Positions 1 through 64,000 of a DNA stretch of 64,000 nucleotides are shown here, in pieces (position 1 is the first letter of the stretch; every line of letters begins with the position of its first letter). Below the pieces are notes generated by a model. That model ran no database searches. It was not told the DNA's origin and saw only the letters and a list, made by a program, of their open reading frames with translations. Source of the DNA: Thermodesulfovibrionales bacterium (GTDB lineage Bacteria > Nitrospirota > Thermodesulfovibrionia > Thermodesulfovibrionales > SM23-35); contig CAVQRT010000007.1 of the NCBI GenBank assembly GCA_963715195.1, positions 288,001 to 352,000 of the forward strand, in the 5' to 3' direction. The translations under genes and the position numbers were made by a program.

Positions 1-1
1 C

Positions 2-271
2 CTTGATGTTGAAAACCCCATTTCGGGTTCATACACCCTGGAAGTATCATCACCGGGCATGAACCGGCCATTGAGAAGTCTGAAAGACTATGAAAAAAAT
101 ATGGGGAAGCTTGCCCGTATTATCACAAAGGAAAAGATCGAAAACCAGAATTTCTTTGTCGGTCGCATATCAGCGATTCATGATGGAATCATCCATCTGC
201 GTGCAGGCGAACACGATGTATATATCCCTGTTGAAAACATCTCGAGAGCCAGTCTGGAGATAGAAATATAA
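2..271 (+). CDS. rimP: Ribosome maturation factor RimP, 5'-truncated by window edge
   Basis: Open frame from base 2 reads LDVENPISGSYTLEVSSPGMNRPL (YxLEVSSPG motif); stop overlaps nusA start. Confidence 0.93.
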   Translation, partial: LDVENPISGSYTLEVSSPGMNRPLRSLKDYEKNMGKLARIITKEKIENQNFFVGRISAIHDGIIHLRAGEHDVYIPVENISRASLEIEI

Positions 272-1359
272 TGTCAAAGGAACTTTTTCATGTAGTCGAG
301 CAGATCAGCAAAGAAAAGGGTATTTCAAGAGAAATTTTAATCGAAGCCCTTCGCTCTGCGCTGCTTTCCGCGGCACGAAAAAAGTTCGGCGGAAGGACAA
401 ATATTGATCTGAACATCGACCCGAAAACATACGATATCTCGTTCTTTGAAACCAGAAGGATTGTTCAGACTGTCTCCGAGGCAGATGAGGAAATTTCAAT
501 CGTCGAAGCACGGAAAATCTCACCTGATGCAGCAGAAGGGGGTATTCTTACCATACCTCTCGATCTGCACGACTTCAGCAGGATAGCCGCTCAAACCGCA
601 AAGCAGGTAATTTTTCAGAAGATGCGGGAAGCAGAAAGGGATGTTATTTACAACGAATTCAGTGATAAGGTCGGTCAGGTCGTCAGCGGAGTAGTCATGA
701 GAAAGGAAAAAGGCGTATATTTCCTCAACCTCGGCAAGACAGAGGCAATTCTTCCCATGAAGGAAGCCCTCCCGAATGAAAATCTGAAAAGAGGCGATAC
801 GATCAGGGCATATATAGAACAGGTGAAGATCACCCCGAAAGGTCCTGCTATTCTGGTCACAAGATCAAGTCCTCAATTTGTAGCAGCCCTTTTCAGGATG
901 GAGGTACCGGAAATCAACGATGGACTGGTTATTATTAAGGATATTGTGAGGGAGCCGGGAGAGAGGACAAAGCTTGCGGTTTTTTCAAAAAATCCGTCCA
1001 TTGATCCCGTAGGGGCCTGTGTCGGCATGAAAGGTACGAGGGTACAGTCGATCGTGCGTGAACTCCGGGGTGAACGGATAGATATCATTCCATGGACCGA
1101 TGACCCGAGACAGCTTGTTGCGCGGGCGTTGAGTCCTGCATCAGTGGATAAAATCGGCATTAACGAGGAAACAAAGACCGCAATGGTCGTCGTCAATGAT
1201 CAGCAGCTCTCCCTTGCGATAGGCAAAAGGGGTCAGAATGTCAGGCTTGCCATGAAGCTTACGGGATGGGATATCGATATCCTGAGCGAATCCGAATATT
1301 CCAAGATGCGAATAGAAGAGGCTGACAAGACATTCTCTCCGCCTTCTTCTGATGCCTGA
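271..1359 (+). CDS. nusA: Transcription termination/antitermination factor NusA
   Basis: FSRIAAQTAKQVI, REPGERTK, DPVGACVGMKGTRVQ, LSLAIGKRGQNVRLA. Confidence 0.98.
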   Translation: MSKELFHVVEQISKEKGISREILIEALRSALLSAARKKFGGRTNIDLNIDPKTYDISFFETRRIVQTVSEADEEISIVEARKISPDAAEGGILTIPLDLHDFSRIAAQTAKQVIFQKMREAERDVIYNEFSDKVGQVVSGVVMRKEKGVYFLNLGKTEAILPMKEALPNENLKRGDTIRAYIEQVKITPKGPAILVTRSSPQFVAALFRMEVPEINDGLVIIKDIVREPGERTKLAVFSKNPSIDPVGACVGMKGTRVQSIVRELRGERIDIIPWTDDPRQLVARALSPASVDKIGINEETKTAMVVVNDQQLSLAIGKRGQNVRLAMKLTGWDIDILSESEYSKMRIEEADKTFSPPSSDA

Positions 1360-3442
1360 GGATCCCCCAGATTTTCCCATTCAATATATAAAGGGTGTAG
1401 GACCCCACCGGGCAAAACTCCTGAAACATCTCGGCATCAGAACCGTCAAAGATGCCCTATATTATCTGCCCTACCGCTATGAGGACAGAAGCACTATGAA
1501 AAAAATCAGCGGCCTCGCCTACGGTCAGACAGAGACGGTTGCCGGCACCGTGATTTCCGCAAGGGTGATAAAAACATCCGGAAGAAATTTCAGGATTTTC
1601 GAACTGGGTATCAATGACGGCAGCGCATTGCTAAAGGCAAAGTGGTTCAATCAGCCTTTCATGAAAAAAACCTTCACGGTCGGCACCAAAGTTGTGCTCT
1701 GCGGAACGGTCAGGAAGAATCCTTACTGGGGAATCGGTTTTGAAATGGACAACCCAGAATATGAAGTGATCAGCGACGCGGACGATGCTTCCATACACGT
1801 AAACAGGCTCGTTCCGGTGTACAGAGTCACCGGCGGCCTCAGCGTCAGGCAGATGCGTTCAATCATGTTTCAGGTGGTCAACACCCATAGCAATGATGTA
1901 ATTGACAGCGTTCCCCCTGAAATCCTCAAAAGGACTGCGCTCCCGGAATTGACTCCGGCTCTCACTCAGATACATTTCCCGGATGCCGGCACCGATATGA
2001 ACCTTCTGAACCGCGGGGAAAGCGCCTTCCATAAACGGCTCTCGTTTGATGAACTCTTTCTGCTTGAACTCGGACTCGCCGTGTTAAAAAAAGGTACGCT
2101 GTCTGAAAACGGCATAGCGTTTCAACCTTCGGGTCTCATTTTGAAAAATCTCATTGATTCCTTGCCGTTTGATCTTACGAGGGCCCAGCAAAAAGTCTTC
2201 AGCGAAATCCTGAATGACATGAAGAGGGCATGCCCGATGAACAGACTTATACAGGGCGATGTCGGATGCGGAAAGACAATCGTGGCATTGATGGCCATGG
2301 TGACAGCCGCGGAGAATGGTTATCAGTCGGCACTCATGGCACCGACAGAGATACTCGCCGAACAGCATTACCTGAGCATATACAGAACTTTGGAAAAACT
2401 GGGTCTGAAAACGTGTCTTCTGACCGGAAGCAGCAGGGACAGACCACTTCAGCAGATCGCTTCAGGAAAAATAAACATGGTAGTCGGTACCCATTCCCTG
2501 ATCCAGGAAGGAGTAAGTTTCGGGAATCTGGGCCTGATTATCATAGACGAACAGCACCGGTTTGGTGTCATGCAGAGGGCTCTCCTGAAAAGAAAAGCCC
2601 TGAATCCGGATGTACTCGTTATGACAGCAACTCCCATCCCAAGAACACTTGCACTCACCCTGTTCGGTGACCTTGATTATTCTGTCATTGATGAACTTCC
2701 TGCGGAAAGACGCCCGGTCAAAACTCTCCTTTTTCAGGCAGATCAAAAAGAACCGGTATACCGGCTTATCCGGGAAGAGGTAAAAAAGGGGAGACAGGTT
2801 TATGTTGTTTATCCGGTCATTGAAGAATCGGAGAAAACTGATCTCAGGTCTGCGCTCAACGGGAAGACGGCCTTTCAAAAGGTTTTTCCCGGATTGAAAA
2901 TAGGTCTCATGCACGGAAGAATGAAGACACAGGACAGGGAACAGGTCATGGCATTATTCAGACAGGGAGAGATCGACATCCTTGTCTGTACAACGGTAAT
3001 CGAGGTCGGTGTCGACGTGCCAAATGCGTCGCTTATGATTATAATACATGCAGAGCGGTTCGGCCTTTCACAGCTTCATCAACTGCGCGGCAGGATAGGC
3101 AGGGGACCGTATCAGTCCTTTTGCATTTTGCTGGCGTATGCGCCCTATGGAGAAGAGGCCGGGAGGCGTCTTGACATCATGGTAAAGAGCAATGACGGCT
3201 TCAGGATTGCCGAGGAAGACCTGAATATTCGGGGGCCAGGAGATTTTTTCGGTACCCGGCAGTCCGGGATGCCCGATCTCAAAATAGCGAATATCGTGCG
3301 GGATGCCGGGCTTCTCAATCAAGCAAGAGAGGAGGCATTCAGCCTCATTGAAGACGATCCTGACCTAAGGGAATACCCTCTTCTCAAACGTTCGGCTGAA
3401 CATTTCTGGGAAGAGAAAATCGAACTGTTGAAGACCGGATAG
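1352..3442 (+). CDS. recG: ATP-dependent DNA helicase RecG
   Basis: QGDVGCGKT, DEQHRFGV, MTATPIPRTL, QLHQLRGRIGRG, RGPGDFFGTRQSG. Confidence 0.98.
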   Translation: MPEDPPDFPIQYIKGVGPHRAKLLKHLGIRTVKDALYYLPYRYEDRSTMKKISGLAYGQTETVAGTVISARVIKTSGRNFRIFELGINDGSALLKAKWFNQPFMKKTFTVGTKVVLCGTVRKNPYWGIGFEMDNPEYEVISDADDASIHVNRLVPVYRVTGGLSVRQMRSIMFQVVNTHSNDVIDSVPPEILKRTALPELTPALTQIHFPDAGTDMNLLNRGESAFHKRLSFDELFLLELGLAVLKKGTLSENGIAFQPSGLILKNLIDSLPFDLTRAQQKVFSEILNDMKRACPMNRLIQGDVGCGKTIVALMAMVTAAENGYQSALMAPTEILAEQHYLSIYRTLEKLGLKTCLLTGSSRDRPLQQIASGKINMVVGTHSLIQEGVSFGNLGLIIIDEQHRFGVMQRALLKRKALNPDVLVMTATPIPRTLALTLFGDLDYSVIDELPAERRPVKTLLFQADQKEPVYRLIREEVKKGRQVYVVYPVIEESEKTDLRSALNGKTAFQKVFPGLKIGLMHGRMKTQDREQVMALFRQGEIDILVCTTVIEVGVDVPNASLMIIIHAERFGLSQLHQLRGRIGRGPYQSFCILLAYAPYGEEAGRRLDIMVKSNDGFRIAEEDLNIRGPGDFFGTRQSGMPDLKIANIVRDAGLLNQAREEAFSLIEDDPDLREYPLLKRSAEHFWEEKIELLKTG

Positions 3443-3452
3443 GGGGAATCAT

Positions 3453-3767
3453 ATGTTGAAGAGAATAAAGGACAGCTTTGACCATGGTGTCGCAAAAATT
3501 AAATGGTTTTCCTCACTGATATCGGACCGCGTGAAGGTGGAGTTGTCTGTCATAAAACTGCTCTATGAATCCGATCAGATGGAAAAAAGGAAGGAAGATT
3601 TAATGAGGACAATAGGCCGGCGTGTCATTGAGTTGAAAGAGTATTCCGACAGGCAGGTTCTGAATGACAGCACCATTGCAGAGGCGATTGCTGAGATTGA
3701 ACAAATCACCCTCGAAATTGAACAGACGAGGAAAAAGGCTTCGGAGATAAGCAAGATAGAGGAGTAA
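3453..3767 (+). CDS. Hypothetical coiled-coil protein
   Basis: 104-aa ORF with SD (GGGGG), tightly coupled between recG and pilD. Confidence 0.75.
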   Translation: MLKRIKDSFDHGVAKIKWFSSLISDRVKVELSVIKLLYESDQMEKRKEDLMRTIGRRVIELKEYSDRQVLNDSTIAEAIAEIEQITLEIEQTRKKASEISKIEE

Positions 3768-4543
3768 TGAGTGATATCGCACCCTATATAATCATTTTCT
3801 CTCTTGGTGCCCTCGTCGGCTCTTTTCTGAATGTCTGCATTTACCGCGTTCCGCGGAATCTTTCGATCATCTTTCCCTCCTCAAGATGTCCTTCCTGCAA
3901 TACGCCGATCAAACCATATGATAATATTCCTGTCCTCAGTTATATCCTGCTCGGCGGCAAATGCAGGGTTTGCAACACAGGCATATCTTTGCGGTACCCG
4001 TTTGTTGAACTGCTCAATGCGGCACTCTATGTTCTCGTTCTCTACAGTTTTGGATTTGCATGGCATGCCGTTATCTATGGAATTCTGTGTTCTGCCCTCG
4101 TTGTGATAACCTTTATCGACCTTGACTTTCAGATTATTCCCGACGTCATAACCCTGCCGGGAATCCTCATCGGGATTGTCGCGGGTTCTCTGCTGATGCC
4201 GGATCCTTTTGCGAGACATGCCCTTCTCGGATTCAGGGCGTCTGCTGCGGGTCTCCTCGCTGGCGGTGGACTCTTCTATGCAATAGCGGTACTCAGCAAG
4301 GGAGGCATGGGTGGCGGAGATATCAAATTGATGGCCATGGTGGGTGCTCTCATGGGATGGAAATCCGTTTTTTTGACAATATTTCTTGGGAGCCTTACCG
4401 GTGCTCTCTTCGGGATAGTTCTCATGGTTACCCAGGGCAAGGGCAGAAAGACCAAAATACCGTTCGGACCGTTTCTCGCCCTCGGGACATTGATAACCCT
4501 TTTCTACGGACAGGAAATTTTTTCCTGGTATTTTTCCCGGTGA
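3767..4543 (+). CDS. pilD: Type IV prepilin peptidase/N-methyltransferase (A24)
   Basis: GSFLNVCIYRVP, two CxxC motifs, FIDLD, MGGGDIKL, IPFGPFL. Confidence 0.95.
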   Translation: MSDIAPYIIIFSLGALVGSFLNVCIYRVPRNLSIIFPSSRCPSCNTPIKPYDNIPVLSYILLGGKCRVCNTGISLRYPFVELLNAALYVLVLYSFGFAWHAVIYGILCSALVVITFIDLDFQIIPDVITLPGILIGIVAGSLLMPDPFARHALLGFRASAAGLLAGGGLFYAIAVLSKGGMGGGDIKLMAMVGALMGWKSVFLTIFLGSLTGALFGIVLMVTQGKGRKTKIPFGPFLALGTLITLFYGQEIFSWYFSR

Positions 4544-4549
4544 CGTAAA

Positions 4550-5803
4550 ATGACCGCGGAGATTATCTTCTTTTATTCGATCGCCGTAATCGTTGCCGGT
4601 GCAATACTTCTGTTTTTTTTCCGGCTGCTGCTCCGGTATTCCGGAGCAAAGAAAATCAAGGAGGACAAGGATTCATCTCAGGTAGGATTTGTCGTTGATA
4701 CGTTTCATGAACTTGTTTCACAGCTCAAGGAGAAGGAGAAAGAGCTTGAAGTCCTGAGGAAGATGGCGGAAGACAGGGCAACCGCAATAGAAGGGTACAA
4801 TGAAAATATCCTGCAGAGCGTTCAGAGCGGAGTCATAAGCTTCGACGAGGAGATGAAGATCACAAAAATAAATCTTGCCGCCTCGAAAATACTGGAAATT
4901 CAGGGAGACAGCATGATCGGTCAATTTCACGATGCGGTCCTGAATAAACCAATTACCGATTTTCTGAGGGACAGGAAAATCATTGAACGCGGTGAGATTA
5001 GCTATGTCACCCCCTCAGGGAAGAGAATCTGGCTCGGGCTCACGCTTTCACCGCTGAAAAACAGCGAAGGCACAACAATCGGACAGATCCTGATCTTTAC
5101 CGACCTCACCCACCTCAAGGCAATCGAGTCCCAGATGGAACTGCGGAACAAACTCTCAAGCCTCGGTGAGATATCTGCCGGGATAGCCCACGAGTTAAGA
5201 AACCCGATGGGCGTCATAGCGGGGTACACAAAGATCCTCTCAAAAAAAGCTGAAAGCTCCCTCATGCCAACCGTCGATGCCATATCCAGAGAAATCATCG
5301 TCATGGACAGAATCATCTCCGATTTCCTGTCATTCGCACGACCTGTCGAACTGAATCCCGCGGATATCGATCTCAAGGCGATTATCGAATATTGTCTCAT
5401 GGCAACCGCAGAGAAGCGGAATGATATTGATCTTCGAATCGGGATCGCAAACCTGCCCCTCATGAAAGGTGATGAAGTGCTTATGAGACAGGCATTTATC
5501 AATCTCATTCAAAATGCTCTCGAAGCAATGCCGCAGGGTGGAACGCTGACAATCAGAGGGATCCCGTCAGGCAACGATTATCTGGACATCACTGTCACAG
5601 ATACCGGCCACGGCATTTCTGAAAATGTAAAAGACAAAATTTTCCTCCCGTTTTTTACCACCAAAGAGAAGGGAACAGGCCTTGGGCTTGCAATCGTACA
5701 CAAGATTGTGATATCACATGGCGGGAGCATTCACGTTGACAGCAGTGACAAAGGAACAGCATTCAGGCTCCGCCTTCCGGTGGGAAGCACACATACACCC
5801 TGA
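4550..5803 (+). CDS. Membrane-anchored PAS sensor histidine kinase (NtrB/PilS-like)
   Basis: N-terminal TM, PAS region, IAHELRNP H-box, NLIQNA, DTGHGI, FFTTKEKGTGLGL. Confidence 0.93.
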   Translation: MTAEIIFFYSIAVIVAGAILLFFFRLLLRYSGAKKIKEDKDSSQVGFVVDTFHELVSQLKEKEKELEVLRKMAEDRATAIEGYNENILQSVQSGVISFDEEMKITKINLAASKILEIQGDSMIGQFHDAVLNKPITDFLRDRKIIERGEISYVTPSGKRIWLGLTLSPLKNSEGTTIGQILIFTDLTHLKAIESQMELRNKLSSLGEISAGIAHELRNPMGVIAGYTKILSKKAESSLMPTVDAISREIIVMDRIISDFLSFARPVELNPADIDLKAIIEYCLMATAEKRNDIDLRIGIANLPLMKGDEVLMRQAFINLIQNALEAMPQGGTLTIRGIPSGNDYLDITVTDTGHGISENVKDKIFLPFFTTKEKGTGLGLAIVHKIVISHGGSIHVDSSDKGTAFRLRLPVGSTHTP

Positions 5804-5866
5804 TTATCCGGCATCAATAGCTTTATCGACAAGAATTACGGATAGAGCAGTTCCTGAAAAAAACTC

Positions 5867-5899
5867 TTGACAATTCTTATTTTATTGTTATATATAAAT
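5867..5899 (+). promoter_or_regulatory. Sigma70-type promoter of hsp20 operon
   Basis: Perfect TTGACA at 5867-5872 followed by AT-rich TGTTATATATAAAT; exact -10 register ambiguous. Confidence 0.65.
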
Positions 5900-5902
5900 A
5901 TA

Positions 5903-5929
5903 TTAGCACTCACGATATGAGAGTGCTAA
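5903..5929 (+). promoter_or_regulatory. CIRCE element (HrcA operator)
   Basis: Perfect TTAGCACTC-N9-GAGTGCTAA between promoter and first hsp20. Confidence 0.97.
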
Positions 5930-5979
5930 TCCAATATTAATTGATTTTCAAGACAATTTTCACAGGGAGGTGAAAGATT

Positions 5980-6411
5980 ATGTTATGGTCAGATTTGGAA
6001 AAGCTTGGAAGGTTTTGGGACCCGTGGAGGGAGTTTGAGCGCATGCAGCGTTCTCTCTCAGGGCGGACATTTTCTTCCTCCGCGGAATTCCCTCTGGTCA
6101 ATGTGTGGACATCCGGCGATGAAGCGATATTCACTACTGAAATCCCGGGAGTTGATCCGAAATCAATCGACATCTCGGTTGTGGGGAAAACGGTTACCAT
6201 TCGCGGGTCGCGCGATCCGGAAAATCTCAGCGAAGGAGCGTCCTATCACCGGAGAGAGCGGTGGACCGGGCAGTTTACAAAATCTGTCGAAATGCCCTTC
6301 TCCATTGAAGCATCTAAAGTTGAAGCGAAATTCAGCAGGGGCGTACTCCGCATAACCGCCCCGCGCGCAGAAGCCGAGAAACCGAAAAAAATCGCAGTAA
6401 AATCAGACTAA
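5980..6411 (+). CDS. Hsp20/alpha-crystallin small heat shock protein
   Basis: FPLVNVW, EIPGVD, YHRRER.G.F, A.FSRGVLRITAP. Confidence 0.95.
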   Translation: MLWSDLEKLGRFWDPWREFERMQRSLSGRTFSSSAEFPLVNVWTSGDEAIFTTEIPGVDPKSIDISVVGKTVTIRGSRDPENLSEGASYHRRERWTGQFTKSVEMPFSIEASKVEAKFSRGVLRITAPRAEAEKPKKIAVKSD

Positions 6412-6435
6412 GTGTATTAGAGGAGGTGATTGTAT

Positions 6436-6843
6436 ATGGCGGAACCAGCCAAGGAAGTACAGAAAAAAGAAGCTGAAACACCCGAAAAGGGGGAACTCAC
6501 AAGGGCACGGAGGATATTTTCCCCTGCCGTTGATATCATAGAGCGGAAGGACGACATTGTCGTTGTAGCGGATATTCCCGGTGTTGATGATAAAACAATA
6601 GATATCACCCTTGAAAAAAATGTCCTCACTCTCTATGGCAGGGTAGAAGCTGATATCCCGGAAAAACACACCCTCTGCCTTTCCGAGTACGGCATCGGGG
6701 ATTATCAGAGAGTTTTCACCCTTACCGATGAGGTTAACAGAGAGAAGATCGAGGCAACCGTCAAAAACGGTGTTTTAACCATTCTTCTGCCCAAGGCCGA
6801 GATTGTGAAAACTAAAAAAATATCGGTCAGGGCTGGAGCATAA
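6436..6843 (+). CDS. Hsp20/alpha-crystallin small heat shock protein
   Basis: PAVDIIE, ADIPGVD, ATVKNGVLTILLPK; ATG 6436 chosen from SD AGGAGGTGA. Confidence 0.95.
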   Translation: MAEPAKEVQKKEAETPEKGELTRARRIFSPAVDIIERKDDIVVVADIPGVDDKTIDITLEKNVLTLYGRVEADIPEKHTLCLSEYGIGDYQRVFTLTDEVNREKIEATVKNGVLTILLPKAEIVKTKKISVRAGA

Positions 6844-6864
6844 CGAAGAAGGGAGGTAGTGAAT

Positions 6865-7356
6865 ATGACGAAGAAAAATGTCATACCATCCGAAAAAAAG
6901 AGTGTACCGGTAAAACGCGAGGAGTATCATCCTTTCTCGCTCCTTCGTGAGGAAATGAATACGCTCTTTGACAATTTCTTCCGCGGCTTCGAAATTGAAC
7001 CGTTCAGGAGCCGTTTTGGAGCTTTCAGTCCGAGCATTGATGTGAAGGAATCCGATACGGACATCTCGGTCACTGCGGAGCTTCCGGGTATGAATGACAA
7101 GGATATCGATGTCTCCCTGACGAGGGATTCCCTCACAATCAAAGGCGAAAAGAAAGAAGAGAAGGAGGAAAAGGGGAAGGACTACTACCGCATGGAACGG
7201 TCCTTTGGATCATTCAGCCGCACCATTCCTCTGCCTTCAGAAATTGCCACGGACAAGGTCAAGGCCGAATTCAAGAAGGGATTGCTGACCGTTACCCTCC
7301 CCAAGACAGAAAAAGCGATCAGGGAGACAAAAAAGATTTCTGTAAAAGCAGACTAA
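6865..7356 (+). CDS. Hsp20/alpha-crystallin small heat shock protein
   Basis: PSIDVKE, AELPGM, YYRMERSFGSFSRTIPLP, FKKGLLTVTLPK. Confidence 0.96.
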   Translation: MTKKNVIPSEKKSVPVKREEYHPFSLLREEMNTLFDNFFRGFEIEPFRSRFGAFSPSIDVKESDTDISVTAELPGMNDKDIDVSLTRDSLTIKGEKKEEKEEKGKDYYRMERSFGSFSRTIPLPSEIATDKVKAEFKKGLLTVTLPKTEKAIRETKKISVKAD

Positions 7357-7369
7357 TCTGAACATTACC

Positions 7370-7401
7370 GGCGTGCCGGCATGTTTCCATGCCGGCATGT
7401 C
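7370..7401 (+). terminator. GC-rich stem-loop after hsp20 operon (terminator or 3' stabiliser)
   Basis: TGCCGGCATG-tttc-CATGCCGGCA perfect 10-bp stem; no clear U tract. Confidence 0.55.
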
Positions 7402-7436
7402 ATTCCAATCCCCTCTCCCTTCCTTTATAATCAAGC

Positions 7437-9572
7437 ATGCATATGATGCGTGCGCCCTCACCGTATCTCTTCATCCTCATGGGCACTACATCACTGCTGC
7501 TCCAGATAACCGTCCTGCGCCTCCTGCTTGCGACATTCTCGGGCAACGAACTCGATATCGGCATCACCCTCTCCTTCTGGCTTATCTATGTCGGCATTGG
7601 AAGTTATGCAGGGAAAAGGATCTCATTCAACCGCGCGTTCTGTCTTTCTTTTGTTTTCATTGCCCTTCTCACCCTGCCGACCGCTTTAGCAATAAAGACT
7701 GTCAGGGTTCTTTTATCCCTTGAACCGGGTGAAGCGGTATCCTTCGTGGACACGGTTCTGTCAACAGCACTGATACTGCTGCCCCTCTGTTTTATTATCG
7801 GGATTCAGTTCCCCCTGGCTGTTTCATATGCGGGAACCGTAAATCCTGCGGGCAGGATTTACGGTCTTGAATCTCTCGGTGCATTCTGCGGAGGCATTCT
7901 GTTCACATTCCTGATTTCATCCAGGATCAGCGCCCTCGAACTCTGCCTCGTTCTTTCCCTCATAAATATAGCAGCTGCAGTATATTTTTCCAGAAGAAAA
8001 TTGATCCTTCTGTTCATCATCGTTCCAATTTTTTTCTATGTCATTTTTCACGCCTCTGCCCCATCTTTTTTATGGAGGGGTGCGCAAGTGGTCCGTGTGG
8101 GTGAATCAAGGTTGGGCGAAATTGCGGCAATCACTATCGGCAAGCAGTCGAGTATCTATGCGAATGGACAGCTTGTATTCAGTTATCCCGATGCCCAGAC
8201 TGAGGAGATGAGCATCCATTTCCCCATGACCCTGCATCCTTCCCCGAAGGATATCCTCGTCATTGGAGGCTCACCGGGAATATTCAGGGAACTCCTGAAA
8301 TATCAGGTAGCCCGGGTTGATTTTATAGAGCTTGACCCTAAAATAATCGATTTTTCACTCGAGCTCCTGAAAAGCCCAGAAGATCTGAATGCAGTGCAGG
8401 ATTCCAGAATTCATATCATTATTCAGGATGGAAGGCGGTTCATCAAAAGTCTCAGGAACCGGACTTACGATATGCTAATCCTTAACCTCCCACAGCCGTC
8501 AACGGCAAGCATCAACAGATTCTACACCATTGAATTCTTCAGGGAGGCACGGAATGTTCTGAAGAAAGACGGCATCCTCACGATGCACATGCCCCGATCA
8601 GCGGGGTACATGGGCAAAAGCATGCAAACTGCAAGTGCTTCAATCTACAACTCTCTCCTGTCAGTCTTCCCGCATGTTGAGGTGACGTCGCAGGAATATG
8701 GACTGCTCTTTTCATCAGATACGCAAATCAATAATGATGCCGATCTTCTCAAAAGGAGATATATGGAAAGAGGCTTGCCTGTCAGATATTTTCATTCCTA
8801 CATCTTCCGGGATGCCTTTTCGCCATTCGGAGTGAATTATGTAAAACAGCGGCTAAGTGAAATAAAATCCGTCAATACGGATTTTCAGCCATCTGCATAT
8901 CTCTTCAATCTCATGCTCTGGGCTGAAATCCATGGAGGCAAGTCTCTCCATCACTTTCTGCAGATCAAAAGGTGGCAGCTGCTCGGTACCATAATAATCA
9001 TCCTGTCTTTTTTATCGCCTTTTTTGTTCCGGCATCGAAAGAGAGTTATCTCTTTTTCAATATTCACAACAGGGTTTTCCGGAATTTCCTTTCTGCTGAT
9101 TGCTATTCTTGCCTGCCAGTCGCTGCATGGGTATGTATACGAAATGATCGGGATACTGTCAGCCTTGTTTATGATTGGTCTCTGGGCAGGCACAGCGGTC
9201 TCCGGAACACTCCAAAAACCGCTTAGGACTTTATTGCTCCTCGATATGAGTTGTATCCTTCTCGCGGTTTCCTCGGTGTTTCTCTTTCAGGAATCAGGAA
9301 GCCTGTACGTGATAGTTTTTGTTGCAGGAATCCTGTGCGGCGCGCAATTCAGCGCAGCCAATCTGTCTGCCGGAGAATCAATGTCAGGGAGCAGGCTCTA
9401 TGCACTCGATCTGTTCGGATCATTCGTTGGTGCACTGATATCAACGCTGATTATTATCCCGCTTTTCGGCATCCCGACTGCACTGGTGCTCATAGCCGTG
9501 ATAAAGACCTTCTCAGCAGCGATGATATTCAACCTGCGACCCGTTCACACCAGTCGGTATTGGGCACTTTGA
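7437..9572 (+). CDS. Membrane-fused spermidine synthase-like (aminopropyl/methyltransferase fold) protein
   Basis: N- and C-terminal multi-TM blocks (IYGLESLGA, LYALDLFGS) flank ILVIGG, FIELDPKII, DGRRFI, NRFYTIEFF. Confidence 0.85.
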   Translation: MHMMRAPSPYLFILMGTTSLLLQITVLRLLLATFSGNELDIGITLSFWLIYVGIGSYAGKRISFNRAFCLSFVFIALLTLPTALAIKTVRVLLSLEPGEAVSFVDTVLSTALILLPLCFIIGIQFPLAVSYAGTVNPAGRIYGLESLGAFCGGILFTFLISSRISALELCLVLSLINIAAAVYFSRRKLILLFIIVPIFFYVIFHASAPSFLWRGAQVVRVGESRLGEIAAITIGKQSSIYANGQLVFSYPDAQTEEMSIHFPMTLHPSPKDILVIGGSPGIFRELLKYQVARVDFIELDPKIIDFSLELLKSPEDLNAVQDSRIHIIIQDGRRFIKSLRNRTYDMLILNLPQPSTASINRFYTIEFFREARNVLKKDGILTMHMPRSAGYMGKSMQTASASIYNSLLSVFPHVEVTSQEYGLLFSSDTQINNDADLLKRRYMERGLPVRYFHSYIFRDAFSPFGVNYVKQRLSEIKSVNTDFQPSAYLFNLMLWAEIHGGKSLHHFLQIKRWQLLGTIIIILSFLSPFLFRHRKRVISFSIFTTGFSGISFLLIAILACQSLHGYVYEMIGILSALFMIGLWAGTAVSGTLQKPLRTLLLLDMSCILLAVSSVFLFQESGSLYVIVFVAGILCGAQFSAANLSAGESMSGSRLYALDLFGSFVGALISTLIIIPLFGIPTALVLIAVIKTFSAAMIFNLRPVHTSRYWAL

Positions 9573-9578
9573 AGTCCT

Positions 9579-11096
9579 CTATGATTGCTGCTTCTTCCTC
9601 GCTTCAAGCTTGTTCAGCGCGTTGATGTATGCCTTGGCAGCGGCAACGATGATATCGGTATCGGCGCCGTGACCACGTGCAGTCCTGTCGTCCTCTTCCA
9701 GAGATACCGTCACCTCTCCGAGCGCATCCGTTCCTCCGGTGATTCCCTTGACCTCAAACTTGAGGAGCCTGCTCTTGGTGCCGGTCAGCGATACAATGGC
9801 CTTGTAGGTTGCATCAACAGGCCCGTCACCGTATTCAATCCTGTCGAGAATCGTTTCGCCGACTTTCAGTTTCACAGCAGCCGTTGGTTGCTGCCTGAAG
9901 CCGCTCACGATGTGAAGATCCACGAGGCTGTAAAATTCAGGCACCTTCGTGACCCCTTCTGAAACGAGAGCCTCAAGATCCTCATCGAATATGTCTTTTT
10001 TCTGATCGGCGAGTCGCTTGAACCGTTCGAACGCCGTATTCAGATCTTCGTCTTCCAGTATATAGCCGAGCTCTTTCAGTCTGGTTTTGAACGCATGCCT
10101 TCCTGAGTGCTTGCCCATAACGAGTTTCGCGGCACGCAGTCCGATACTTTCGGGCCTGATGATTTCGTAGGTCGATTTCTCCTTCAGAAGCCCGTCCTGG
10201 TGTATCCCTGACTCATGTGCAAATGCATTCGCTCCGACGATTGCCTTGTTGGGTTGCACAGAGATACCTGTTATCTTGGTCACCATCCTGCTGCTCCGCA
10301 TAATCTCTTCGGTACGAACTTTTGTATCCGCATCGAAAATGTCACGCCGCGTTCTGAGTGCCATCACAACTTCTTCCATCGAGCAGTTCCCCGCGCGCTC
10401 TCCGATACCATTCACAGTACATTCAATCTGTCCCGCGCCGTTCAGGACCGCAGACAGAGAATTGGCCGTTGCCAGTCCAAGGTCATTGTGACAGTGCACC
10501 GAGATTACCGCATTTTGGATATTGTCGACCCTGTCATGGAGAGCCTTGATCATCGGCCCGAATTCCGCAGGAATACTGTATCCGACGGTATCGGGAATAT
10601 TTACCGTTGAAGCACCCGCTTCGATCACCGCCCCGACAACTTCACATAGATATCCGATATCTGTTCTCGTCGCGTCCATCGGGGAGAACTCGACATCATC
10701 GACGAGACTCCTTGCCAGCCTTACCATTTCGACAGACCTCTTCAACGCCTCCTCCCTGCTCACACGGAACTGGTGCTTCAGGTGGATATCGGACGTTGAA
10801 TGAAAGGTGTGTATCCTCTTTTTGGGTGCGTCTTTCAGGGCTCTCCACGCACTTTTTATGTCCTCCTCGCGGGCGCGTGCGAGACTGCAGATAATCGGCC
10901 CTTCAACTTCGCCTCCGATAGTTTGTATGGCCTCAAAATCACCCGGTGAACTGAAGGCAAACCCGGCTTCGATAACATCAATACCGAGCCTGGCAAGCTG
11001 CTTCGCCAGCGCCAGCTTCTCGTGAACATTCATTGATGCACCGGGTGACTGCTCACCATCACGCAATGTCGTATCAAATATTTTTATCATTCTCAT
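9579..11096 (-). CDS. leuA: 2-isopropylmalate synthase
   Basis: IFDTTLRDGEQSPG, HCHNDLGLA, GIGERAGN, AHESGIHQDG, C-terminal regulatory domain. Confidence 0.98.
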   Translation of the reverse strand: MRMIKIFDTTLRDGEQSPGASMNVHEKLALAKQLARLGIDVIEAGFAFSSPGDFEAIQTIGGEVEGPIICSLARAREEDIKSAWRALKDAPKKRIHTFHSTSDIHLKHQFRVSREEALKRSVEMVRLARSLVDDVEFSPMDATRTDIGYLCEVVGAVIEAGASTVNIPDTVGYSIPAEFGPMIKALHDRVDNIQNAVISVHCHNDLGLATANSLSAVLNGAGQIECTVNGIGERAGNCSMEEVVMALRTRRDIFDADTKVRTEEIMRSSRMVTKITGISVQPNKAIVGANAFAHESGIHQDGLLKEKSTYEIIRPESIGLRAAKLVMGKHSGRHAFKTRLKELGYILEDEDLNTAFERFKRLADQKKDIFDEDLEALVSEGVTKVPEFYSLVDLHIVSGFRQQPTAAVKLKVGETILDRIEYGDGPVDATYKAIVSLTGTKSRLLKFEVKGITGGTDALGEVTVSLEEDDRTARGHGADTDIIVAAAKAYINALNKLEARKKQQS

Positions 11097-11824
11097 GCTG
11101 TTATTCCTTCCTTGCTCTTATGCCTTCTTCTCCTGGAAAAGAGAACAATATTTTCAATTATACCCCCGACGAGGTAAATCATGGCAAACAGAAAGAGCGA
11201 TACCGGCGGGTGCATAACAATAAGCATCAGAATAATCACAAAAGCCACAAGAATCCAGAATGGTTTCCGTCTCCGGAAATCGAGCTCTTTTGCTCCATGG
11301 AATCGCAGCGTGCTGACCATCAGAAATGCCAGAAGGATTGTCAGTCCGAGCAGGAGGATATTCTTATCCGGAAGTGTTTCCCACAATTCGTAATAAAAGA
11401 GTACAAGGGTAGCAACGATTGACGCTGCAGCCGGTATCGGCATGCCCGTGAATGCCTTGGATTCGGCAGAACCCATCTGGACATTGTACCGGGCAAGCCT
11501 GAGGGCACCGCACGCAAGAAACCAGAATGCCGCAACCCATCCCAGTCTTCCAAATGGCGTAAGCGCCCATTTATAAATCATTACGGACGGTGCAACACCG
11601 AATGCAACGAGGTCGGAGAGTGAATCGAGCTCGATTCCGAACCGGGTCGTACTGTGCGTGAGACGGGCAACCCATCCGTCAAGGCCGTCGAAGATCGTTG
11701 CGAAGAGAATCCCCCACGCTGCATGGATATAATTTCCCTTCAGCGATGCAAGGATTGAGTAAAATCCGAGAAGCATGCCGCACAGGGTGAGCGTATTTGG
11801 AAGAATATATATCCCTTTTCTCAT
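11093..11824 (-). CDS. pssA: CDP-diacylglycerol--serine O-phosphatidyltransferase
   Basis: ILPNTLT, DGLDGWVAR, ELDSLSDLVAFGVAP, LRLARYN. Confidence 0.95.
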   Translation of the reverse strand: MRKGIYILPNTLTLCGMLLGFYSILASLKGNYIHAAWGILFATIFDGLDGWVARLTHSTTRFGIELDSLSDLVAFGVAPSVMIYKWALTPFGRLGWVAAFWFLACGALRLARYNVQMGSAESKAFTGMPIPAAASIVATLVLFYYELWETLPDKNILLLGLTILLAFLMVSTLRFHGAKELDFRRRKPFWILVAFVIILMLIVMHPPVSLFLFAMIYLVGGIIENIVLFSRRRRHKSKEGITA

Positions 11825-11906
11825 TCTGTAATTATAATAGAAAGCAGTAGTCTTTGCTCATTATTGCGTCAACTGCTTTCGGTATTCATGTCAGATGCGA
11901 TTTGAA

Positions 11907-12563
11907 TTATGCCCTGGCGGGAGGATTCACAATAGACTGATCAGTATTCGCACTATCGGTAATCCGCACAACTCTGCCATGAACCTGCAACCTGCCCTCA
12001 GAAAATAACCTGATTGCCTCAGGATAAATCTTATGCTCCATCTCAAGTATCCTTTCCGAAAGGGTCTCCTCGGTATCATGATGGTAAACCGGTACAGCAG
12101 CCTGGATAATGATCGGTCCGGTATCCACACCTTCATCCACGAAGTGTACGGTGCACCCAGATATTTTCATACCGTAATCAACGGCCTGTCTCTGTCCGTG
12201 CAATCCCGGGAATGACGGCAGGATCGCTGGGTGGATATTCATAATCCGGTTAGGGAAGGCATCGATGAGGGGTTTTCCTACGATACGCATGAATCCGGCC
12301 AAAACAACAAGCTCCGTATTCCTCTTTCGGAGCTCATCAGAAACTTTCCCATAGAATGTGTCCCTTGATCCGAATTCTGCCGGATCGAGAACAACATATT
12401 CTATGTTGTTCTTCTTTGCTCTCTCTATCGCACCTGCAAAGGGATTATCGGTTATCAGGACTGCTATCTCTGCAGAAAGGTTCCCTTGGCGGATAGCATC
12501 GATAAGTGCCTGAAAATTTGAACCTCTTCCCGAAGCAATGACACCGATTCTCAGAACTGCTAT
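11907..12563 (-). CDS. purN: Phosphoribosylglycinamide formyltransferase, probable ATA start
   Basis: Frame stays open upstream of the listed ORF: IAVLRIGVIASGRGSNFQAL...VVLAGFMR...NIHPAILPSFPG...GCTVHFVDEGVDTGPII; SD GGAGG 5 nt before ATA at 12563. Confidence 0.93.
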   Translation of the reverse strand: MAVLRIGVIASGRGSNFQALIDAIRQGNLSAEIAVLITDNPFAGAIERAKKNNIEYVVLDPAEFGSRDTFYGKVSDELRKRNTELVVLAGFMRIVGKPLIDAFPNRIMNIHPAILPSFPGLHGQRQAVDYGMKISGCTVHFVDEGVDTGPIIIQAAVPVYHHDTEETLSERILEMEHKIYPEAIRLFSEGRLQVHGRVVRITDSANTDQSIVNPPARA

Positions 12564-12575
12564 CGTTTCCTCCGA

Positions 12576-13541
12576 TTATAATCTGATTTCTATCCGTGAA
12601 CGTTCCCGAAGGCCTTTGATATAGCTTCTATATTTCTCTGTAAAAGCCTCTTCCTCCAGCTGCGCACGAATACTGTTATTTTGTTCATCATTGCTTTTTG
12701 CAGAGACTCGTTCCTCAAGCTTGATGATATGAAGTCCCTTGTCAGTCCAGAAAGGCATACTGACATCTCCAACCTTCATTGAGGAAAGTGCATTGATGAA
12801 TTCCTCTGCCATATCGCTTTTTTTCAGGTAACCGAGATCGCTGCCGATTTTTGCAGATGGGTCTTCCGAATATTCCCATCCCACAGCAGTAAAATCTTCT
12901 CCTGCCTTCAGTCTCTGTACAATCATAGCCGCCTTCTCTTCAATCGCAATTCTCCCGCCCTCATCCTGTGGCTTCTTAAAATAAATTTGCCGCAGCCTGA
13001 ACTCTTCCTCTCCTGCAGGATTGTCATTGTGCGCCTTCATATAGTTCTTGACCTGCTCATCAGTAACGACAACTTTTTTTCTGATCTCATGATTCACCAA
13101 CTGACTGATAAGAATCTGATCGGAGAGTCTTTTCTTGTATTCATTGAAGCTGAGTCCTTCTTTTTTCAGGGATTCCTCAAGCGCTGCGTCAGTCATCTGG
13201 TATTTCTTTTTGATATTTTCGATAGCCTCCTTCACTTCATCCTCACGGACCTGGAGACCGAGTCTCCTGGCCTCCTGCATCTGGAGCCTCATATCGATAA
13301 GCTTGTCCAGGAACTCAGCCTCGTTGCGCCTGAAAATCTCGTTCCTCTCTTCAGCATCCAAAGACCTGACCTGATTAGATGCTTCAGATTCCATGACCGA
13401 GTAAAGCTCACTCCAGGTAATCACCTCAGCATTGACCACGGCAACAACGCGGTCGAGCAATATAGCCGCATGGAGTGTTTGTTGCGAGGCTAAAAAGGCA
13501 GATGCAGCGACAAGGAATGCTATTATACACCGTTGTATCAT
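12576..13541 (-). CDS. SurA-like periplasmic chaperone/parvulin PPIase
   Basis: Signal peptide, LDRVVAVVNAEVIT, YSEDPSA..G.DLGY, GLHIIKL. Confidence 0.92.
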   Translation of the reverse strand: MIQRCIIAFLVAASAFLASQQTLHAAILLDRVVAVVNAEVITWSELYSVMESEASNQVRSLDAEERNEIFRRNEAEFLDKLIDMRLQMQEARRLGLQVREDEVKEAIENIKKKYQMTDAALEESLKKEGLSFNEYKKRLSDQILISQLVNHEIRKKVVVTDEQVKNYMKAHNDNPAGEEEFRLRQIYFKKPQDEGGRIAIEEKAAMIVQRLKAGEDFTAVGWEYSEDPSAKIGSDLGYLKKSDMAEEFINALSSMKVGDVSMPFWTDKGLHIIKLEERVSAKSNDEQNNSIRAQLEEEAFTEKYRSYIKGLRERSRIEIRL

Positions 13542-13764
13542 CGAATAACTTTAATCTCTCTCCTATGCGAAAAAATGATACGGACTAATTGTATACCATA
13601 AAGAACTGCTCAAACTCAAACAGTCCTTATGCTTGTTTTTCCATAGTACTTATTCTATCATACTAAAGACCTCTCGCGAAGGCGGCTTTTAATCACGATT
13701 TTAGCCTCCTCTGTAAAATCGGTTGAAGCGTTCGTTCTCTTGAGAATACAAAAGAGATGACTTC

Positions 13765-14229
13765 ATGATGGAAGAAACCCTTCAGAAGATACTCGATGAG
13801 AATAAGGAACATGAGGGGAATATTATCACCATCCTTCAAGGTATCGAGAAAGAATTCGGCTTTATTCCTGAAGAAGCAGTAGGCTGGTTTTCGAAGAAAC
13901 TTGATATCCCTCCAAGCCGTTTTTTTGGAACAGCAACTTTCTACTCCCAGTTTCATCTGAAACCGAGAGGCAAACACATCATTGCCGTCTGCCGCGGCAC
14001 AGCATGCCATGTGAAGGGTTCTGAAAAATTGCTTAACAGACTCCTTCTCGAACTTGACATCCCCCCTGACGAAGACACAAGTCCGGATCTAAAATTCACG
14101 GTTGCAAAGGTAAATTGCATCGGCGCCTGTGGTATTGCACCGGTCACGATGCTCAATACCACTGTACTCGGTAATACCACCCTCATGAAACTCGCAAAAG
14201 AAATTAAGAACCTAAAGGCGAATGAATAG
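13765..14229 (+). CDS. NuoE/HydC-like [2Fe-2S] subunit of formate dehydrogenase complex
   Basis: ATFYSQF, VCRGTACHVKG, NCIGACGIAP. Confidence 0.93.
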   Translation: MMEETLQKILDENKEHEGNIITILQGIEKEFGFIPEEAVGWFSKKLDIPPSRFFGTATFYSQFHLKPRGKHIIAVCRGTACHVKGSEKLLNRLLLELDIPPDEDTSPDLKFTVAKVNCIGACGIAPVTMLNTTVLGNTTLMKLAKEIKNLKANE

Positions 14230-16001
14230 GGAAATCATCATAAAAGTATGTACCGGAACGAGTGGTGTTGCTTCAGGTGGTAAGGAGGTATTAGCAACAT
14301 TCAGAAAGATCATTGCCTCTGCATGCATTGAAGCCACCATCTATGAAAGATGTTCAGCACAGCAGTCCGGCTGCAGGGGATTCTGCAAAAAAGACGTCCT
14401 TGTTGATGTGATCATCAATGGAGAAAAAACAACGTACACGCATATAAAACCTGACATGGCCACTAAAATCTTTGAAGAACACATCATGCATGGCATACCG
14501 GTTAATGATTGGGTTGCCGGCAAAGAATATGATGATTTCCACAAGAAACAGACAAAAGTAGTGCTCGCGTCCTGCGGAGAGATCGATCAGGAAGACATTC
14601 ACGCCTACCGTGCAATTGGAGGGTATGAAGCGTCTCAAAAAGCAATTCTGTCAATGACGCCTGGGGAGATAATCGCTGCCGTTAGGCAGTCCAATCTACG
14701 AGGACGCGGAGGCGGCGGTTTTCCTACAGGGCTGAAATGGGAACTCTGTTCACGTTTCACATCCGACATAAAGTATGTTATCTGCAATGGAAATGAAAGC
14801 GACCCAGGCGCTTTCATGGATACATCAATCATGGAGGGAAATCCGCATTCCGTTATTGAAGGCATGATCATCTGTGCAAAAGCCATAGGATCCCATCAAG
14901 GTTATATCTATACAAAAGCCGAATATTCTTTAACGGTGAAACGGTTACAGAAGGCCATTGAACAATGTTACGAAATCGGATTACTCGGGAAGGGTATCTT
15001 AGGCACAAAGTTCGATTTCGATTTGAGGGTGTTCCAGGGTGCGGGTGCCTTTGTCTGTGGCGAGGCTACCGCGCTGATGCGTTCGATTGAGGGGAAACGG
15101 GGCATGCCGAGCTCGAAGATGTGGCGCACTGTAGAAAAAGGATTATGGGATAAACCAACAGTCCTGAATAACGTCGAAACGTTTGCAAATATCCCAAAAA
15201 TCATTCTCAAGGGAGCACAGTGGTTCAGACATTTGGGAACTGAGAGAAGCGGGGGTACAAAAGTATTTTCTCTTTCGGGGACCGTGAAAAATACCGGCTT
15301 GATCGAAGTACCGATGGGGACCACCTTACGGGAAATTATCTTCGATATCGGTGGTGGCATCGAGGGAGGAAAAGCATTCAAAGGGGTACACATAGGAGGG
15401 CCTACAGGTGGGTGCATTCCCGCTGAACTGCTTGATACAGAAGTGGATTATGAGTCTCTTAGCGCAGGCCGGCTCGATGATGGGCTCAGGCGGGATGGTG
15501 GTTCTCGATGAGACAAACTGCATGGTCAATACCACGAAGTTCTTTGTTGAAATTACACAGGCAGAATCCTGCGGGAAGTGCACGCCCTGCAGGATTGGCA
15601 CGAAAAGGATGCTCGAAATTCTTGAAAGGATAACAGCCGGGAAAGGAAGAGAAGGCGATATAGAATTGCTTGAAGAACTCGGACGTTACATACGGGCAAC
15701 ATCATTATGCGGATTGGGCATGACTGCCCCGAATCCTGTGCTGAGTACGCTCAGATATTTCAGAGGCGAGTATGAACAACATATCAGGAACAAAAAATGC
15801 CCCGCTGCCGTGTGCAAAGATCTGATCACCTATTCGATCCTCAAGGACATCTGCACCGGTTGCGGTGCATGCAAGCGCGTTTGCCCTGCAGATGCGATAA
15901 GAGGCACCAGAAAGAAACCACACCGTATCGACGAAGAGATATGTGTCAAGTGCGGGACATGTTTTGATGCATGCAAGTTCAAAGCAATTACAAAAGCGTG
16001 A
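14222..16001 (+). CDS. NuoF/HydB-like flavoprotein subunit interrupted by a +1 frameshift near 15461 (about 592 aa if repaired)
   Basis: LRGRGGGGFPTG, GAGAFVCGE, NNVETFAN in first frame; ...DYESL then AQAGSMMGSGG, ESCGKCTPCRIG, SLCGLG and two ferredoxin motifs in the next frame. Confidence 0.9.
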
Positions 16002-16012
16002 AGGAAAAAGAA

Positions 16013-16082
16013 AGGATTCAAGAATTTGATTTATGAAAATAGTCATTCTTGAATCTTCAAAGCCTTGGGTCCTGGAACCCTT
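16013..16082. repeat. Intergenic inverted repeat plus degenerate 8-bp tandem units
   Basis: AGGATTCAAGAAT...ATTCTTGAATCTT, then cttgaatc/ttcaaagc/cttgggtc/ctggaacc. Confidence 0.55.
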
Positions 16083-16087
16083 AATAT

Positions 16088-18847
16088 ATGATTACACTTA
16101 AAATAGACGGCCAGAAAATAACCGTCGGGAAATCATCAACGGTGCTCCATGCAGCACGGAAGCTCAACATTCCCATTCCCACGTTGTGCCACCATCCCGA
16201 ACTGTCACCCTTTGGCGGGTGCAGACTCTGCCTGGTCGAAATAAAAGGTTCTCCCAAACCGGTTGCTTCCTGCTCAACCCTCGTGCGGGACGGTATGGAC
16301 GTTATCACTTCGAGTCCCCGTCTGGAACAACTGAGGAGAACAACACTCGAGCTTATTCTCTCCGATCATCCCAAAGACTGTATGGTCTGCGAAAGAGCCG
16401 GGGATTGCAAGCTCCAGGAACTGGCATATTTTTACGGTATCAGAGAAAACCGTTTTGAGGGCGAACAGAGGTTTTACGAGAAAAAGGATAATAATCCATT
16501 CATCTCGCGAGACATGGAAAAATGCATTCTCTGCGGACAGTGTGTTCGGGTATGTGATGAAATTCAGGGGGTCGGAGCCATTGATTTTGCTTACAGAGGG
16601 ATGAAAACAAAGATCACCCCTGCATTCGAGAAAGACCTTGACTGTGAGTTCTGCGGGCAGTGCGTCGCCGTATGTCCCACCGGTGCACTCACGGGAAAGA
16701 TGTGGGCACGGAGAGGCAGACAGAGTTTCCAAGAAGTCGATACCATCTGTCCTTACTGCGGATGCGGCTGCACCATAACGCTCCATGTCATGAGGAACGA
16801 GGTTATCAGGGTTTCTTCACGCATGGATACCTTTCATGAAGGATGGCTCTGTGCAAAGGGCAGCTTCGGCTATGGATTCATCAACAGTCCTGACCGCCTG
16901 AAAAAACCCTTGATTCGCATTGTACCGAAAGATACTTCTCCGGGGTCTCCTTTCGCCTCCAACCTTAAGCCTCACGCCTCTCACATGCATCCTTCATCCT
17001 TCTTCAAAGAAGTTTCATGGGAAGAAGCGCTTGATTATACAGCAGAACGTCTAAAACAGATCAAAGAACAATACGGGCCTGATTCTATCGGAGGGCTTTC
17101 TTCAGCCCGCTGCACAAATGAGGAAAATTACCTTTTTCAAAAATTTTTTCGTGCCGTTATCGGAACAAACAATATCGATCATTGTGCACGATACTGACAC
17201 AGTTCATCCGTGGCCGGTCTGGCCGCTGTGTTTGGCTCCGGAGCGATGACAAACTCGATACCGGAAATCGTAAACCATGACGTTATCTTTGTCATTGGCT
17301 CAAATACAACAGAGACCCATCCGATTATCGGCCTCAAAATGAAAAAGGCCGTCAGGCAGGGTGCAGATCTCATCGTTGCGGACCCGAGAAAGATTGATCT
17401 TGTCAGATTCTCCCGTTTATGGTTACAGCAGAGACCAGGGACCGATATTGCCCTTCTGAACGCTATCATGCATGTTCTGGTAAAAGAGGATTTGATCGAC
17501 AAGAAATTTATCACGGAGCGTGCGGAGGGCTTTGAAGTCTACAAAGAATCGTTGAGCGAATATACTCCGGAAAAAGGAGCGCTGATCACAGGCGTTCCCA
17601 AGGAAGACATTATCAAAGCGGCTCTTCTCTACGGGAATGCAGTTCGTCCGGGAATCTATTACACCATGGGGATCACCCAGCATACTCATGGAACGGAAAA
17701 CGTCTTTGCAATAGCAAATCTGGCGCTGATGACAGGTAATCTCGGGAGGGAAAGTACAGGAGTCAATCCATTGAGAGGGCAGAACAATGTTCAGGGAGCA
17801 ACGGACATGGGGTGCATACCAGATTTTCTCCCCGGATATCAGAAAACAACGTTGCCCGGTGTCAGGCAAAAGTTTGAAAAAGCATGGGGAGTCCGCCTGC
17901 CTGATACAGTAGGTCTGACCGCAACAGAAATGATCAGAGCAGCTCAGAAGGGAAGCCTGAAAGCACTGTATATTATGGGTGAAAACCCTGTTCTGAGTGA
18001 TCCTGATGTTCATCATACTATGCAGGCACTCAATCAAATGGATCTCCTTGTTGTTCAGGACATTTTCCTTACCGAGACCGCCGCGCTTGCAGATGTTGTT
18101 CTTCCTGCGGCATGTTTTGCCGAAAAGGATGGTACATTCACAAATACTGCGAGAATGGTTCAGCGGGTAAGAAAGGCTCTGGAGCCTCCTGGTGACGCAA
18201 AAGAGGATTCTTATATCATCGTTGAACTGGCAAAGCGTTTCGGTTTTGATATGACATATGACATAATTGAAGATGTATTCAGGGAAGCCGGAAAACTCTG
18301 GCCCGCAGTCGCCGGTATCAGTTACAGGCGGATATCGAAAACAGGTCTTCAGTGGCCGTGCCCGACCCATAACCATCCGGGAACACAGTATCTGTTCAAG
18401 GGTTCTTTTCCCCGGGGGAAGGCTACTTTTAAACCGGTACTGTTTAGACCATCTGAAGAACTACCCGATCCCGAATACCCTTTTTTGCTGTCGACAGGAA
18501 GAAACCTTTTTCATTATCATACGGGTTCAATGACAAGAAGAGTCGCTCCGATTGACCGTATATCGCCCAGGGCATACATTGAGATGCACCCTGATGATGC
18601 ACATGTACTGGGTGTCAGCGACGGAGATGCAGTGCGCGTATCTTCTCGAAGAGGGGTGATAGAGCTTGCTGTTCTCGTTTCCAGTCGTCCTTTAAAAGGC
18701 ATTGTCTTTATCCCTTTCCATTACCGTGAAGCAGCAGCAAATATGCTTACCAATGTTGCGCTCGATCCGATTTCGAAGATTCCTGAACTGAAGGTGTGCG
18801 CGGTCAAAATCGAGCGTATAGCGATTTCCCCTGATATAAAACAGTAA
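16088..18847 (+). CDS. fdhA: Selenocysteine-containing formate dehydrogenase alpha subunit (Mo/W-bisPGD, NuoG-like N-terminal Fe-S module), 919 aa
   Basis: The two listed ORFs are in frame across TGA 17195-17197: NNIDHCARY-U-HSSSVAGL; PLRGQNNVQGA, EKDGTFTN, DPISKIPELK. Confidence 0.96.
16949..17004 (+). repeat. Eight degenerate 7-bp tandem units inside fdhA
   Basis: cctttcg cctccaa ccttaag cctcacg cctctca catgcat ccttcat ccttctt. Confidence 0.7.
17198..17230 (+). promoter_or_regulatory. Bacterial SECIS element of fdhA
   Basis: GTGGCC-GGTCT-GGCCGC hairpin starting 12 nt after UGA, similar to E. coli fdhF SECIS; CACAG/CTGTG lower stem possible. Confidence 0.85.
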
Positions 18848-18863
18848 AAAGGAGGTGTATACC

Positions 18864-19319
18864 ATGATTAGTATCGATATGTTAAAGCAGCAGGTTCTGC
18901 TGGAGAACATCGATGAGGCGGGACTGAGCAAAATAGCCAAAATAATAAAACAGGTCTCTATCAAAAAAGGGGAACAACTTTTCAAAGAAAAGGACGAAAC
19001 GAGCGGTCTCTGGCTAATCCATTCGGGGAAAATCGAAATATCGAGGATGACCGCTGATGGCTGGAGACAGACCCTTGTTGTCCTGCCCGCAGGTCATTTC
19101 TTTGGAGAACTGTCGATCCTCGAGAACAGAAAGCATGTAGCTTCTGCCACTGCTCTTGAAGATTCTGATCTCCTCCTGATTCCAAAGGAAGACTTCGATA
19201 ATCTGGTGCAGAGGGACTGTGCTTTTGCTCTGCAACTGGTGATAACACTTGCCATCGTTATGAGCAAAAATCTGAGGCGTATGAACGATAAATTTCTCAG
19301 TGCACTAATCAGCTACTGA
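18864..19319 (+). CDS. Stand-alone cyclic nucleotide-binding domain protein (no HTH)
   Basis: LFKEKD, LIHSGKIEI, GHFFGELSIL, ASATALED. Confidence 0.9.
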   Translation: MISIDMLKQQVLLENIDEAGLSKIAKIIKQVSIKKGEQLFKEKDETSGLWLIHSGKIEISRMTADGWRQTLVVLPAGHFFGELSILENRKHVASATALEDSDLLLIPKEDFDNLVQRDCAFALQLVITLAIVMSKNLRRMNDKFLSALISY

Positions 19320-19323
19320 AAAC

Positions 19324-19412
19324 AGTAGACAGTTGGTAGTAGGTAGTAGACAGGAAAATATAATATTACATAACATTTTCCCCCTCTGCTACCTGCTATC
19401 TGCTACCTGCTA
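19324..19412. repeat. Inverted arrays of 7-bp tandem repeats
   Basis: agtagac agttggt agtaggt agtagac ... tctgcta cctgcta tctgcta cctgcta. Confidence 0.8.
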
Positions 19413-19430
19413 AAAAAAGGGGGTTTTACG

Positions 19431-21194
19431 ATGTCTCTTGATCCAACAAAACAAGCTGACTGGGAGATAGCACAAGCGTCAGAAGCATACATGAAAACTG
19501 TCAACCAGTTGGGCGACGAACTGGGGCTGGCAAAGCATGAACTGCTTCCTCACGGGCATTATATCGCTAAACTCGATTTCAAAAGCATCCTGAACCGCCT
19601 GCATACAAAACCGGACTGCAAGTATATCAACGTAACTGCAATCACACCGACACCCCTCGGGGAAGGGAAATCCACGACCACCATAGGACTTACGCAGGGG
19701 CTTGGCAAGAGAGGGAAAAACGTCATCGCTGCCATACGTCAGCCATCCGGCGGGCCAACAATGAATATCAAAGGATCCGCAGCAGGCGGCGGCCTGTCGC
19801 AGTGCATTCCGCTGACTCCATTTTCACTGGGGCTGACGGGTGATATCAACGCAATCATGAATGCGCATAATCTCGCCATGGTCGCCCTCACTTCAAGAAT
19901 GCAGCATGAGTTCAATTATACCGACGACCAGCTCTCTAAAAGAAAACTGAGGAGACTGAATATTGACCCCCGTTCAGTTGAGATGAAATGGATCATGGAT
20001 TTTTGCGCACAGTCTCTCCGGGAAATCATCATCGGTCTCGGCGGGAAGAATGATGGATTCATGATGCATTCAGGTTTTGCAATCGCCGTTTCGTCAGAAA
20101 TCATGGCAATTCTGGCGGTTTCAAAAGATCTGAAGGACATGCGTGAGAAGATGGGAAAGATTGTCGTTGGATATGACAAAAGCGGAAAACCGGTGACAAC
20201 AGAGGATCTTGAAGTGGCGGGAGCAATGACGGCATGGATGGTCGAGGCGCTCAACCCGAATCTCATGCAGACCATCGAGGGCCAGCCTGTCCTTGTTCAC
20301 GCCGGCCCGTTCGCGAACATTGCCATCGGACAGTCTTCGATCATCGCTGACAGAGTCGGGCTTAAGCTCGGTGATTACCATATTACTGAATCAGGGTTCG
20401 GGGCTGACATAGGGTTCGAAAAATTCTGGAATCTAAAATGCAGATTTTCCGGTCTGAAACCCCTTGCTGCAGTTATTGTCTCGACGATACGGGCGCTGAA
20501 ATGCCACGGTGGTGCGCCGATTCCGGTTCCCGGAAGACCAATGCCGGCAGAATACGGGAGTGAAAATGTCGCATGGGTTGAAAAAGGCTGTGATAACCTC
20601 ATTCACCATATCCATACGGTTAAGAAAGCAGGCATCAACCCGGTTGTCTGCATTAACGCATTCTATACAGACACGGAGAATGAAATTAAGGCCGTCAGAA
20701 GGCTTGCGGAAGGAGCAGGAGCTCGTGTTGCCCTTTCAAAACACTGGCAATTCGGTGGCAACGGAGCTCTGGAACTTGCCGATGCAGTCATTGATGCGTG
20801 CAACGAACCGAATGATTTTCATTTTCTCTACGAACTTTCCACTCCTCTGCGCAACCGCATAGAACTTATTGCCAGTGAAGTTTACGGCGCCGAAGGTGTG
20901 GAGTACTCTCCCGACGCATTGTCAAAAGCAAAAAGAATGGAAGAGGATCCCGAGATTTCGAAACTTGGAACCTGTATGGTCAAAACCCACCTTAGTCTTT
21001 CTGATAATCCAGGGCTGAAGGGTGTTCCAAAAGGATGGAAGCTCTTTGTGCGGGATATTTTGACGTATAAGGGGGCGGGATTTGTCGTCCCGGTTGCGGG
21101 TGCCATTAAACTCATGCCCGGAACAGCTTCAGACCCCGCATTCAGACGTATCGACGTTGATGTCGAAACCGGAAAAGTGAAAGGCCTCTTCTGA
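19431..21194 (+). CDS. fhs: Formate--tetrahydrofolate ligase
   Basis: [55 protein letters not shown]. Confidence 0.98.
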
Positions 21195-21198
21195 GATC

Positions 21199-22131
21199 AT
21201 GAAAAAAGTCGGATTTATCTATGATGACATATTTCTGAAGCATGAGATGCCTCCCGGTCATCCGGAATCGCCGCAGAGGCTGATCGCAATCCTTGAAACC
21301 CTGAAAGCATCGGAATGCTGGGACCGGCTCATCCATATCAAACCGAGACGGGCAGGCGATGAAGACATCCTCGCTGTGCATACCGGCGATTACCTGAAGA
21401 GAATGCAAAACTTTACCGGCTTTTACGATGGAGATACCTATATCTCCGAACACACTTTTGAGGCTGCCCTGTTTGCTGCTGGAGCCCTTATTGAGGCAAT
21501 AGGCCGGTGCAAAAACGGTGAAATCGAAAGGGCATTCTGCGCCGTCCGCCCGCCCGGCCACCATGCCGAAGCAGATGCCGCGATGGGCTTCTGCATATTC
21601 AACAATATTGCGATCGGAGCCCGCTATGCCCAGAAGGCCGGATACCGGAAAGTCTTCATCGTGGACTTCGACGTTCATCACGGTAACGGAACACAGCACA
21701 TCTTTGAGGATGACGACTCGGTCTTCTATTTCAGCACCCACCAGTACCCTCATTATCCGGGAACCGGAAGTGATGGAGAGAGAGGAACGGGCAAAGGAGA
21801 AGGGTATACCTATAACATTCCCATGCCCTACGGCACGGGAGACAAGGATTTCTTTGTTGCCTATCGCGATATCCTGCCCCGACTTGTAAAAAACTTCCGT
21901 CCTGACATCATACTGGTATCAGCCGGTTATGACATCCTTCTTCAGGACCCCCTTTCCGGGTTTAAAGTGACGAGTGAAGGAATGCGGAGCATCATACGGG
22001 GAATCCTCCTGCGCTCTACTGCCACATACCTTCCGCCGCTTCCATATGTCTTTGCTCTCGAGGGAGGATACGACCTCAAAGCCCTCGGTGATTCAGTCCT
22101 TCAGACAATAAAAGAATTGCTTGAACCTTAG
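21199..22131 (+). CDS. Zn-dependent histone deacetylase-family (AcuC-like) deacylase
   Basis: HPESPQRL, RPPGHHA, GFCIFNN, DFDVHHGNGTQ, SAGYD, LEGGY. Confidence 0.96.
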   Translation: MKKVGFIYDDIFLKHEMPPGHPESPQRLIAILETLKASECWDRLIHIKPRRAGDEDILAVHTGDYLKRMQNFTGFYDGDTYISEHTFEAALFAAGALIEAIGRCKNGEIERAFCAVRPPGHHAEADAAMGFCIFNNIAIGARYAQKAGYRKVFIVDFDVHHGNGTQHIFEDDDSVFYFSTHQYPHYPGTGSDGERGTGKGEGYTYNIPMPYGTGDKDFFVAYRDILPRLVKNFRPDIILVSAGYDILLQDPLSGFKVTSEGMRSIIRGILLRSTATYLPPLPYVFALEGGYDLKALGDSVLQTIKELLEP

Positions 22132-22198
22132 CTTCTTTCTGCCTTGTTTGCTTCAGGTTGATTTTTCCCTCATTGAAATAATATAATTCTTTTTAATT

Positions 22199-23521
22199 AT
22201 GAGGTATAAGAAGATAATCTTAAAGAAAAAGTTTATCTTTGTCACAGTTCTGTTAACTTTTCTTGTCACATTTTTCTTCTGCACGGACGTCTTCACTGAT
22301 GAAAAGAAAACCAAAGTTCTGGTCATAAGCATCAGCGGCGTCATCAACCCGGTCTCAGCAGAATTTATCGGGAAAAGTATCGGAAAAGCTCAGGAAAAAG
22401 AGGCTGAAGCTCTCGTGATCGAACTTGATACTCCGGGCGGTCTTGATACTTCGATGAGAAGCAGTGTGAAAGACATAATCGGAAGCGAGGTGCCTGTTGT
22501 CGTATTCGTTTCCCCAAGCGGAAGCAGGGCAGCCTCTGCCGGAGTTTTTCTGACGCTTGCCGCCCATATCGCGGCAATGGCTCCCGGCACCAATATCGGA
22601 GCCGCCCATCCCGTCGGCATCGGAGAGAAGATGGACAAAACCATGGCCGAGAAGGCTACAAATGATGCAGCGGCCTATATCAAATCGCTCGCCGAACGGC
22701 GCGGGAGAAATGCCCAATGGGCTGAGAATGCCGTCAGGAAAAGCATATCCGCGACGGAAAGCGAGGCGCTCAAAGAACATGTCATAGACCTTGTTACAAA
22801 GGATATTATGTCACTTCTCTCCGACATCGACGGCATGCACGTTCAGACTGCTTTTGGGGAAAAAAAGCTGAGAACAAAGAATGCGATGGTAATACGGGAG
22901 GAACTGGGGCTCAGACACAAAATTCTGAATCTGATTTCAGATCCGAACATTGCCTATGTTCTCATGCTCCTTGGCTTTTACGGCCTGTTCTTTGAACTCA
23001 CCAATCCGGGGTCTCTGTTCCCGGGCGTTATCGGGGGTATTTGCCTCATTCTCGCTTTCTATGCATTTCAGACTCTGCCGGTCAATTATGCCGGCCTTCT
23101 GTTGATCATCCTCGCGCTGATCCTCTTCATTCTCGAGATCAAGATCACATCCCACGGCATACTGACAATCGGGGGGATCATAGCAATGATTATCGGCTCA
23201 CTGATGCTGTTCGAATCTCCTGCTCCGTTTATGAAACTCTCCCTCACGCTCGTTCTGCCCGCTGTCCTCATCACCGCCCTCTTCTTTTCCGTGACCCTAG
23301 CTCTTGCATTTAAGGCACACCGGAGAAAACCGGTGACCGGGGCTGAGGGTCTCATCGGTGAACCCGGTATTGCCGATACAGATATCACCAGGGATGGCGG
23401 CATGGTTTTCCTGCATGGAGAGATATGGTCTGCATACTCGGAAGAACCGATATCAAAGGGAACCAGAATAACTGTTGACACGGTATCGGGGCTGAAAGTA
23501 AAGGTAAGGAAATCTCAGTGA
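22199..23521 (+). CDS. nfeD: NfeD-family membrane serine protease (ClpP-like + TM + OB)
   Basis: [31 protein letters not shown]. Confidence 0.95.
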
Positions 23522-23576
23522 AGAGATCTTCAGCATATTTTCACACGATTCACCAAGCGTAAAAAAGGAGGTATCT

Positions 23577-24377
23577 ATGCCGTTAGCACCGTCTTTTATA
23601 AGTTCTCTCCTGATCGTATTCCTCGTTGTCTATTTTCTCTCGAGTGCGATAAAGATTCTAAAGGAATATGAGAGAGGTGTTGTATTCAGACTCGGAAGAA
23701 TTATCCCTGTCAAAGGGCCCGGATTAGTCATTATCTGGCCCATTATTGACAAACTGGTAAGAGTAAGCCTTCGAATCGTCACCATGGACGTTCCGTCACA
23801 GGACATTATAACGAAAGATAATATTACGGTAAAAGTCAACGCTGTAGTCTATTTCAGAGTTATGGCCCCGATAAAGGCAATAACAGAAGTTGAAGATTTT
23901 TATTTTGCAACATCACAGATAGCACAAACAACGCTCAGAAGCATACTCGGCCAGAGTCAGCTTGACGACCTTCTTACGAAAAGGGAAGATTTGAATGCCG
24001 AACTGCAGAAGGTCATAGACTTTCAGACAGAGCCATGGGGAATCAAAGTCACTGCAGTCGAAGTCAAGAATGTTGACCTGCCCGAAGAGATGCAGAGGGC
24101 AATAGCAAAACAGGCGGAGGCAGAGCGGGAAAGAAGGGCAAAGGTCATCCACGCTGAGGGAGAATTTCAGGCTTCTCAGAAACTTGCAGATGCAGCAAAC
24201 ATCATTGCGACAGCTCCGTCGGCATTGCAGCTCAGGTTTCTTCAAACACTCACCGAAATCGCAACAGAAAAGAATTCAACCATCATCTTTCCGGTGCCGA
24301 TAGACCTGTTGAGACCATTTCTGGAAAAACATGAAGTCAAGATTCCCGAGAGCACTCGCATACAGGGAACCTCATAA
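23577..24377 (+). CDS. SPFH/stomatin (slipin) protein
   Basis: [33 protein letters not shown]; canonical NfeD partner. Confidence 0.96.
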
Positions 24378-24529
24378 AGGATATTCAGACGATGGCATAC
24401 ATCAGCTGGGAAACCATCCATGAACAAAAAATGGAAGGGGAGTAGAGAGTGTAGAGCATTCATAAAAGAATGGAACCCGGACGTTTTGCCCGTACACAGA
24501 ATATAGAAAAAATATGAGGGGGAGGACTC

Positions 24530-25810
24530 ATGGAACACGTATATATCGACCGGCCGTATGATATGAGGAGACATGAGCGGACGCCATCCGCACAACCGAT
24601 TCATTACCTGGTCAGCATGATCGAAGCAAAAAACCGGACGTGGCTCTCCTGTAAAGGCCAGCTTCTCGATATCAGTGAAGCAGGGATCTGTATTCAGACC
24701 AATCATCCGCTCTCTCCAGGCAACATTGTATGGTTTAATGGAACCTCAGAAGAAAAGGCAGGTTTTGTCCGATGGTGCCGCCGGCTTGACAGCACATACA
24801 AGATCGGCATTGAGCTGGATAAAACCCATATCAGGAAGCTCGACGAGGCGACCGATACATTCATGAAAACTCTGAAACAGATCGAGGAACAGTGCTCGGA
24901 TCATGCAGAAAATCCTGATGAGATATTACGCAAGGTCCAGCAAGCAGTCGACGGTGTCTGCATTGCCTGCGAGACTTTCGAGAAAGAGATCGGGGACAAG
25001 GACGTCATTCGTGATTCGCAGGTCAGGTTTCGCGAAAAAACCAATTCCATCCTCTCAAAAAGCTATTGCATAAACCGGGCCCGTACCTGGCCGCAGGGCT
25101 ACCAGGGCGATTACAAGACCCTTGAAGGCATATACCGGAACACCCCCCTTTCAGAGGGAATCGGCTACTATCTTGATCTGTGGGGCTTGAATGTTTCCCT
25201 TGCCGCAGCCGTGAGGAACAGGATAAAGAAACTCGAAACGCTCTTGCGGGATGAACTCCGGCAGAGGATGTTTCCGTCCGTCATGAACATCGCCTGCGGT
25301 TCGTGCAGGGAAGTTTTCGAATTGGCCACTGACATAGCAAAATCAGGCGCCAGATTTACCTGTATTGATCTGGACGACGATGCGCTCGCCTTTTCCGCAA
25401 ACCGTCTGTCGTTTACTCCCATCTCACCCCTGACGTCCGATCAGGTGGTGATGAGGAAATACAATGCGGTGAGGATGTTCGATCACGAGCTGAACCTGCA
25501 GGAATTCGGTATGCAGGATATCATTTACAGTGTTGGTTTTTTTGATTATCTGCCGACCGATTTTCTTATCAATCTGTTCAGGTCTCTGTATGCGCTTCTC
25601 AAACCGGGAGGAAAGCTCATTGCTTCTTTCAAAGATGTCTCCCGCTACCGGTATCAGGAATATCACTGGATATTTGATTGGGATGGCTTCCTCCAGCGGA
25701 CTGAAGAGGATTTCAGACGTATCCTGTCCGATGCAGGCATGCCCGATTCTTCGATTTACGAAACACGCGAAGAATCAGGGGTGATCGTCTTCTACATAGC
25801 TACGAAATAG
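24530..25810 (+). CDS. PilZ domain fused to class I SAM methyltransferase (PhcB-like)
   Basis: PilZ motifs RRHER and DISEAG; WPQGYQGDY, AVRNR, NIACGSCRE, CIDLD, YSVGFFDYL, LLKPGG. Confidence 0.85.
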   Translation: MEHVYIDRPYDMRRHERTPSAQPIHYLVSMIEAKNRTWLSCKGQLLDISEAGICIQTNHPLSPGNIVWFNGTSEEKAGFVRWCRRLDSTYKIGIELDKTHIRKLDEATDTFMKTLKQIEEQCSDHAENPDEILRKVQQAVDGVCIACETFEKEIGDKDVIRDSQVRFREKTNSILSKSYCINRARTWPQGYQGDYKTLEGIYRNTPLSEGIGYYLDLWGLNVSLAAAVRNRIKKLETLLRDELRQRMFPSVMNIACGSCREVFELATDIAKSGARFTCIDLDDDALAFSANRLSFTPISPLTSDQVVMRKYNAVRMFDHELNLQEFGMQDIIYSVGFFDYLPTDFLINLFRSLYALLKPGGKLIASFKDVSRYRYQEYHWIFDWDGFLQRTEEDFRRILSDAGMPDSSIYETREESGVIVFYIATK

Positions 25811-25823
25811 ACCGGAATGCACT

Positions 25824-27056
25824 ATGGGTAAGAACATCGTTATCACCGGCATCGGCATCGTATCACCCGTTGGAACGGGAAGAAACAATTACTGGGATGC
25901 CATCTTTCAGGGAAAATCCGGGTTCAGGCCGATAACCGTCTTTGATGCTTCATCGTTCACGGTATCTCTTGCCGGTGAGATACCTGACTTTGATCCTATT
26001 ACTTTTCTCGGCAAAAAAGGATTGCGGGAACTCGACCGGAGCACAAGACTTCTTACTGTTGCGGCAAAGCTCGCCCTCGAAGATAGCACGCTCGTGATAA
26101 CAGACGAGAACGCTCCTTTTACCGGAGTCGCAATCGGAACCACATTCGGAAGCCTCCATAGTATCTTTCAGTTCGACCGTGTAGGCCTCACCGATGGTCC
26201 CCGCTTGGTTAACCCGTCACACTTCCCGAACACGGTTATCAATTCTCCTGCAAGCAGGGTTTCTATACGCTTCGGATTAAAAGGATTTAACACCACCATA
26301 TCGACAGGATTCTGTGCAGGCATCGACGCTGTTTCCTATGCATCTGATTTTATCAGATTAAACAGGGCTGACATCGTTTTGACCGGTGGTGTCGAAGAAT
26401 TGTGTGAGGAGACCTTTATGGGTTTTTCCAGGCTCGGATATCTGTCGGGGTCGGATCATTCAGACCCACTCTGCTGCCCTTTTGATGGTCGAAGAAACGG
26501 AACAATACTTTCCGAAGGTGCCGGAGTTATTGTCCTTGAAGATGAAGATCATGCCGTAAAGAGAGGTGTTTCTATTCTAGCAAAAATAGCAGGCTACGGA
26601 AATGCCTTTGATCCGTCAGCAGACAAGGGTTTCAGCCATACAGGGTCAGGATTAAAGAAGGCGATTGCATATGCTCTGAAAGAATCCTCTCTCACCACTC
26701 GCGATATTCAGTATATCTCTGCCAGTGCCAATTCAACACCAGGCTTAGACAGGATGGAAACAGAGATAATTAAAGCCGTGTTTGGTGAACGGGCTTTCTC
26801 CATCCCGGTTAGTTCTATCAAATCAATGGTCGGTGAGACGTTCTCCGCCTCCGGTGCATTCGCTGTAGCTGCAGCAGTCGGTGCGATACAGCATGGGATT
26901 ATTCCACCGACGGTAAATTACCGTGAAAAAGATCCCTCATGCGACCTCGATTACGTTCCAAACAAGGCAAGGGCATCAGAGATAAAACACGTTCTTGTCA
27001 TATCGTCTGATCCGTATGGAAACAACTCTGCAATTATTGTAGGGAAATATGAGTAA
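25824..27056 (+). CDS. Ketosynthase-fold protein lacking the catalytic triad (chain-length-factor-like)
   Basis: IVITGIG, PFDGRRNG.ILSEG present; STGFCAG, SASANST and GETFSASG replace the Cys/His/His motifs. Confidence 0.9.
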   Translation: MGKNIVITGIGIVSPVGTGRNNYWDAIFQGKSGFRPITVFDASSFTVSLAGEIPDFDPITFLGKKGLRELDRSTRLLTVAAKLALEDSTLVITDENAPFTGVAIGTTFGSLHSIFQFDRVGLTDGPRLVNPSHFPNTVINSPASRVSIRFGLKGFNTTISTGFCAGIDAVSYASDFIRLNRADIVLTGGVEELCEETFMGFSRLGYLSGSDHSDPLCCPFDGRRNGTILSEGAGVIVLEDEDHAVKRGVSILAKIAGYGNAFDPSADKGFSHTGSGLKKAIAYALKESSLTTRDIQYISASANSTPGLDRMETEIIKAVFGERAFSIPVSSIKSMVGETFSASGAFAVAAAVGAIQHGIIPPTVNYREKDPSCDLDYVPNKARASEIKHVLVISSDPYGNNSAIIVGKYE

Positions 27057-27099
27057 ATAGTGTTAAGGATTTTTAATACAGGCAGTTCACGGAGAGGTA

Positions 27100-27537
27100 A
27101 TGATGGAACTTGATTTTGAACAGATTAAAAAAGTCATACCGCAGCGGTTTCCTTTCATCATGATCGACAGAGTCATCAATGTGAATCCGGGGAAAGAAGC
27201 CACAGCAATAAAAAATGTATCAGGAAATGACATATTTTTTCTCGGCCATTTCCCTGAGAAAGCGATCATGCCGGGCGTTGCCCTGATCGAGGCAATGGCC
27301 CAGACAGCCATTATTCTGTTCGGTGCAGGAGAAAATGCAGCCTCAGGAGATACTCTCTATTTTCTCGGTTCGGTCAAGGCACGCTTTTATCATCCGGTAG
27401 TGCCGGGTGACTGCATGACAATCAAAGCGGTCAACGTAAAATCCCTGCCCTCTGGTGCATATGTGACAGCCGAAGCAACGGTCGATGACAGGAAAGTATC
27501 AGAGGCAGAACTTGTCTTCAGTGTGAAAAATGAATAA
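27100..27537 (+). CDS. FabZ-like 3-hydroxyacyl-ACP dehydratase
   Basis: PQRFPFIMIDRV, GHFPEKAIMPGVALIEAMAQ. Confidence 0.93.
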   Translation: MMELDFEQIKKVIPQRFPFIMIDRVINVNPGKEATAIKNVSGNDIFFLGHFPEKAIMPGVALIEAMAQTAIILFGAGENAASGDTLYFLGSVKARFYHPVVPGDCMTIKAVNVKSLPSGAYVTAEATVDDRKVSEAELVFSVKNE

Positions 27538-28744
27538 GCGTGTTGTCATAACGGGTCTGGGTGCTGTTTCCTCAATCGGTATCGGATGGGAATCATTCTG
27601 GGACAGTCTTGTAGCAGGCAGGTCGGGTATCAGCGATGTTACCTCATTTGATACATCCGGCCATTTTACCCACAAGGGCGGCGAGATCAAAATCTTCATT
27701 CCCGATGAGTTTATACCTCCGGACAAGCTGAACATACTCAGCCGTTCTTCCCAGTTTGCTGTTGCGGCCGCACACCTTGCGGTCCGCGATGCACACCTCT
27801 CACCCGACGAGCTCTCAGCTATTACTGCTGGCATCTGCATCGGTACGACCATGGGTTCGGTGCAGACTTCAGAGATTATCAACCAGATGATCGTCCTGCA
27901 GGGCAAAACTGATTTCAGCAATGATCTGATTTGCCAGGTGCCGACACACTCAACTCCAGCAGCGGTTGCACGGGAGTTCGGCATTACAGGGCCCAATCTG
28001 ATGTTCTCCACCGCCTGTTCGGCGGGCAATTATGCAATCGGATACGGTTTAGACCTCATTCGGCTTGGGAAGACTGATGTTATTCTTGCGGGAGGATCGG
28101 ATCCTTTTTCAAAGGTGGCTTTTACCGGATTCAACCAGTTCGGTGCAGTGGCTCCTGAAAAATGTCAGCCCTTTGATAAAAATCGCAAAGGCATGATGGT
28201 TGCAGAAGGTGCGGGCATGCTTATCATCGAATCTCTTGATCATGCACTCACGCGCAATGCCCCCATATATGCCGAAATCGCAGGGTACGGGTTGAGCTGC
28301 GATGCACACCATATGACGCTCCCCTCTGTTGAAGGCGTCTCACGCTGCATGATGCAGGCTTTGCGGGAAACCAGAATCACGACCGAACAGGTTGATTACA
28401 TCTGTGCCCACGGCACGGGCACCCCCGCAAACGACAGGGCAGAGTGTGCGGCGATACGGAATGTTTTCGGCTCCCGTACAAAGGACGTGCCGGTCAGTTC
28501 AATAAAATCCATGATCGGTCATACCATGGGAGCGGCATCTGCACTCGAAGCTATCTCATGTGCCCTCACGGTAAAAAACAACATAATCCCGCCAACAATA
28601 AATTATGAGACGCCTGATCCGGAATGCGATATCGATTGCGTTCCAAATCAGGCACGCGGGCATGAAGTGAATATTGCCTTGAATAATTCCTATGCGTTCG
28701 GAGGAAATAATGCATCACTGATATTGCGGAAATATATCCCATGA
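27530..28744 (+). CDS. FabF-like beta-ketoacyl-ACP synthase (active)
   Basis: STACSAG, AHGTGT, KSMIGHTMGA, NSYAFGGNNA. Confidence 0.96.
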   Translation: MNKRVVITGLGAVSSIGIGWESFWDSLVAGRSGISDVTSFDTSGHFTHKGGEIKIFIPDEFIPPDKLNILSRSSQFAVAAAHLAVRDAHLSPDELSAITAGICIGTTMGSVQTSEIINQMIVLQGKTDFSNDLICQVPTHSTPAAVAREFGITGPNLMFSTACSAGNYAIGYGLDLIRLGKTDVILAGGSDPFSKVAFTGFNQFGAVAPEKCQPFDKNRKGMMVAEGAGMLIIESLDHALTRNAPIYAEIAGYGLSCDAHHMTLPSVEGVSRCMMQALRETRITTEQVDYICAHGTGTPANDRAECAAIRNVFGSRTKDVPVSSIKSMIGHTMGAASALEAISCALTVKNNIIPPTINYETPDPECDIDCVPNQARGHEVNIALNNSYAFGGNNASLILRKYIP

Positions 28745-28759
28745 AGGAGGCCGTGAAAA

Positions 28760-29029
28760 ATGAAAGAAAACACCCTCGAAAAGGAAATCATCTCTATTAT
28801 TGCAGACGTTTCAGGATTTGATCCCGGGGAGATTACGCCAGAAGCCAAATTGGCCGATGATCTCGAAATTGATTCAATTAAAGCAATCGAGATCGTTGTT
28901 GCGATCGAAAAGAAATACAAGGTTTCGGTTCGGGATGAAGATGTCCCGAAGATTACCACTGTCAGCGAGACCGTAGCAGTCGTCCACAAGCTCCTGAATC
29001 AGGAACTCGCAACGAATGTCAGGAACTGA
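28760..29029 (+). CDS. Acyl carrier protein
   Basis: Acidic 89 aa with DDLEIDSIKAIEI phosphopantetheinylation motif. Confidence 0.94.
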   Translation: MKENTLEKEIISIIADVSGFDPGEITPEAKLADDLEIDSIKAIEIVVAIEKKYKVSVRDEDVPKITTVSETVAVVHKLLNQELATNVRN

Positions 29030-30452
29030 TCGCCCCTCATATGATGCCGTTATTATTGGTTCAGGGATAAGCGGGCTGATATGCGGAAGCTACCTTGCAA
29101 AGGCCGGACTGAAGGTGCTCATTGCAGAGCAGCATCATCAGCCGGGGGGATACTGTACATCGTTTGTGAGAAAGGGCATCACCTTTGATGCTGCTGCACA
29201 TTCGTTTGGCGGGTACAGGGAGAACGGTATCATCCGGAAGGTTTTCAATGATTTCCGCCTGAATGACAACGTGGCCGTTACAAGGTATGACCCAACGGAC
29301 GTAGTCGTATCACCTGACTCTGAAATCTCCCTGTGGTCTGATCTCGAAAGAACGATTGCAGATCTCGGATCCTCATTTCCGGACGAACAGGATAATTTCA
29401 GGAAATTTGCGAGCTTTTTGCTGAAGCCCGATCCTCAGTCGTTTGCCGGCATGCGGCGCTGGACCTTCAAAGACCTGCTCGACCACTATTTTCGGAACGA
29501 TAAACTCAAATCCATGCTCTCTTTCCCGATTTTCGGAAATGGTGCCCTCCCCCCTGCTCGCATGTCTGCTTTCATCGGTGCCAAGATATTCACTGAATTT
29601 ATTCTCGATGGCGGATATTACCCTGAAGGCGGAATGCAGAGGCTTTCAAATGCCCTCGCAGAGAGTTTTCAGCATTTCGGCGGGGAATTGTTATTGTCCT
29701 GTCCTGTCAGCAAAATTATCATAAAAAATGGTGGGGCAGCCGGTATAGTCATCGGAGGCAAGATGCCCGTCAGTGCAGGGTCGGTTGTCTCGAATTGCGA
29801 CGCAAGACAGACATTTCTCAGAATGATCGGCAAAAAACACCTTCCCCTTGAGTTCATGAACAAGCTTAATCGGATGCAGCCGTCACTCTCCATGTTCGTC
29901 CTCTATCTTGGTCTGGATCAGGAATTTGAGAACACACTGCATGCCGGTTCGAATATCTGGTATCTCTCTCATTATGATCTGGAGAAAATGTACCGGTCCG
30001 CTGCACGTCGCTCACCGTCCTCGATTGATGAGTGCATGGTGCGCATCTCTCCTGACCGAAAAAGCCTGCTGGCCTTTACAAATACCTCTTTCAGAAACAG
30101 GGCATTTTGGTCCGACAGCAAATCAAAATTTATCGATGGGTTCATAGCACGACTCTCACGCATCATGCCGGGTATTTCACAGCACATTCTTTACAAGGAC
30201 GCAGCAACCCCTTCCACTATGGACCGTTACACGTCAAATTATCGCGGAGCTGCATACGGATGGGAGAGCACCACCGCCCAGCTTGCCGATCCTGATTTCA
30301 GGAGACCTTCTTTCATTCGTCACTTATACCTGACCGGTCATTGGTCGACACAAGGTCTCGGCATTCCGGGTGTTGCATATCTTGGATATGATACCGCGAC
30401 ATCAGTTCTTAAAAGAAGAAAAGCCTCTCTTTCACAATCTTCTCCTGAATAA
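29016..30452 (+). CDS. Phytoene desaturase (CrtI)-family FAD oxidoreductase
   Basis: YDAVIIGSGISGL..EQHHQPGGY, YYPEGGMQ, ATPSTMDRYT..GAAYG, LYLTGHW. Confidence 0.9.
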   Translation: MSGTDRPSYDAVIIGSGISGLICGSYLAKAGLKVLIAEQHHQPGGYCTSFVRKGITFDAAAHSFGGYRENGIIRKVFNDFRLNDNVAVTRYDPTDVVVSPDSEISLWSDLERTIADLGSSFPDEQDNFRKFASFLLKPDPQSFAGMRRWTFKDLLDHYFRNDKLKSMLSFPIFGNGALPPARMSAFIGAKIFTEFILDGGYYPEGGMQRLSNALAESFQHFGGELLLSCPVSKIIIKNGGAAGIVIGGKMPVSAGSVVSNCDARQTFLRMIGKKHLPLEFMNKLNRMQPSLSMFVLYLGLDQEFENTLHAGSNIWYLSHYDLEKMYRSAARRSPSSIDECMVRISPDRKSLLAFTNTSFRNRAFWSDSKSKFIDGFIARLSRIMPGISQHILYKDAATPSTMDRYTSNYRGAAYGWESTTAQLADPDFRRPSFIRHLYLTGHWSTQGLGIPGVAYLGYDTATSVLKRRKASLSQSSPE

Positions 30453-31595
30453 GGCAAAAAACTGCTCCTTCACCCGCTCCAACAGGGGACGATTACTCCA
30501 TGCTTCAAAGTTTATCTGCACTGAGTGCTTTAAATCTTCTTTAAATATTTCTATCATCTGCCTCCCGAATTCCTGATCGAAAATACCTACATTCCCCTCG
30601 TCGTTTTTTCTGAGAGACTGGAAATCCAGATTTGCCGATCCGATGACACTCCAGACGCCGTCAAATACTGCTGTTTTTGCGTGGAGAATCTCTCCCTGAT
30701 ACGTATACACTTCAACCCCTGCTTGCAAGAGCTTCGTAAAAAATGCCCTCCCAACATAATGGGCTGCTGCAACATCCGACTTGCCTGGGAGAAGCAGTTT
30801 GACATCAACGCCCCGGGATTCAGCTTCCTCGAGCACATGGAGCATCCTCCTGCTTGGCGCAAAGTATGCCGTTGTCAGGTAGATACATGTTCGTGCCTGA
30901 TGAATACTGTAATAGAGCAGTTTCCTCATCTTACGGCGACTTTTTGCAGAATTTACAAATATCGGAAGTACCGGTAACCCAGCTTCAACTGGTTCTGTTG
31001 GTTTATCAAAACTGATTGACGGACCCTTCCATACGTTCCAGCTCTTTTTGAATATTTCGAGAAGAGTTTTTGCTATGGGACCTTCAAGAAATATCCCGGT
31101 ATCGCGCCACCCTTTTCCGTGTCTAAACCTGCGGTATCCCCTGTACTCATTTGCGATATTCAGCCCACCGGTAAAGGCCAAAACACCGTCAATGATTATG
31201 AGTTTTTTGTGATCTCTGTGTACATAGTGAAAAGGGTCCATCCACTTGAACGGATGAGAAGCCCTTATCTGCACCCCTACATGCCTCAGCTCTCTCCAGA
31301 ATTCTTTAGGGGTTCCGAAAGACCCAAAATGATCGTAGAGGATATAGACCTTTACTCCCTTATTGGCTTTTCTTTTCAGTATTGCTGCGAGTTCTTTACC
31401 GGTTTCATCATTCCTGAAGATATAAAATTCGAGGCATATCAACTCCTTCGATTTTTCTATAGCATCAAATATTTTTCGGAATGAATCCTTTCCTTTCCAC
31501 AAAAGGGTTACCCTGTTTCCGTCGGTAAATGGGATGCCGTATTCTTGTGCTATATTGTCAGTACTGAATGCGGGATTGTTCTGTTCAAAGTCCAT
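30432..31595 (-). CDS. Cardiolipin synthase (ClsB-like phospholipase D)
   Basis: Two HKD motifs: HKKLIIID and HAKTAVFD; GSANLD. Confidence 0.93.
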   Translation of the reverse strand: MDFEQNNPAFSTDNIAQEYGIPFTDGNRVTLLWKGKDSFRKIFDAIEKSKELICLEFYIFRNDETGKELAAILKRKANKGVKVYILYDHFGSFGTPKEFWRELRHVGVQIRASHPFKWMDPFHYVHRDHKKLIIIDGVLAFTGGLNIANEYRGYRRFRHGKGWRDTGIFLEGPIAKTLLEIFKKSWNVWKGPSISFDKPTEPVEAGLPVLPIFVNSAKSRRKMRKLLYYSIHQARTCIYLTTAYFAPSRRMLHVLEEAESRGVDVKLLLPGKSDVAAAHYVGRAFFTKLLQAGVEVYTYQGEILHAKTAVFDGVWSVIGSANLDFQSLRKNDEGNVGIFDQEFGRQMIEIFKEDLKHSVQINFEAWSNRPLLERVKEQFFALFRRRL

Positions 31596-31701
31596 ATTAC
31601 ATCATTGCGGAAAAAGGACTTTCTGTCAATCGACATACTCTTTCAGATCGTGTATATTTTCCTTTCAAATCAGCTATAATGAGTATGTTTGTTATAACAT
31701 A

Positions 31702-33156
31702 ATGAATATTTATATAAAGGAACGTAAAGAAGCAGATTATGTCTGTGACGCACTGATACTGCCCTTTACAGAGGATGACACTGAACCCTATAGCGGTCTC
31801 CACCCCTCATTATCAAAACTGATCAAACGGGTATTCGCGAAAGAATTTCACGGCAAACAGACCGAATGCCTTCTTGTGCCTGCTCCTGAGGATTTGAAAC
31901 CCAGGAGAATTCTCCTTATCGGGCTCGGGAAAAAAGAGGGTGTTACGACTGAAAAGGTGAGACAGGCCGGTGGAAAGTCAGGCATCTTGCTGCGCGATGC
32001 AGGAATGAAGAAGATCGCTCTTTCCACCAGGATCCTGTTATCTCATACAGTATCCCCTTCCGATTTTATCGAAGGATGCCTCCTCGGAATTTACAGATTT
32101 CAAAAATATTTTCGTGAAAAAAAGAACACCGCAATCGAGTCGATAACAATACTTTCAAAATCCTCGAGGGAACTGCAGGATGTTCTGCATTGGACTGAAT
32201 CCCTCACGTCCTCTGTCAATTTTGCGAGAGATCTCATCAATACCCCCGCAAACGATATGACACCGACACATCTTGCAGATACGGCACTTTCTCTCGAGAG
32301 AAAACATCTTTCGATAAAAATTCTCGAACACAAGAATGCTAAGAAACTGGGTATGGGGGCCTATCTTTCTGTAGCACAAGGATCACATCAGCCGCCAAAA
32401 TTCATTATCCTCGACTACAAGGGCTCAAAAAGCAAGCCCATTGTTCTTATCGGTAAATCAATCACTTTTGACAGCGGAGGCATATCATTAAAACCAGCGA
32501 ACGGAATGGAAAAAATGAAATACGATATGGCAGGCGGCGCGGCTGTCCTGGGAGTTTTGAAAGCCATTTCTGCATCGCGGATGCCTGTTCATGTCATAGG
32601 AATTTTGCCTGGAACTGAGAATCTCCCTGGCGGTTCTGCCGCGAGACCGGGTGATGTTGTCAGGGCGGTAAATGGCAAAACTGTCGAAATAATCAGTACT
32701 GATGCGGAAGGACGCATGACGCTGGCCGATGCGATCGGGTATGCAATACTGCGTTACAGACCGCGGGCGATCATCGACATAGCGACGCTCACCGGGGCAT
32801 GTGCAATAGCCTTCGGCAATTGTGCAATCGCCATGATGGGAAACGACAGGGCACTTCTCGATGCAATGAAAAAGGCCGGTGAGAGTACCCATGAAAGAGT
32901 CTGGGAAATGCCCCTTCTTGAAGAATGCAAGGATTATCTGAAAAGTGATGTTGCTGACTTGAAAAATACGGGCGGAAAAGGCGGTTCACTCTTATCATCC
33001 GCGTATTTCCTCTCTGAATTTGCGGAAAAGATCCCTTGGGTTCACCTGGACATCGCTGGAACCGCATGGGGAGAAAAAGAACGGCCCTATATTCCTAAGG
33101 GCGCTTCAGGAGTGGGAGTCAGGCTCCTCGCAACCCTTATAAAGGAGTGGCAATGA
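31702..33156 (+). CDS. pepA: Leucyl aminopeptidase (M17)
   Basis: GKSITFDSGG, MKYDMAG, STDAEGR, DIATLTGA, WVHLDIAG; start moved to ATG 31702 to avoid overlap with cls. Confidence 0.95.
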   Translation: MNIYIKERKEADYVCDALILPFTEDDTEPYSGLHPSLSKLIKRVFAKEFHGKQTECLLVPAPEDLKPRRILLIGLGKKEGVTTEKVRQAGGKSGILLRDAGMKKIALSTRILLSHTVSPSDFIEGCLLGIYRFQKYFREKKNTAIESITILSKSSRELQDVLHWTESLTSSVNFARDLINTPANDMTPTHLADTALSLERKHLSIKILEHKNAKKLGMGAYLSVAQGSHQPPKFIILDYKGSKSKPIVLIGKSITFDSGGISLKPANGMEKMKYDMAGGAAVLGVLKAISASRMPVHVIGILPGTENLPGGSAARPGDVVRAVNGKTVEIISTDAEGRMTLADAIGYAILRYRPRAIIDIATLTGACAIAFGNCAIAMMGNDRALLDAMKKAGESTHERVWEMPLLEECKDYLKSDVADLKNTGGKGGSLLSSAYFLSEFAEKIPWVHLDIAGTAWGEKERPYIPKGASGVGVRLLATLIKEWQ

Positions 33157-33989
33157 TACTTTTTAAGCTCATATGCATCATCTCTTTTTTGATGATTCCA
33201 ACCCTCGCTTTTGCCTGGGGTCCATTGACGCATACGTACCTCGGCAATGAGTTATTGTCACTCGGGGCATTGCTCCCTGCAGGGGTTTATAAGATTATCA
33301 GGCGCCACAGGAAGGATTTTATCTACGGAAATCTGATGGCTGATATTATTGTGGGGAAGAAATATCTCCCCGATCACAAAAACTCACACAGCTGGGGATT
33401 TGCCTTTAATCTCCTGAGTGTGGCGGAGACGAAGCAACAGAAAGCATTCGTCTACGGATATATGTGCCATCTCGCAGCAGATACAGTGGCGCACAATATC
33501 TATACCGTAAACAAAAAGAGTTTGCGGCACACCTTACTCGAAATGAAGGCTGACTGCATTATTGATAAAAAATACTGGCAGCAGGCAGTTTTTATCGATC
33601 CCGAAATACAGATGAGAAATGATATCTTTCTGCAGAATTCTATCGAACGGTTTATTTTTTCCTTCAAAACAAATAAGAGAATATTGAAGGGTGTGGTATA
33701 TCTAACTATCTGCTATCCGCCGCATATAGGTGATTTTATAGACAGGAATCTCGTGACATACATGCCCGACCGTGAAAAGATCGAAAAACTTCACCACGAA
33801 TCACTTGACAGAATTGTGGATCTCTTTCAGCACTGGGAAAAGGCTGAAGCCTTAAAACTCAACCCAAGCGGGCACATGCACAGGAGAAAAATAATCAACG
33901 GGCAGTTCAAATCTTTTCTCTTCAGACCGATTACGATAAGGCCTGCTGACTTTTTGCGTAAAACGACAAAACGCCTCAGGGACATGTAA
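33153..33989 (+). CDS. Zinc-dependent phospholipase C family protein
   Basis: Signal peptide then WGPLTH; GYMCHLAADTVAHN; HTLLE. Confidence 0.85.
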   Translation: MILFKLICIISFLMIPTLAFAWGPLTHTYLGNELLSLGALLPAGVYKIIRRHRKDFIYGNLMADIIVGKKYLPDHKNSHSWGFAFNLLSVAETKQQKAFVYGYMCHLAADTVAHNIYTVNKKSLRHTLLEMKADCIIDKKYWQQAVFIDPEIQMRNDIFLQNSIERFIFSFKTNKRILKGVVYLTICYPPHIGDFIDRNLVTYMPDREKIEKLHHESLDRIVDLFQHWEKAEALKLNPSGHMHRRKIINGQFKSFLFRPITIRPADFLRKTTKRLRDM

Positions 33990-35160
33990 CATTTTCTCCA
34001 AGCCTGTCCCTTCCAAACGGTGAGAGCTGTCTGAGATTTAGAATTATCCCCGGCATAATTTCTATCACCCGATCGATCTCGGCTTCAGTATTATAGCGGC
34101 TCAGCGAGAACCGGATTGATCCGTGGATTGCAGTGAAAGGCACACCCATTGCACGGAGAACATGGGAGGGTTCGAGCGACCCCGATGTACACGCCGATCC
34201 GGATGAAGCACAGATACCATATTCATTGAGTCTCAGCAATATCGCCTCTCCCTCAACATATTCGAAACTCAGGTTTGTCGTATTCGGCAATCTGCTGGTA
34301 ACGTCACCATTAATTCTCACGTCGGGGCATTTCTGAATAAGTGCTTTCTCAAGTTTGTCCCGCAGATAAGAAAGCTGCCGAGACTCCTCTGATAGATTTT
34401 TTGCAGCGATCTCACATGCCTTCCCAAGTCCAATGATTGAAGCGACATTTTCAGTCCCTGCCCTTCTCCCCCTCTCCTGATGACCTCCGATGAGATAAGG
34501 AGAAAATCTCGTCCCTTTCCGGACATAGAGGATACCTATTCCTTTCGGAGCGTGCAGCTTGTGGCCGGAGAGGGATAGCATATCGACCGGGAGATTATTC
34601 ACGTTAATGGGTATCTTGCCTGCAACCTGGACTGCATCAGTATGAAACAACACCCGGCGCTCTTTGAGTACGCTGCCGATTTCCGAAATAGGGAATATGT
34701 TACCTATTTCATTGTTCGCATACATGATGGTTACGAGCACGGTATCTTCATCAATCACCTTATAGAGCTCATCAGTGTTTACCTGTCCTTGATGGTTTAC
34801 CGTCAAGAAGGTTATCCGATATCCTTTTCGTGCAAGATGCCTGCAAAAGCTTAATACGGCTGGATGTTCCACTCTTGTCGTGATGATGTGTTTTTTCTGC
34901 GGAAATGATTCTGCTACACTCATGATTGCGGTATTGTCGCTCTCTGTTCCGCAACTTGTGAAGATGATCTCCTCCGGTTCGGCCCCGATGAGCCGGGCAA
35001 CCTTTTCACGTGATTCCTCAATTTTCCTGTGAAGCTGCCCGCCGAAAGTGTGCATGCTGGACGGATTACCGTAATATTCCCTGAGATAGGGGAGCATCTC
35101 TTCAATGACCTCTGGCGCTATCTGCGTCGTTGCATTATTATCAAGGTAAATAGGATTCAT
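33976..35160 (-). CDS. nifS: Cysteine desulfurase NifS/IscS
   Basis: IYLDNNATT, HTDAVQ, SGHKLHAPKG, SSGSACTS. Confidence 0.96.
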   Translation of the reverse strand: MNPIYLDNNATTQIAPEVIEEMLPYLREYYGNPSSMHTFGGQLHRKIEESREKVARLIGAEPEEIIFTSCGTESDNTAIMSVAESFPQKKHIITTRVEHPAVLSFCRHLARKGYRITFLTVNHQGQVNTDELYKVIDEDTVLVTIMYANNEIGNIFPISEIGSVLKERRVLFHTDAVQVAGKIPINVNNLPVDMLSLSGHKLHAPKGIGILYVRKGTRFSPYLIGGHQERGRRAGTENVASIIGLGKACEIAAKNLSEESRQLSYLRDKLEKALIQKCPDVRINGDVTSRLPNTTNLSFEYVEGEAILLRLNEYGICASSGSACTSGSLEPSHVLRAMGVPFTAIHGSIRFSLSRYNTEAEIDRVIEIMPGIILNLRQLSPFGRDRLGENVTCP

Positions 35161-35987
35161 TGAGCCTCAACGATAATATCATCACTTACCAGTTCTCTCA
35201 GTTTTTCCTGGATACCATTGATGGTGACTCCCGCCATGACGCAGCCGGTGCACATGCCCCGGAGGGCAATCATCACCTTATTGCCGTCAATGTCTATAAT
35301 TTCCAGATCACCGCCGTCTGCCTGCAGACCGGGCCTGATCTCCCGCTCTATAATTTCCTGAATGAGAGCGATTTTCTGGAGGTTTGTCAGCTTTTTCGGT
35401 TTCTCCGGTTTCTCCTGCGCATTCAGAGACCATATATCTCTCAAGAGTGCTTCTATATCATCGCTGCATTCACCGCACCCTCCCCCCGCTTTGGTGTAAT
35501 CTGTTATCTCCTCAACGGTTGTAAGGTGATTTTCGATCGCGACTTTCCTGATCTTTTCCTCAGTGACGTTGAAGCACTTGCAGACAACCTTGCCCTCTTC
35601 CTCAACAGGAACCGGTGTACCACGGTAATTTGCGATAGCTGCTTCAAGGGCTTCTCTTCCCATCACAGAGCAATGCATCTTTTCCTTGGGAAGACCACCG
35701 AGGAAATCCGCGATATCCTGATTTGAAATCCGCAGCGCCTCATCAACGGTTTTCCCTTTTATCAGTTCAGTGAGGGCCGATGAGCTTGCAATAGCACTCG
35801 CACAGCCAAATGTCTGGAACTTCGCATCGGCGATCTTGTTCGTCTCCTTGTCTATTTTCAGGGTCAGCCGTAATGCATCACCACAGACGATACTGCCTAC
35901 GTCTCCGACGCCATCAGGGTTCTCGATCTCGCCGATATTTTTTGGCTGGAGAAAGAATTCCTTTACTTTCGCAGTGTAATCCCACAT
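35157..35987 (-). CDS. nifU: Three-domain Fe-S scaffold NifU
   Basis: IscU domain (CGD, FGCASA, KMHCS), BFD-like CKC...CGEC, Nfu domain DGGD...CTGC. Confidence 0.96.
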   Translation of the reverse strand: MWDYTAKVKEFFLQPKNIGEIENPDGVGDVGSIVCGDALRLTLKIDKETNKIADAKFQTFGCASAIASSSALTELIKGKTVDEALRISNQDIADFLGGLPKEKMHCSVMGREALEAAIANYRGTPVPVEEEGKVVCKCFNVTEEKIRKVAIENHLTTVEEITDYTKAGGGCGECSDDIEALLRDIWSLNAQEKPEKPKKLTNLQKIALIQEIIEREIRPGLQADGGDLEIIDIDGNKVMIALRGMCTGCVMAGVTINGIQEKLRELVSDDIIVEAQ

Positions 35988-36186
35988 GGTTAATTTAATC
36001 AGATGGGTGAAGGAAATGTCAATTTATTACTGTAAATTAAGGGCTTAGCATAGCATGAGCATGAAGAACGCAATGAGTGGAATATCAGTGCATATCTGCT
36101 ATAATGAGAGGGCATGTTTGGGAAACGGTTATTCTTCGTAGTTCATGCTCTCAGAGAAATCTATCAGAGAAAAGGAGGAGATCAAA

Positions 36187-36471
36187 ATGGCTTACTATGT
36201 TGTTCTCAGTACACTCACTGATGAAGGAAGGAAAACGATCAAGGAGAATCCCAAAAGAATCCTGGAAGTAAATCATGAACTTGAGAAAATGGGGATCACA
36301 GTGAAGGAGCAGTATGCAGTTCTTGGACCCTACGACTTTGTGAACATCGTTGAGGCGGCTGATAACACTGCGATCATGAAAATGTCCGTTGATCTTGGTG
36401 CACGGGGGTCAGTCCAGCTTCTCACGCTCGCCGCACTCCCTATTGAGGATTTTATCAAAAAGGTTAAGTAG
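36187..36471 (+). CDS. GYD-domain protein
   Basis: YAVLGPYDFVNIVEA; SD AGGAGG before ATG 36187. Confidence 0.88.
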   Translation: MAYYVVLSTLTDEGRKTIKENPKRILEVNHELEKMGITVKEQYAVLGPYDFVNIVEAADNTAIMKMSVDLGARGSVQLLTLAALPIEDFIKKVK

Positions 36472-36552
36472 GGCATTTTCCGTTCAGGGCTGTTGAGAAC
36501 ATCCCCCTTGACTTCCTACCGGAGGCAAGGGGGATGGAAAAGGTATGACAGG

Positions 36553-36840
36553 ATGAATACATGTGCATTATGTGGCAAGCAGATTTATACAGATAAGTAC
36601 TTTTCGCGGAAATCTTCATGCCCCAAATGTGGCGGCGACCTCCATATCTGTATGAATTGCAAGTTCTATTCCGAGAAAAGCCATAACAAATGCCTTGAGC
36701 CAAAAGCGGAATTTCAGCGCGTACGCGACAAAGCCAACTTCTGCGACTTCTTTGCCTTCAGGGAATCCTCTGCAGCCTCATCCGGTAAGGAAAAAGAGGA
36801 TGCCTTGAACGCGTTCGAGAATTTATTTAAAAAATCCTGA
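36553..36840 (+). CDS. Small Cys-rich (Zn-ribbon-like) hypothetical protein
   Basis: CALC, CPKC, CMNCKFY, ANFCDFF. Confidence 0.75.
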   Translation: MNTCALCGKQIYTDKYFSRKSSCPKCGGDLHICMNCKFYSEKSHNKCLEPKAEFQRVRDKANFCDFFAFRESSAASSGKEKEDALNAFENLFKKS

Positions 36841-36861
36841 AGTTCGAGTATTTGTGGTGCC

Positions 36862-37326
36862 TCAAGAATTTTTTTTCCTGGCGAGAATACGGATTCCCTC
36901 ACCAGCTATAACCAACAAAACACCGGCAACAAAAATATACCGGTTAGATACAGCAATTTTCCTCTGTATGGTCATAACCTGCTTTTTCTCGAATTTTAGA
37001 TTGAACAGAACACGCGGCATTCGGTCTTTGTATCGCGCATTGTAAAATCTTTCGACGATCTGGTCTTCCGGAAGGGATTTCAGTTCCCGGTGATCCCTTC
37101 TATATTCAATGAATTCCGCGTACAATTGTTCGTCTCTATCCGGCACAACTTTGACCGTGCCTTCCCGAAAAACGATTTCTCCTGTCCAGATAACTCTGAC
37201 AAGACACCAAAGAAGACTGCCGTGATCACCGTACGCCGAAGACAAGGGGACACTGGCAAGCGGGACTAGAATGCCGGTAATGATGAGAATTACACCGATC
37301 GTCTTCTTTTGCCTATTGTTGAACAC
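36862..37326 (-). CDS. Hypothetical membrane protein
   Basis: Hydrophobic N- and C-terminal helices; TATAAT 5 nt upstream of GTG. Confidence 0.65.
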   Translation of the reverse strand: MFNNRQKKTIGVILIITGILVPLASVPLSSAYGDHGSLLWCLVRVIWTGEIVFREGTVKVVPDRDEQLYAEFIEYRRDHRELKSLPEDQIVERFYNARYKDRMPRVLFNLKFEKKQVMTIQRKIAVSNRYIFVAGVLLVIAGEGIRILARKKNS

Positions 37327-37340
37327 TGAGCATTATAGCC

Positions 37341-37368
37341 AAAAAAAGGGCGAGGTAAACCCTCGCCC
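37341..37368 (-). terminator. Rho-independent terminator of cytochrome gene
   Basis: GGGCGAGG-gttta-CCTCGCCC followed by T7 on minus strand. Confidence 0.9.
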
Positions 37369-37393
37369 AATGTTTTTTAGTAAATCTTGACCG

Positions 37394-38674
37394 CTATTTG
37401 GTATGAGTTGCCCTCATCGTTGCAGCCAGTTCCCTGATCTCACCGAGATCCTTCACCATCATCGCCCACCCATACCAATAGGCATAATCAGGGTTTACAT
37501 GGAATAAGGCCTGATATGCCCTCATCCGGTGTTTCATATACATCTGAAACAATACCTGGTCGATAAAGGAAAGTTTTTTCATATCGCCGCCTCCGGTCTG
37601 CATGAAATACAGGAAATCAGGATACGCGAAGGCGTAATTGTCAGGCTTTTTGATAATACCGTCTTTATAGAGCCCTGCAACAATTTCGATCGCCTCAGCA
37701 AGAAGACGGTCGGTCTTCATCATCATAGTGTCAGCCATATTCAATTGCTCACGGGCATAAGGCTCCGAGTGGCAAGTGCTGCATACCTTTATCATCTTTT
37801 CACGTTCGGTCTTCCATGCCTCTTCTGTAAGGCGCACCATATCGACAGCCTTCACTGCGTCAAGACGAGCAGTTGGTTGTCCTGTTTCAGGATTTAAAAC
37901 ACCCAGCGCCTTCAGAATTATGATCCTGTCCGCCTTCCATTGAGGGTCTTCAGGCAACGGAAGCCGGACACCAAGGAACCCCCAGGCCGTTCTGTTTTCA
38001 TGAGAGCCGGTGGGCATATGGCAATCCTGGCATTTCGGTGCAGTAGCCTCACCCGGAAGATTCTTAGAATCCCGTATAAACCAGCGGGTCCCGTGCTTGG
38101 CGCTGCTCCACATCTCCCATTGAGGATGATCATACCCCATATGGCACTGCTGACATGCCCGCGGGTCTGATGCCTCCTTCTTTGAAAAAGTATGCCTGGT
38201 ATGACATTCATCGCACGAATTCATTTGGTATCTGTATCCTTTATCCCGTTGTTCCTTTTTCTGTGCTTCGGTTTTTATGCCCATATTATGGCAACCACCG
38301 CAGCCTTTGCCGCCTTCCATCAGTTCATCCGGCTCGACATGGGTAATCGGGAGGGCATTCATCGAAATCCACCCAAAATTGTGTTTGCCTTTTCCAAATT
38401 CGCTAAATTGTTTTGCATGACATTGACCGCAGACCTTTTCATCAGGCATTTGGGCAAGGTTAGCATTCTGGGCGCTATTGTGATTATTCCCATGGCATGT
38501 TGAACAGGTAACGTTCACTGCACTGTGTTTGCTTATCTTCCAGTCTTTGACCTGCCCAGGTGATAACTTTTGATGACACGAAACACAGGAATTCTCTTCA
38601 GCATATGACGCGCTCATCAGTACAAATACAATGAAGAAAAAGATACAAGACAGCATTACCATACTTCTTTTCAT
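37394..38674 (-). CDS. Octaheme cytochrome c, hydroxylamine oxidoreductase (HAO) family
   Basis: Signal peptide; eight CxxCH (CVSCH, CSTCH, CGQCH, CGGCH, CDECH, CQQCH, CQDCH, CSTCH); CHTRHTFS, CHMGYDHPQWE, FHVNPDY. Confidence 0.9.
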   Translation of the reverse strand: MKRSMVMLSCIFFFIVFVLMSASYAEENSCVSCHQKLSPGQVKDWKISKHSAVNVTCSTCHGNNHNSAQNANLAQMPDEKVCGQCHAKQFSEFGKGKHNFGWISMNALPITHVEPDELMEGGKGCGGCHNMGIKTEAQKKEQRDKGYRYQMNSCDECHTRHTFSKKEASDPRACQQCHMGYDHPQWEMWSSAKHGTRWFIRDSKNLPGEATAPKCQDCHMPTGSHENRTAWGFLGVRLPLPEDPQWKADRIIILKALGVLNPETGQPTARLDAVKAVDMVRLTEEAWKTEREKMIKVCSTCHSEPYAREQLNMADTMMMKTDRLLAEAIEIVAGLYKDGIIKKPDNYAFAYPDFLYFMQTGGGDMKKLSFIDQVLFQMYMKHRMRAYQALFHVNPDYAYWYGWAMMVKDLGEIRELAATMRATHTK

Positions 38675-38812
38675 GGCTCAACTCCTTTTTTGGATCATTT
38701 GTAGTTTTTGACGCAGCACTCCGAAGTAGCTCATTATATCACAAAAGTAAATTTCGGAAATGTTTCCAGCAGGATACGTGATAAATTATCGTTCCGGCAG
38801 ATTCGATCATAA

Positions 38813-38842
38813 TTGACGTATCTCCTGCATATTCTTTACAAT
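38813..38842 (+). promoter_or_regulatory. Sigma70 promoter of tRNA-Leu
   Basis: TTGACG-18 nt-TACAAT ending 7 nt before the tRNA. Confidence 0.7.
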
Positions 38843-38849
38843 CAGGCAT

Positions 38850-38936
38850 GCCGAAGTGGCGGAATTGGTAGACGCAAGGGACTTAAAATCCCTCGTGGGC
38901 AACCGCGTACCGGTTCGAGTCCGGTCTTCGGCACCA
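38850..38936 (+). tRNA. tRNA-Leu(TAA), class II, CCA encoded
   Basis: GCCGAAG/CTTCGGC acceptor stem, GGTAGAC D-loop, AGGGA-CTTAAAA-TCCCT anticodon arm, long variable arm, GGTTCGAGTCC. Confidence 0.97.
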
Positions 38937-39671
38937 ATACTATCAAGTGTTGGTGAGGTGCAAGGGATTTTAATATAATTTATGAGACATGTATTGCTAA
39001 CAGTTTTACACCAGTCGGCTTCATAATTGGAATGGGTATAACGGTTTATACGTGGCATGTCCGAAAGCGAAGCACAAACACGACCTAAGTTAGCGTCCTG
39101 AGTCCTGATAGCGCCGCAAATCGAAGAACATTCACTTCATGCTTATCTGCCGGTTGGTGCTCATTCTCACAGTAGTCGATAAAAACATCAATTTTCGATA
39201 TCTGTTTAATTCCCATTCTACTGAACAGGACTTAGAAAATCAGGGGCGTCACTTTCCATTTGAATGATGCATGGCAAGAAGCTGACGGGTTATTCAATCC
39301 GAAAAGAAATAAACGATTTCCAGAAAAGTGTGGCAAGAAAGAATAACATTGTGACTCGATTTGAACAGTCAACCTATTAACACGCAGAAACAAGAAAGGA
39401 TGGAAACGAAAGATTTTGGTTACAAATAAGCAGATAACAGTTTTGGCACAGCAAAAGAGAGCAGGGTCTTCACTTCCTTCTCCTCTTCTTAGTTCGGAAA
39501 ATTAAGAAAAAAAGCAAAACCAAAATAAAAAAAACGATTTCAGCAGAGTGATTTTTTAGAATGTTAAGTACAAAGTCCATATTTGGATTTTTAGCAAATT
39601 ATAGGTGGAAATCACTCGCTATAGCAGTTGTCGCAGTCTGCAGAATTATACAGACTGTTAAAATACCTTTT

Positions 39672-40842
39672 TCATTGCACTACCCCCCTCAACAGCCTAT
39701 AACTGTAATATGTCTCCGCATTATACACATGCCAGTTATTGTATTGGTCACCATAGATAAACCACTCTGTCGGCTGAGTAGCGTACAGAGTTTCACACAT
39801 CTCTGCCTGATTGCACATTTCATAACAGATGCCCGTATTCTCAGCAGGGCAACATGAGGTATCGTAAGGTTCTACATCTATGAGGATTATTCCCCAGCCT
39901 ATTTTCATGTACCAGTAAGGCCTTGCATACATATCGCCTGTGCAATAAACCTCAATACCGATTTCTTCTGCTGTGCAGGGATTAGATTCTGTGCAATCAC
40001 CACACCGTAACACTCTCGCTTGGTCAGGACAGCAATCAATCGGTTCAGGTTCAGGCGTAGACATGAGTTGGTTCAGGTGTAAGTTCGGGAGTTGGTTCAG
40101 GTGTAGGTTCGGGAGTTGGTTCAGGTGTAGGTTCGGGAGTTGGTTCAGGTGTAGGTTCGGGAGTTGTCACACAAGCTTTGTTGCTATGAGTAGACTCATT
40201 GCCAGCAGCATCATAAGCCGTTACCGTATAACAGTATTGAGTGCCTGGATTTAAACCATCAAAATATGTTGAAGTTCCGGTTTCGGATTTTTGATATGTT
40301 CCATCCCCGCAATAAATCCTATATCCGACAACTCCAGTATTATCTGTGCCAGCAGTCCAAGAGAGGTTAATCAGACCTGATGTAACGGCTGTTGCTGTTA
40401 GTGCTGACTCATATGGCGGAACCCCGTCTTGTAATATGTTTAGATAAACAACACAGTTTCCGTTGCTTGTCAATGTATATTTGAATTTTACATAACCTTC
40501 AATAAAATTATCCTTAGGTATCACAATTGGAACAAAATGAGATTTGTTTTCCAATAACCCCTCATGAAAAAAATAACCGTTATGCTTCATAGAGGTTTTA
40601 TAATTTTTTAAATCAACAGAAGGCAGAGTAACCATTAAATTCCATGCTAATTTCTTAGGTTTGCTGTATGCATATATGCTTTCAAAATAAACCAACTCCC
40701 CTGCAATTGCTGAATTGATAGTATCGCCCTCTTCATTAATAATTCGACATTCCATTGCACAAAGGTCGGAAACCCAAAGGAATAGATATACCACTAAAGA
40801 TACGAATAGTATTTTTCTTTTCATTGGACATTTCCATGACAT
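39672..40842 (-). pseudogene. Secreted FN3-domain protein with PEPT linker and Cys-rich C-terminus, apparently split by a frameshift near 40065 (or two coupled ORFs)
   Basis: Signal peptide, LSWTAGTDNTGVVGYRIY...YTVTAYDAAGNES, (TPEP)n; the TPEPEP motif resumes in another frame. Confidence 0.65.
40065..40166. repeat. 24-bp tandem repeat x4.25 encoding PEPTPEPT
   Basis: gagttggttcaggtgtaggttcgg units at 40065, 40089, 40113, 40137. Confidence 0.95.
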
Positions 40843-41154
40843 AGCAATCCTCCTTGATAATTCAGACTAAGTGTACCCTTCAGGTCTTTGACCGAAAATT
40901 TATCTGAGAATAATTAAACATTTCTCCTTCAATGTTGCCTAACTTCAGAAGATATTAATGTGAGGACCATCACAAAACATCTTAGAATAATTAGGAACAG
41001 ATCCGAAGAGAGATATAAATCCTAACCTGAGTGGAGATAAACGACGACTCACGTTGATTACGGTATGAAATGCTGTATTCATAAGATAATCGAAAGGATC
41101 ATAGAGAGGAAGAACGAGACAGGGCAAGCTTCATCAAAGCAAAGATGCGCGTTG

Positions 41155-41568
41155 CTAAGTCCTTCCGTTTGAAAGAACAATTTTCAAAACAAGCCTGAAA
41201 ACCAGATAAGCTACCAGTAACCATATTAAGACTATAATTAATGCTGCAAGCCATTTTGTTTTGCCACCAATAGGAGTAGATTGAGCTTTTTCTCTACATT
41301 CTTCTATAACTTCTTTTGGGATGATTTTAAGTGATAGATAAATTCCCGCAGGTATAATGATTAAATCATCAAGATATCCTAAAACGGGTATGAAATCTGG
41401 AATCAAATCAATAGGGCTTAATGCATAAGCTACAACGATAGCAACGAAGACCTTCGCATACCAAGGAACTCTTGGATCTTTATAGGCTAAATAAAGGGCA
41501 TGTGTATCTGTTTTAAGTTGTCTTGCTTTTTCTTTTAATGATGCCATCCGCATATTATCAATTACCAT
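41155..41568 (-). CDS. YkvA/DUF1232 family membrane protein
   Basis: DPRVPWYAK, YALSPIDLIPDFIPVLGYLDD; exact start uncertain. Confidence 0.92.
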   Translation of the reverse strand: MVIDNMRMASLKEKARQLKTDTHALYLAYKDPRVPWYAKVFVAIVVAYALSPIDLIPDFIPVLGYLDDLIIIPAGIYLSLKIIPKEVIEECREKAQSTPIGGKTKWLAALIIVLIWLLVAYLVFRLVLKIVLSNGRT

Positions 41569-41668
41569 TGATATTCTGCAGCATTATATAAGGTTTAAGG
41601 GAGGAGTATTTCAGGAAGGATGCTTGCTTCTTGGGATTCTTTGGATTTGCGGGTTCAGTGCTCGTATT

Positions 41669-42724
41669 TCAGTCCTTGAGTTGTTTTTTTGCCGATTTGA
41701 TGAAACGTCCAAAAGCTCTGTCTTTCTTCCGCTTGTCCAGGTATGACATCTCGTAGTATTCCGATTCTTTCTTCAGCTTCATATAGCTGGCATACCGATC
41801 TTCGGTCAGATCTCCTCTTTCAACCGCGGCTCGGACGGCACAGCCAGGCTCGTGTTCGTGGCTACAATTTGCGTAGCGACAATTGGCCGAAAGCCCAACG
41901 AGGTCCTCAAAACCTCTATTCACCCCATCATTGGCTCCAACAAGGCCTAGTTCTCGCATGCCAGGGGTATCAATTAGCATCGCACCTTGGGCAAGTACGA
42001 TAAGCTGCCGGCGTGAAGTCGCATGGGTCCCTTCCCCCGTACCGCTGACGTTCTTTGTATCTAAGACGTCCTTTCCTATGAGACGGTTGATGAGAGTTGT
42101 CTTCCCTACACCAGAGGAACCAAGCAGACAGAACGTCTTCCCTGGGGAGAGGGTCTCTTGAAACACGTCAAACCCGATACCGGTAATGTTGCTGAGACCG
42201 AGCGCTTTGGCTTTGGTGACAGAGGACACGATCGCAAGTTTCTGCTTCAATTCATCACTGGTAATCAGATCGGTCTTCGTCAGAATGACAATCGGTTCCA
42301 CATGCCCATCCGCTGCCATTACCAGGTAGCGGTCCAAACGTCGCGGATTGAAGTCAAAATGGCATGACTGGACAATGAAAGCCGTATCTATGTTGGCTGC
42401 AATCATCTGGAAGTCGACGATTTCACCCGCTGCTTTACGGCGTAAGAATGTCTTTCGCGGAAATACTCGGTGGATGATTGCTGCTGCACCATCGTTGTAG
42501 TATTGTGCCAGCACCCAATCTCCGACACACGGCAAGTCAACGGAATTCTCGGTCTCGTAAGAGAGCTTCCCCGAGAGTTCGGCAGGGACTTCTTTTGATT
42601 CATTCCTTATCAGATACGAACCGCGGTCAACTGCCGATACACGAGCTATAGTGCGGTCGTCCTCGTGCAACGGAGTAATATGCGCTTCAAACCATTGGTC
42701 AAAGCCTAGGTCGATCAATTTCAT
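41669..42724 (-). CDS. rsgA: Ribosome small subunit-dependent GTPase A
   Basis: Circularly permuted GTPase: TKTD, GSSGVGKT, DTPGMRE, CRYANCSHEHEPGC. Confidence 0.94.
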   Translation of the reverse strand: MKLIDLGFDQWFEAHITPLHEDDRTIARVSAVDRGSYLIRNESKEVPAELSGKLSYETENSVDLPCVGDWVLAQYYNDGAAAIIHRVFPRKTFLRRKAAGEIVDFQMIAANIDTAFIVQSCHFDFNPRRLDRYLVMAADGHVEPIVILTKTDLITSDELKQKLAIVSSVTKAKALGLSNITGIGFDVFQETLSPGKTFCLLGSSGVGKTTLINRLIGKDVLDTKNVSGTGEGTHATSRRQLIVLAQGAMLIDTPGMRELGLVGANDGVNRGFEDLVGLSANCRYANCSHEHEPGCAVRAAVERGDLTEDRYASYMKLKKESEYYEMSYLDKRKKDRAFGRFIKSAKKQLKD

Positions 42725-43647
42725 GATATTTTGTCACCGAACATGCATTTTTTACGTAGCATGCTTCTTTATTGAAAAGTCATGTTTGCAGATTTGTGAT
42801 ATTCCATTTCATGTCCCGTTGGTTTTCATTAGAAATATACTACATCCTGAGAGAGCATGGGAAACAATATTTCAGGAAGCAATGTTGTTTTTCTACAATT
42901 ACTGCAACAATTGCAACATTCACCCCGAAGGCAACATAGCATTTTTGAGGGGTATACCCACAAGTCAACAGCCTTGAGGTCTCTCAGACCATTCGGATGA
43001 CTTCCTGAAGGAGTGATTTCTAAATCTTACTCCAATATGCAACATTTCAATTGAAATCAATAGAAAAATGTTTGTTAGACTCACATTGAAAATAGTATTT
43101 CGTAATCACTAAACTCCTCAGTTTATCTTGTAAGAAGAATTCTTACAAAAAAATCAGACTTATACTGATACCTTTTACTCCTAACCTGAGATAGGGTTGT
43201 ATGTATAAAAAGAGAGGGTAAGGTTTTACCCTAAGGTAGACACAATATTCCCCCCAATCGGGTGTTACCCCAACACCCTTTGAGTTTACCTATTCCCTCC
43301 AATTACCCTCTCATTTTTTTGATTTTTATATTAAAGAGGAAGAAGAAAAAGTCAAAGCATTCGTTAAATATAAAGTGTAACTGGCCTTCGATAACCATAC
43401 TCACTTTCGATTTTCAGAGGTTCGAAGAAACCGTCAAAAGACGTCAATAAAGACAAGGAGCATGCGGAAAAGTTAACGTACTCAATGAGTAGCTTGCGAT
43501 GGCGGCCTCACACGTAAGAAAGTCTCGAGTAAATGCATCAATATCTTTCTTATTGGATGAAAGGAGGTGAGTTTAGATTTCGGAAGAGATTTGAAGAATA
43601 TGTTTTTCGTCTCAATATATGAAAATATGAAAAAAGGAGGGAAAATT

Positions 43648-44607
43648 ATGAGGAAGATATTTTTACTGTCACTCTTGGTTCTCGTCACCCTGACGTTCCT
43701 CGTCGGATGCGGCGGCAGAGTATATGCACCAAGAGAGGGAAGCGCAATATGGTACTACCATCCAGAATTGCCGGAAGCAGCGCAGGCCGTAGAAGGTGCA
43801 CAGAAGGCTGGGAAGGATACCGTATGTCCTGATGAATTTCAGGCTGCAAAAGATCTTATGGAAAACGCTTATCGTACCTATTGGGCATGCAGGACTGAAG
43901 AAGCAATTGGGATGGCCAAAAAGGCAACCGCAATGGCAAAGGCACTCTGCCCTCCGCCGGCTGCCTGTTCGTTAACAGCATCACCAAAAGAGATCCTGAA
44001 GGGAAAATCTTCGACTCTTACCTTTACAACATCGGGAACAGTCAAATCTGCAATGCTGGACGGGGAAGAAGTTCCGGTCACCGGTGCCACAAAAACGGTA
44101 AGCCCGATGGCTACCACCAACTATACTGGTGAATGTACCGGTGTTGGAGGGACGCAAACAGCTACTGCAACCGTAACAGTCACATCACCACCACCACCGC
44201 CTCCACCACCGCCACCACCCGCACCAAAACCGGAACCAGCGCCACCACCACCGCCGAAAGTATTGGATAAGATGACCCTTCACATAAACTTTGACTTCGA
44301 CAAATTTAATATCAGGAAAGCTGACGAAGCTGAGCTGAAGAAGGCAGTCGAATTTGTGAAGAAATACCCGGATGCCAAGGTTGAGATCGACGGGCATACA
44401 GATAGTATCGGTACCGAACAATACAACCAGAAGCTATCGGAAAAAAGGGCGGGAGCCGTACAGAACTACCTTATTGAAAAGGGTGCCTGCAAGAAGGCGG
44501 ACATAACGACTGTCGGTTATGGAGAATCAAAACCTATAGCAGATAACAAAACTGCCAAGGGCAGGTTTGAAAACAGGAGAGCAGAGATTCTCATTCTCGA
44601 GAAATAA
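43648..44607 (+). CDS. OmpA-family lipoprotein with helical and Ig-like N-terminal domains and poly-Pro linker
   Basis: Lipobox LVGC; INFDFDK, GHTDSIG..YNQKLSEKRA, NRRAEI; SD GGAGG before ATG 43648. Confidence 0.92.
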   Translation: MRKIFLLSLLVLVTLTFLVGCGGRVYAPREGSAIWYYHPELPEAAQAVEGAQKAGKDTVCPDEFQAAKDLMENAYRTYWACRTEEAIGMAKKATAMAKALCPPPAACSLTASPKEILKGKSSTLTFTTSGTVKSAMLDGEEVPVTGATKTVSPMATTNYTGECTGVGGTQTATATVTVTSPPPPPPPPPPPAPKPEPAPPPPPKVLDKMTLHINFDFDKFNIRKADEAELKKAVEFVKKYPDAKVEIDGHTDSIGTEQYNQKLSEKRAGAVQNYLIEKGACKKADITTVGYGESKPIADNKTAKGRFENRRAEILILEK

Positions 44608-44648
44608 AGCATAACAATAATTGATATACATTAAGTCTCCATTTAAGG

Positions 44649-44685
44649 AAGAGGCAGGGTCAGCGATGGTTCTGCCTCTTTCTTT
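44649..44685 (+). terminator. Rho-independent terminator after ompA-like gene
   Basis: AAGAGGCAGGGTCA-gcga-TGGTTCTGCCTCTT then TCTTT. Confidence 0.85.
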
Positions 44686-44743
44686 GCTTCAATATGTTAC
44701 TCAATCATCTTAATCTCCGCTCTCGAACCATTTTTATTCCAAT

Positions 44744-44782
44744 TTGACATACTGCCGTATAATATGATATGGTTAACCATAT
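44744..44782 (+). promoter_or_regulatory. vapBC promoter with palindromic operator
   Basis: TTGACA-18 nt-TATGGT (TG extended); perfect palindrome ATATGGTTAACCATAT at 44767-44782. Confidence 0.75.
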
Positions 44783-45026
44783 GAAGACAACCATACAGAT
44801 ACCTGACAGCCTTTTGAAAGAAGCTCGCAAACTTGCAAATGAGGAGCGCACGACGCTGAAGTCCCTCATGGAAGAAGGTCTCCGTCGTATCGTCTCCGAT
44901 CGCAAGCGGCGAGGCAGGTTCAAACTGCGCAAAGCTACCTTCAAAGGAAAGGGACTTCAGCCCCATCTTGCAGGTGCAACCTGGGATCAGATTCGAGACC
45001 TCGGCTATGAAGGACGCGGAGGGTGA
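44781..45026 (+). CDS. vapB: VapB-family antitoxin (RHH, DUF2191-like)
   Basis: MKTTIQIPDSLLKEARKLA...TLKSLMEEGLR; overlaps downstream PIN gene. Confidence 0.9.
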   Translation: MKTTIQIPDSLLKEARKLANEERTTLKSLMEEGLRRIVSDRKRRGRFKLRKATFKGKGLQPHLAGATWDQIRDLGYEGRGG

Positions 45027-45457
45027 TCGCAGTAGACAGCAATCTTCTGGTTTACGCGCACCGCGAAGATGCCCCCTGGCATGATGCCGCCTATGTCCGG
45101 ATTGCCGAATTGGCTGAGGGTCAGGCGTCGTGGGCAATACCATGGCCGTGCGTTCACGAGTTCCTTGCCATTGTGACTCATCCGAAAATTTATGCTCCTC
45201 CAACACCTCTGGGGAAAGCTCTTGAACAGTTTGAAGCCTGGCTGGAATCTCCAGGCCTCGTTCTTCTCTCCGAAACAGAGGATTACTGGCTTCAACTCCG
45301 CCCCATTCTCGTGACCGGAAGGGTATCGGGTCCGCAAATACACGACGCCAGGGTAGCGGCATTATGCATGGAGCACGGCGTAACCGAGTTGTGGACTGCG
45401 GACAAGGACTTTGGTTGCTTTCCGGATATACAGACACGAAACCCACTCGTAAATTAG
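45023..45457 (+). CDS. vapC: VapC-family PIN toxin
   Basis: IAVDSNLLVYA, HEFLAIVTHP, IHDARVAALC, LWTADKDF. Confidence 0.93.
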   Translation: MIAVDSNLLVYAHREDAPWHDAAYVRIAELAEGQASWAIPWPCVHEFLAIVTHPKIYAPPTPLGKALEQFEAWLESPGLVLLSETEDYWLQLRPILVTGRVSGPQIHDARVAALCMEHGVTELWTADKDFGCFPDIQTRNPLVN

Positions 45458-45758
45458 AGCCTCCCATTGCTTTCTGTTGGTTGTAATTGGTTTTATTATT
45501 ATCTAAACGTAAATAGCCTTCTCCAAACATTCTTCATGGATATAGCCATCTCAAGGTTAAAGTCCTTTTTCTCTCTGCGGAAGACTATCGATTCATTTGG
45601 CTAAGATATCTTTTTGAAAAACTTACTATTGCCCTGATAACAATGTTGTCTTTATATCTTTTGATTATTTTCATATTGATTATAATAAGATAAAGAGGAT
45701 AAGAATTTAAGAATTCTGGAGGATGAAAAAAAATGCCTCCGCACAAAAGGAGAGAGAA

Positions 45759-46256
45759 ATGAAAAATAAAGTTTGTCTTATCTTAGTTGTTTTGGTGTTT
45801 CTCTTTACAAGCAACATACCTGGATATGCAGCTAGCGATGGTGGTTATAAAGGCGGCGGTGGTTATAAAGGCGGCGGTGGTTATAAAGGCGGCGGTGGTT
45901 ATAGAGGCGGTGGTGGTTATAAAGGCGGTGGTGGTTATAAAGGCGGCACGTATTACCGAGGAGGTCATTACCGAGGAGGTCATTACCGAGGAGGCTGGGG
46001 TGGGTCTATCTGGGTTGGGCCTGTATGGGGTGGATGGAGGCCATGGTGGGGTCCTGCGTACTATCCCTATTATTATCCATACTACCCGGAGACACCCGTG
46101 GTTATCCAGCAACAGCCTCAGACGTATGTCCAGCCGGAGGAACAGTATTATTGGTATTTCTGCCAAAATCCCGAGGGATACTATCCATACATAAAACAAT
46201 GTCCTAATGGCTGGTTGAAAGTTGTTCCGCCAGCTCCGCCGGACGAGAAGGAGTGA
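45759..46256 (+). CDS. Secreted Gly/Tyr-rich low-complexity protein
   Basis: Signal peptide, (GGYKGG)6, (HYRGG)3, YWYFCQNPEGYYPYIKQCPNGWLKV. Confidence 0.85.
   Translation: MKNKVCLILVVLVFLFTSNIPGYAASDGGYKGGGGYKGGGGYKGGGGYRGGGGYKGGGGYKGGTYYRGGHYRGGHYRGGWGGSIWVGPVWGGWRPWWGPAYYPYYYPYYPETPVVIQQQPQTYVQPEEQYYWYFCQNPEGYYPYIKQCPNGWLKVVPPAPPDEKE
45840..45995 (+). repeat. 18-bp x6 and 15-bp x3 coding tandem repeats
   Basis: ggtggttataaaggcggc units from 45840; cattaccgaggaggt units from 45951. Confidence 0.9.
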
Positions 46257-46260
46257 AGAC

Positions 46261-46782
46261 ATGATGAAACACAGGATAATCGTCTTTTTATTTCTGGCTT
46301 TGTTGGTGATGGGTGGCTGTGCGACCATCCCCAAGGGACCCAGTGTAATGGTGTTGCCACCACCCGAAAAGCCTTTTGAGGTATTCCAGGCTGATGATGC
46401 CGTTTGCAGGACATGGGCAGCACAGCAGATTGGACTGTCCCCTCAGGAAACAGTCAATCAGAATACTGTCACAGGCGCTGTCGCGGGTACGGTCATCGGA
46501 GCTGGCCTCGGCGCGGCCATTGGCTCTGCCTCAGGTGATATGGGTCCTGGTGCGGCTATCGGTGCCGCAAGCGGGCTTTTGCTCGGGACAGCAGCAGGCG
46601 CGGATTCTGCGCGGGTTTATGGATGGGAAGCACAACGCAGGTACGATATTGCATATATGCAGTGCATGTATGCCAAAGGGAACCAGATTCCAGGAGTGGT
46701 GCCACAGACCCGTTCTATCCAGAGAATGCCTCCACCGCCGCCCCCGGGCTCGGGCTATGCACCGCCGAGGTATTCTCCGTAA
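46261..46782 (+). CDS. Glycine-zipper lipoprotein
   Basis: Lipobox MGGC, GAVAGTVIGAGLGAAIG, QRRYDIAYMQCMYAKGNQIP. Confidence 0.88.
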   Translation: MMKHRIIVFLFLALLVMGGCATIPKGPSVMVLPPPEKPFEVFQADDAVCRTWAAQQIGLSPQETVNQNTVTGAVAGTVIGAGLGAAIGSASGDMGPGAAIGAASGLLLGTAAGADSARVYGWEAQRRYDIAYMQCMYAKGNQIPGVVPQTRSIQRMPPPPPPGSGYAPPRYSP

Positions 46783-46949
46783 TTCCCCGGGAACGCCTTA
46801 CCAGTTGCGATAGCGGCGCTAAGTATAGACTGTATGGAGATTTCCGTACCGCTAACATTCTACTATTGCCTAAGTGACAAAGGCTTCCAAATCTGTTATT
46901 GGGACACTACACTAGATGTCATCGACAATTTGCGCTCTTTGGAATGAAG

Positions 46950-47035
46950 AACCCCGCAGCAGAGCTGCGAGGTATCTTATCGCAAGGAGTTATTATTTCC
47001 ATATTCGCTCGCTAACCCCGCAGCAAGCTGCGAGG
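46950..47035. repeat. Pair of REP-like GC hairpins (possible non-autonomous element)
   Basis: AACCCCGCAGCagaGCTGCGAGG at 46950 and AACCCCGCAGCaaGCTGCGAGG at 47014. Confidence 0.7.
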
Positions 47036-47278
47036 AATGCGCTCACTATCCGATTCAATAGAGAGCCCCGTGCAGTAAGGTTTGAAACAAATGCTATCTA
47101 TGGATTTTTGCTTTCTTCCAATTATTCCATGAAGAAACAAATGCCGTAATGAGGAGATGCAAAGCAGATGAAAAGGGAACCTTTTGCACGTTGTGGCAGA
47201 ACAGCCAATATAAATAATTTTAGGGATTGGTCCATCAGATCGGACAAATCCCTTTATTAAACAGTTAAAGACTGAAAG

Positions 47279-49942
47279 CTAACGATCCGGCTTTCTCCCC
47301 CTTATCCATTTATCCATCTCAACTACAAGTATGACTGTAGTGGAGACCATAAATATCTGCACCCACTCGTTTATTGTAATCGGCACTGTCCTGAAGACCC
47401 ACTGGAACGCCGGAACATAAATCACCGATAGTTGAGCAAGGAATGCAGCAATCATGCTGATAAACAGCAATGGATTGCTTATCGGACTCATTCTGAAAAT
47501 GGATCGTGTCTCTGAACGACAGTTGAACGCCTGATAGAATTGGAAAAACACCATTGTCGTGAGGGCAATTGTACGCGCCCTTTCAAGAGGCACTCCTGCG
47601 TTAAGGTTTAATATAAATAAAAACAGTGTTCCGGCAGCCAGCGTTATTCCCATTAATACTGTTCTCTGTACCATAAGGCTTGATAAAATGCCCTCTTTTG
47701 GATTTCTTGGAGGTCTGTTTAATACACCTTTTTCTGCCGGCTCAAAGGCAAGAGCAACATCCTGCAGTCCATTCGTTACAAGATTAAGCCAGAGTATCTG
47801 TGCAGGGATATATGGAATAGGGTATCCCATGACTATTGTTCCGATGATGGCAATCAGTTCTCCAAAACCACATGATATGAGGAAAAGAGTAACCTTCTTT
47901 ATGTTGTCATATACAACCCTTCCCTCTTCAACTGCAGCAAAAATACTGGCAAAGTTATCATCAGCGAGAACCATATCAGATGCTTCTTTTGCAACATCAG
48001 TTCCCGACTTCCCCATTGCGATTCCTATATGTGCTGCTCTGAGGGCCGGTGCATCATTTACTCCATCACCCGTCACGGCAACGATCTCTCCGTATCGAAT
48101 CAGCTGCTCAACTATCCTGAGTTTATGCTTGGGTGAGACCCTTGCAAAGACAGAAATGTCTTTGACCTTATTGAAGAGTTCATCATTACTCATTGCTTCT
48201 ATCTCTTTGCCGGTCATAACCCCGGATTCCTCACTTGATATCCCGAGCATCTTTGCTATTGCTGAGGCTGTAGCAGCATGGTCACCTGTGATCATTACAA
48301 CCTTAATACCAGCTTTTTTACAGCCTTTCACTGCATCCATAACATCCGTTCTTGGTGGGTCGATCATCCCCTGAAAACCAACGTATACAAGATTTCCGTC
48401 AACATCATGGTGGGTTATCTCATCGATGTCATGAGGTGCTTCCTTATAAGCCATAGCAAGGACCCTCATACCTTCTCTGGCAAACAGGTGTGCTTTATTC
48501 AGTATTTCTTTTGTCTCGATCCTATCCTTTACTACGCATTCAGTACACATATCGAGTATTTTTTCTGGAGCTCCTTTTACAAAAATAAACTTTTTCCCGC
48601 CGTGTCTGTGAAGGGTCGCCATATACCCGTACTCAGACTCAAACGGTATTATTGCTGTTTGAGGATAGTGTCTCGTTTCCTCTATAAGGTTAAGACCTGC
48701 TTTCATTGCAGAAACGATTAATGCCCCTTCTGTCGGATCACCATCAACCTTAAACTCACCTTCCTCCTCATAAATATTGGATTCATTGCAGAGCATGCCT
48801 ATCCTAAAGACCATGAGCAGGTTCGCAGATGCCTTGATATCGACTGGTTCCAGTTGATAGCGGATTTCCCCCTTTGGTTCATAACCAATTCCGCCTATTC
48901 TATATGCCTTTTCACCATCGTACACTACCCTTACGGTCATCTCGTTCTTTGTGAGGGTGCCAGTCTTATCTGACCCTATAACGGTCGTGCTCCCGAGTGT
49001 CTCAACCGCAGGCAATTTTCTTATGACGGCATTTCGCCTTGCCATCCTCGCAACACCGATAGCCATCACTATCGTTACAGCGACCGGAAGTCCTTCAGGA
49101 ATTGCTGATACTGCCGTGGCCACCGCAATCATAAACATTTCGGAAGCCTTTTCTCCCAACAATATCCCTGCTCCAAAGATCAAGGCTGAAAAGGCTATTA
49201 CGAGAATTCCTATTAACCTCGCAAACCTCATAAGTTTATACTGAAGGGGGGTCTTTACCACTGCGACTTCCCTGACTTCGGTGGCAATCTGTCCGAGGAC
49301 CGTGCTGTGTCCTGTCTCAACAACAATGCCTTTCGCCCTGCCACTTACGACAATTGTGCCCATAAATGCCATATTTTTCTGATCACCGGGTGTCAAGTTT
49401 TCTTCTTTGATCAGGGAAGTTGCTTTTTCAGCAGGCAGGGACTCTCCGGTCAGCGTTGCTTCTTCGACCCTCAGCTCAATTGTTTTAAACAGTCTGAGAT
49501 CTGCAGGCACCCTCACTCCCGATGCAAGCAAAACAATATCCCCCGGCACAAGCTCTTCACTATTAATTTCCTTCTCTTTTCCTTCCCGCAGAACCTTAGC
49601 TTTTGGTACGACCATCTTTTTCAGTGCCCTGACACTTTCCTCTGCCTTGTACTCCTGTATATATCCGATAATTGCATTCAGTATTACAACAGCAAAGATT
49701 ACACCCGAATCTATATATTCATTTAGAAATATTGTCACCACACCGGCGATGAGCAGGATATAAATGAGTGTACTGGTAAACTGGTGGACTAGTATTTTTA
49801 GTCTGCTAATCTTCTCTTCTTCAATGAATTTGTTCGGGCCGAACTGCAGGAGGCGCTCTTTGATCTCCGAATTGGATAGTCCGCTCTCCGAGGCCCTAAG
49901 CTTTTCGAATGTTTCCTTGACAGTTAATTGATACCAGTTCAT
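47279..49942 (-). CDS. P-type IIA cation (Ca2+-like) transporting ATPase
   Basis: LTGES, IPEGLP, DKTGTLT, KGAPE, TGDGVNDAPAL, QILWLNLVTNG. Confidence 0.96.
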   Translation of the reverse strand: MNWYQLTVKETFEKLRASESGLSNSEIKERLLQFGPNKFIEEEKISRLKILVHQFTSTLIYILLIAGVVTIFLNEYIDSGVIFAVVILNAIIGYIQEYKAEESVRALKKMVVPKAKVLREGKEKEINSEELVPGDIVLLASGVRVPADLRLFKTIELRVEEATLTGESLPAEKATSLIKEENLTPGDQKNMAFMGTIVVSGRAKGIVVETGHSTVLGQIATEVREVAVVKTPLQYKLMRFARLIGILVIAFSALIFGAGILLGEKASEMFMIAVATAVSAIPEGLPVAVTIVMAIGVARMARRNAVIRKLPAVETLGSTTVIGSDKTGTLTKNEMTVRVVYDGEKAYRIGGIGYEPKGEIRYQLEPVDIKASANLLMVFRIGMLCNESNIYEEEGEFKVDGDPTEGALIVSAMKAGLNLIEETRHYPQTAIIPFESEYGYMATLHRHGGKKFIFVKGAPEKILDMCTECVVKDRIETKEILNKAHLFAREGMRVLAMAYKEAPHDIDEITHHDVDGNLVYVGFQGMIDPPRTDVMDAVKGCKKAGIKVVMITGDHAATASAIAKMLGISSEESGVMTGKEIEAMSNDELFNKVKDISVFARVSPKHKLRIVEQLIRYGEIVAVTGDGVNDAPALRAAHIGIAMGKSGTDVAKEASDMVLADDNFASIFAAVEEGRVVYDNIKKVTLFLISCGFGELIAIIGTIVMGYPIPYIPAQILWLNLVTNGLQDVALAFEPAEKGVLNRPPRNPKEGILSSLMVQRTVLMGITLAAGTLFLFILNLNAGVPLERARTIALTTMVFFQFYQAFNCRSETRSIFRMSPISNPLLFISMIAAFLAQLSVIYVPAFQWVFRTVPITINEWVQIFMVSTTVILVVEMDKWIRGRKPDR

Positions 49943-50025
49943 TCTCCACCTTTCATGGCAACTCTTAATAAAACAGGGGGCGAACACATTCACTGTAATC
50001 CAGAGAGCCAACAAGAGGATACAGA

Positions 50026-50481
50026 TCAGAAGAACGTTACAATGCGATCAAATGATTTTCTTAAACGATCTGATACAGTAAGGAGCATCCCCTTCAGGAG
50101 TTTGGCTCCCAATCCAGGATATATGGCGATTAGTTTATCCAGGTTTTCCCGAGTTATAATAGCAAGTGAGACATCTTCAAGTGCTACGGCTGTAACTTTC
50201 CTAAGACTGTCATCAAGAATGCATAATGCACCCTTGCTGTATATGCCCAAAATCACATTCTTGCCCTTATACTCTGTCTCTTTTTTTATTTCGACCCTGC
50301 CTGAAACAATAATTGCTATGTAATCGAACGGATCCTCTTCTTTCCAAAGTGTCTCACCTGCCGGGATATCCTTGCATTCAAAAAAAGATGACAGATTCTC
50401 GAAATCTTCATCACTCAGAAAATTGAAAGCGCTCTTCTTCCCTTTCATAGAAATATAGAGGTCTTTAAATACATCGTTCAT
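50026..50481 (-). CDS. Stand-alone cyclic nucleotide-binding domain protein
   Basis: GETLWKEED, IIVSGRVEIKK, RKVTAVALED. Confidence 0.85.
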   Translation of the reverse strand: MNDVFKDLYISMKGKKSAFNFLSDEDFENLSSFFECKDIPAGETLWKEEDPFDYIAIIVSGRVEIKKETEYKGKNVILGIYSKGALCILDDSLRKVTAVALEDVSLAIITRENLDKLIAIYPGLGAKLLKGMLLTVSDRLRKSFDRIVTFF

Positions 50482-50483
50482 AG

Positions 50484-50867
50484 TTAAACCCACTCCCCGT
50501 CTTTCCATCTCTTCTTGCATTTTTCAAGCATGATAAAAGCAAGCCATAGTTTTTCCATACTATCAAATTTATCAAAGTATGATTCATTGTCGTCCATCAA
50601 AACATTACTAAATGCTATGGCTAAATCCCAGGGCGTTGCATATTTTTCGATTACCATATCCTGCAACTGGTCTTGTCTTGGCAGCCAGACGGCCTCTATT
50701 GTTTTTAAGTAAGACTTCTTCTTCTCAAGATCACTTGTAATTGGTTGAGATTGTGAAATCAGGCCTAATGACATCGAGACAAAAAAGTCTCCAAATTCAG
50801 GTTTCCACTGCTTTTGCATCACTGTTGCACTTTCACACATCTTGATATAGTGAGATGATTTATCCAT
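50484..50867 (-). CDS. Hypothetical protein
   Basis: SD AGGAGG; YIKMC, WLPRQDQLQDM, SMEKLWLAFIM. Confidence 0.78.
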   Translation of the reverse strand: MDKSSHYIKMCESATVMQKQWKPEFGDFFVSMSLGLISQSQPITSDLEKKKSYLKTIEAVWLPRQDQLQDMVIEKYATPWDLAIAFSNVLMDDNESYFDKFDSMEKLWLAFIMLEKCKKRWKDGEWV

Positions 50868-51026
50868 AAAACCTCCTGATTGTTAACTCCGTTACATGCA
50901 AGTCCTTCAGTTAACTCTATCTCTTCGAAACCACGTTCGATTACTCTTCAAGCGTGCCTTTGCCCGGTCAATAAAAATTTATATTAACTTGTACAACTTC
51001 ATTCTTTTTATTCTTCTCCTCCACTT

Positions 51027-52511
51027 TCAACTAATGCGTTTCTCAAAGACCTTCCGAAAATGAAACCCGTAAATCGAGAGGGTAACGGCCTGAGGAAGAA
51101 GGCGGGGACGGCTGATCACAGTCCAAAGCAGTAACCTCCAATAATGGAATCTCTCTTTTCCGATGATCCCCAGAACAATAACAGACCTTATGAATGCGGC
51201 AATGTAGCTGAAACGGAAATGAAACAACTTTTTCTTGGGGGGGATATATTCACTCAGGAATGTCCTGACCCTTTCATAGTAATGTTTGGGAGAATAGATG
51301 GTTTGGAGGACCCTTTTGTAGCCGCTGATCAGCAGGTCATAGTCCATCTTGGGAATAAAATTGGTCGCAAAATCTGTATTGTTCCCCGAGGTCTCTTTCA
51401 CCAGCCGCTGCTCCCTCTTGAGTCTCTCGTAGAGTTGCGTGCGCGGAAGGGCATTGAGTATGCCAACCATCGCCGTGACGACCCCGCTTTTCTGGATGAA
51501 CCTGATCTGGGTGTCGAAAATTGCAAGGGGGTCGTTGTCGAAACCAACGATGAATCCTCCCTGCACCTCGAGGCCGGACTTCTGTATCTTCCTGACACTG
51601 GCGAGGAGATCGCGGTTTCTGTTCTGGAATTTGTTGCATTCTGCCAGGCTCTGCTCATGGGGGGTCTCGATGCCGACGAAGACTACATCGAATCCTGCCC
51701 TAACCATCATCTCCATGAGGTCTCTATGGTCAGACAGTTCTATGGATGCCTGCGTATTGAAGTTAAAGGGATACTTTCTCCTCTCCATCCATTCGATGAT
51801 GGCGGGGAGGACCTCCTCCTTCAGCTTTTTCTTGTTCCCGATAAAATTGTCGTCAACAAAGAAGACCTGGCCCCTGAACCCTGATGCGTAAACACTCCCG
51901 ATCTCCCTGATTATCTGGTCCTTATCTTTTGTGCGCGGCGTGCGACCGCAGAGCAGGGTAATGTCACAAAACTCACAGTTGAAGGGGCAGCCCCGGGAAT
52001 ACTGGATATTGATTGAGGCATAGTGCTTCATATTAATAAGCCCCCAGAGCGGAATAGGTGTCTTTCGTATGTCAGCCCATTGACCAGTGGTATAGAAATG
52101 GTCTGCATCACCTTTCTCGAAATCTTTTAGGAAACGGGGCAGGGTAATCTCGGCTTCGTTCAATACCAGATGGTCTACTTCCCCGAATGATTCATATTCG
52201 GTTGTGAAAAGAGGACCGCCGGCAACAATCCTGACGCCAGCGGTTTTGCATCTTTGAATAACTTCTTTCACCGATTCCTTCTGGACAGACATCGCACTTA
52301 TAAAAACGAGGTCAGCCCATCTCATGTCCTCGTCATCCAAACTTTTCACGTTCATGTCGACCAGTCTTTTCTCCCAAGCATCAGGAAGCATCGCTGCTAT
52401 AGTCAATAATCCAAGGGGTGGACTGCTAGCCTTTCTGTGAATAAATTTCAACGCATACCTGAAACTCCAGAAGGTATCCGGGAATTCAGGATAAATGAGG
52501 AGTGCTTTCAC
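51027..52511 (-). CDS. B12-binding radical SAM protein (DUF4070-type C-terminus)
   Basis: PPLGLLTIAA, SRGCPFNCEFC, FVDDNFIGN, GGFIVGFDND. Confidence 0.93.
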   Translation of the reverse strand: MKALLIYPEFPDTFWSFRYALKFIHRKASSPPLGLLTIAAMLPDAWEKRLVDMNVKSLDDEDMRWADLVFISAMSVQKESVKEVIQRCKTAGVRIVAGGPLFTTEYESFGEVDHLVLNEAEITLPRFLKDFEKGDADHFYTTGQWADIRKTPIPLWGLINMKHYASINIQYSRGCPFNCEFCDITLLCGRTPRTKDKDQIIREIGSVYASGFRGQVFFVDDNFIGNKKKLKEEVLPAIIEWMERRKYPFNFNTQASIELSDHRDLMEMMVRAGFDVVFVGIETPHEQSLAECNKFQNRNRDLLASVRKIQKSGLEVQGGFIVGFDNDPLAIFDTQIRFIQKSGVVTAMVGILNALPRTQLYERLKREQRLVKETSGNNTDFATNFIPKMDYDLLISGYKRVLQTIYSPKHYYERVRTFLSEYIPPKKKLFHFRFSYIAAFIRSVIVLGIIGKERFHYWRLLLWTVISRPRLLPQAVTLSIYGFHFRKVFEKRIS

Positions 52512-52574
52512 GGAATGCTCCTTATCATTTTAGGTTTTCGTATAAACGGCTGTCAGGATCACTGTGCCAGCCCC

Positions 52575-54455
52575 CTATTCTTTCGAATCCTGGATTATCT
52601 GTTCCACATCAGCCTTTTCAAGCGTCTCTTCCTTGATCAGCGCCTCTGCAAGTACATCAAGCGTATGCTTTTTCACTGTCAATATTTCAGTCGCCCTTGA
52701 TTCAGCATCGATGATCATTTTCTGGATCTCCTGGTCCATAAGCCAGGCCATCTCCTCACTGTAACGCTTTGGTAGGGACAGCTCCCTTCCCAGGAACGGA
52801 TGTTCTTCTCCGCGTCCGAGATTTATCGGGCCAACCCTGTCGCTCATTCCCCACTGCGCCACCATCTTCTCTGCCAGCGAAGTTGCTTCTTTCAGATCGT
52901 TCTGTGCGCCGCTGCTGACGTCGCTAAAAACAATTTTTTCCGCAACTCTTCCGGCAAGGGCTATACTCAATCTGTTCATAAGATAAGTGCGTGGATAATA
53001 ATGTCTGTCTTCCCCGGGCAGGAGCTGCGTAACTCCCATCGCCATACCACGCGGGATAATGCTCACCTTATATATGGGATCAGCACCGGGAAGTTCCCAT
53101 GCGACAAGGGTATGTCCTGCCTCATGATATGCAGTGATCCGTTTTTCAGTATCGCTTATGGTCTCCTCTTTCACTGCCCCCATAAGAATAATGTCCTGGG
53201 CCTCCTCAAAGTCGTGCATATCTATTGCTTCTTTGTTCTTTCTCGTAGCAACGAGTGCGGCCTTGTTTGTAAGATTCTCAAGGTCAGCGCCTGTCATGCC
53301 AGAGGTGCCTCTCGCCAGCTTCTCAAAATCGACATTATCTGCCAGCACCTTGCCCCTGACATGGATTTCAAGGATCGCCTTCCGTTCTTTCCAGCCCGGC
53401 TTGTCTATCACGACATGCCGGTCGAACCTCCCAGGCCTCAAAAGTGCGGGATCCAACACGTCCGGTCTGTTCGTGGCTGCCATAACAATCACTTCCTCGT
53501 GCGCATCGAATCCGTCCATTTCACTTAAGAGCTGGTTCAGTGTCTGTTCCCTTTCATCATGTCCGCCTCCAAGCCCTGCACCCCGTGTACGGCCTACAGC
53601 ATCGATCTCATCGATAAAAATAATGCTTGGCTGGGACGCCTTCGCCTTTTTGAACATATCCCTGACGCGTGAGGCGCCGACTCCTACAAACATCTCGATG
53701 AATTCAGAAGCGCTGATGCTGTAAAAAGGCACCGCTGCCTCACCTGCTGTTGCGCGCGCAAAAAGGGTCTTGCCCGTTCCCGGAGGCCCAATCAGAAGCA
53801 CTCCCTTGGGAACTTTCGCTCCGAGTTTCGCGAATCGGGAGGGGTCTTTTAGAAACTCTATCGTCTCTCTCAATTCAATCTTTACATTGTCCATGCCTGC
53901 AACATCTTTAAAGGTTATACTCGGTTTTTTCGTATCATACAGTTTGGCCTTGCTTGCTCCGAACGCAAAGAGCCCTCCCGGGCCACCCTGAATCTTCTGA
54001 TTCCTCCTCATTATCAGGACCCAGATACCGATGATCAGCGCCCATGGAAGGATCCCGATAAGAATCTGCCAGAAATATCCCTGTTCAGAGGACTCGATAG
54101 TGATAATCACATTTTTTTCCCTCAGTTGAGACAGAAGTCCTTCACCCTGGAAAGAAGGCAGGACGGTCTGAAAGTATTTCACCTGTGCGGGTTTCTTTTC
54201 CCCCTGAAACTGTATGTTCACCTCATTAACGAATTCACCGCCCACGTCCAGCTTTTTAATTAAAACGGACTTGACATTGCCTGCGTTCAGCTGCTCCATA
54301 AACTGACTGTAATTTATCGTATATTGCGCGGGAGCACTTGTGCTGAAAAAGCTATTCCATGCATATGACAATGCAATAATTAGAAAAAATACCGCAATGT
54401 ACCTCCAATATGTACCGGGAATACCGCCTATCCCGCTTTTCTTATCTTCAGCCAT
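52575..54455 (-). CDS. ftsH: ATP-dependent zinc metalloprotease FtsH (probable paralog)
   Basis: Two [33 protein letters not shown]. Confidence 0.97.
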
Positions 54456-54583
54456 GATTCATGCCTGTCTTCATCCTTTTTGAGGCACATCCTCCATCTG
54501 TTTCCTATTCATGAATATCTCGGTACATCGACTTTCCTGAAATCGATATAGCCCCGGTCAAAGTCTACAAATGTTCCGTAGGG

Positions 54584-54772
54584 TCAGGCAATTTTTTCTA
54601 TGAACTGTTTGAAGCGTTCAATTCGGCCTTCCATTCCTACCGCACTTTTTAACATCAGCTACAAACGCAATACCCGTCCCCGGCTTATGGTGCTGCCAGC
54701 AGATTGAGCGGCTTCTGCGATTCGGCCTGTTTCTGTGGTCTTGACCATTGCTACGATTAACTTAAATTTCAT
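54584..54772 (-). pseudogene. Remnant of a P-II family signal transduction gene
   Basis: MKFKLIVAMVKTTETGRIAEAAQSAGST, then (other frame) KPGTGIAFVADVK, then (first frame) SAVGMEGRIERFKQ; central part missing. Confidence 0.7.
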
Positions 54773-54938
54773 GTCATTTCTCTTTGGCTATTCTCTAATT
54801 ACTCAACACCGTCCAGCGTGCGATTTGAGCATAACCAATCACAGTTATTATAGAAGAAATACTTGCAACAGCAATTAATCCAAATCCGTCCAAGAGTTGA
54901 TTACGCCCCCGAATTGTTTGAGAAAGTCCATTTTTATA

Positions 54939-55766
54939 TCATAACAGCTGTTTCAATGTTTCTATGTTTGATTTATCGTATTTCTGTTTTTTCCATTTGA
55001 AAGGAATATCGATAATCTCTCCCGCCTTGTCTATCGAATAGAGTGCTTTAAAAGCTTCTATGAGTACAGCCCTTTGCTGAGTCACGCTAAATGGCTCTCC
55101 AAGAGGATGTCCAAATGGCCATCTGAGATAAATTGTTCTTGGTGGTTTTATTTTTTCAGTATACTTTCTCAAAATAGATATTCCTACAGTTGATATTCCA
55201 ACTCTTTCAATTTCTCGTTGTATCAATCCAACGGATTGGTTGCATATGCCTCAGCCAGGTGTTAGCAGAACAATATCTACGCGATCAGATTTGAGTCTAT
55301 TAGCAACTTCGGGAGCTGTTATTTTTATAAGAGTCTCGATATGAGGACCCAAGATATGCCCCATGAAACCATAATGCCAATCTGGTAGTCTGCCTATTGT
55401 GCCCTCTTTTTCGAACTCTCTCAGTCTATCAATGGGAAACACAACATTGATGTCCTTGTCTGCATCGGTATGGTCATAGTAATCATGGGTTATCATGAGA
55501 TCAGTTAATGGCTTCGATATATCAATTGTCCTGAACGTTGGATCACCATTTGGGTCCACCATGTCAAAATGCTTCTGCGCTTTATCATGCACACCTGCCG
55601 TGGTAACCACAGCTAATGTGCTATCTCTTAAAGCCTTTTTTAAAGGCGTCCACGGTATTCCCTCCGATTCCATCGGTTTGTATAAACCGGTTAACAGTTT
55701 TACAAGCAAGGGAAAGTGAGTTAAAATCTTTGCGATGAGCCTATTTTTTATCCGATGACCTACCAT
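54939..55766 (-). CDS. Selenoprotein of the glycine/betaine/D-proline reductase component B (GrdB/PrdB-like) family, 275 aa
   Basis: Two listed ORFs join in frame over TGA 55253-55251: DIVLLTPG-U-GICNQSVGLIQREIE; AVVTTAGVH, DINVVFPIDRL, PPRT..PFGHPLG. Confidence 0.9.
55224..55250 (-). promoter_or_regulatory. Putative SECIS of the GrdB-like gene
   Basis: CAATCC-GTT-GGATTG hairpin beginning 12 nt after UGA, same spacing as the fdhA SECIS. Confidence 0.75.
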
Positions 55767-55879
55767 GAAAACCTCTTACAACCAATTACTAAACTGTTAG
55801 ATAGAGTTTTAAGAATATCTCTCTCACTTCTGCATCAAAGATAAATACTATACGAATAATTATTAATTGAAGGTTGCAT

Positions 55880-57197
55880 CATTTTAGCAGGTACTTTATT
55901 AAAGGTACATTAGATTTTGAGTGACTGATACTTTTGGGGTACTTTTTCAGGTGTGTTTTATAAGCGAGGATAGTCTCTTCAGAATCTTCTTTCTAGTTAT
56001 CGGTCTCAGCTATCCAGAAGTGCGCATTGTCTGATAGCTCATCCCCGGGGAATGCCTTGATAAACCCTTCAAACTTTTCCCGGGATTCTCTGTAATGCTT
56101 TTTTTTGAAAGCGGTATAGGCTTCATCATACTGATGCGCGCTGTCACCCGGTGATGACTGCGTGGCAGTTTCAACATCCCCCGGCTGAACCTCTTCTTGA
56201 GACTCTTCAGGTTTTCTTTCCGTTCGCAAAACAACAAAATGCGCTCTTCTGTTCTTTGCCCAGCATTCTTCTGTCTGTTCCATGCACTGGGGCTTCTCTT
56301 CACCGTAACTGACGATCTCAATCCTTTTCGAAGCAACTCCGAGAGCGATGAGGAAATCTCTCACCGACTTTGCCCTCCTGTCCCCGAGTGCAAGATTGTA
56401 TTCATTGGTTCCCCGCTCATCACAATGCCCTTCAACAGAGAGATTTGCACTGGGATTTTTCAAGAGCCAGGAAGAGATATTATTCAGGACCTGTCTGTCT
56501 TCCGGTTTGATATCATATTTATCAAAATCAAAATAGATGTCTGCAAAAAGCCTGCTCTCCTCGCTGAATCTGGCCGGCTCTTCTGTTGTCTCAATCTTTG
56601 CGAGCTGTTGTTCCGTAATTCTCTCCTCCGGCTTCAGTGCTCCCCTCTTGTCCATGGTTGCATCTGATAACTGCTGGGCAAAGGTTTGACCTGCTGGGCA
56701 ACAGGTTTGACCTGCTGAGCAACAGGTTTCTGCGAGCATCCAAGCTGAAACAGACTGCAGAGGTATGCGTGTAGTGACTCAATTATCGGATTAGTCGTAA
56801 TAGGGTCCCATTTTATTTCTACATTGAGATTGACTGAATCGCTTGTGCCATCCGAATAAAGTAATGTTCTATGTAGCAGTCTTCTCATGCCCGTTTCACA
56901 AGCACTTTCCTGAAAAGTCAGTTCCTCTATTTCCTGGTATTTTTCCGGATGTTTCGGTATCTTTCTTGTCCATACCCTTACATAATGTTGTGGGAGATCG
57001 CTGATACAGCGATCAAGCGAAGGGAGACAACATCGTGTACAAAATGAACAGGTTACCTCACTGCATTGAATGCTATTCTCATCAAGATAATACTGCTGAT
57101 CGTTATTTTCGGCAAACAATTCCCATTCGGCAGCTTTTGCGGACTGCGCAATAAGAAATGATACAAAAAGAAATACAACAATATTCTTCATGAACAT
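55880..57197 (-). pseudogene. Chimeric exported-domain / Pal / CpoB-TPR gene disrupted by a 1-bp deletion and a TAG
   Basis: Signal peptide + AEWELF..YYLD..VRVW domain; LGCSQ(KPVAQQV)3; IYFDFDK, EGHCDERGTNEYNLALGDRRA, NRRAHF; LSDNAHFWIAET*..ILAY..LKKYPKS. Confidence 0.75.
56671..56730. repeat. 21-bp tandem repeat x3, one unit 20 bp
   Basis: ctgctgggcaa-aggtttgac / ctgctgggcaacaggtttgac / ctgctgagcaacaggtttc. Confidence 0.9.
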
Positions 57198-57814
57198 GAA
57201 AAATATCTTTCCTTTTGTAATATTTCTACCCTCCTTATATTGATAACACCTTTCGTCTTGCTCAATATTATGCTAAAACTCAATGTGGCTTCTGTGATGA
57301 TCATCACTATGAAAATCTCGTGCGGAGGAGAAACGGGTGAGATTTTAGGAGTTAGATTTAATACGTAGTTTCAGTTCCCATTTCATTCGAAAACATAAAA
57401 TATGCTTCAAAAAGGCACTTTCCGTTAATTTATTAATTTCTATTTATACTACTGCGATGAAAGAAAAGATCATCGTTGCGCATTCCAGGAAGAAGCATTT
57501 TTATGTCTGACGACTTGAACGAAGACTAATGAATTGACCACCTATAGGATTCTTGCCGTAGCATTAATGCAATTCCCGCCATAATTAGAAAACCGGCCAC
57601 GCTTATCCATAAGATGCGGAATCCTACACATTCGAACACCCTTCTCTTACACCACTTCGCAAGTGAACTTTCCATGAATTCTCTTAGCCTGCGGATATCA
57701 CCTGCCCTTGCTTCTTAATACTACATAGAATCATTTCATATCCTACTGCGGTAGGATTGAATATGGTGCCAAAAATACACAGAATTATTATAGGTCACAT
57801 ATTAGAGGTAAATA

Positions 57815-59083
57815 ATGTATATGAACCATTTGATAATATTTATAGTCCTGCTATCATTGTCACTTATTATTGTATCAATCATGAGACAATACTACGTGAC
57901 ACGCATTAAGGACATGGAACGGAGTAATATTGAGTTTGATAGAAAGTATCAGGGGGAGATACTGAGCAGGGACGATCAAATCCGAAAATATGAAAGGAAA
58001 ACAGAAATCCTTAATAGTGTTGTTGCCCGTTATGGGTCGTTCATGTTGAAAATTCCTTCTATAGTTCAAAGGCTTAATACCACAGCTGATTTTAAAGAAG
58101 TTACCACAACAATTACGCAGTTAGTCAGTGACATTGTGCCAACAAAAAAAGTTGATCTTTACTATCTCGATACAACAGATAATCTTCTGAAAAAGGTTTC
58201 TTCATCAAAGCATGGCAATAATAAGGAGGTTGCCTATGCTTTAGGAGAAGGACTCATCGGAAAAGCTGCACGGGAACGGATGGTATGGCGTAAGGAACAG
58301 TTAGAGACTATTTATGCTCAGACAAAAAACGACCACCAAACTGATGAAGATCTGTGGATGGCTGTTCCAATTTGTTTCAGAGAAAGAGTGCTTGGAGTGA
58401 TTGGTATCGGTCACGTTGCTTTTCCTGTTGGAAACGAGAGTGACAGCATGAGGATGATAGCAAATTTAGCAGGTGTGGCATTGATAAACCAGGCGATGCT
58501 GGGTGAGGCAAAAGACAAGGCAAATACCGATTCTCTCACAGGGCTTAATAACCGTCATTATCTACAGCATATGGCGCAGACTTTTGTTGAGAAGGCTCTC
58601 AGAGAGAATACACCAATCTCCATTTTTCTTTTTGATATCGATAATTTCAAACATTACAACGACACGAATGGACATGATGCAGGAGATAAGCTGCTGGTAG
58701 AGCTTAGTGATCTTGCCCGCAGTGTTACCAGGAAAAATTCTGTTATTATTCGATATGGGGGTGAAGAGTTTCTCGTTGTGCTACCCGCGATATCGAAAGA
58801 GGAAGCATCTGTCTATGCTGAGAGATTTAGAGAAAAGGTTTCATCTCATCCTTTTCCCCACAGGGAAAATCAACCACTTGGATGCTTGTCAATAAGCGGA
58901 GGAATTGCAAGTTTTCCTGCTGACGGTGAGACGATATTCAAGGTAATTCAGCATGCGGATAGGGCTTTGTATCAGGCCAAGTCTGACGGCAAAAACCGCA
59001 TTTTACAGTATACTCAAGAGTGTTTTTCTGATGTTGATACTGAGCAAGATGTTTTACACGTACCTCATTTAACATTGACATAA
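57815..59083 (+). CDS. Membrane-anchored GAF-GGDEF diguanylate cyclase
   Basis: N-terminal TM, GEGLIG...VPI GAF, DSLTGLNN, DIDNFKHYND, RYGGEEF, ADRALYQAK. Confidence 0.94.
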   Translation: MYMNHLIIFIVLLSLSLIIVSIMRQYYVTRIKDMERSNIEFDRKYQGEILSRDDQIRKYERKTEILNSVVARYGSFMLKIPSIVQRLNTTADFKEVTTTITQLVSDIVPTKKVDLYYLDTTDNLLKKVSSSKHGNNKEVAYALGEGLIGKAARERMVWRKEQLETIYAQTKNDHQTDEDLWMAVPICFRERVLGVIGIGHVAFPVGNESDSMRMIANLAGVALINQAMLGEAKDKANTDSLTGLNNRHYLQHMAQTFVEKALRENTPISIFLFDIDNFKHYNDTNGHDAGDKLLVELSDLARSVTRKNSVIIRYGGEEFLVVLPAISKEEASVYAERFREKVSSHPFPHRENQPLGCLSISGGIASFPADGETIFKVIQHADRALYQAKSDGKNRILQYTQECFSDVDTEQDVLHVPHLTLT

Positions 59084-59135
59084 TCGTTTACAATCGGTTC
59101 GCCTATTTCCTGCATCTCTTCCTCGGATGTCCAGG

Positions 59136-59221
59136 GCCTAACGCCCTGCTCAACGAGGAAGCAACGAATAATAATAAAAATAGTGTTTACGAACAACAAG
59201 TGTTGAGATAGAGCGTTATCT
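59136..59221 (-). mobile_element. attC-like integron cassette recombination site
   Basis: Minus strand: AGATAAC (contains the gene stop) GC-tctat-CTCAAC ... GTTGAG-cagg-GC GTTAGGC; 86 bp. Confidence 0.6.
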
Positions 59222-59488
59222 ATCAGAAGACACCTTTACCATCTCTATAGGTTGCTCCTTGCCACAGTGTTTGCAAATATGTGCATTTTCTTTAATGATC
59301 TCTGCACAGTAAGGACATTCCTTGGTATATCCTTTAGATACCAGAGGTGGGAGCACAATAATAACAGCAATAAGTAACGGAACGATTGCACATAGGATAA
59401 ACCACAATATCGGGCTGCGCCCTTTTCTTATAGCTATAATACTACCTACAATTCCTGCAATAATAATCAGAATAAAATATCGAAACAA
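59216..59488 (-). CDS. Small membrane protein with C-terminal double zinc ribbon
   Basis: Two TM with KGRS..LWF; CPYCAEIIKENAHICKHCG. Confidence 0.85.
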   Translation of the reverse strand: MFRYFILIIIAGIVGSIIAIRKGRSPILWFILCAIVPLLIAVIIVLPPLVSKGYTKECPYCAEIIKENAHICKHCGKEQPIEMVKVSSDR

Positions 59489-59519
59489 TGGGATTCCTCA
59501 CATTTTTATGATTATTCTT

Positions 59520-60389
59520 TTATCTTTTCTGTATATCACCTACACCAATAAATGGTACTGCCCCACCACCTGTGACCTGCGGGAGGATTCCGTTCCATTT
59601 CTCTATCGCCTTGAGATTGGCCTCTATCTTTCTGAGCTCTATAAGGTCCCGTGAAATATTTGCTTTCTGCAGCCTCAATGACTCTGCCTCTGCCTTTGCT
59701 GCCGTAATCTTCTGCTCTGCTTCAATCTTTATCCTTTCAAGGTCTCGCTTTGACTTTAGCGCAAGCTGCTCTGCCGTTTGCTTTGCCTCAATAGCCTCTG
59801 TAAATACTTTGGAGAAACTGAATGAGACAATAGAAAATGTGTCAACTGCAATGTTATACGCCAGGAGTCTTTCAGCAAGCGCTGCTCTCATTGCCTCGCT
59901 TACTGCTGGCCTCTTTGTTATAAGTTCTTCTGCTGTATACTGGGCTGTTACTGCTTTCATTACTTCCTGTATTGCAGGGTCTATAATGCGCTCCTTGAAT
60001 TGTACACCGATGGTTTGGTAGACAACATTTGCTTTATCAGGTATTACATGATAGTTGAGCGCAACCGATGAGGTCACATCCTGAAGATCGGATGAAGCAG
60101 CTGCGGCATCAGTCACTGCCTTCTGCACCTTGACATCCACTATGGCAACCGTCTGTTTTATAGGCATCCTGAAATGCAGTCCTTCATTCATCACGGTATC
60201 TTGAACAGCGCCAAAATTGAGGAGAACCCCTCTTTCACCTGCACCTATCTGAACCCATGGTCTAAAAAACAGGAAAACCAGCAGAATTCCACCAATAATT
60301 ACTACTAACCTCAAAGGTAGTTTCTTCATAGCAGACTGCATTGCTACCTTTGTTGCCTCTTTTGCCCTGTAAACATCTTGCTCATCCAT
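59520..60389 (-). CDS. Prohibitin/SPFH family protein
   Basis: GERGVLLNFG, EGLHF, SSDLQDV, YTAEELITKR, AIEAKQTAEQ. Confidence 0.94.
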   Translation of the reverse strand: MDEQDVYRAKEATKVAMQSAMKKLPLRLVVIIGGILLVFLFFRPWVQIGAGERGVLLNFGAVQDTVMNEGLHFRMPIKQTVAIVDVKVQKAVTDAAAASSDLQDVTSSVALNYHVIPDKANVVYQTIGVQFKERIIDPAIQEVMKAVTAQYTAEELITKRPAVSEAMRAALAERLLAYNIAVDTFSIVSFSFSKVFTEAIEAKQTAEQLALKSKRDLERIKIEAEQKITAAKAEAESLRLQKANISRDLIELRKIEANLKAIEKWNGILPQVTGGGAVPFIGVGDIQKR

Positions 60390-60501
60390 TATGCTGCCTC
60401 CTTTGTAATTATTTAAAACTGTTCACTATTATAAAGATGTGGAAGGAGGTGAGACATCAAAATCCCAATACTTTGGTGAGTAATGGTTAATAATTTTCGA
60501 T

Positions 60502-61041
60502 TTATACATAGGCTTCTTCGACAATTGTAGTTGAAATACTTGTTGTTTTAGGAACGTAACGAAAAGTTATTTTTAACCCATGACCATCATCACAGGAACA
60601 AGTATCATTTGAAAGATCATAGTGCACATTCTCCATCCCAAAGATTTCATTCATGAAAGGGCGCAGTTTGAGTGAATTGAACTTAACAGCTTTTGATTTT
60701 GCAAACCATCCCTGAAAAAATATCTGAGCAGAAAAATCTACGAGTCTTCCTTCATGAAAGATAACGTCGAGGATGCCCCACATTTTATCTGATTCTTTGA
60801 ATTGAAATACCTGTTTGTCAGAACCCTCCGGCAAGATTGGAGCTATAACTATAGATTTACTTTGAGAGGTATCCGTTATATCAGTCAAACAATCACTGCC
60901 AAATCTGTCAATAATATCTAATCGGGAATGAAGCACCCTAAAATCAGCAAGAAATTCAGAAATGAGGGTCAAATATGGAATTTTACAAAATGGCTCGTAT
61001 TGCCGCATTGAATTTCCTCTTACGTATCTTCTGTTATTCAA
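60502..61041 (-). CDS. Hypothetical protein
   Basis: 179-aa AT-rich ORF filling the gap between co-oriented genes; no motif recognised; start uncertain. Confidence 0.55.
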   Translation of the reverse strand: MNNRRYVRGNSMRQYEPFCKIPYLTLISEFLADFRVLHSRLDIIDRFGSDCLTDITDTSQSKSIVIAPILPEGSDKQVFQFKESDKMWGILDVIFHEGRLVDFSAQIFFQGWFAKSKAVKFNSLKLRPFMNEIFGMENVHYDLSNDTCSCDDGHGLKITFRYVPKTTSISTTIVEEAYV

Positions 61042-61076
61042 CTTTCAATTTTTCTTATATCAAAGAGTTTTAGCTA

Positions 61077-61550
61077 TTAGTTATAGTTAAGAGTACGTCG
61101 TATATAACCAGAATAATCCTTCATTATCGGTTCATACGTCGTGTTTAATAAAGACGATGATATCATAAAATCGGCTGTTGAACGATTACATGCAGTTGGT
61201 ATATTGTATAAAACTGCAATTCTCAGCAGGGCCTTTACATCAACATCATGCGGTTGCGGCTCCATTGGATCCCAAAGGAAGATTACTAAATCAATGTCTC
61301 CCTCTGCTATCATCGCACCTAATTGTTGGTCCCCTCCCAGAGGCCCCGATTTTAATAAAGTTATTTCATATCGGACAGTATCTTCATTTTTCAGCTTAGC
61401 TTTGATAGTCTGTTCAATTAATTTCCCAGTAGTTCCCGTACATATTAATTTATGGACTATTAACAACTTATAGTTCCATTCAACCCATTCAACTAAATCT
61501 TTTTTACGATTATCATGGGCTACTAACGCAATTCGTTTATTTTTTTCCAT
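61077..61550 (-). CDS. mgsA: Methylglyoxal synthase
   Basis: IALVAHD, TGTTG, SGPLGGDQQLG, PHDVDVKALLR. Confidence 0.96.
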   Translation of the reverse strand: MEKNKRIALVAHDNRKKDLVEWVEWNYKLLIVHKLICTGTTGKLIEQTIKAKLKNEDTVRYEITLLKSGPLGGDQQLGAMIAEGDIDLVIFLWDPMEPQPHDVDVKALLRIAVLYNIPTACNRSTADFMISSSLLNTTYEPIMKDYSGYIRRTLNYN

Positions 61551-61599
61551 TGCTACCTTTCTCCAATATCAAAAAAGAATCGGGTTCTGATCGATTCAA

Positions 61600-61830
61600 T
61601 TAATCCAATATCTCAAGGACACAACGCTTTTTAAGCTTAGCACCGACAGCACCCAGTATTGTCCTCATTGCCCGTGCTGTATTCCCCTGCTTTCCGATAA
61701 CTTTCCCAATGTCACTCTTAGCAACACGCAATTCAAAAATAGCAGCTATTTCTCCGCCTACTTCGGCCACCATAACTTCCTCCGGTTTATCCACCAACGT
61801 TTTCGCCATGAGCTCAATAAGTGCCTTCAT
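61600..61830 (-). CDS. khpA: KH-domain RNA-binding protein (KhpA/YlqC family)
   Basis: LVDKPEEV, DIGKVIGKQGNTARAMRTIL; SD GGAGGAGG before ATG 61830. Confidence 0.92.
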   Translation of the reverse strand: MKALIELMAKTLVDKPEEVMVAEVGGEIAAIFELRVAKSDIGKVIGKQGNTARAMRTILGAVGAKLKKRCVLEILD

Positions 61831-61923
61831 ATCCTCCTCCATAAGCCTTCGGGTTGTTTTTCAGACCCGGGGAAATTTTAAGTTTCTTTTCAATAATCAT
61901 ATCGACCTTTATCGCCAAGAGAT

Positions 61924-62235
61924 CTATCTCCAACCTCTCCCTGCGCCACCACCGTAACCACTGCCTCTCTTATTAAAACCTTGTCGCTTCTGTTGAGGCC
62001 TTGCCTCAGCAACAGTAAGTGATTTTCCTTTGAATTCTTTTCCATTAAGGGTTGCAATCGCCTTTTTTGCATCTTCTTCATTGACCATCTCAATAAAACC
62101 AAATCCTTTAGACCGTTCAGTGAATTGATCCTTCATTATTTTTAGAGATTCAATCTCACCATATTCAGCAAACAGTTCCCTTAAATTTTCTTCAGTTGCG
62201 TTATACGGTATATTTCCAATATACATTTTTCTCAT
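61924..62235 (-). CDS. RRM (RNP-1) RNA-binding protein with Gly-rich tail
   Basis: MYIGNIPY, SKGFGFIEM, LTVAEARP. Confidence 0.95.
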   Translation of the reverse strand: MRKMYIGNIPYNATEENLRELFAEYGEIESLKIMKDQFTERSKGFGFIEMVNEEDAKKAIATLNGKEFKGKSLTVAEARPQQKRQGFNKRGSGYGGGAGRGWR

Positions 62236-62330
62236 TTTTTATCTCCTTTTTTGTTTATCAAACCTTGCCCTCTCCAATTATCTCGAAAACTTTTCAATGC
62301 TTCCTTATAAAGATCAGCCTCCTTTATCAT

Positions 62331-62573
62331 TCACTCATTTTTTATCTTTGTTTCTGGTTCAACACCACCGCAATATCTTTTTAAAAAGTCCTCCTTGCTC
62401 ATCTTGTGCCCCAAACATAAACCAGAAACATCGGTTCTATCACACCCTACTGTCTGATACTGTCCATTTAATCTCATTACTTCAGAATGAAACATCATGC
62501 TATTACGTCCGTCACCATATATATATCGAACATGAGGCAAAATAATAGATTTGCCCATGCGATACATGTTCAT
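62331..62573 (-). CDS. Possible small hypothetical protein
   Basis: 80-aa ORF from ATG 62573, co-oriented within the csp-RRM cluster; no motif recognised. Confidence 0.4.
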   Translation of the reverse strand: MNMYRMGKSIILPHVRYIYGDGRNSMMFHSEVMRLNGQYQTVGCDRTDVSGLCLGHKMSKEDFLKRYCGGVEPETKIKNE

Positions 62574-62690
62574 AGTCTCTCTACTCGTGTAGGTGCATTT
62601 ACTTATATAAAGCGACAAGAGAATCCTTTTTCAGGAATGGAAGCAAAATATGATGTATCCTAATTGGGGAAACCACTGAATAGACAGCGG

Positions 62691-63059
62691 TTACGTGTAT
62701 TGTATCGCAACTTCATAGACGATATCCGAGTGGTTCGTGGAGGAATCTGTGCCTGCGCAGCTCAATGAACCTTTTGCCTCCACTCTGCGGTTTCTAATCA
62801 TGGTAGTTATTACCTGGGTTAGATCAAATCCACCATCAACACAGTCCCGTCTCAAGCAATTTACTACAAAAAAAGCATAACTGTCAGGAGTGAAATGAAA
62901 GGTCCGCAGTATTGATTTTGCCCCGTTCTGTTTATAGGTCATATTCATAACGATGCTTGCAACTTCAGGGAAGCGAGTCATTACAGAACCTGCTTCATGT
63001 TTCTGCTGCATGATTTCCTGCCTCTTCTCCATCATTGCTGTATGCCTACTGTTATTCAT
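62691..63059 (-). CDS. Hypothetical protein (Cys motif C...DCVDGGFDL)
   Basis: SD GAGG; immediately downstream of csp. Confidence 0.75.
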   Translation of the reverse strand: MNNSRHTAMMEKRQEIMQQKHEAGSVMTRFPEVASIVMNMTYKQNGAKSILRTFHFTPDSYAFFVVNCLRRDCVDGGFDLTQVITTMIRNRRVEAKGSLSCAGTDSSTNHSDIVYEVAIQYT

Positions 63060-63084
63060 ATTCCTCTCATTCCTCCCAACGGAG

Positions 63085-63111
63085 AAGGCTCCCTCCGGCC
63101 GAGGGAGCCTT
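63085..63111 (-). other. 11-bp stem-loop after csp
   Basis: AAGGCTCCCTC-5 nt-GAGGGAGCCTT; no U tract, so probably a 3' stabiliser. Confidence 0.65.
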
Positions 63112-63121
63112 GCCCAATTCC

Positions 63122-63322
63122 TTAGAGTTTAACTACATTAATCGCCTTGGGACCTTTCGGGCCTTCTTCGGTATCAAAGCTAACGATGTCACCTTCGGTG
63201 AGGCTCTTAAAGCCATTACCCTGGATAGACGTATGGTGTACAAAAACATCATTGCTGTCTTCACTGGCGATGAAGCCAAACCCTTTGCTGTCATTGAACC
63301 ACTTCACAGTTCCTTGTTTCAT
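63122..63322 (-). CDS. csp: Cold-shock protein (CspA family)
   Basis: [26 protein letters not shown]. Confidence 0.98.
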
Positions 63323-63369
63323 GCTATTTACCTCCTTATCCTTAAATTAAAATCTCAGAAGGACTCAAT

Positions 63370-63403
63370 AAAAAAGGCCACAAAGCTAAAAGTCTTTGTG
63401 GCC
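63370..63403 (-). terminator. Terminator-like hairpin in csp 5' leader
   Basis: GGCCACAAAG-8 nt-CTTTGTGGCC followed by T6 on minus strand, between promoter and start. Confidence 0.75.
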
Positions 63404-63439
63404 CTCTGTGAACGCAAAAACTTCTAAAATCTTATCTAT

Positions 63440-63468
63440 ACAGTAGCACTTCCCAGCAGGTTAGTCAA
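63440..63468 (-). promoter_or_regulatory. Sigma70 promoter of csp
   Basis: TTGACT-17 nt-TACTGT with TG extension. Confidence 0.7.
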
Positions 63469-63574
63469 GGTAATTCAGGAATGACAGGGTATCGGGGGAA
63501 GCAGGTCATGTTTTCTTCGGAAACGCTCTTGAGAGATTATTCTGCCGCCGTTGTCTGTGCCGGAACTGAGACCC

Positions 63575-63925
63575 CTAATACATCGACCGTATTCTTCCGG
63601 TCCTTTTGTCAATCAGGATCAAATCAATAAGAACCCCCTTGTGGTTCATAATTTCGGCGATATAAAAATGCGCCTTCTCCCGCATCCTGACGATCCTGAT
63701 GCCCCCGTCCTGAAGAAGAAGTTGTTCGATAATCTCTCTCGCCTCAACCGGTGTCCTAACCTCCCTTCGGGCTCCGTACCATCCCCACTTATAACTGCGC
63801 CAGTAGTTTCCATAAACAGGCTGACATTCGACCGGTTCTTTCTTCGTCTGTTGCGCTGAGGAAATATCAACAGCCGGAAGAAAAACAAGAATTATTATGA
63901 ACAATGCGATATTCGCTTTTACCAT
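63575..63925 (-). CDS. Exported hypothetical protein (PepSY-like)
   Basis: Signal peptide; EAREIIE, YIAEI, ILIDKRTGRIRS. Confidence 0.75.
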   Translation of the reverse strand: MVKANIALFIIILVFLPAVDISSAQQTKKEPVECQPVYGNYWRSYKWGWYGARREVRTPVEAREIIEQLLLQDGGIRIVRMREKAHFYIAEIMNHKGVLIDLILIDKRTGRIRSMY

Positions 63926-64000
63926 TCCTACGTATTAACCTAAAACTTGCTTTTGAAAAGCACAGCCTGCCAGAACCGAACTTACTATCAATCCTTTCCT

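Follow-up and report, generated by a model that had tools for sequence, protein, structure and literature searches.

A candidate Phc-type signal synthase operon with its own ketosynthase pair in a Thermodesulfovibrionales bacterium

Organization of the operon

The six genes found at positions 24530..30452 of the window (the whole 64,000-nt stretch analysed, 288,001-352,000 of the forward strand of contig CAVQRT010000007.1, assembly GCA_963715195.1, from a Thermodesulfovibrionales bacterium) probably correspond to a Phc-type signal synthase with its own ketosynthase (KS)/chain-length-factor acyl supply, likely gated by c-di-GMP. We estimate the probability of this reading at roughly 0.6. Judged from sequence comparisons, the methyltransferase and a cassette of the anammox Cluster I type likely make a medium-chain fatty-acid methyl ester, and a PhcS-like kinase is predicted to sense this ester as a cell-to-cell signal. 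An earlier note on this DNA had proposed either a diffusible signal or an unusual lipid as the product. The first is favoured here, and the second less so, because the PhcS-like kinase is present in the genome. No description of this system was found in print by our literature search.

All six ORFs are real and lie on the + strand, with intergenic spacings, in gene order, of +13, +43, -8, +15 and -14 nt, which confirms the co-orientation and the short gaps or overlaps previously described. The domain calls made from the sequence were also borne out by Pfam (PilZ and methyltransferase, KS, FabA/FabZ, KS, PP-binding and flavin amine-oxidase), and gene list and Pfam agree that the operon includes no FabG, FabH or FabD, as the earlier note had stated. 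This arrangement is not due to chance since gene order is kept across families and classes among relatives and since dN/dS relative to a congener is 0.05-0.12 for five of the genes (the ACP was left out). An Rfam scan returned a single tRNA and no other RNA match, and promoter and terminator counts showed no excess over shuffled sequence. An RNA-library run gave short near-identical contigs over the methyltransferase and dead KS genes at a depth of 3-4, for which DNA carry-over is possible.

A PhcB-like methyltransferase and a PhcS-like kinase

The first gene (24530-25810, + strand, 426 aa) encodes P0001, which Pfam identifies as a PilZ domain joined to a class I SAM methyltransferase. The PilZ domain (approximately residues 13-100) carries the RxxxR and DxSxxG motifs and is separated from the methyltransferase core by a helical linker. 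RxxxR is present in 104/105 PilZ-bearing homologs and the genome contains 20 GGDEF matches. Many orthologs are proteins of about 350 aa devoid of PilZ, so that any PilZ control would be limited to some lineages. A Burkholderiales PhcB profile (79 sequences) run against the six-frame translation of the genome has P0001 as its single match (E 5e-11), and hhalign gives 98.7% over 246 columns, PhcB family motifs included. The link to PhcB suggested earlier therefore holds, and P0001 can be regarded as a distant relative of PhcB, a class I SAM methyltransferase of that family predicted to act as signal synthase. Many of its homologs carry the JGI label "3-hydroxypalmitic acid methyl ester biosynthesis protein". 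The P0001 sequence has no significant match in the PDB; its predicted structure (pLDDT 90) has the uncharacterised 3OCJ as top fold match.

The kinase gene is located on another contig (C6, 77156-79306, - strand) and encodes a PhcS-like membrane hybrid kinase composed of a MASE8-like sensor, PAS, HisKA, HATPase and REC domains. It is the single match of a PhcS-sensor profile (77 sequences) in the six-frame translation (E 1e-9), and hhalign against the PhcS sensor gives 97.7%. The kinase is thus detached from the operon, yet intact and of full length (dN/dS 0.11-0.14), and a congener shows the same split. Across 401 Nitrospirota genomes, the sensor was found in 72 of the 76 with a strong methyltransferase match; 29 of 101 sensor-bearing genomes lack such a match, and 20 of 23 weak PhcB-family matches have no PhcS-like neighbour. 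Searches of plasmids with the sensor domain gave no match, and no PhcR/PhcQ-like response-regulator genes lie beside the operon or the kinase.

The characterised Phc system (phcBSRQ), for which methyl 3-hydroxypalmitate and methyl 3-hydroxymyristate are the signals in Ralstonia, Cupriavidus and Paraburkholderia, shares with this one a homologous methyltransferase core, a membrane sensor domain and, in the Nitrospirota relatives, the synthase-then-sensor gene order. However, identity to Ralstonia PhcB and PhcS is just 23%, the kinase is a PAS-HK-REC hybrid unlike PhcS and unlinked in this genome, and a private acyl cassette is present while adjacent phcR and phcQ are missing. In addition, P0001 begins with PilZ whereas PhcB has its own N-terminal domain. 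The possibility that the latter is a degenerate PilZ was rejected, no similarity between the two being detected (hhalign probability 0.4%). In seven Ralstonia loci, the residues reported for PhcB, PhcS and PhcQ (R22, L161 and R154, respectively; PMC6989110) were recovered as R22 in gene 1 (7/7), L161 in gene 2 (4/7, the others having Met or a start offset) and R154 in gene 4 (7/7).

An unlikely alternative is that the product would be a lipid messenger confined to the cell or its membrane. The methyltransferase would then translate acyl-ACP status or the level of c-di-GMP into a methylated lipid that is read by the kinase of the same cell and plays no part between cells. The conservation of the PilZ motifs, the hybrid nature of the kinase with its PAS and REC domains and a sensor entirely embedded in the membrane, with short loops, would all suit such a messenger, but the nearest characterised pair, Phc, makes and senses a secreted ester (PMC11298618) and the many methyltransferase orthologs devoid of PilZ also speak against it.

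Co-evolution between sensor and KS pocket looked suggestive by eye but was rejected after a formal test on 36 loci. Partial rho was 0.01-0.04 with a permutation p of 0.12-0.34, and scores as high were reached by 199 of 300 entropy-matched random position sets. Sensor sequences follow neither those of the methyltransferase nor those of the attached kinase core to any great extent (rho 0.03-0.07 in one computation and 0.25-0.26 in another), compared with 0.78 between methyltransferase and core.

A cassette related to the anammox Cluster I

The second gene (25824-27056, + strand, 410 aa; Pfam KS) encodes a dead KS in which F163, S301 and E338 replace the Cys-His-His triad. Cys164 was considered as its nucleophile and rejected: both the alignments and a residue check place it one position off the nucleophile site. 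In the active KS (27530-28744, + strand, 404 aa; Pfam KS), of amxFabF2 type, the triad C163/H294/H331 is intact, as it is in 50/50 sequences, and the pairing of one active with one inactive KS is therefore as first described. Both proteins have their best PDB match in 9S5H, the dead KS with chain C (387 bits, the next match scoring 293) and the active KS with chain B (507 bits, followed by 6KXD with 356). The tunnel residues F134, T137 and V138 of the dead KS are kept in 57, 55 and 57 of 57 sequences. These similarities suggest that the dead KS is a chain-length-factor-like subunit of the amxFabFmut type and, by analogy with 9S5H, that the two KS form a heterodimer.

The dehydratase gene (27100-27537, + strand, 145 aa; Pfam FabA/FabZ) specifies a 3-hydroxyacyl-ACP dehydratase of amxFabZ type with catalytic residues H50/E64, whose five best PDB matches are all amxFabZ entries (8AYD, 7QV0, 8AYB, 8AYI and 8AYC). 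Its tunnel residue Ile71 is equivalent to Ile69 of amxFabZ and is found in 41/43 sequences, whereas the housekeeping FabZ has Ala at that site; Leu116, the hydrophobic residue at amxFabZ 115, is found in 42/43. As the amxFabZ I69G variant lost activity overall, the contribution of Ile69 to chain-length preference is not firmly established (PMC10139942). The dedicated acyl carrier protein (28760-29029, + strand, 89 aa; Pfam PP-binding) carries Ser39 within an Asp38-Ser39 pair present in 48/48 sequences. It does not appear to be specifically nearer to amxACP than to other PDB ACPs, the amxACP entries 7QV0_D and 7AUF scoring 47-48 bits, under the mycobacterial AcpM (59). The last gene (29016-30452, + strand, 478 aa; Pfam and NCBIfam) encodes an FAD oxidoreductase of the phytoene-desaturase/CrtISO superfamily, a CrtI-like flavin amine-oxidase by Pfam with a score under the NCBIfam crtI cut-off. 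It occurs in 33/40 complete cassettes and is a putative optional tailoring enzyme.

PDB scores and residues therefore uphold the kinship with the anammox gene set that had been proposed. Anammox Cluster I (kuste3603-3608: amxACP, amxFabZ, amxFabF2, amxFabFmut, PDH and B12 radical SAM; PDB 9S5H/9S5I and 7QV0) resembles the operon in both KS and FabZ, with clear score margins, in the tunnel residues and the Ile69 equivalent, and in its gene types other than the radical SAM. The flavoprotein and PDH (Kuste3607) fall in one superfamily. Cluster I differs in that the dead-KS nucleophile site is Val/Thr rather than Phe, and here a PhcB-like methyltransferase and a sensor kinase accompany the cassette, in a host that is no anammox bacterium. 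Moreover, because the B12 radical-SAM gene is missing from the operon, its gene content is not that of a ladderane cluster. Cluster I is reported as exclusive to ladderane producers (PMC10139942; preprint 10.64898/2026.05.19.726425). However, 60 of the 401 Nitrospirota genomes encode close relatives of its dead KS, most of them between PhcB-like and PhcS-like genes, which weakens the uniqueness argument tying Cluster I to ladderanes.

The KS/chain-length-factor pairs of highly reducing type II PKS (ishigamide Iga11/Iga12; aryl polyene ApeO/ApeC) are also comparable, with an active KS, a full-length inactive partner, an ACP and a dehydratase. The ishigamide KS is the nearest structure to amxFabF2 (preprint 10.64898/2026.05.19.726425) and 6KXD is the second-best PDB match of the active KS here. 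This match is much weaker than that of the anammox pair (356 against 507 bits), and the operon has no adenylation, NRPS or acyltransferase loading/release genes.

Gene content in relatives

The survey of the 401 Nitrospirota genomes yielded 83 methyltransferase loci, and 40 complete relative cassettes were compared for gene content. At 41 loci a methyltransferase is followed by KS and then by the kinase inside 12 kb, and at 20 others methyltransferase and kinase pair directly and the cassette is missing. The constant partner of the methyltransferase is the kinase and not the cassette. At 54/83 loci the methyltransferase precedes the dead KS by no more than 3 kb, so that the earlier proposal, which depended on synteny of the methyltransferase with the KS/ACP genes in relatives, was not refuted by this check. 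In a tree, the methyltransferases that come with a cassette fall into a single clade inside the cassette-free pairs (support 90/97), and the cassette seems to have entered a more ancient pair of methyltransferase and kinase on one occasion. An own FabG is kept in 25/40 complete cassettes, so its absence here is a trait of the lineage and not a feature of the system. FabZ is missing from 10/40. A long downstream gene in relatives, considered as a radical SAM candidate, proved to be the kinase.

An unusual membrane lipid, which has been proposed as the product of anammox Cluster I, is quite unlikely here; in this reading the methyltransferase would tailor the lipid and the kinase would only regulate or monitor the pathway. 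The proximity of both KS and of FabZ to Cluster I proteins fits this idea, as do the B12 radical-SAM gene adjoining the flavoprotein in 2/40 cassettes and the second methyltransferase, with a weak cyclopropane-synthase match, in 5/40. However, none of the 40 complete cassettes includes an acyltransferase or other lipid-loading gene, the cassette sits between two genes that also exist as a cassette-free pair, and the radical-SAM gene of the relatives has no close counterpart by orthology in this genome, where the best match shows 22% identity. It is very improbable that the methyltransferase modifies a protein, such as the kinase, as a PilZ-controlled adaptation enzyme (MapZ with CheR1 being an example) with the cassette as co-regulated passenger: the constant pairing with the kinase and the weak CheR-domain scores of family members, under the cut-off, are set against the homology to PhcB, listed structural neighbours that include no CheR and for the most part methylate small molecules, and a cassette kept under selection across classes.

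Proposed pathway and implications

If the operon is a Phc-type signal synthase, the KS heterodimer would start acyl chains and lengthen them on its dedicated ACP, while FabD and the single FabG would come from the housekeeping fatty-acid pathway. Malonyl-ACP is decarboxylated and acetoacetyl-ACP formed by the anammox heterodimer, which favours C8 probes and showed no elongation past acetoacetyl-ACP in vitro (preprint 10.64898/2026.05.19.726425). The same priming reaction would explain the absent FabH. A dehydratase of amxFabZ type would handle C6-C8 intermediates well and longer ones poorly (C10-C12 substrates are hardly dehydrated by amxFabZ; PMC10139942), so that chains would stall around C10-C12 as 3-hydroxyacyl-ACP. 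Such a stall cannot be general given the cassettes without FabZ. The flavoprotein may adjust saturation or double-bond geometry. The methyltransferase would then form the methyl ester at a rate set by c-di-GMP on PilZ, and the ester would partition into membranes and switch the kinase. Swapped tailoring genes would change the signal.

We tentatively propose that the Nitrospirota signal between cells with a so far undescribed family of fatty-acid esters. A dedicated KS/chain-length-factor synthase would make them, its tailoring genes (reductase, dehydratase, flavoprotein, second methyltransferase, radical SAM) would be interchangeable, and in some lineages c-di-GMP would act directly on the synthase to gate it. 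The Cluster I core would then be a general cassette for specialised acyl products, the first of which to be demonstrable may be a signal and not a membrane lipid. Phc-type signalling has been characterised in Burkholderiales; the present system would carry it over to anaerobic sediment bacteria and would also be a case of a signal synthase with a c-di-GMP receptor domain in the same polypeptide. The Nitrospirota cassette offers a version of the Cluster I enzymes whose end product is likely volatile and visible by GC-MS, and its natural gene-content variants could show the roles of the PDH-like flavoprotein and of the radical SAM enzyme. In four cassettes that lack the methyltransferase, the last gene likewise encodes a membrane kinase wherever the contig extends far enough, and all three of these kinases that were scanned carry a 7TM sensor.

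Operon organization and genomic context

The six plus-strand genes at 24530..30452 (PilZ-methyltransferase, dead ketosynthase (KS), FabZ, active KS, ACP and CrtI-like flavoprotein) constitute a real, conserved and uncharacterised system. It likely works like the Phc signalling of Ralstonia and is built from enzymes of the type encoded by anammox Cluster I (kuste3603-3608). A check of ORFs and of Pfam/NCBIfam domains agreed in full with the ORFs, spacing and domain calls described in the earlier note. The operon has the GC content of the flanking DNA and its close homologs carry the NCBI names Nitrospirota or Thermodesulfovibrionales. It is preceded by nfeD and an SPFH gene and followed by a convergent PLD-family gene with a 21-nt overlap. 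No published description of the system was found in the literature covered, which takes in few subscription journals and was judged on search listings.

Further along the window, a minus-strand gene (37394-38674) encodes a multiheme cytochrome with eight CxxCH motifs which matches the 'seven times multi-haem' Pfam family and is presumably hydroxylamine-oxidoreductase-like. Between 38850 and 42000, a tRNA gene is followed by a fall in GC to about 0.39, possibly corresponding to an integrated element.

The acyl cassette resembles anammox Cluster I

Judged by sequence, the acyl cassette is of the Cluster I type. The best PDB match of the dead KS is chain C of 9S5H (387 bits; runner-up 293) and that of the active KS is chain B of the same entry (507 bits; runner-up 356), while the top five matches of FabZ are all amxFabZ entries. 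Structures of the anammox active/dead KS pair are reported in a preprint (10.64898/2026.05.19.726425) and were equated with 9S5H/9S5I from the chain make-up. According to this preprint, the pair is functional as a heterodimer only, makes acetoacetyl-ACP and prefers C8 probes, and its tunnel uses Phe135, Thr138 and Val139 of the dead subunit. The equivalent residues of the operon's dead KS, F134, T137 and V138, are kept in 57/57, 55/57 and 57/57 sequences respectively. This protein carries F163/S301/E338 at the triad positions; the triad of the active KS (C163/H294/H331) is kept in 50/50 sequences. KS position 108, the position that gates chain length in FabF, is variable (L, M, T, S or F). The amxFabZ marker residue Ile69 (PMC10139942) corresponds to Ile71 of the operon FabZ, present in 41 of 43 sequences, and to Ala in the housekeeping FabZ of the source genome.

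The B12 radical-SAM gene of Cluster I is missing from this operon, and the best match in the source genome to the radical-SAM gene of relatives is 22% identical. The anammox PDH is devoid of CrtI activity (PMC4790861), so the flavoprotein may catalyse a reaction other than that of CrtI. Rattray et al. (PMC2649909) had already described gene clusters of this general type as rare, yet not unique.

The housekeeping set of the source genome includes one FabG and a FabK-like gene. Its fabF, beside fabG/acpP on contig C31 (98803-100078), is broken across two reading frames and represents either an assembly error or a pseudogene. A second FabF-like gene lies at 414251-415480 on contig C7, which also holds the window (288001-352000).

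Relationship to PhcB and PhcS

A distant member of the methyltransferase family led to a Paraburkholderia plasmid operon encoding a methyltransferase, a kinase and two response regulators, from which 80 of 329 related loci were taken (Paraburkholderia, Cupriavidus, Ralstonia and others). The Ralstonia loci have the PhcB R22 and PhcQ R154 residues given in PMC6989110, and the PhcS L161 in 4/7. Profiles built from 79 PhcB and 77 PhcS-sensor sequences each matched a single ORF in the source genome: the operon's methyltransferase and a kinase on contig C6, respectively. Pairwise identity is 23% in each case, with profile-profile probabilities of 98.7% (PhcB) and 97.7% (PhcS sensor). MASE8 scores are weak for both sensors. 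Three distant Nitrospirota methyltransferase-kinase-regulator operons (L042, L043, L044) have a layout closer to phcBSRQ.

In most relatives, the flavoprotein gene is followed by a membrane hybrid kinase gene. Its sole ortholog in the source genome is this full-length PhcS-like hybrid kinase (716 aa; C6:77156-79306, minus strand; L041:9157-11307), which converges on fabH-plsX behind a cupin gene, the very position occupied by the whole operon in four relatives. The congener G003 shares both the split and the upstream neighbour, and this speaks for a genuine rearrangement rather than a misassembly. The kinase is still under purifying selection (dN/dS 0.11-0.14).

Distribution and cassette variants

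The same set of 401 genomes was profile-searched three times. The methyltransferase matched in 99 genomes; a threshold of at least 150 bits gave 83 loci in 76 genomes, with fragments either joined or discarded, and 23 weaker loci were set apart. The dead KS matched in 107 genomes, 60 being kept (at least 324 bits) and the others dropped as ordinary FabF. The sensor matched in 101 genomes, including 72 of the 76 with a strong methyltransferase; 29 of these 101 have no strong methyltransferase, and 296/401 genomes have neither. These counts are given without p-values because kin are not independent. The order methyltransferase-KS...kinase is contained within 12 kb in 41 of the 83 loci, and 20 are direct methyltransferase-kinase pairs. 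A methyltransferase-KS arrangement whose kinase lies elsewhere, through either a true split or the end of a contig, occurs in 11 loci; in 2 more this arrangement comes without any kinase found, and the remaining 9 belong to no such class. An IQ-TREE phylogeny of 62 rows places all 39 methyltransferases that come with a cassette in a single clade inside the direct pairs, with a support (90/97) below the starred threshold.

Of the 40 complete cassettes, 25 include FabG, 30 FabZ, 33 the flavoprotein, 5 a second methyltransferase and 2 a radical SAM. Three loci (L147 in G019, L168 in G198, and L187) carry a B12-binding radical-SAM gene between ACP and flavoprotein and end in a PhcS-like kinase; their gene types come close to the complete Cluster I set, with FabZ missing from the two genome copies. 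A distinct type without the methyltransferase (L034, L054, L055, L056, L057) has the order FabG, dead KS, ACP, FabZ, KS and next either a third KS or both an NAD-dependent reductase and the flavoprotein, followed by a 7TM-sensor kinase and a second kinase, with an HD-domain response regulator in L034, where checked.

L024, L026, L145, L153 and L161 have an additional methyltransferase, which weakly matches cyclopropane synthase, inserted between FabZ and KS; four of these five lack the flavoprotein. Family f10 (L030, L171, L172) carries the methyltransferase, FabG and dead KS, then unrelated genes, without active KS and ACP in the locus.

Proposed mechanism and alternatives

The system is most economically read as a synthase-sensor pair of the PhcB/PhcS type that has gained a private acyl supply. 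In Phc signalling, 3-hydroxy fatty acid methyl esters are both the product of PhcB and the signal that PhcS senses (PMC11298618). A chain-length factor and a dehydratase slowing beyond C8 would between them leave 3-hydroxyacyl-ACP of medium chain length, the sort of precursor that a PhcB-type enzyme converts into a methyl ester. This model is not general as it stands because 10 cassettes are without FabZ, for which it cannot be valid unchanged.

Several observations count against the Phc-type reading: the low (23%) identity to PhcB and PhcS, the unlinked kinase of the source genome, the existence of sensors without synthases, a negative sensor co-evolution test, and response regulators not found as neighbours. 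The system lacks one defining feature of Phc and one of Cluster I. Rival explanations are that the product is an intracellular lipid messenger or that the cassette is a membrane-lipid pathway; lastly, the methyltransferase might act by protein methylation.

The PilZ domain of the methyltransferase

Among 105 rows with a PilZ domain, 104 have the RxxxR motif and 87 match both PilZ motifs strictly. The domain is missing in 9 of the 114 rows of this set, which is biased to close relatives. The structure model of the operon's methyltransferase (pLDDT 90) comprises a PilZ barrel, a helical bundle and a Rossmann domain. The methyltransferase of L043 also has a PilZ domain.
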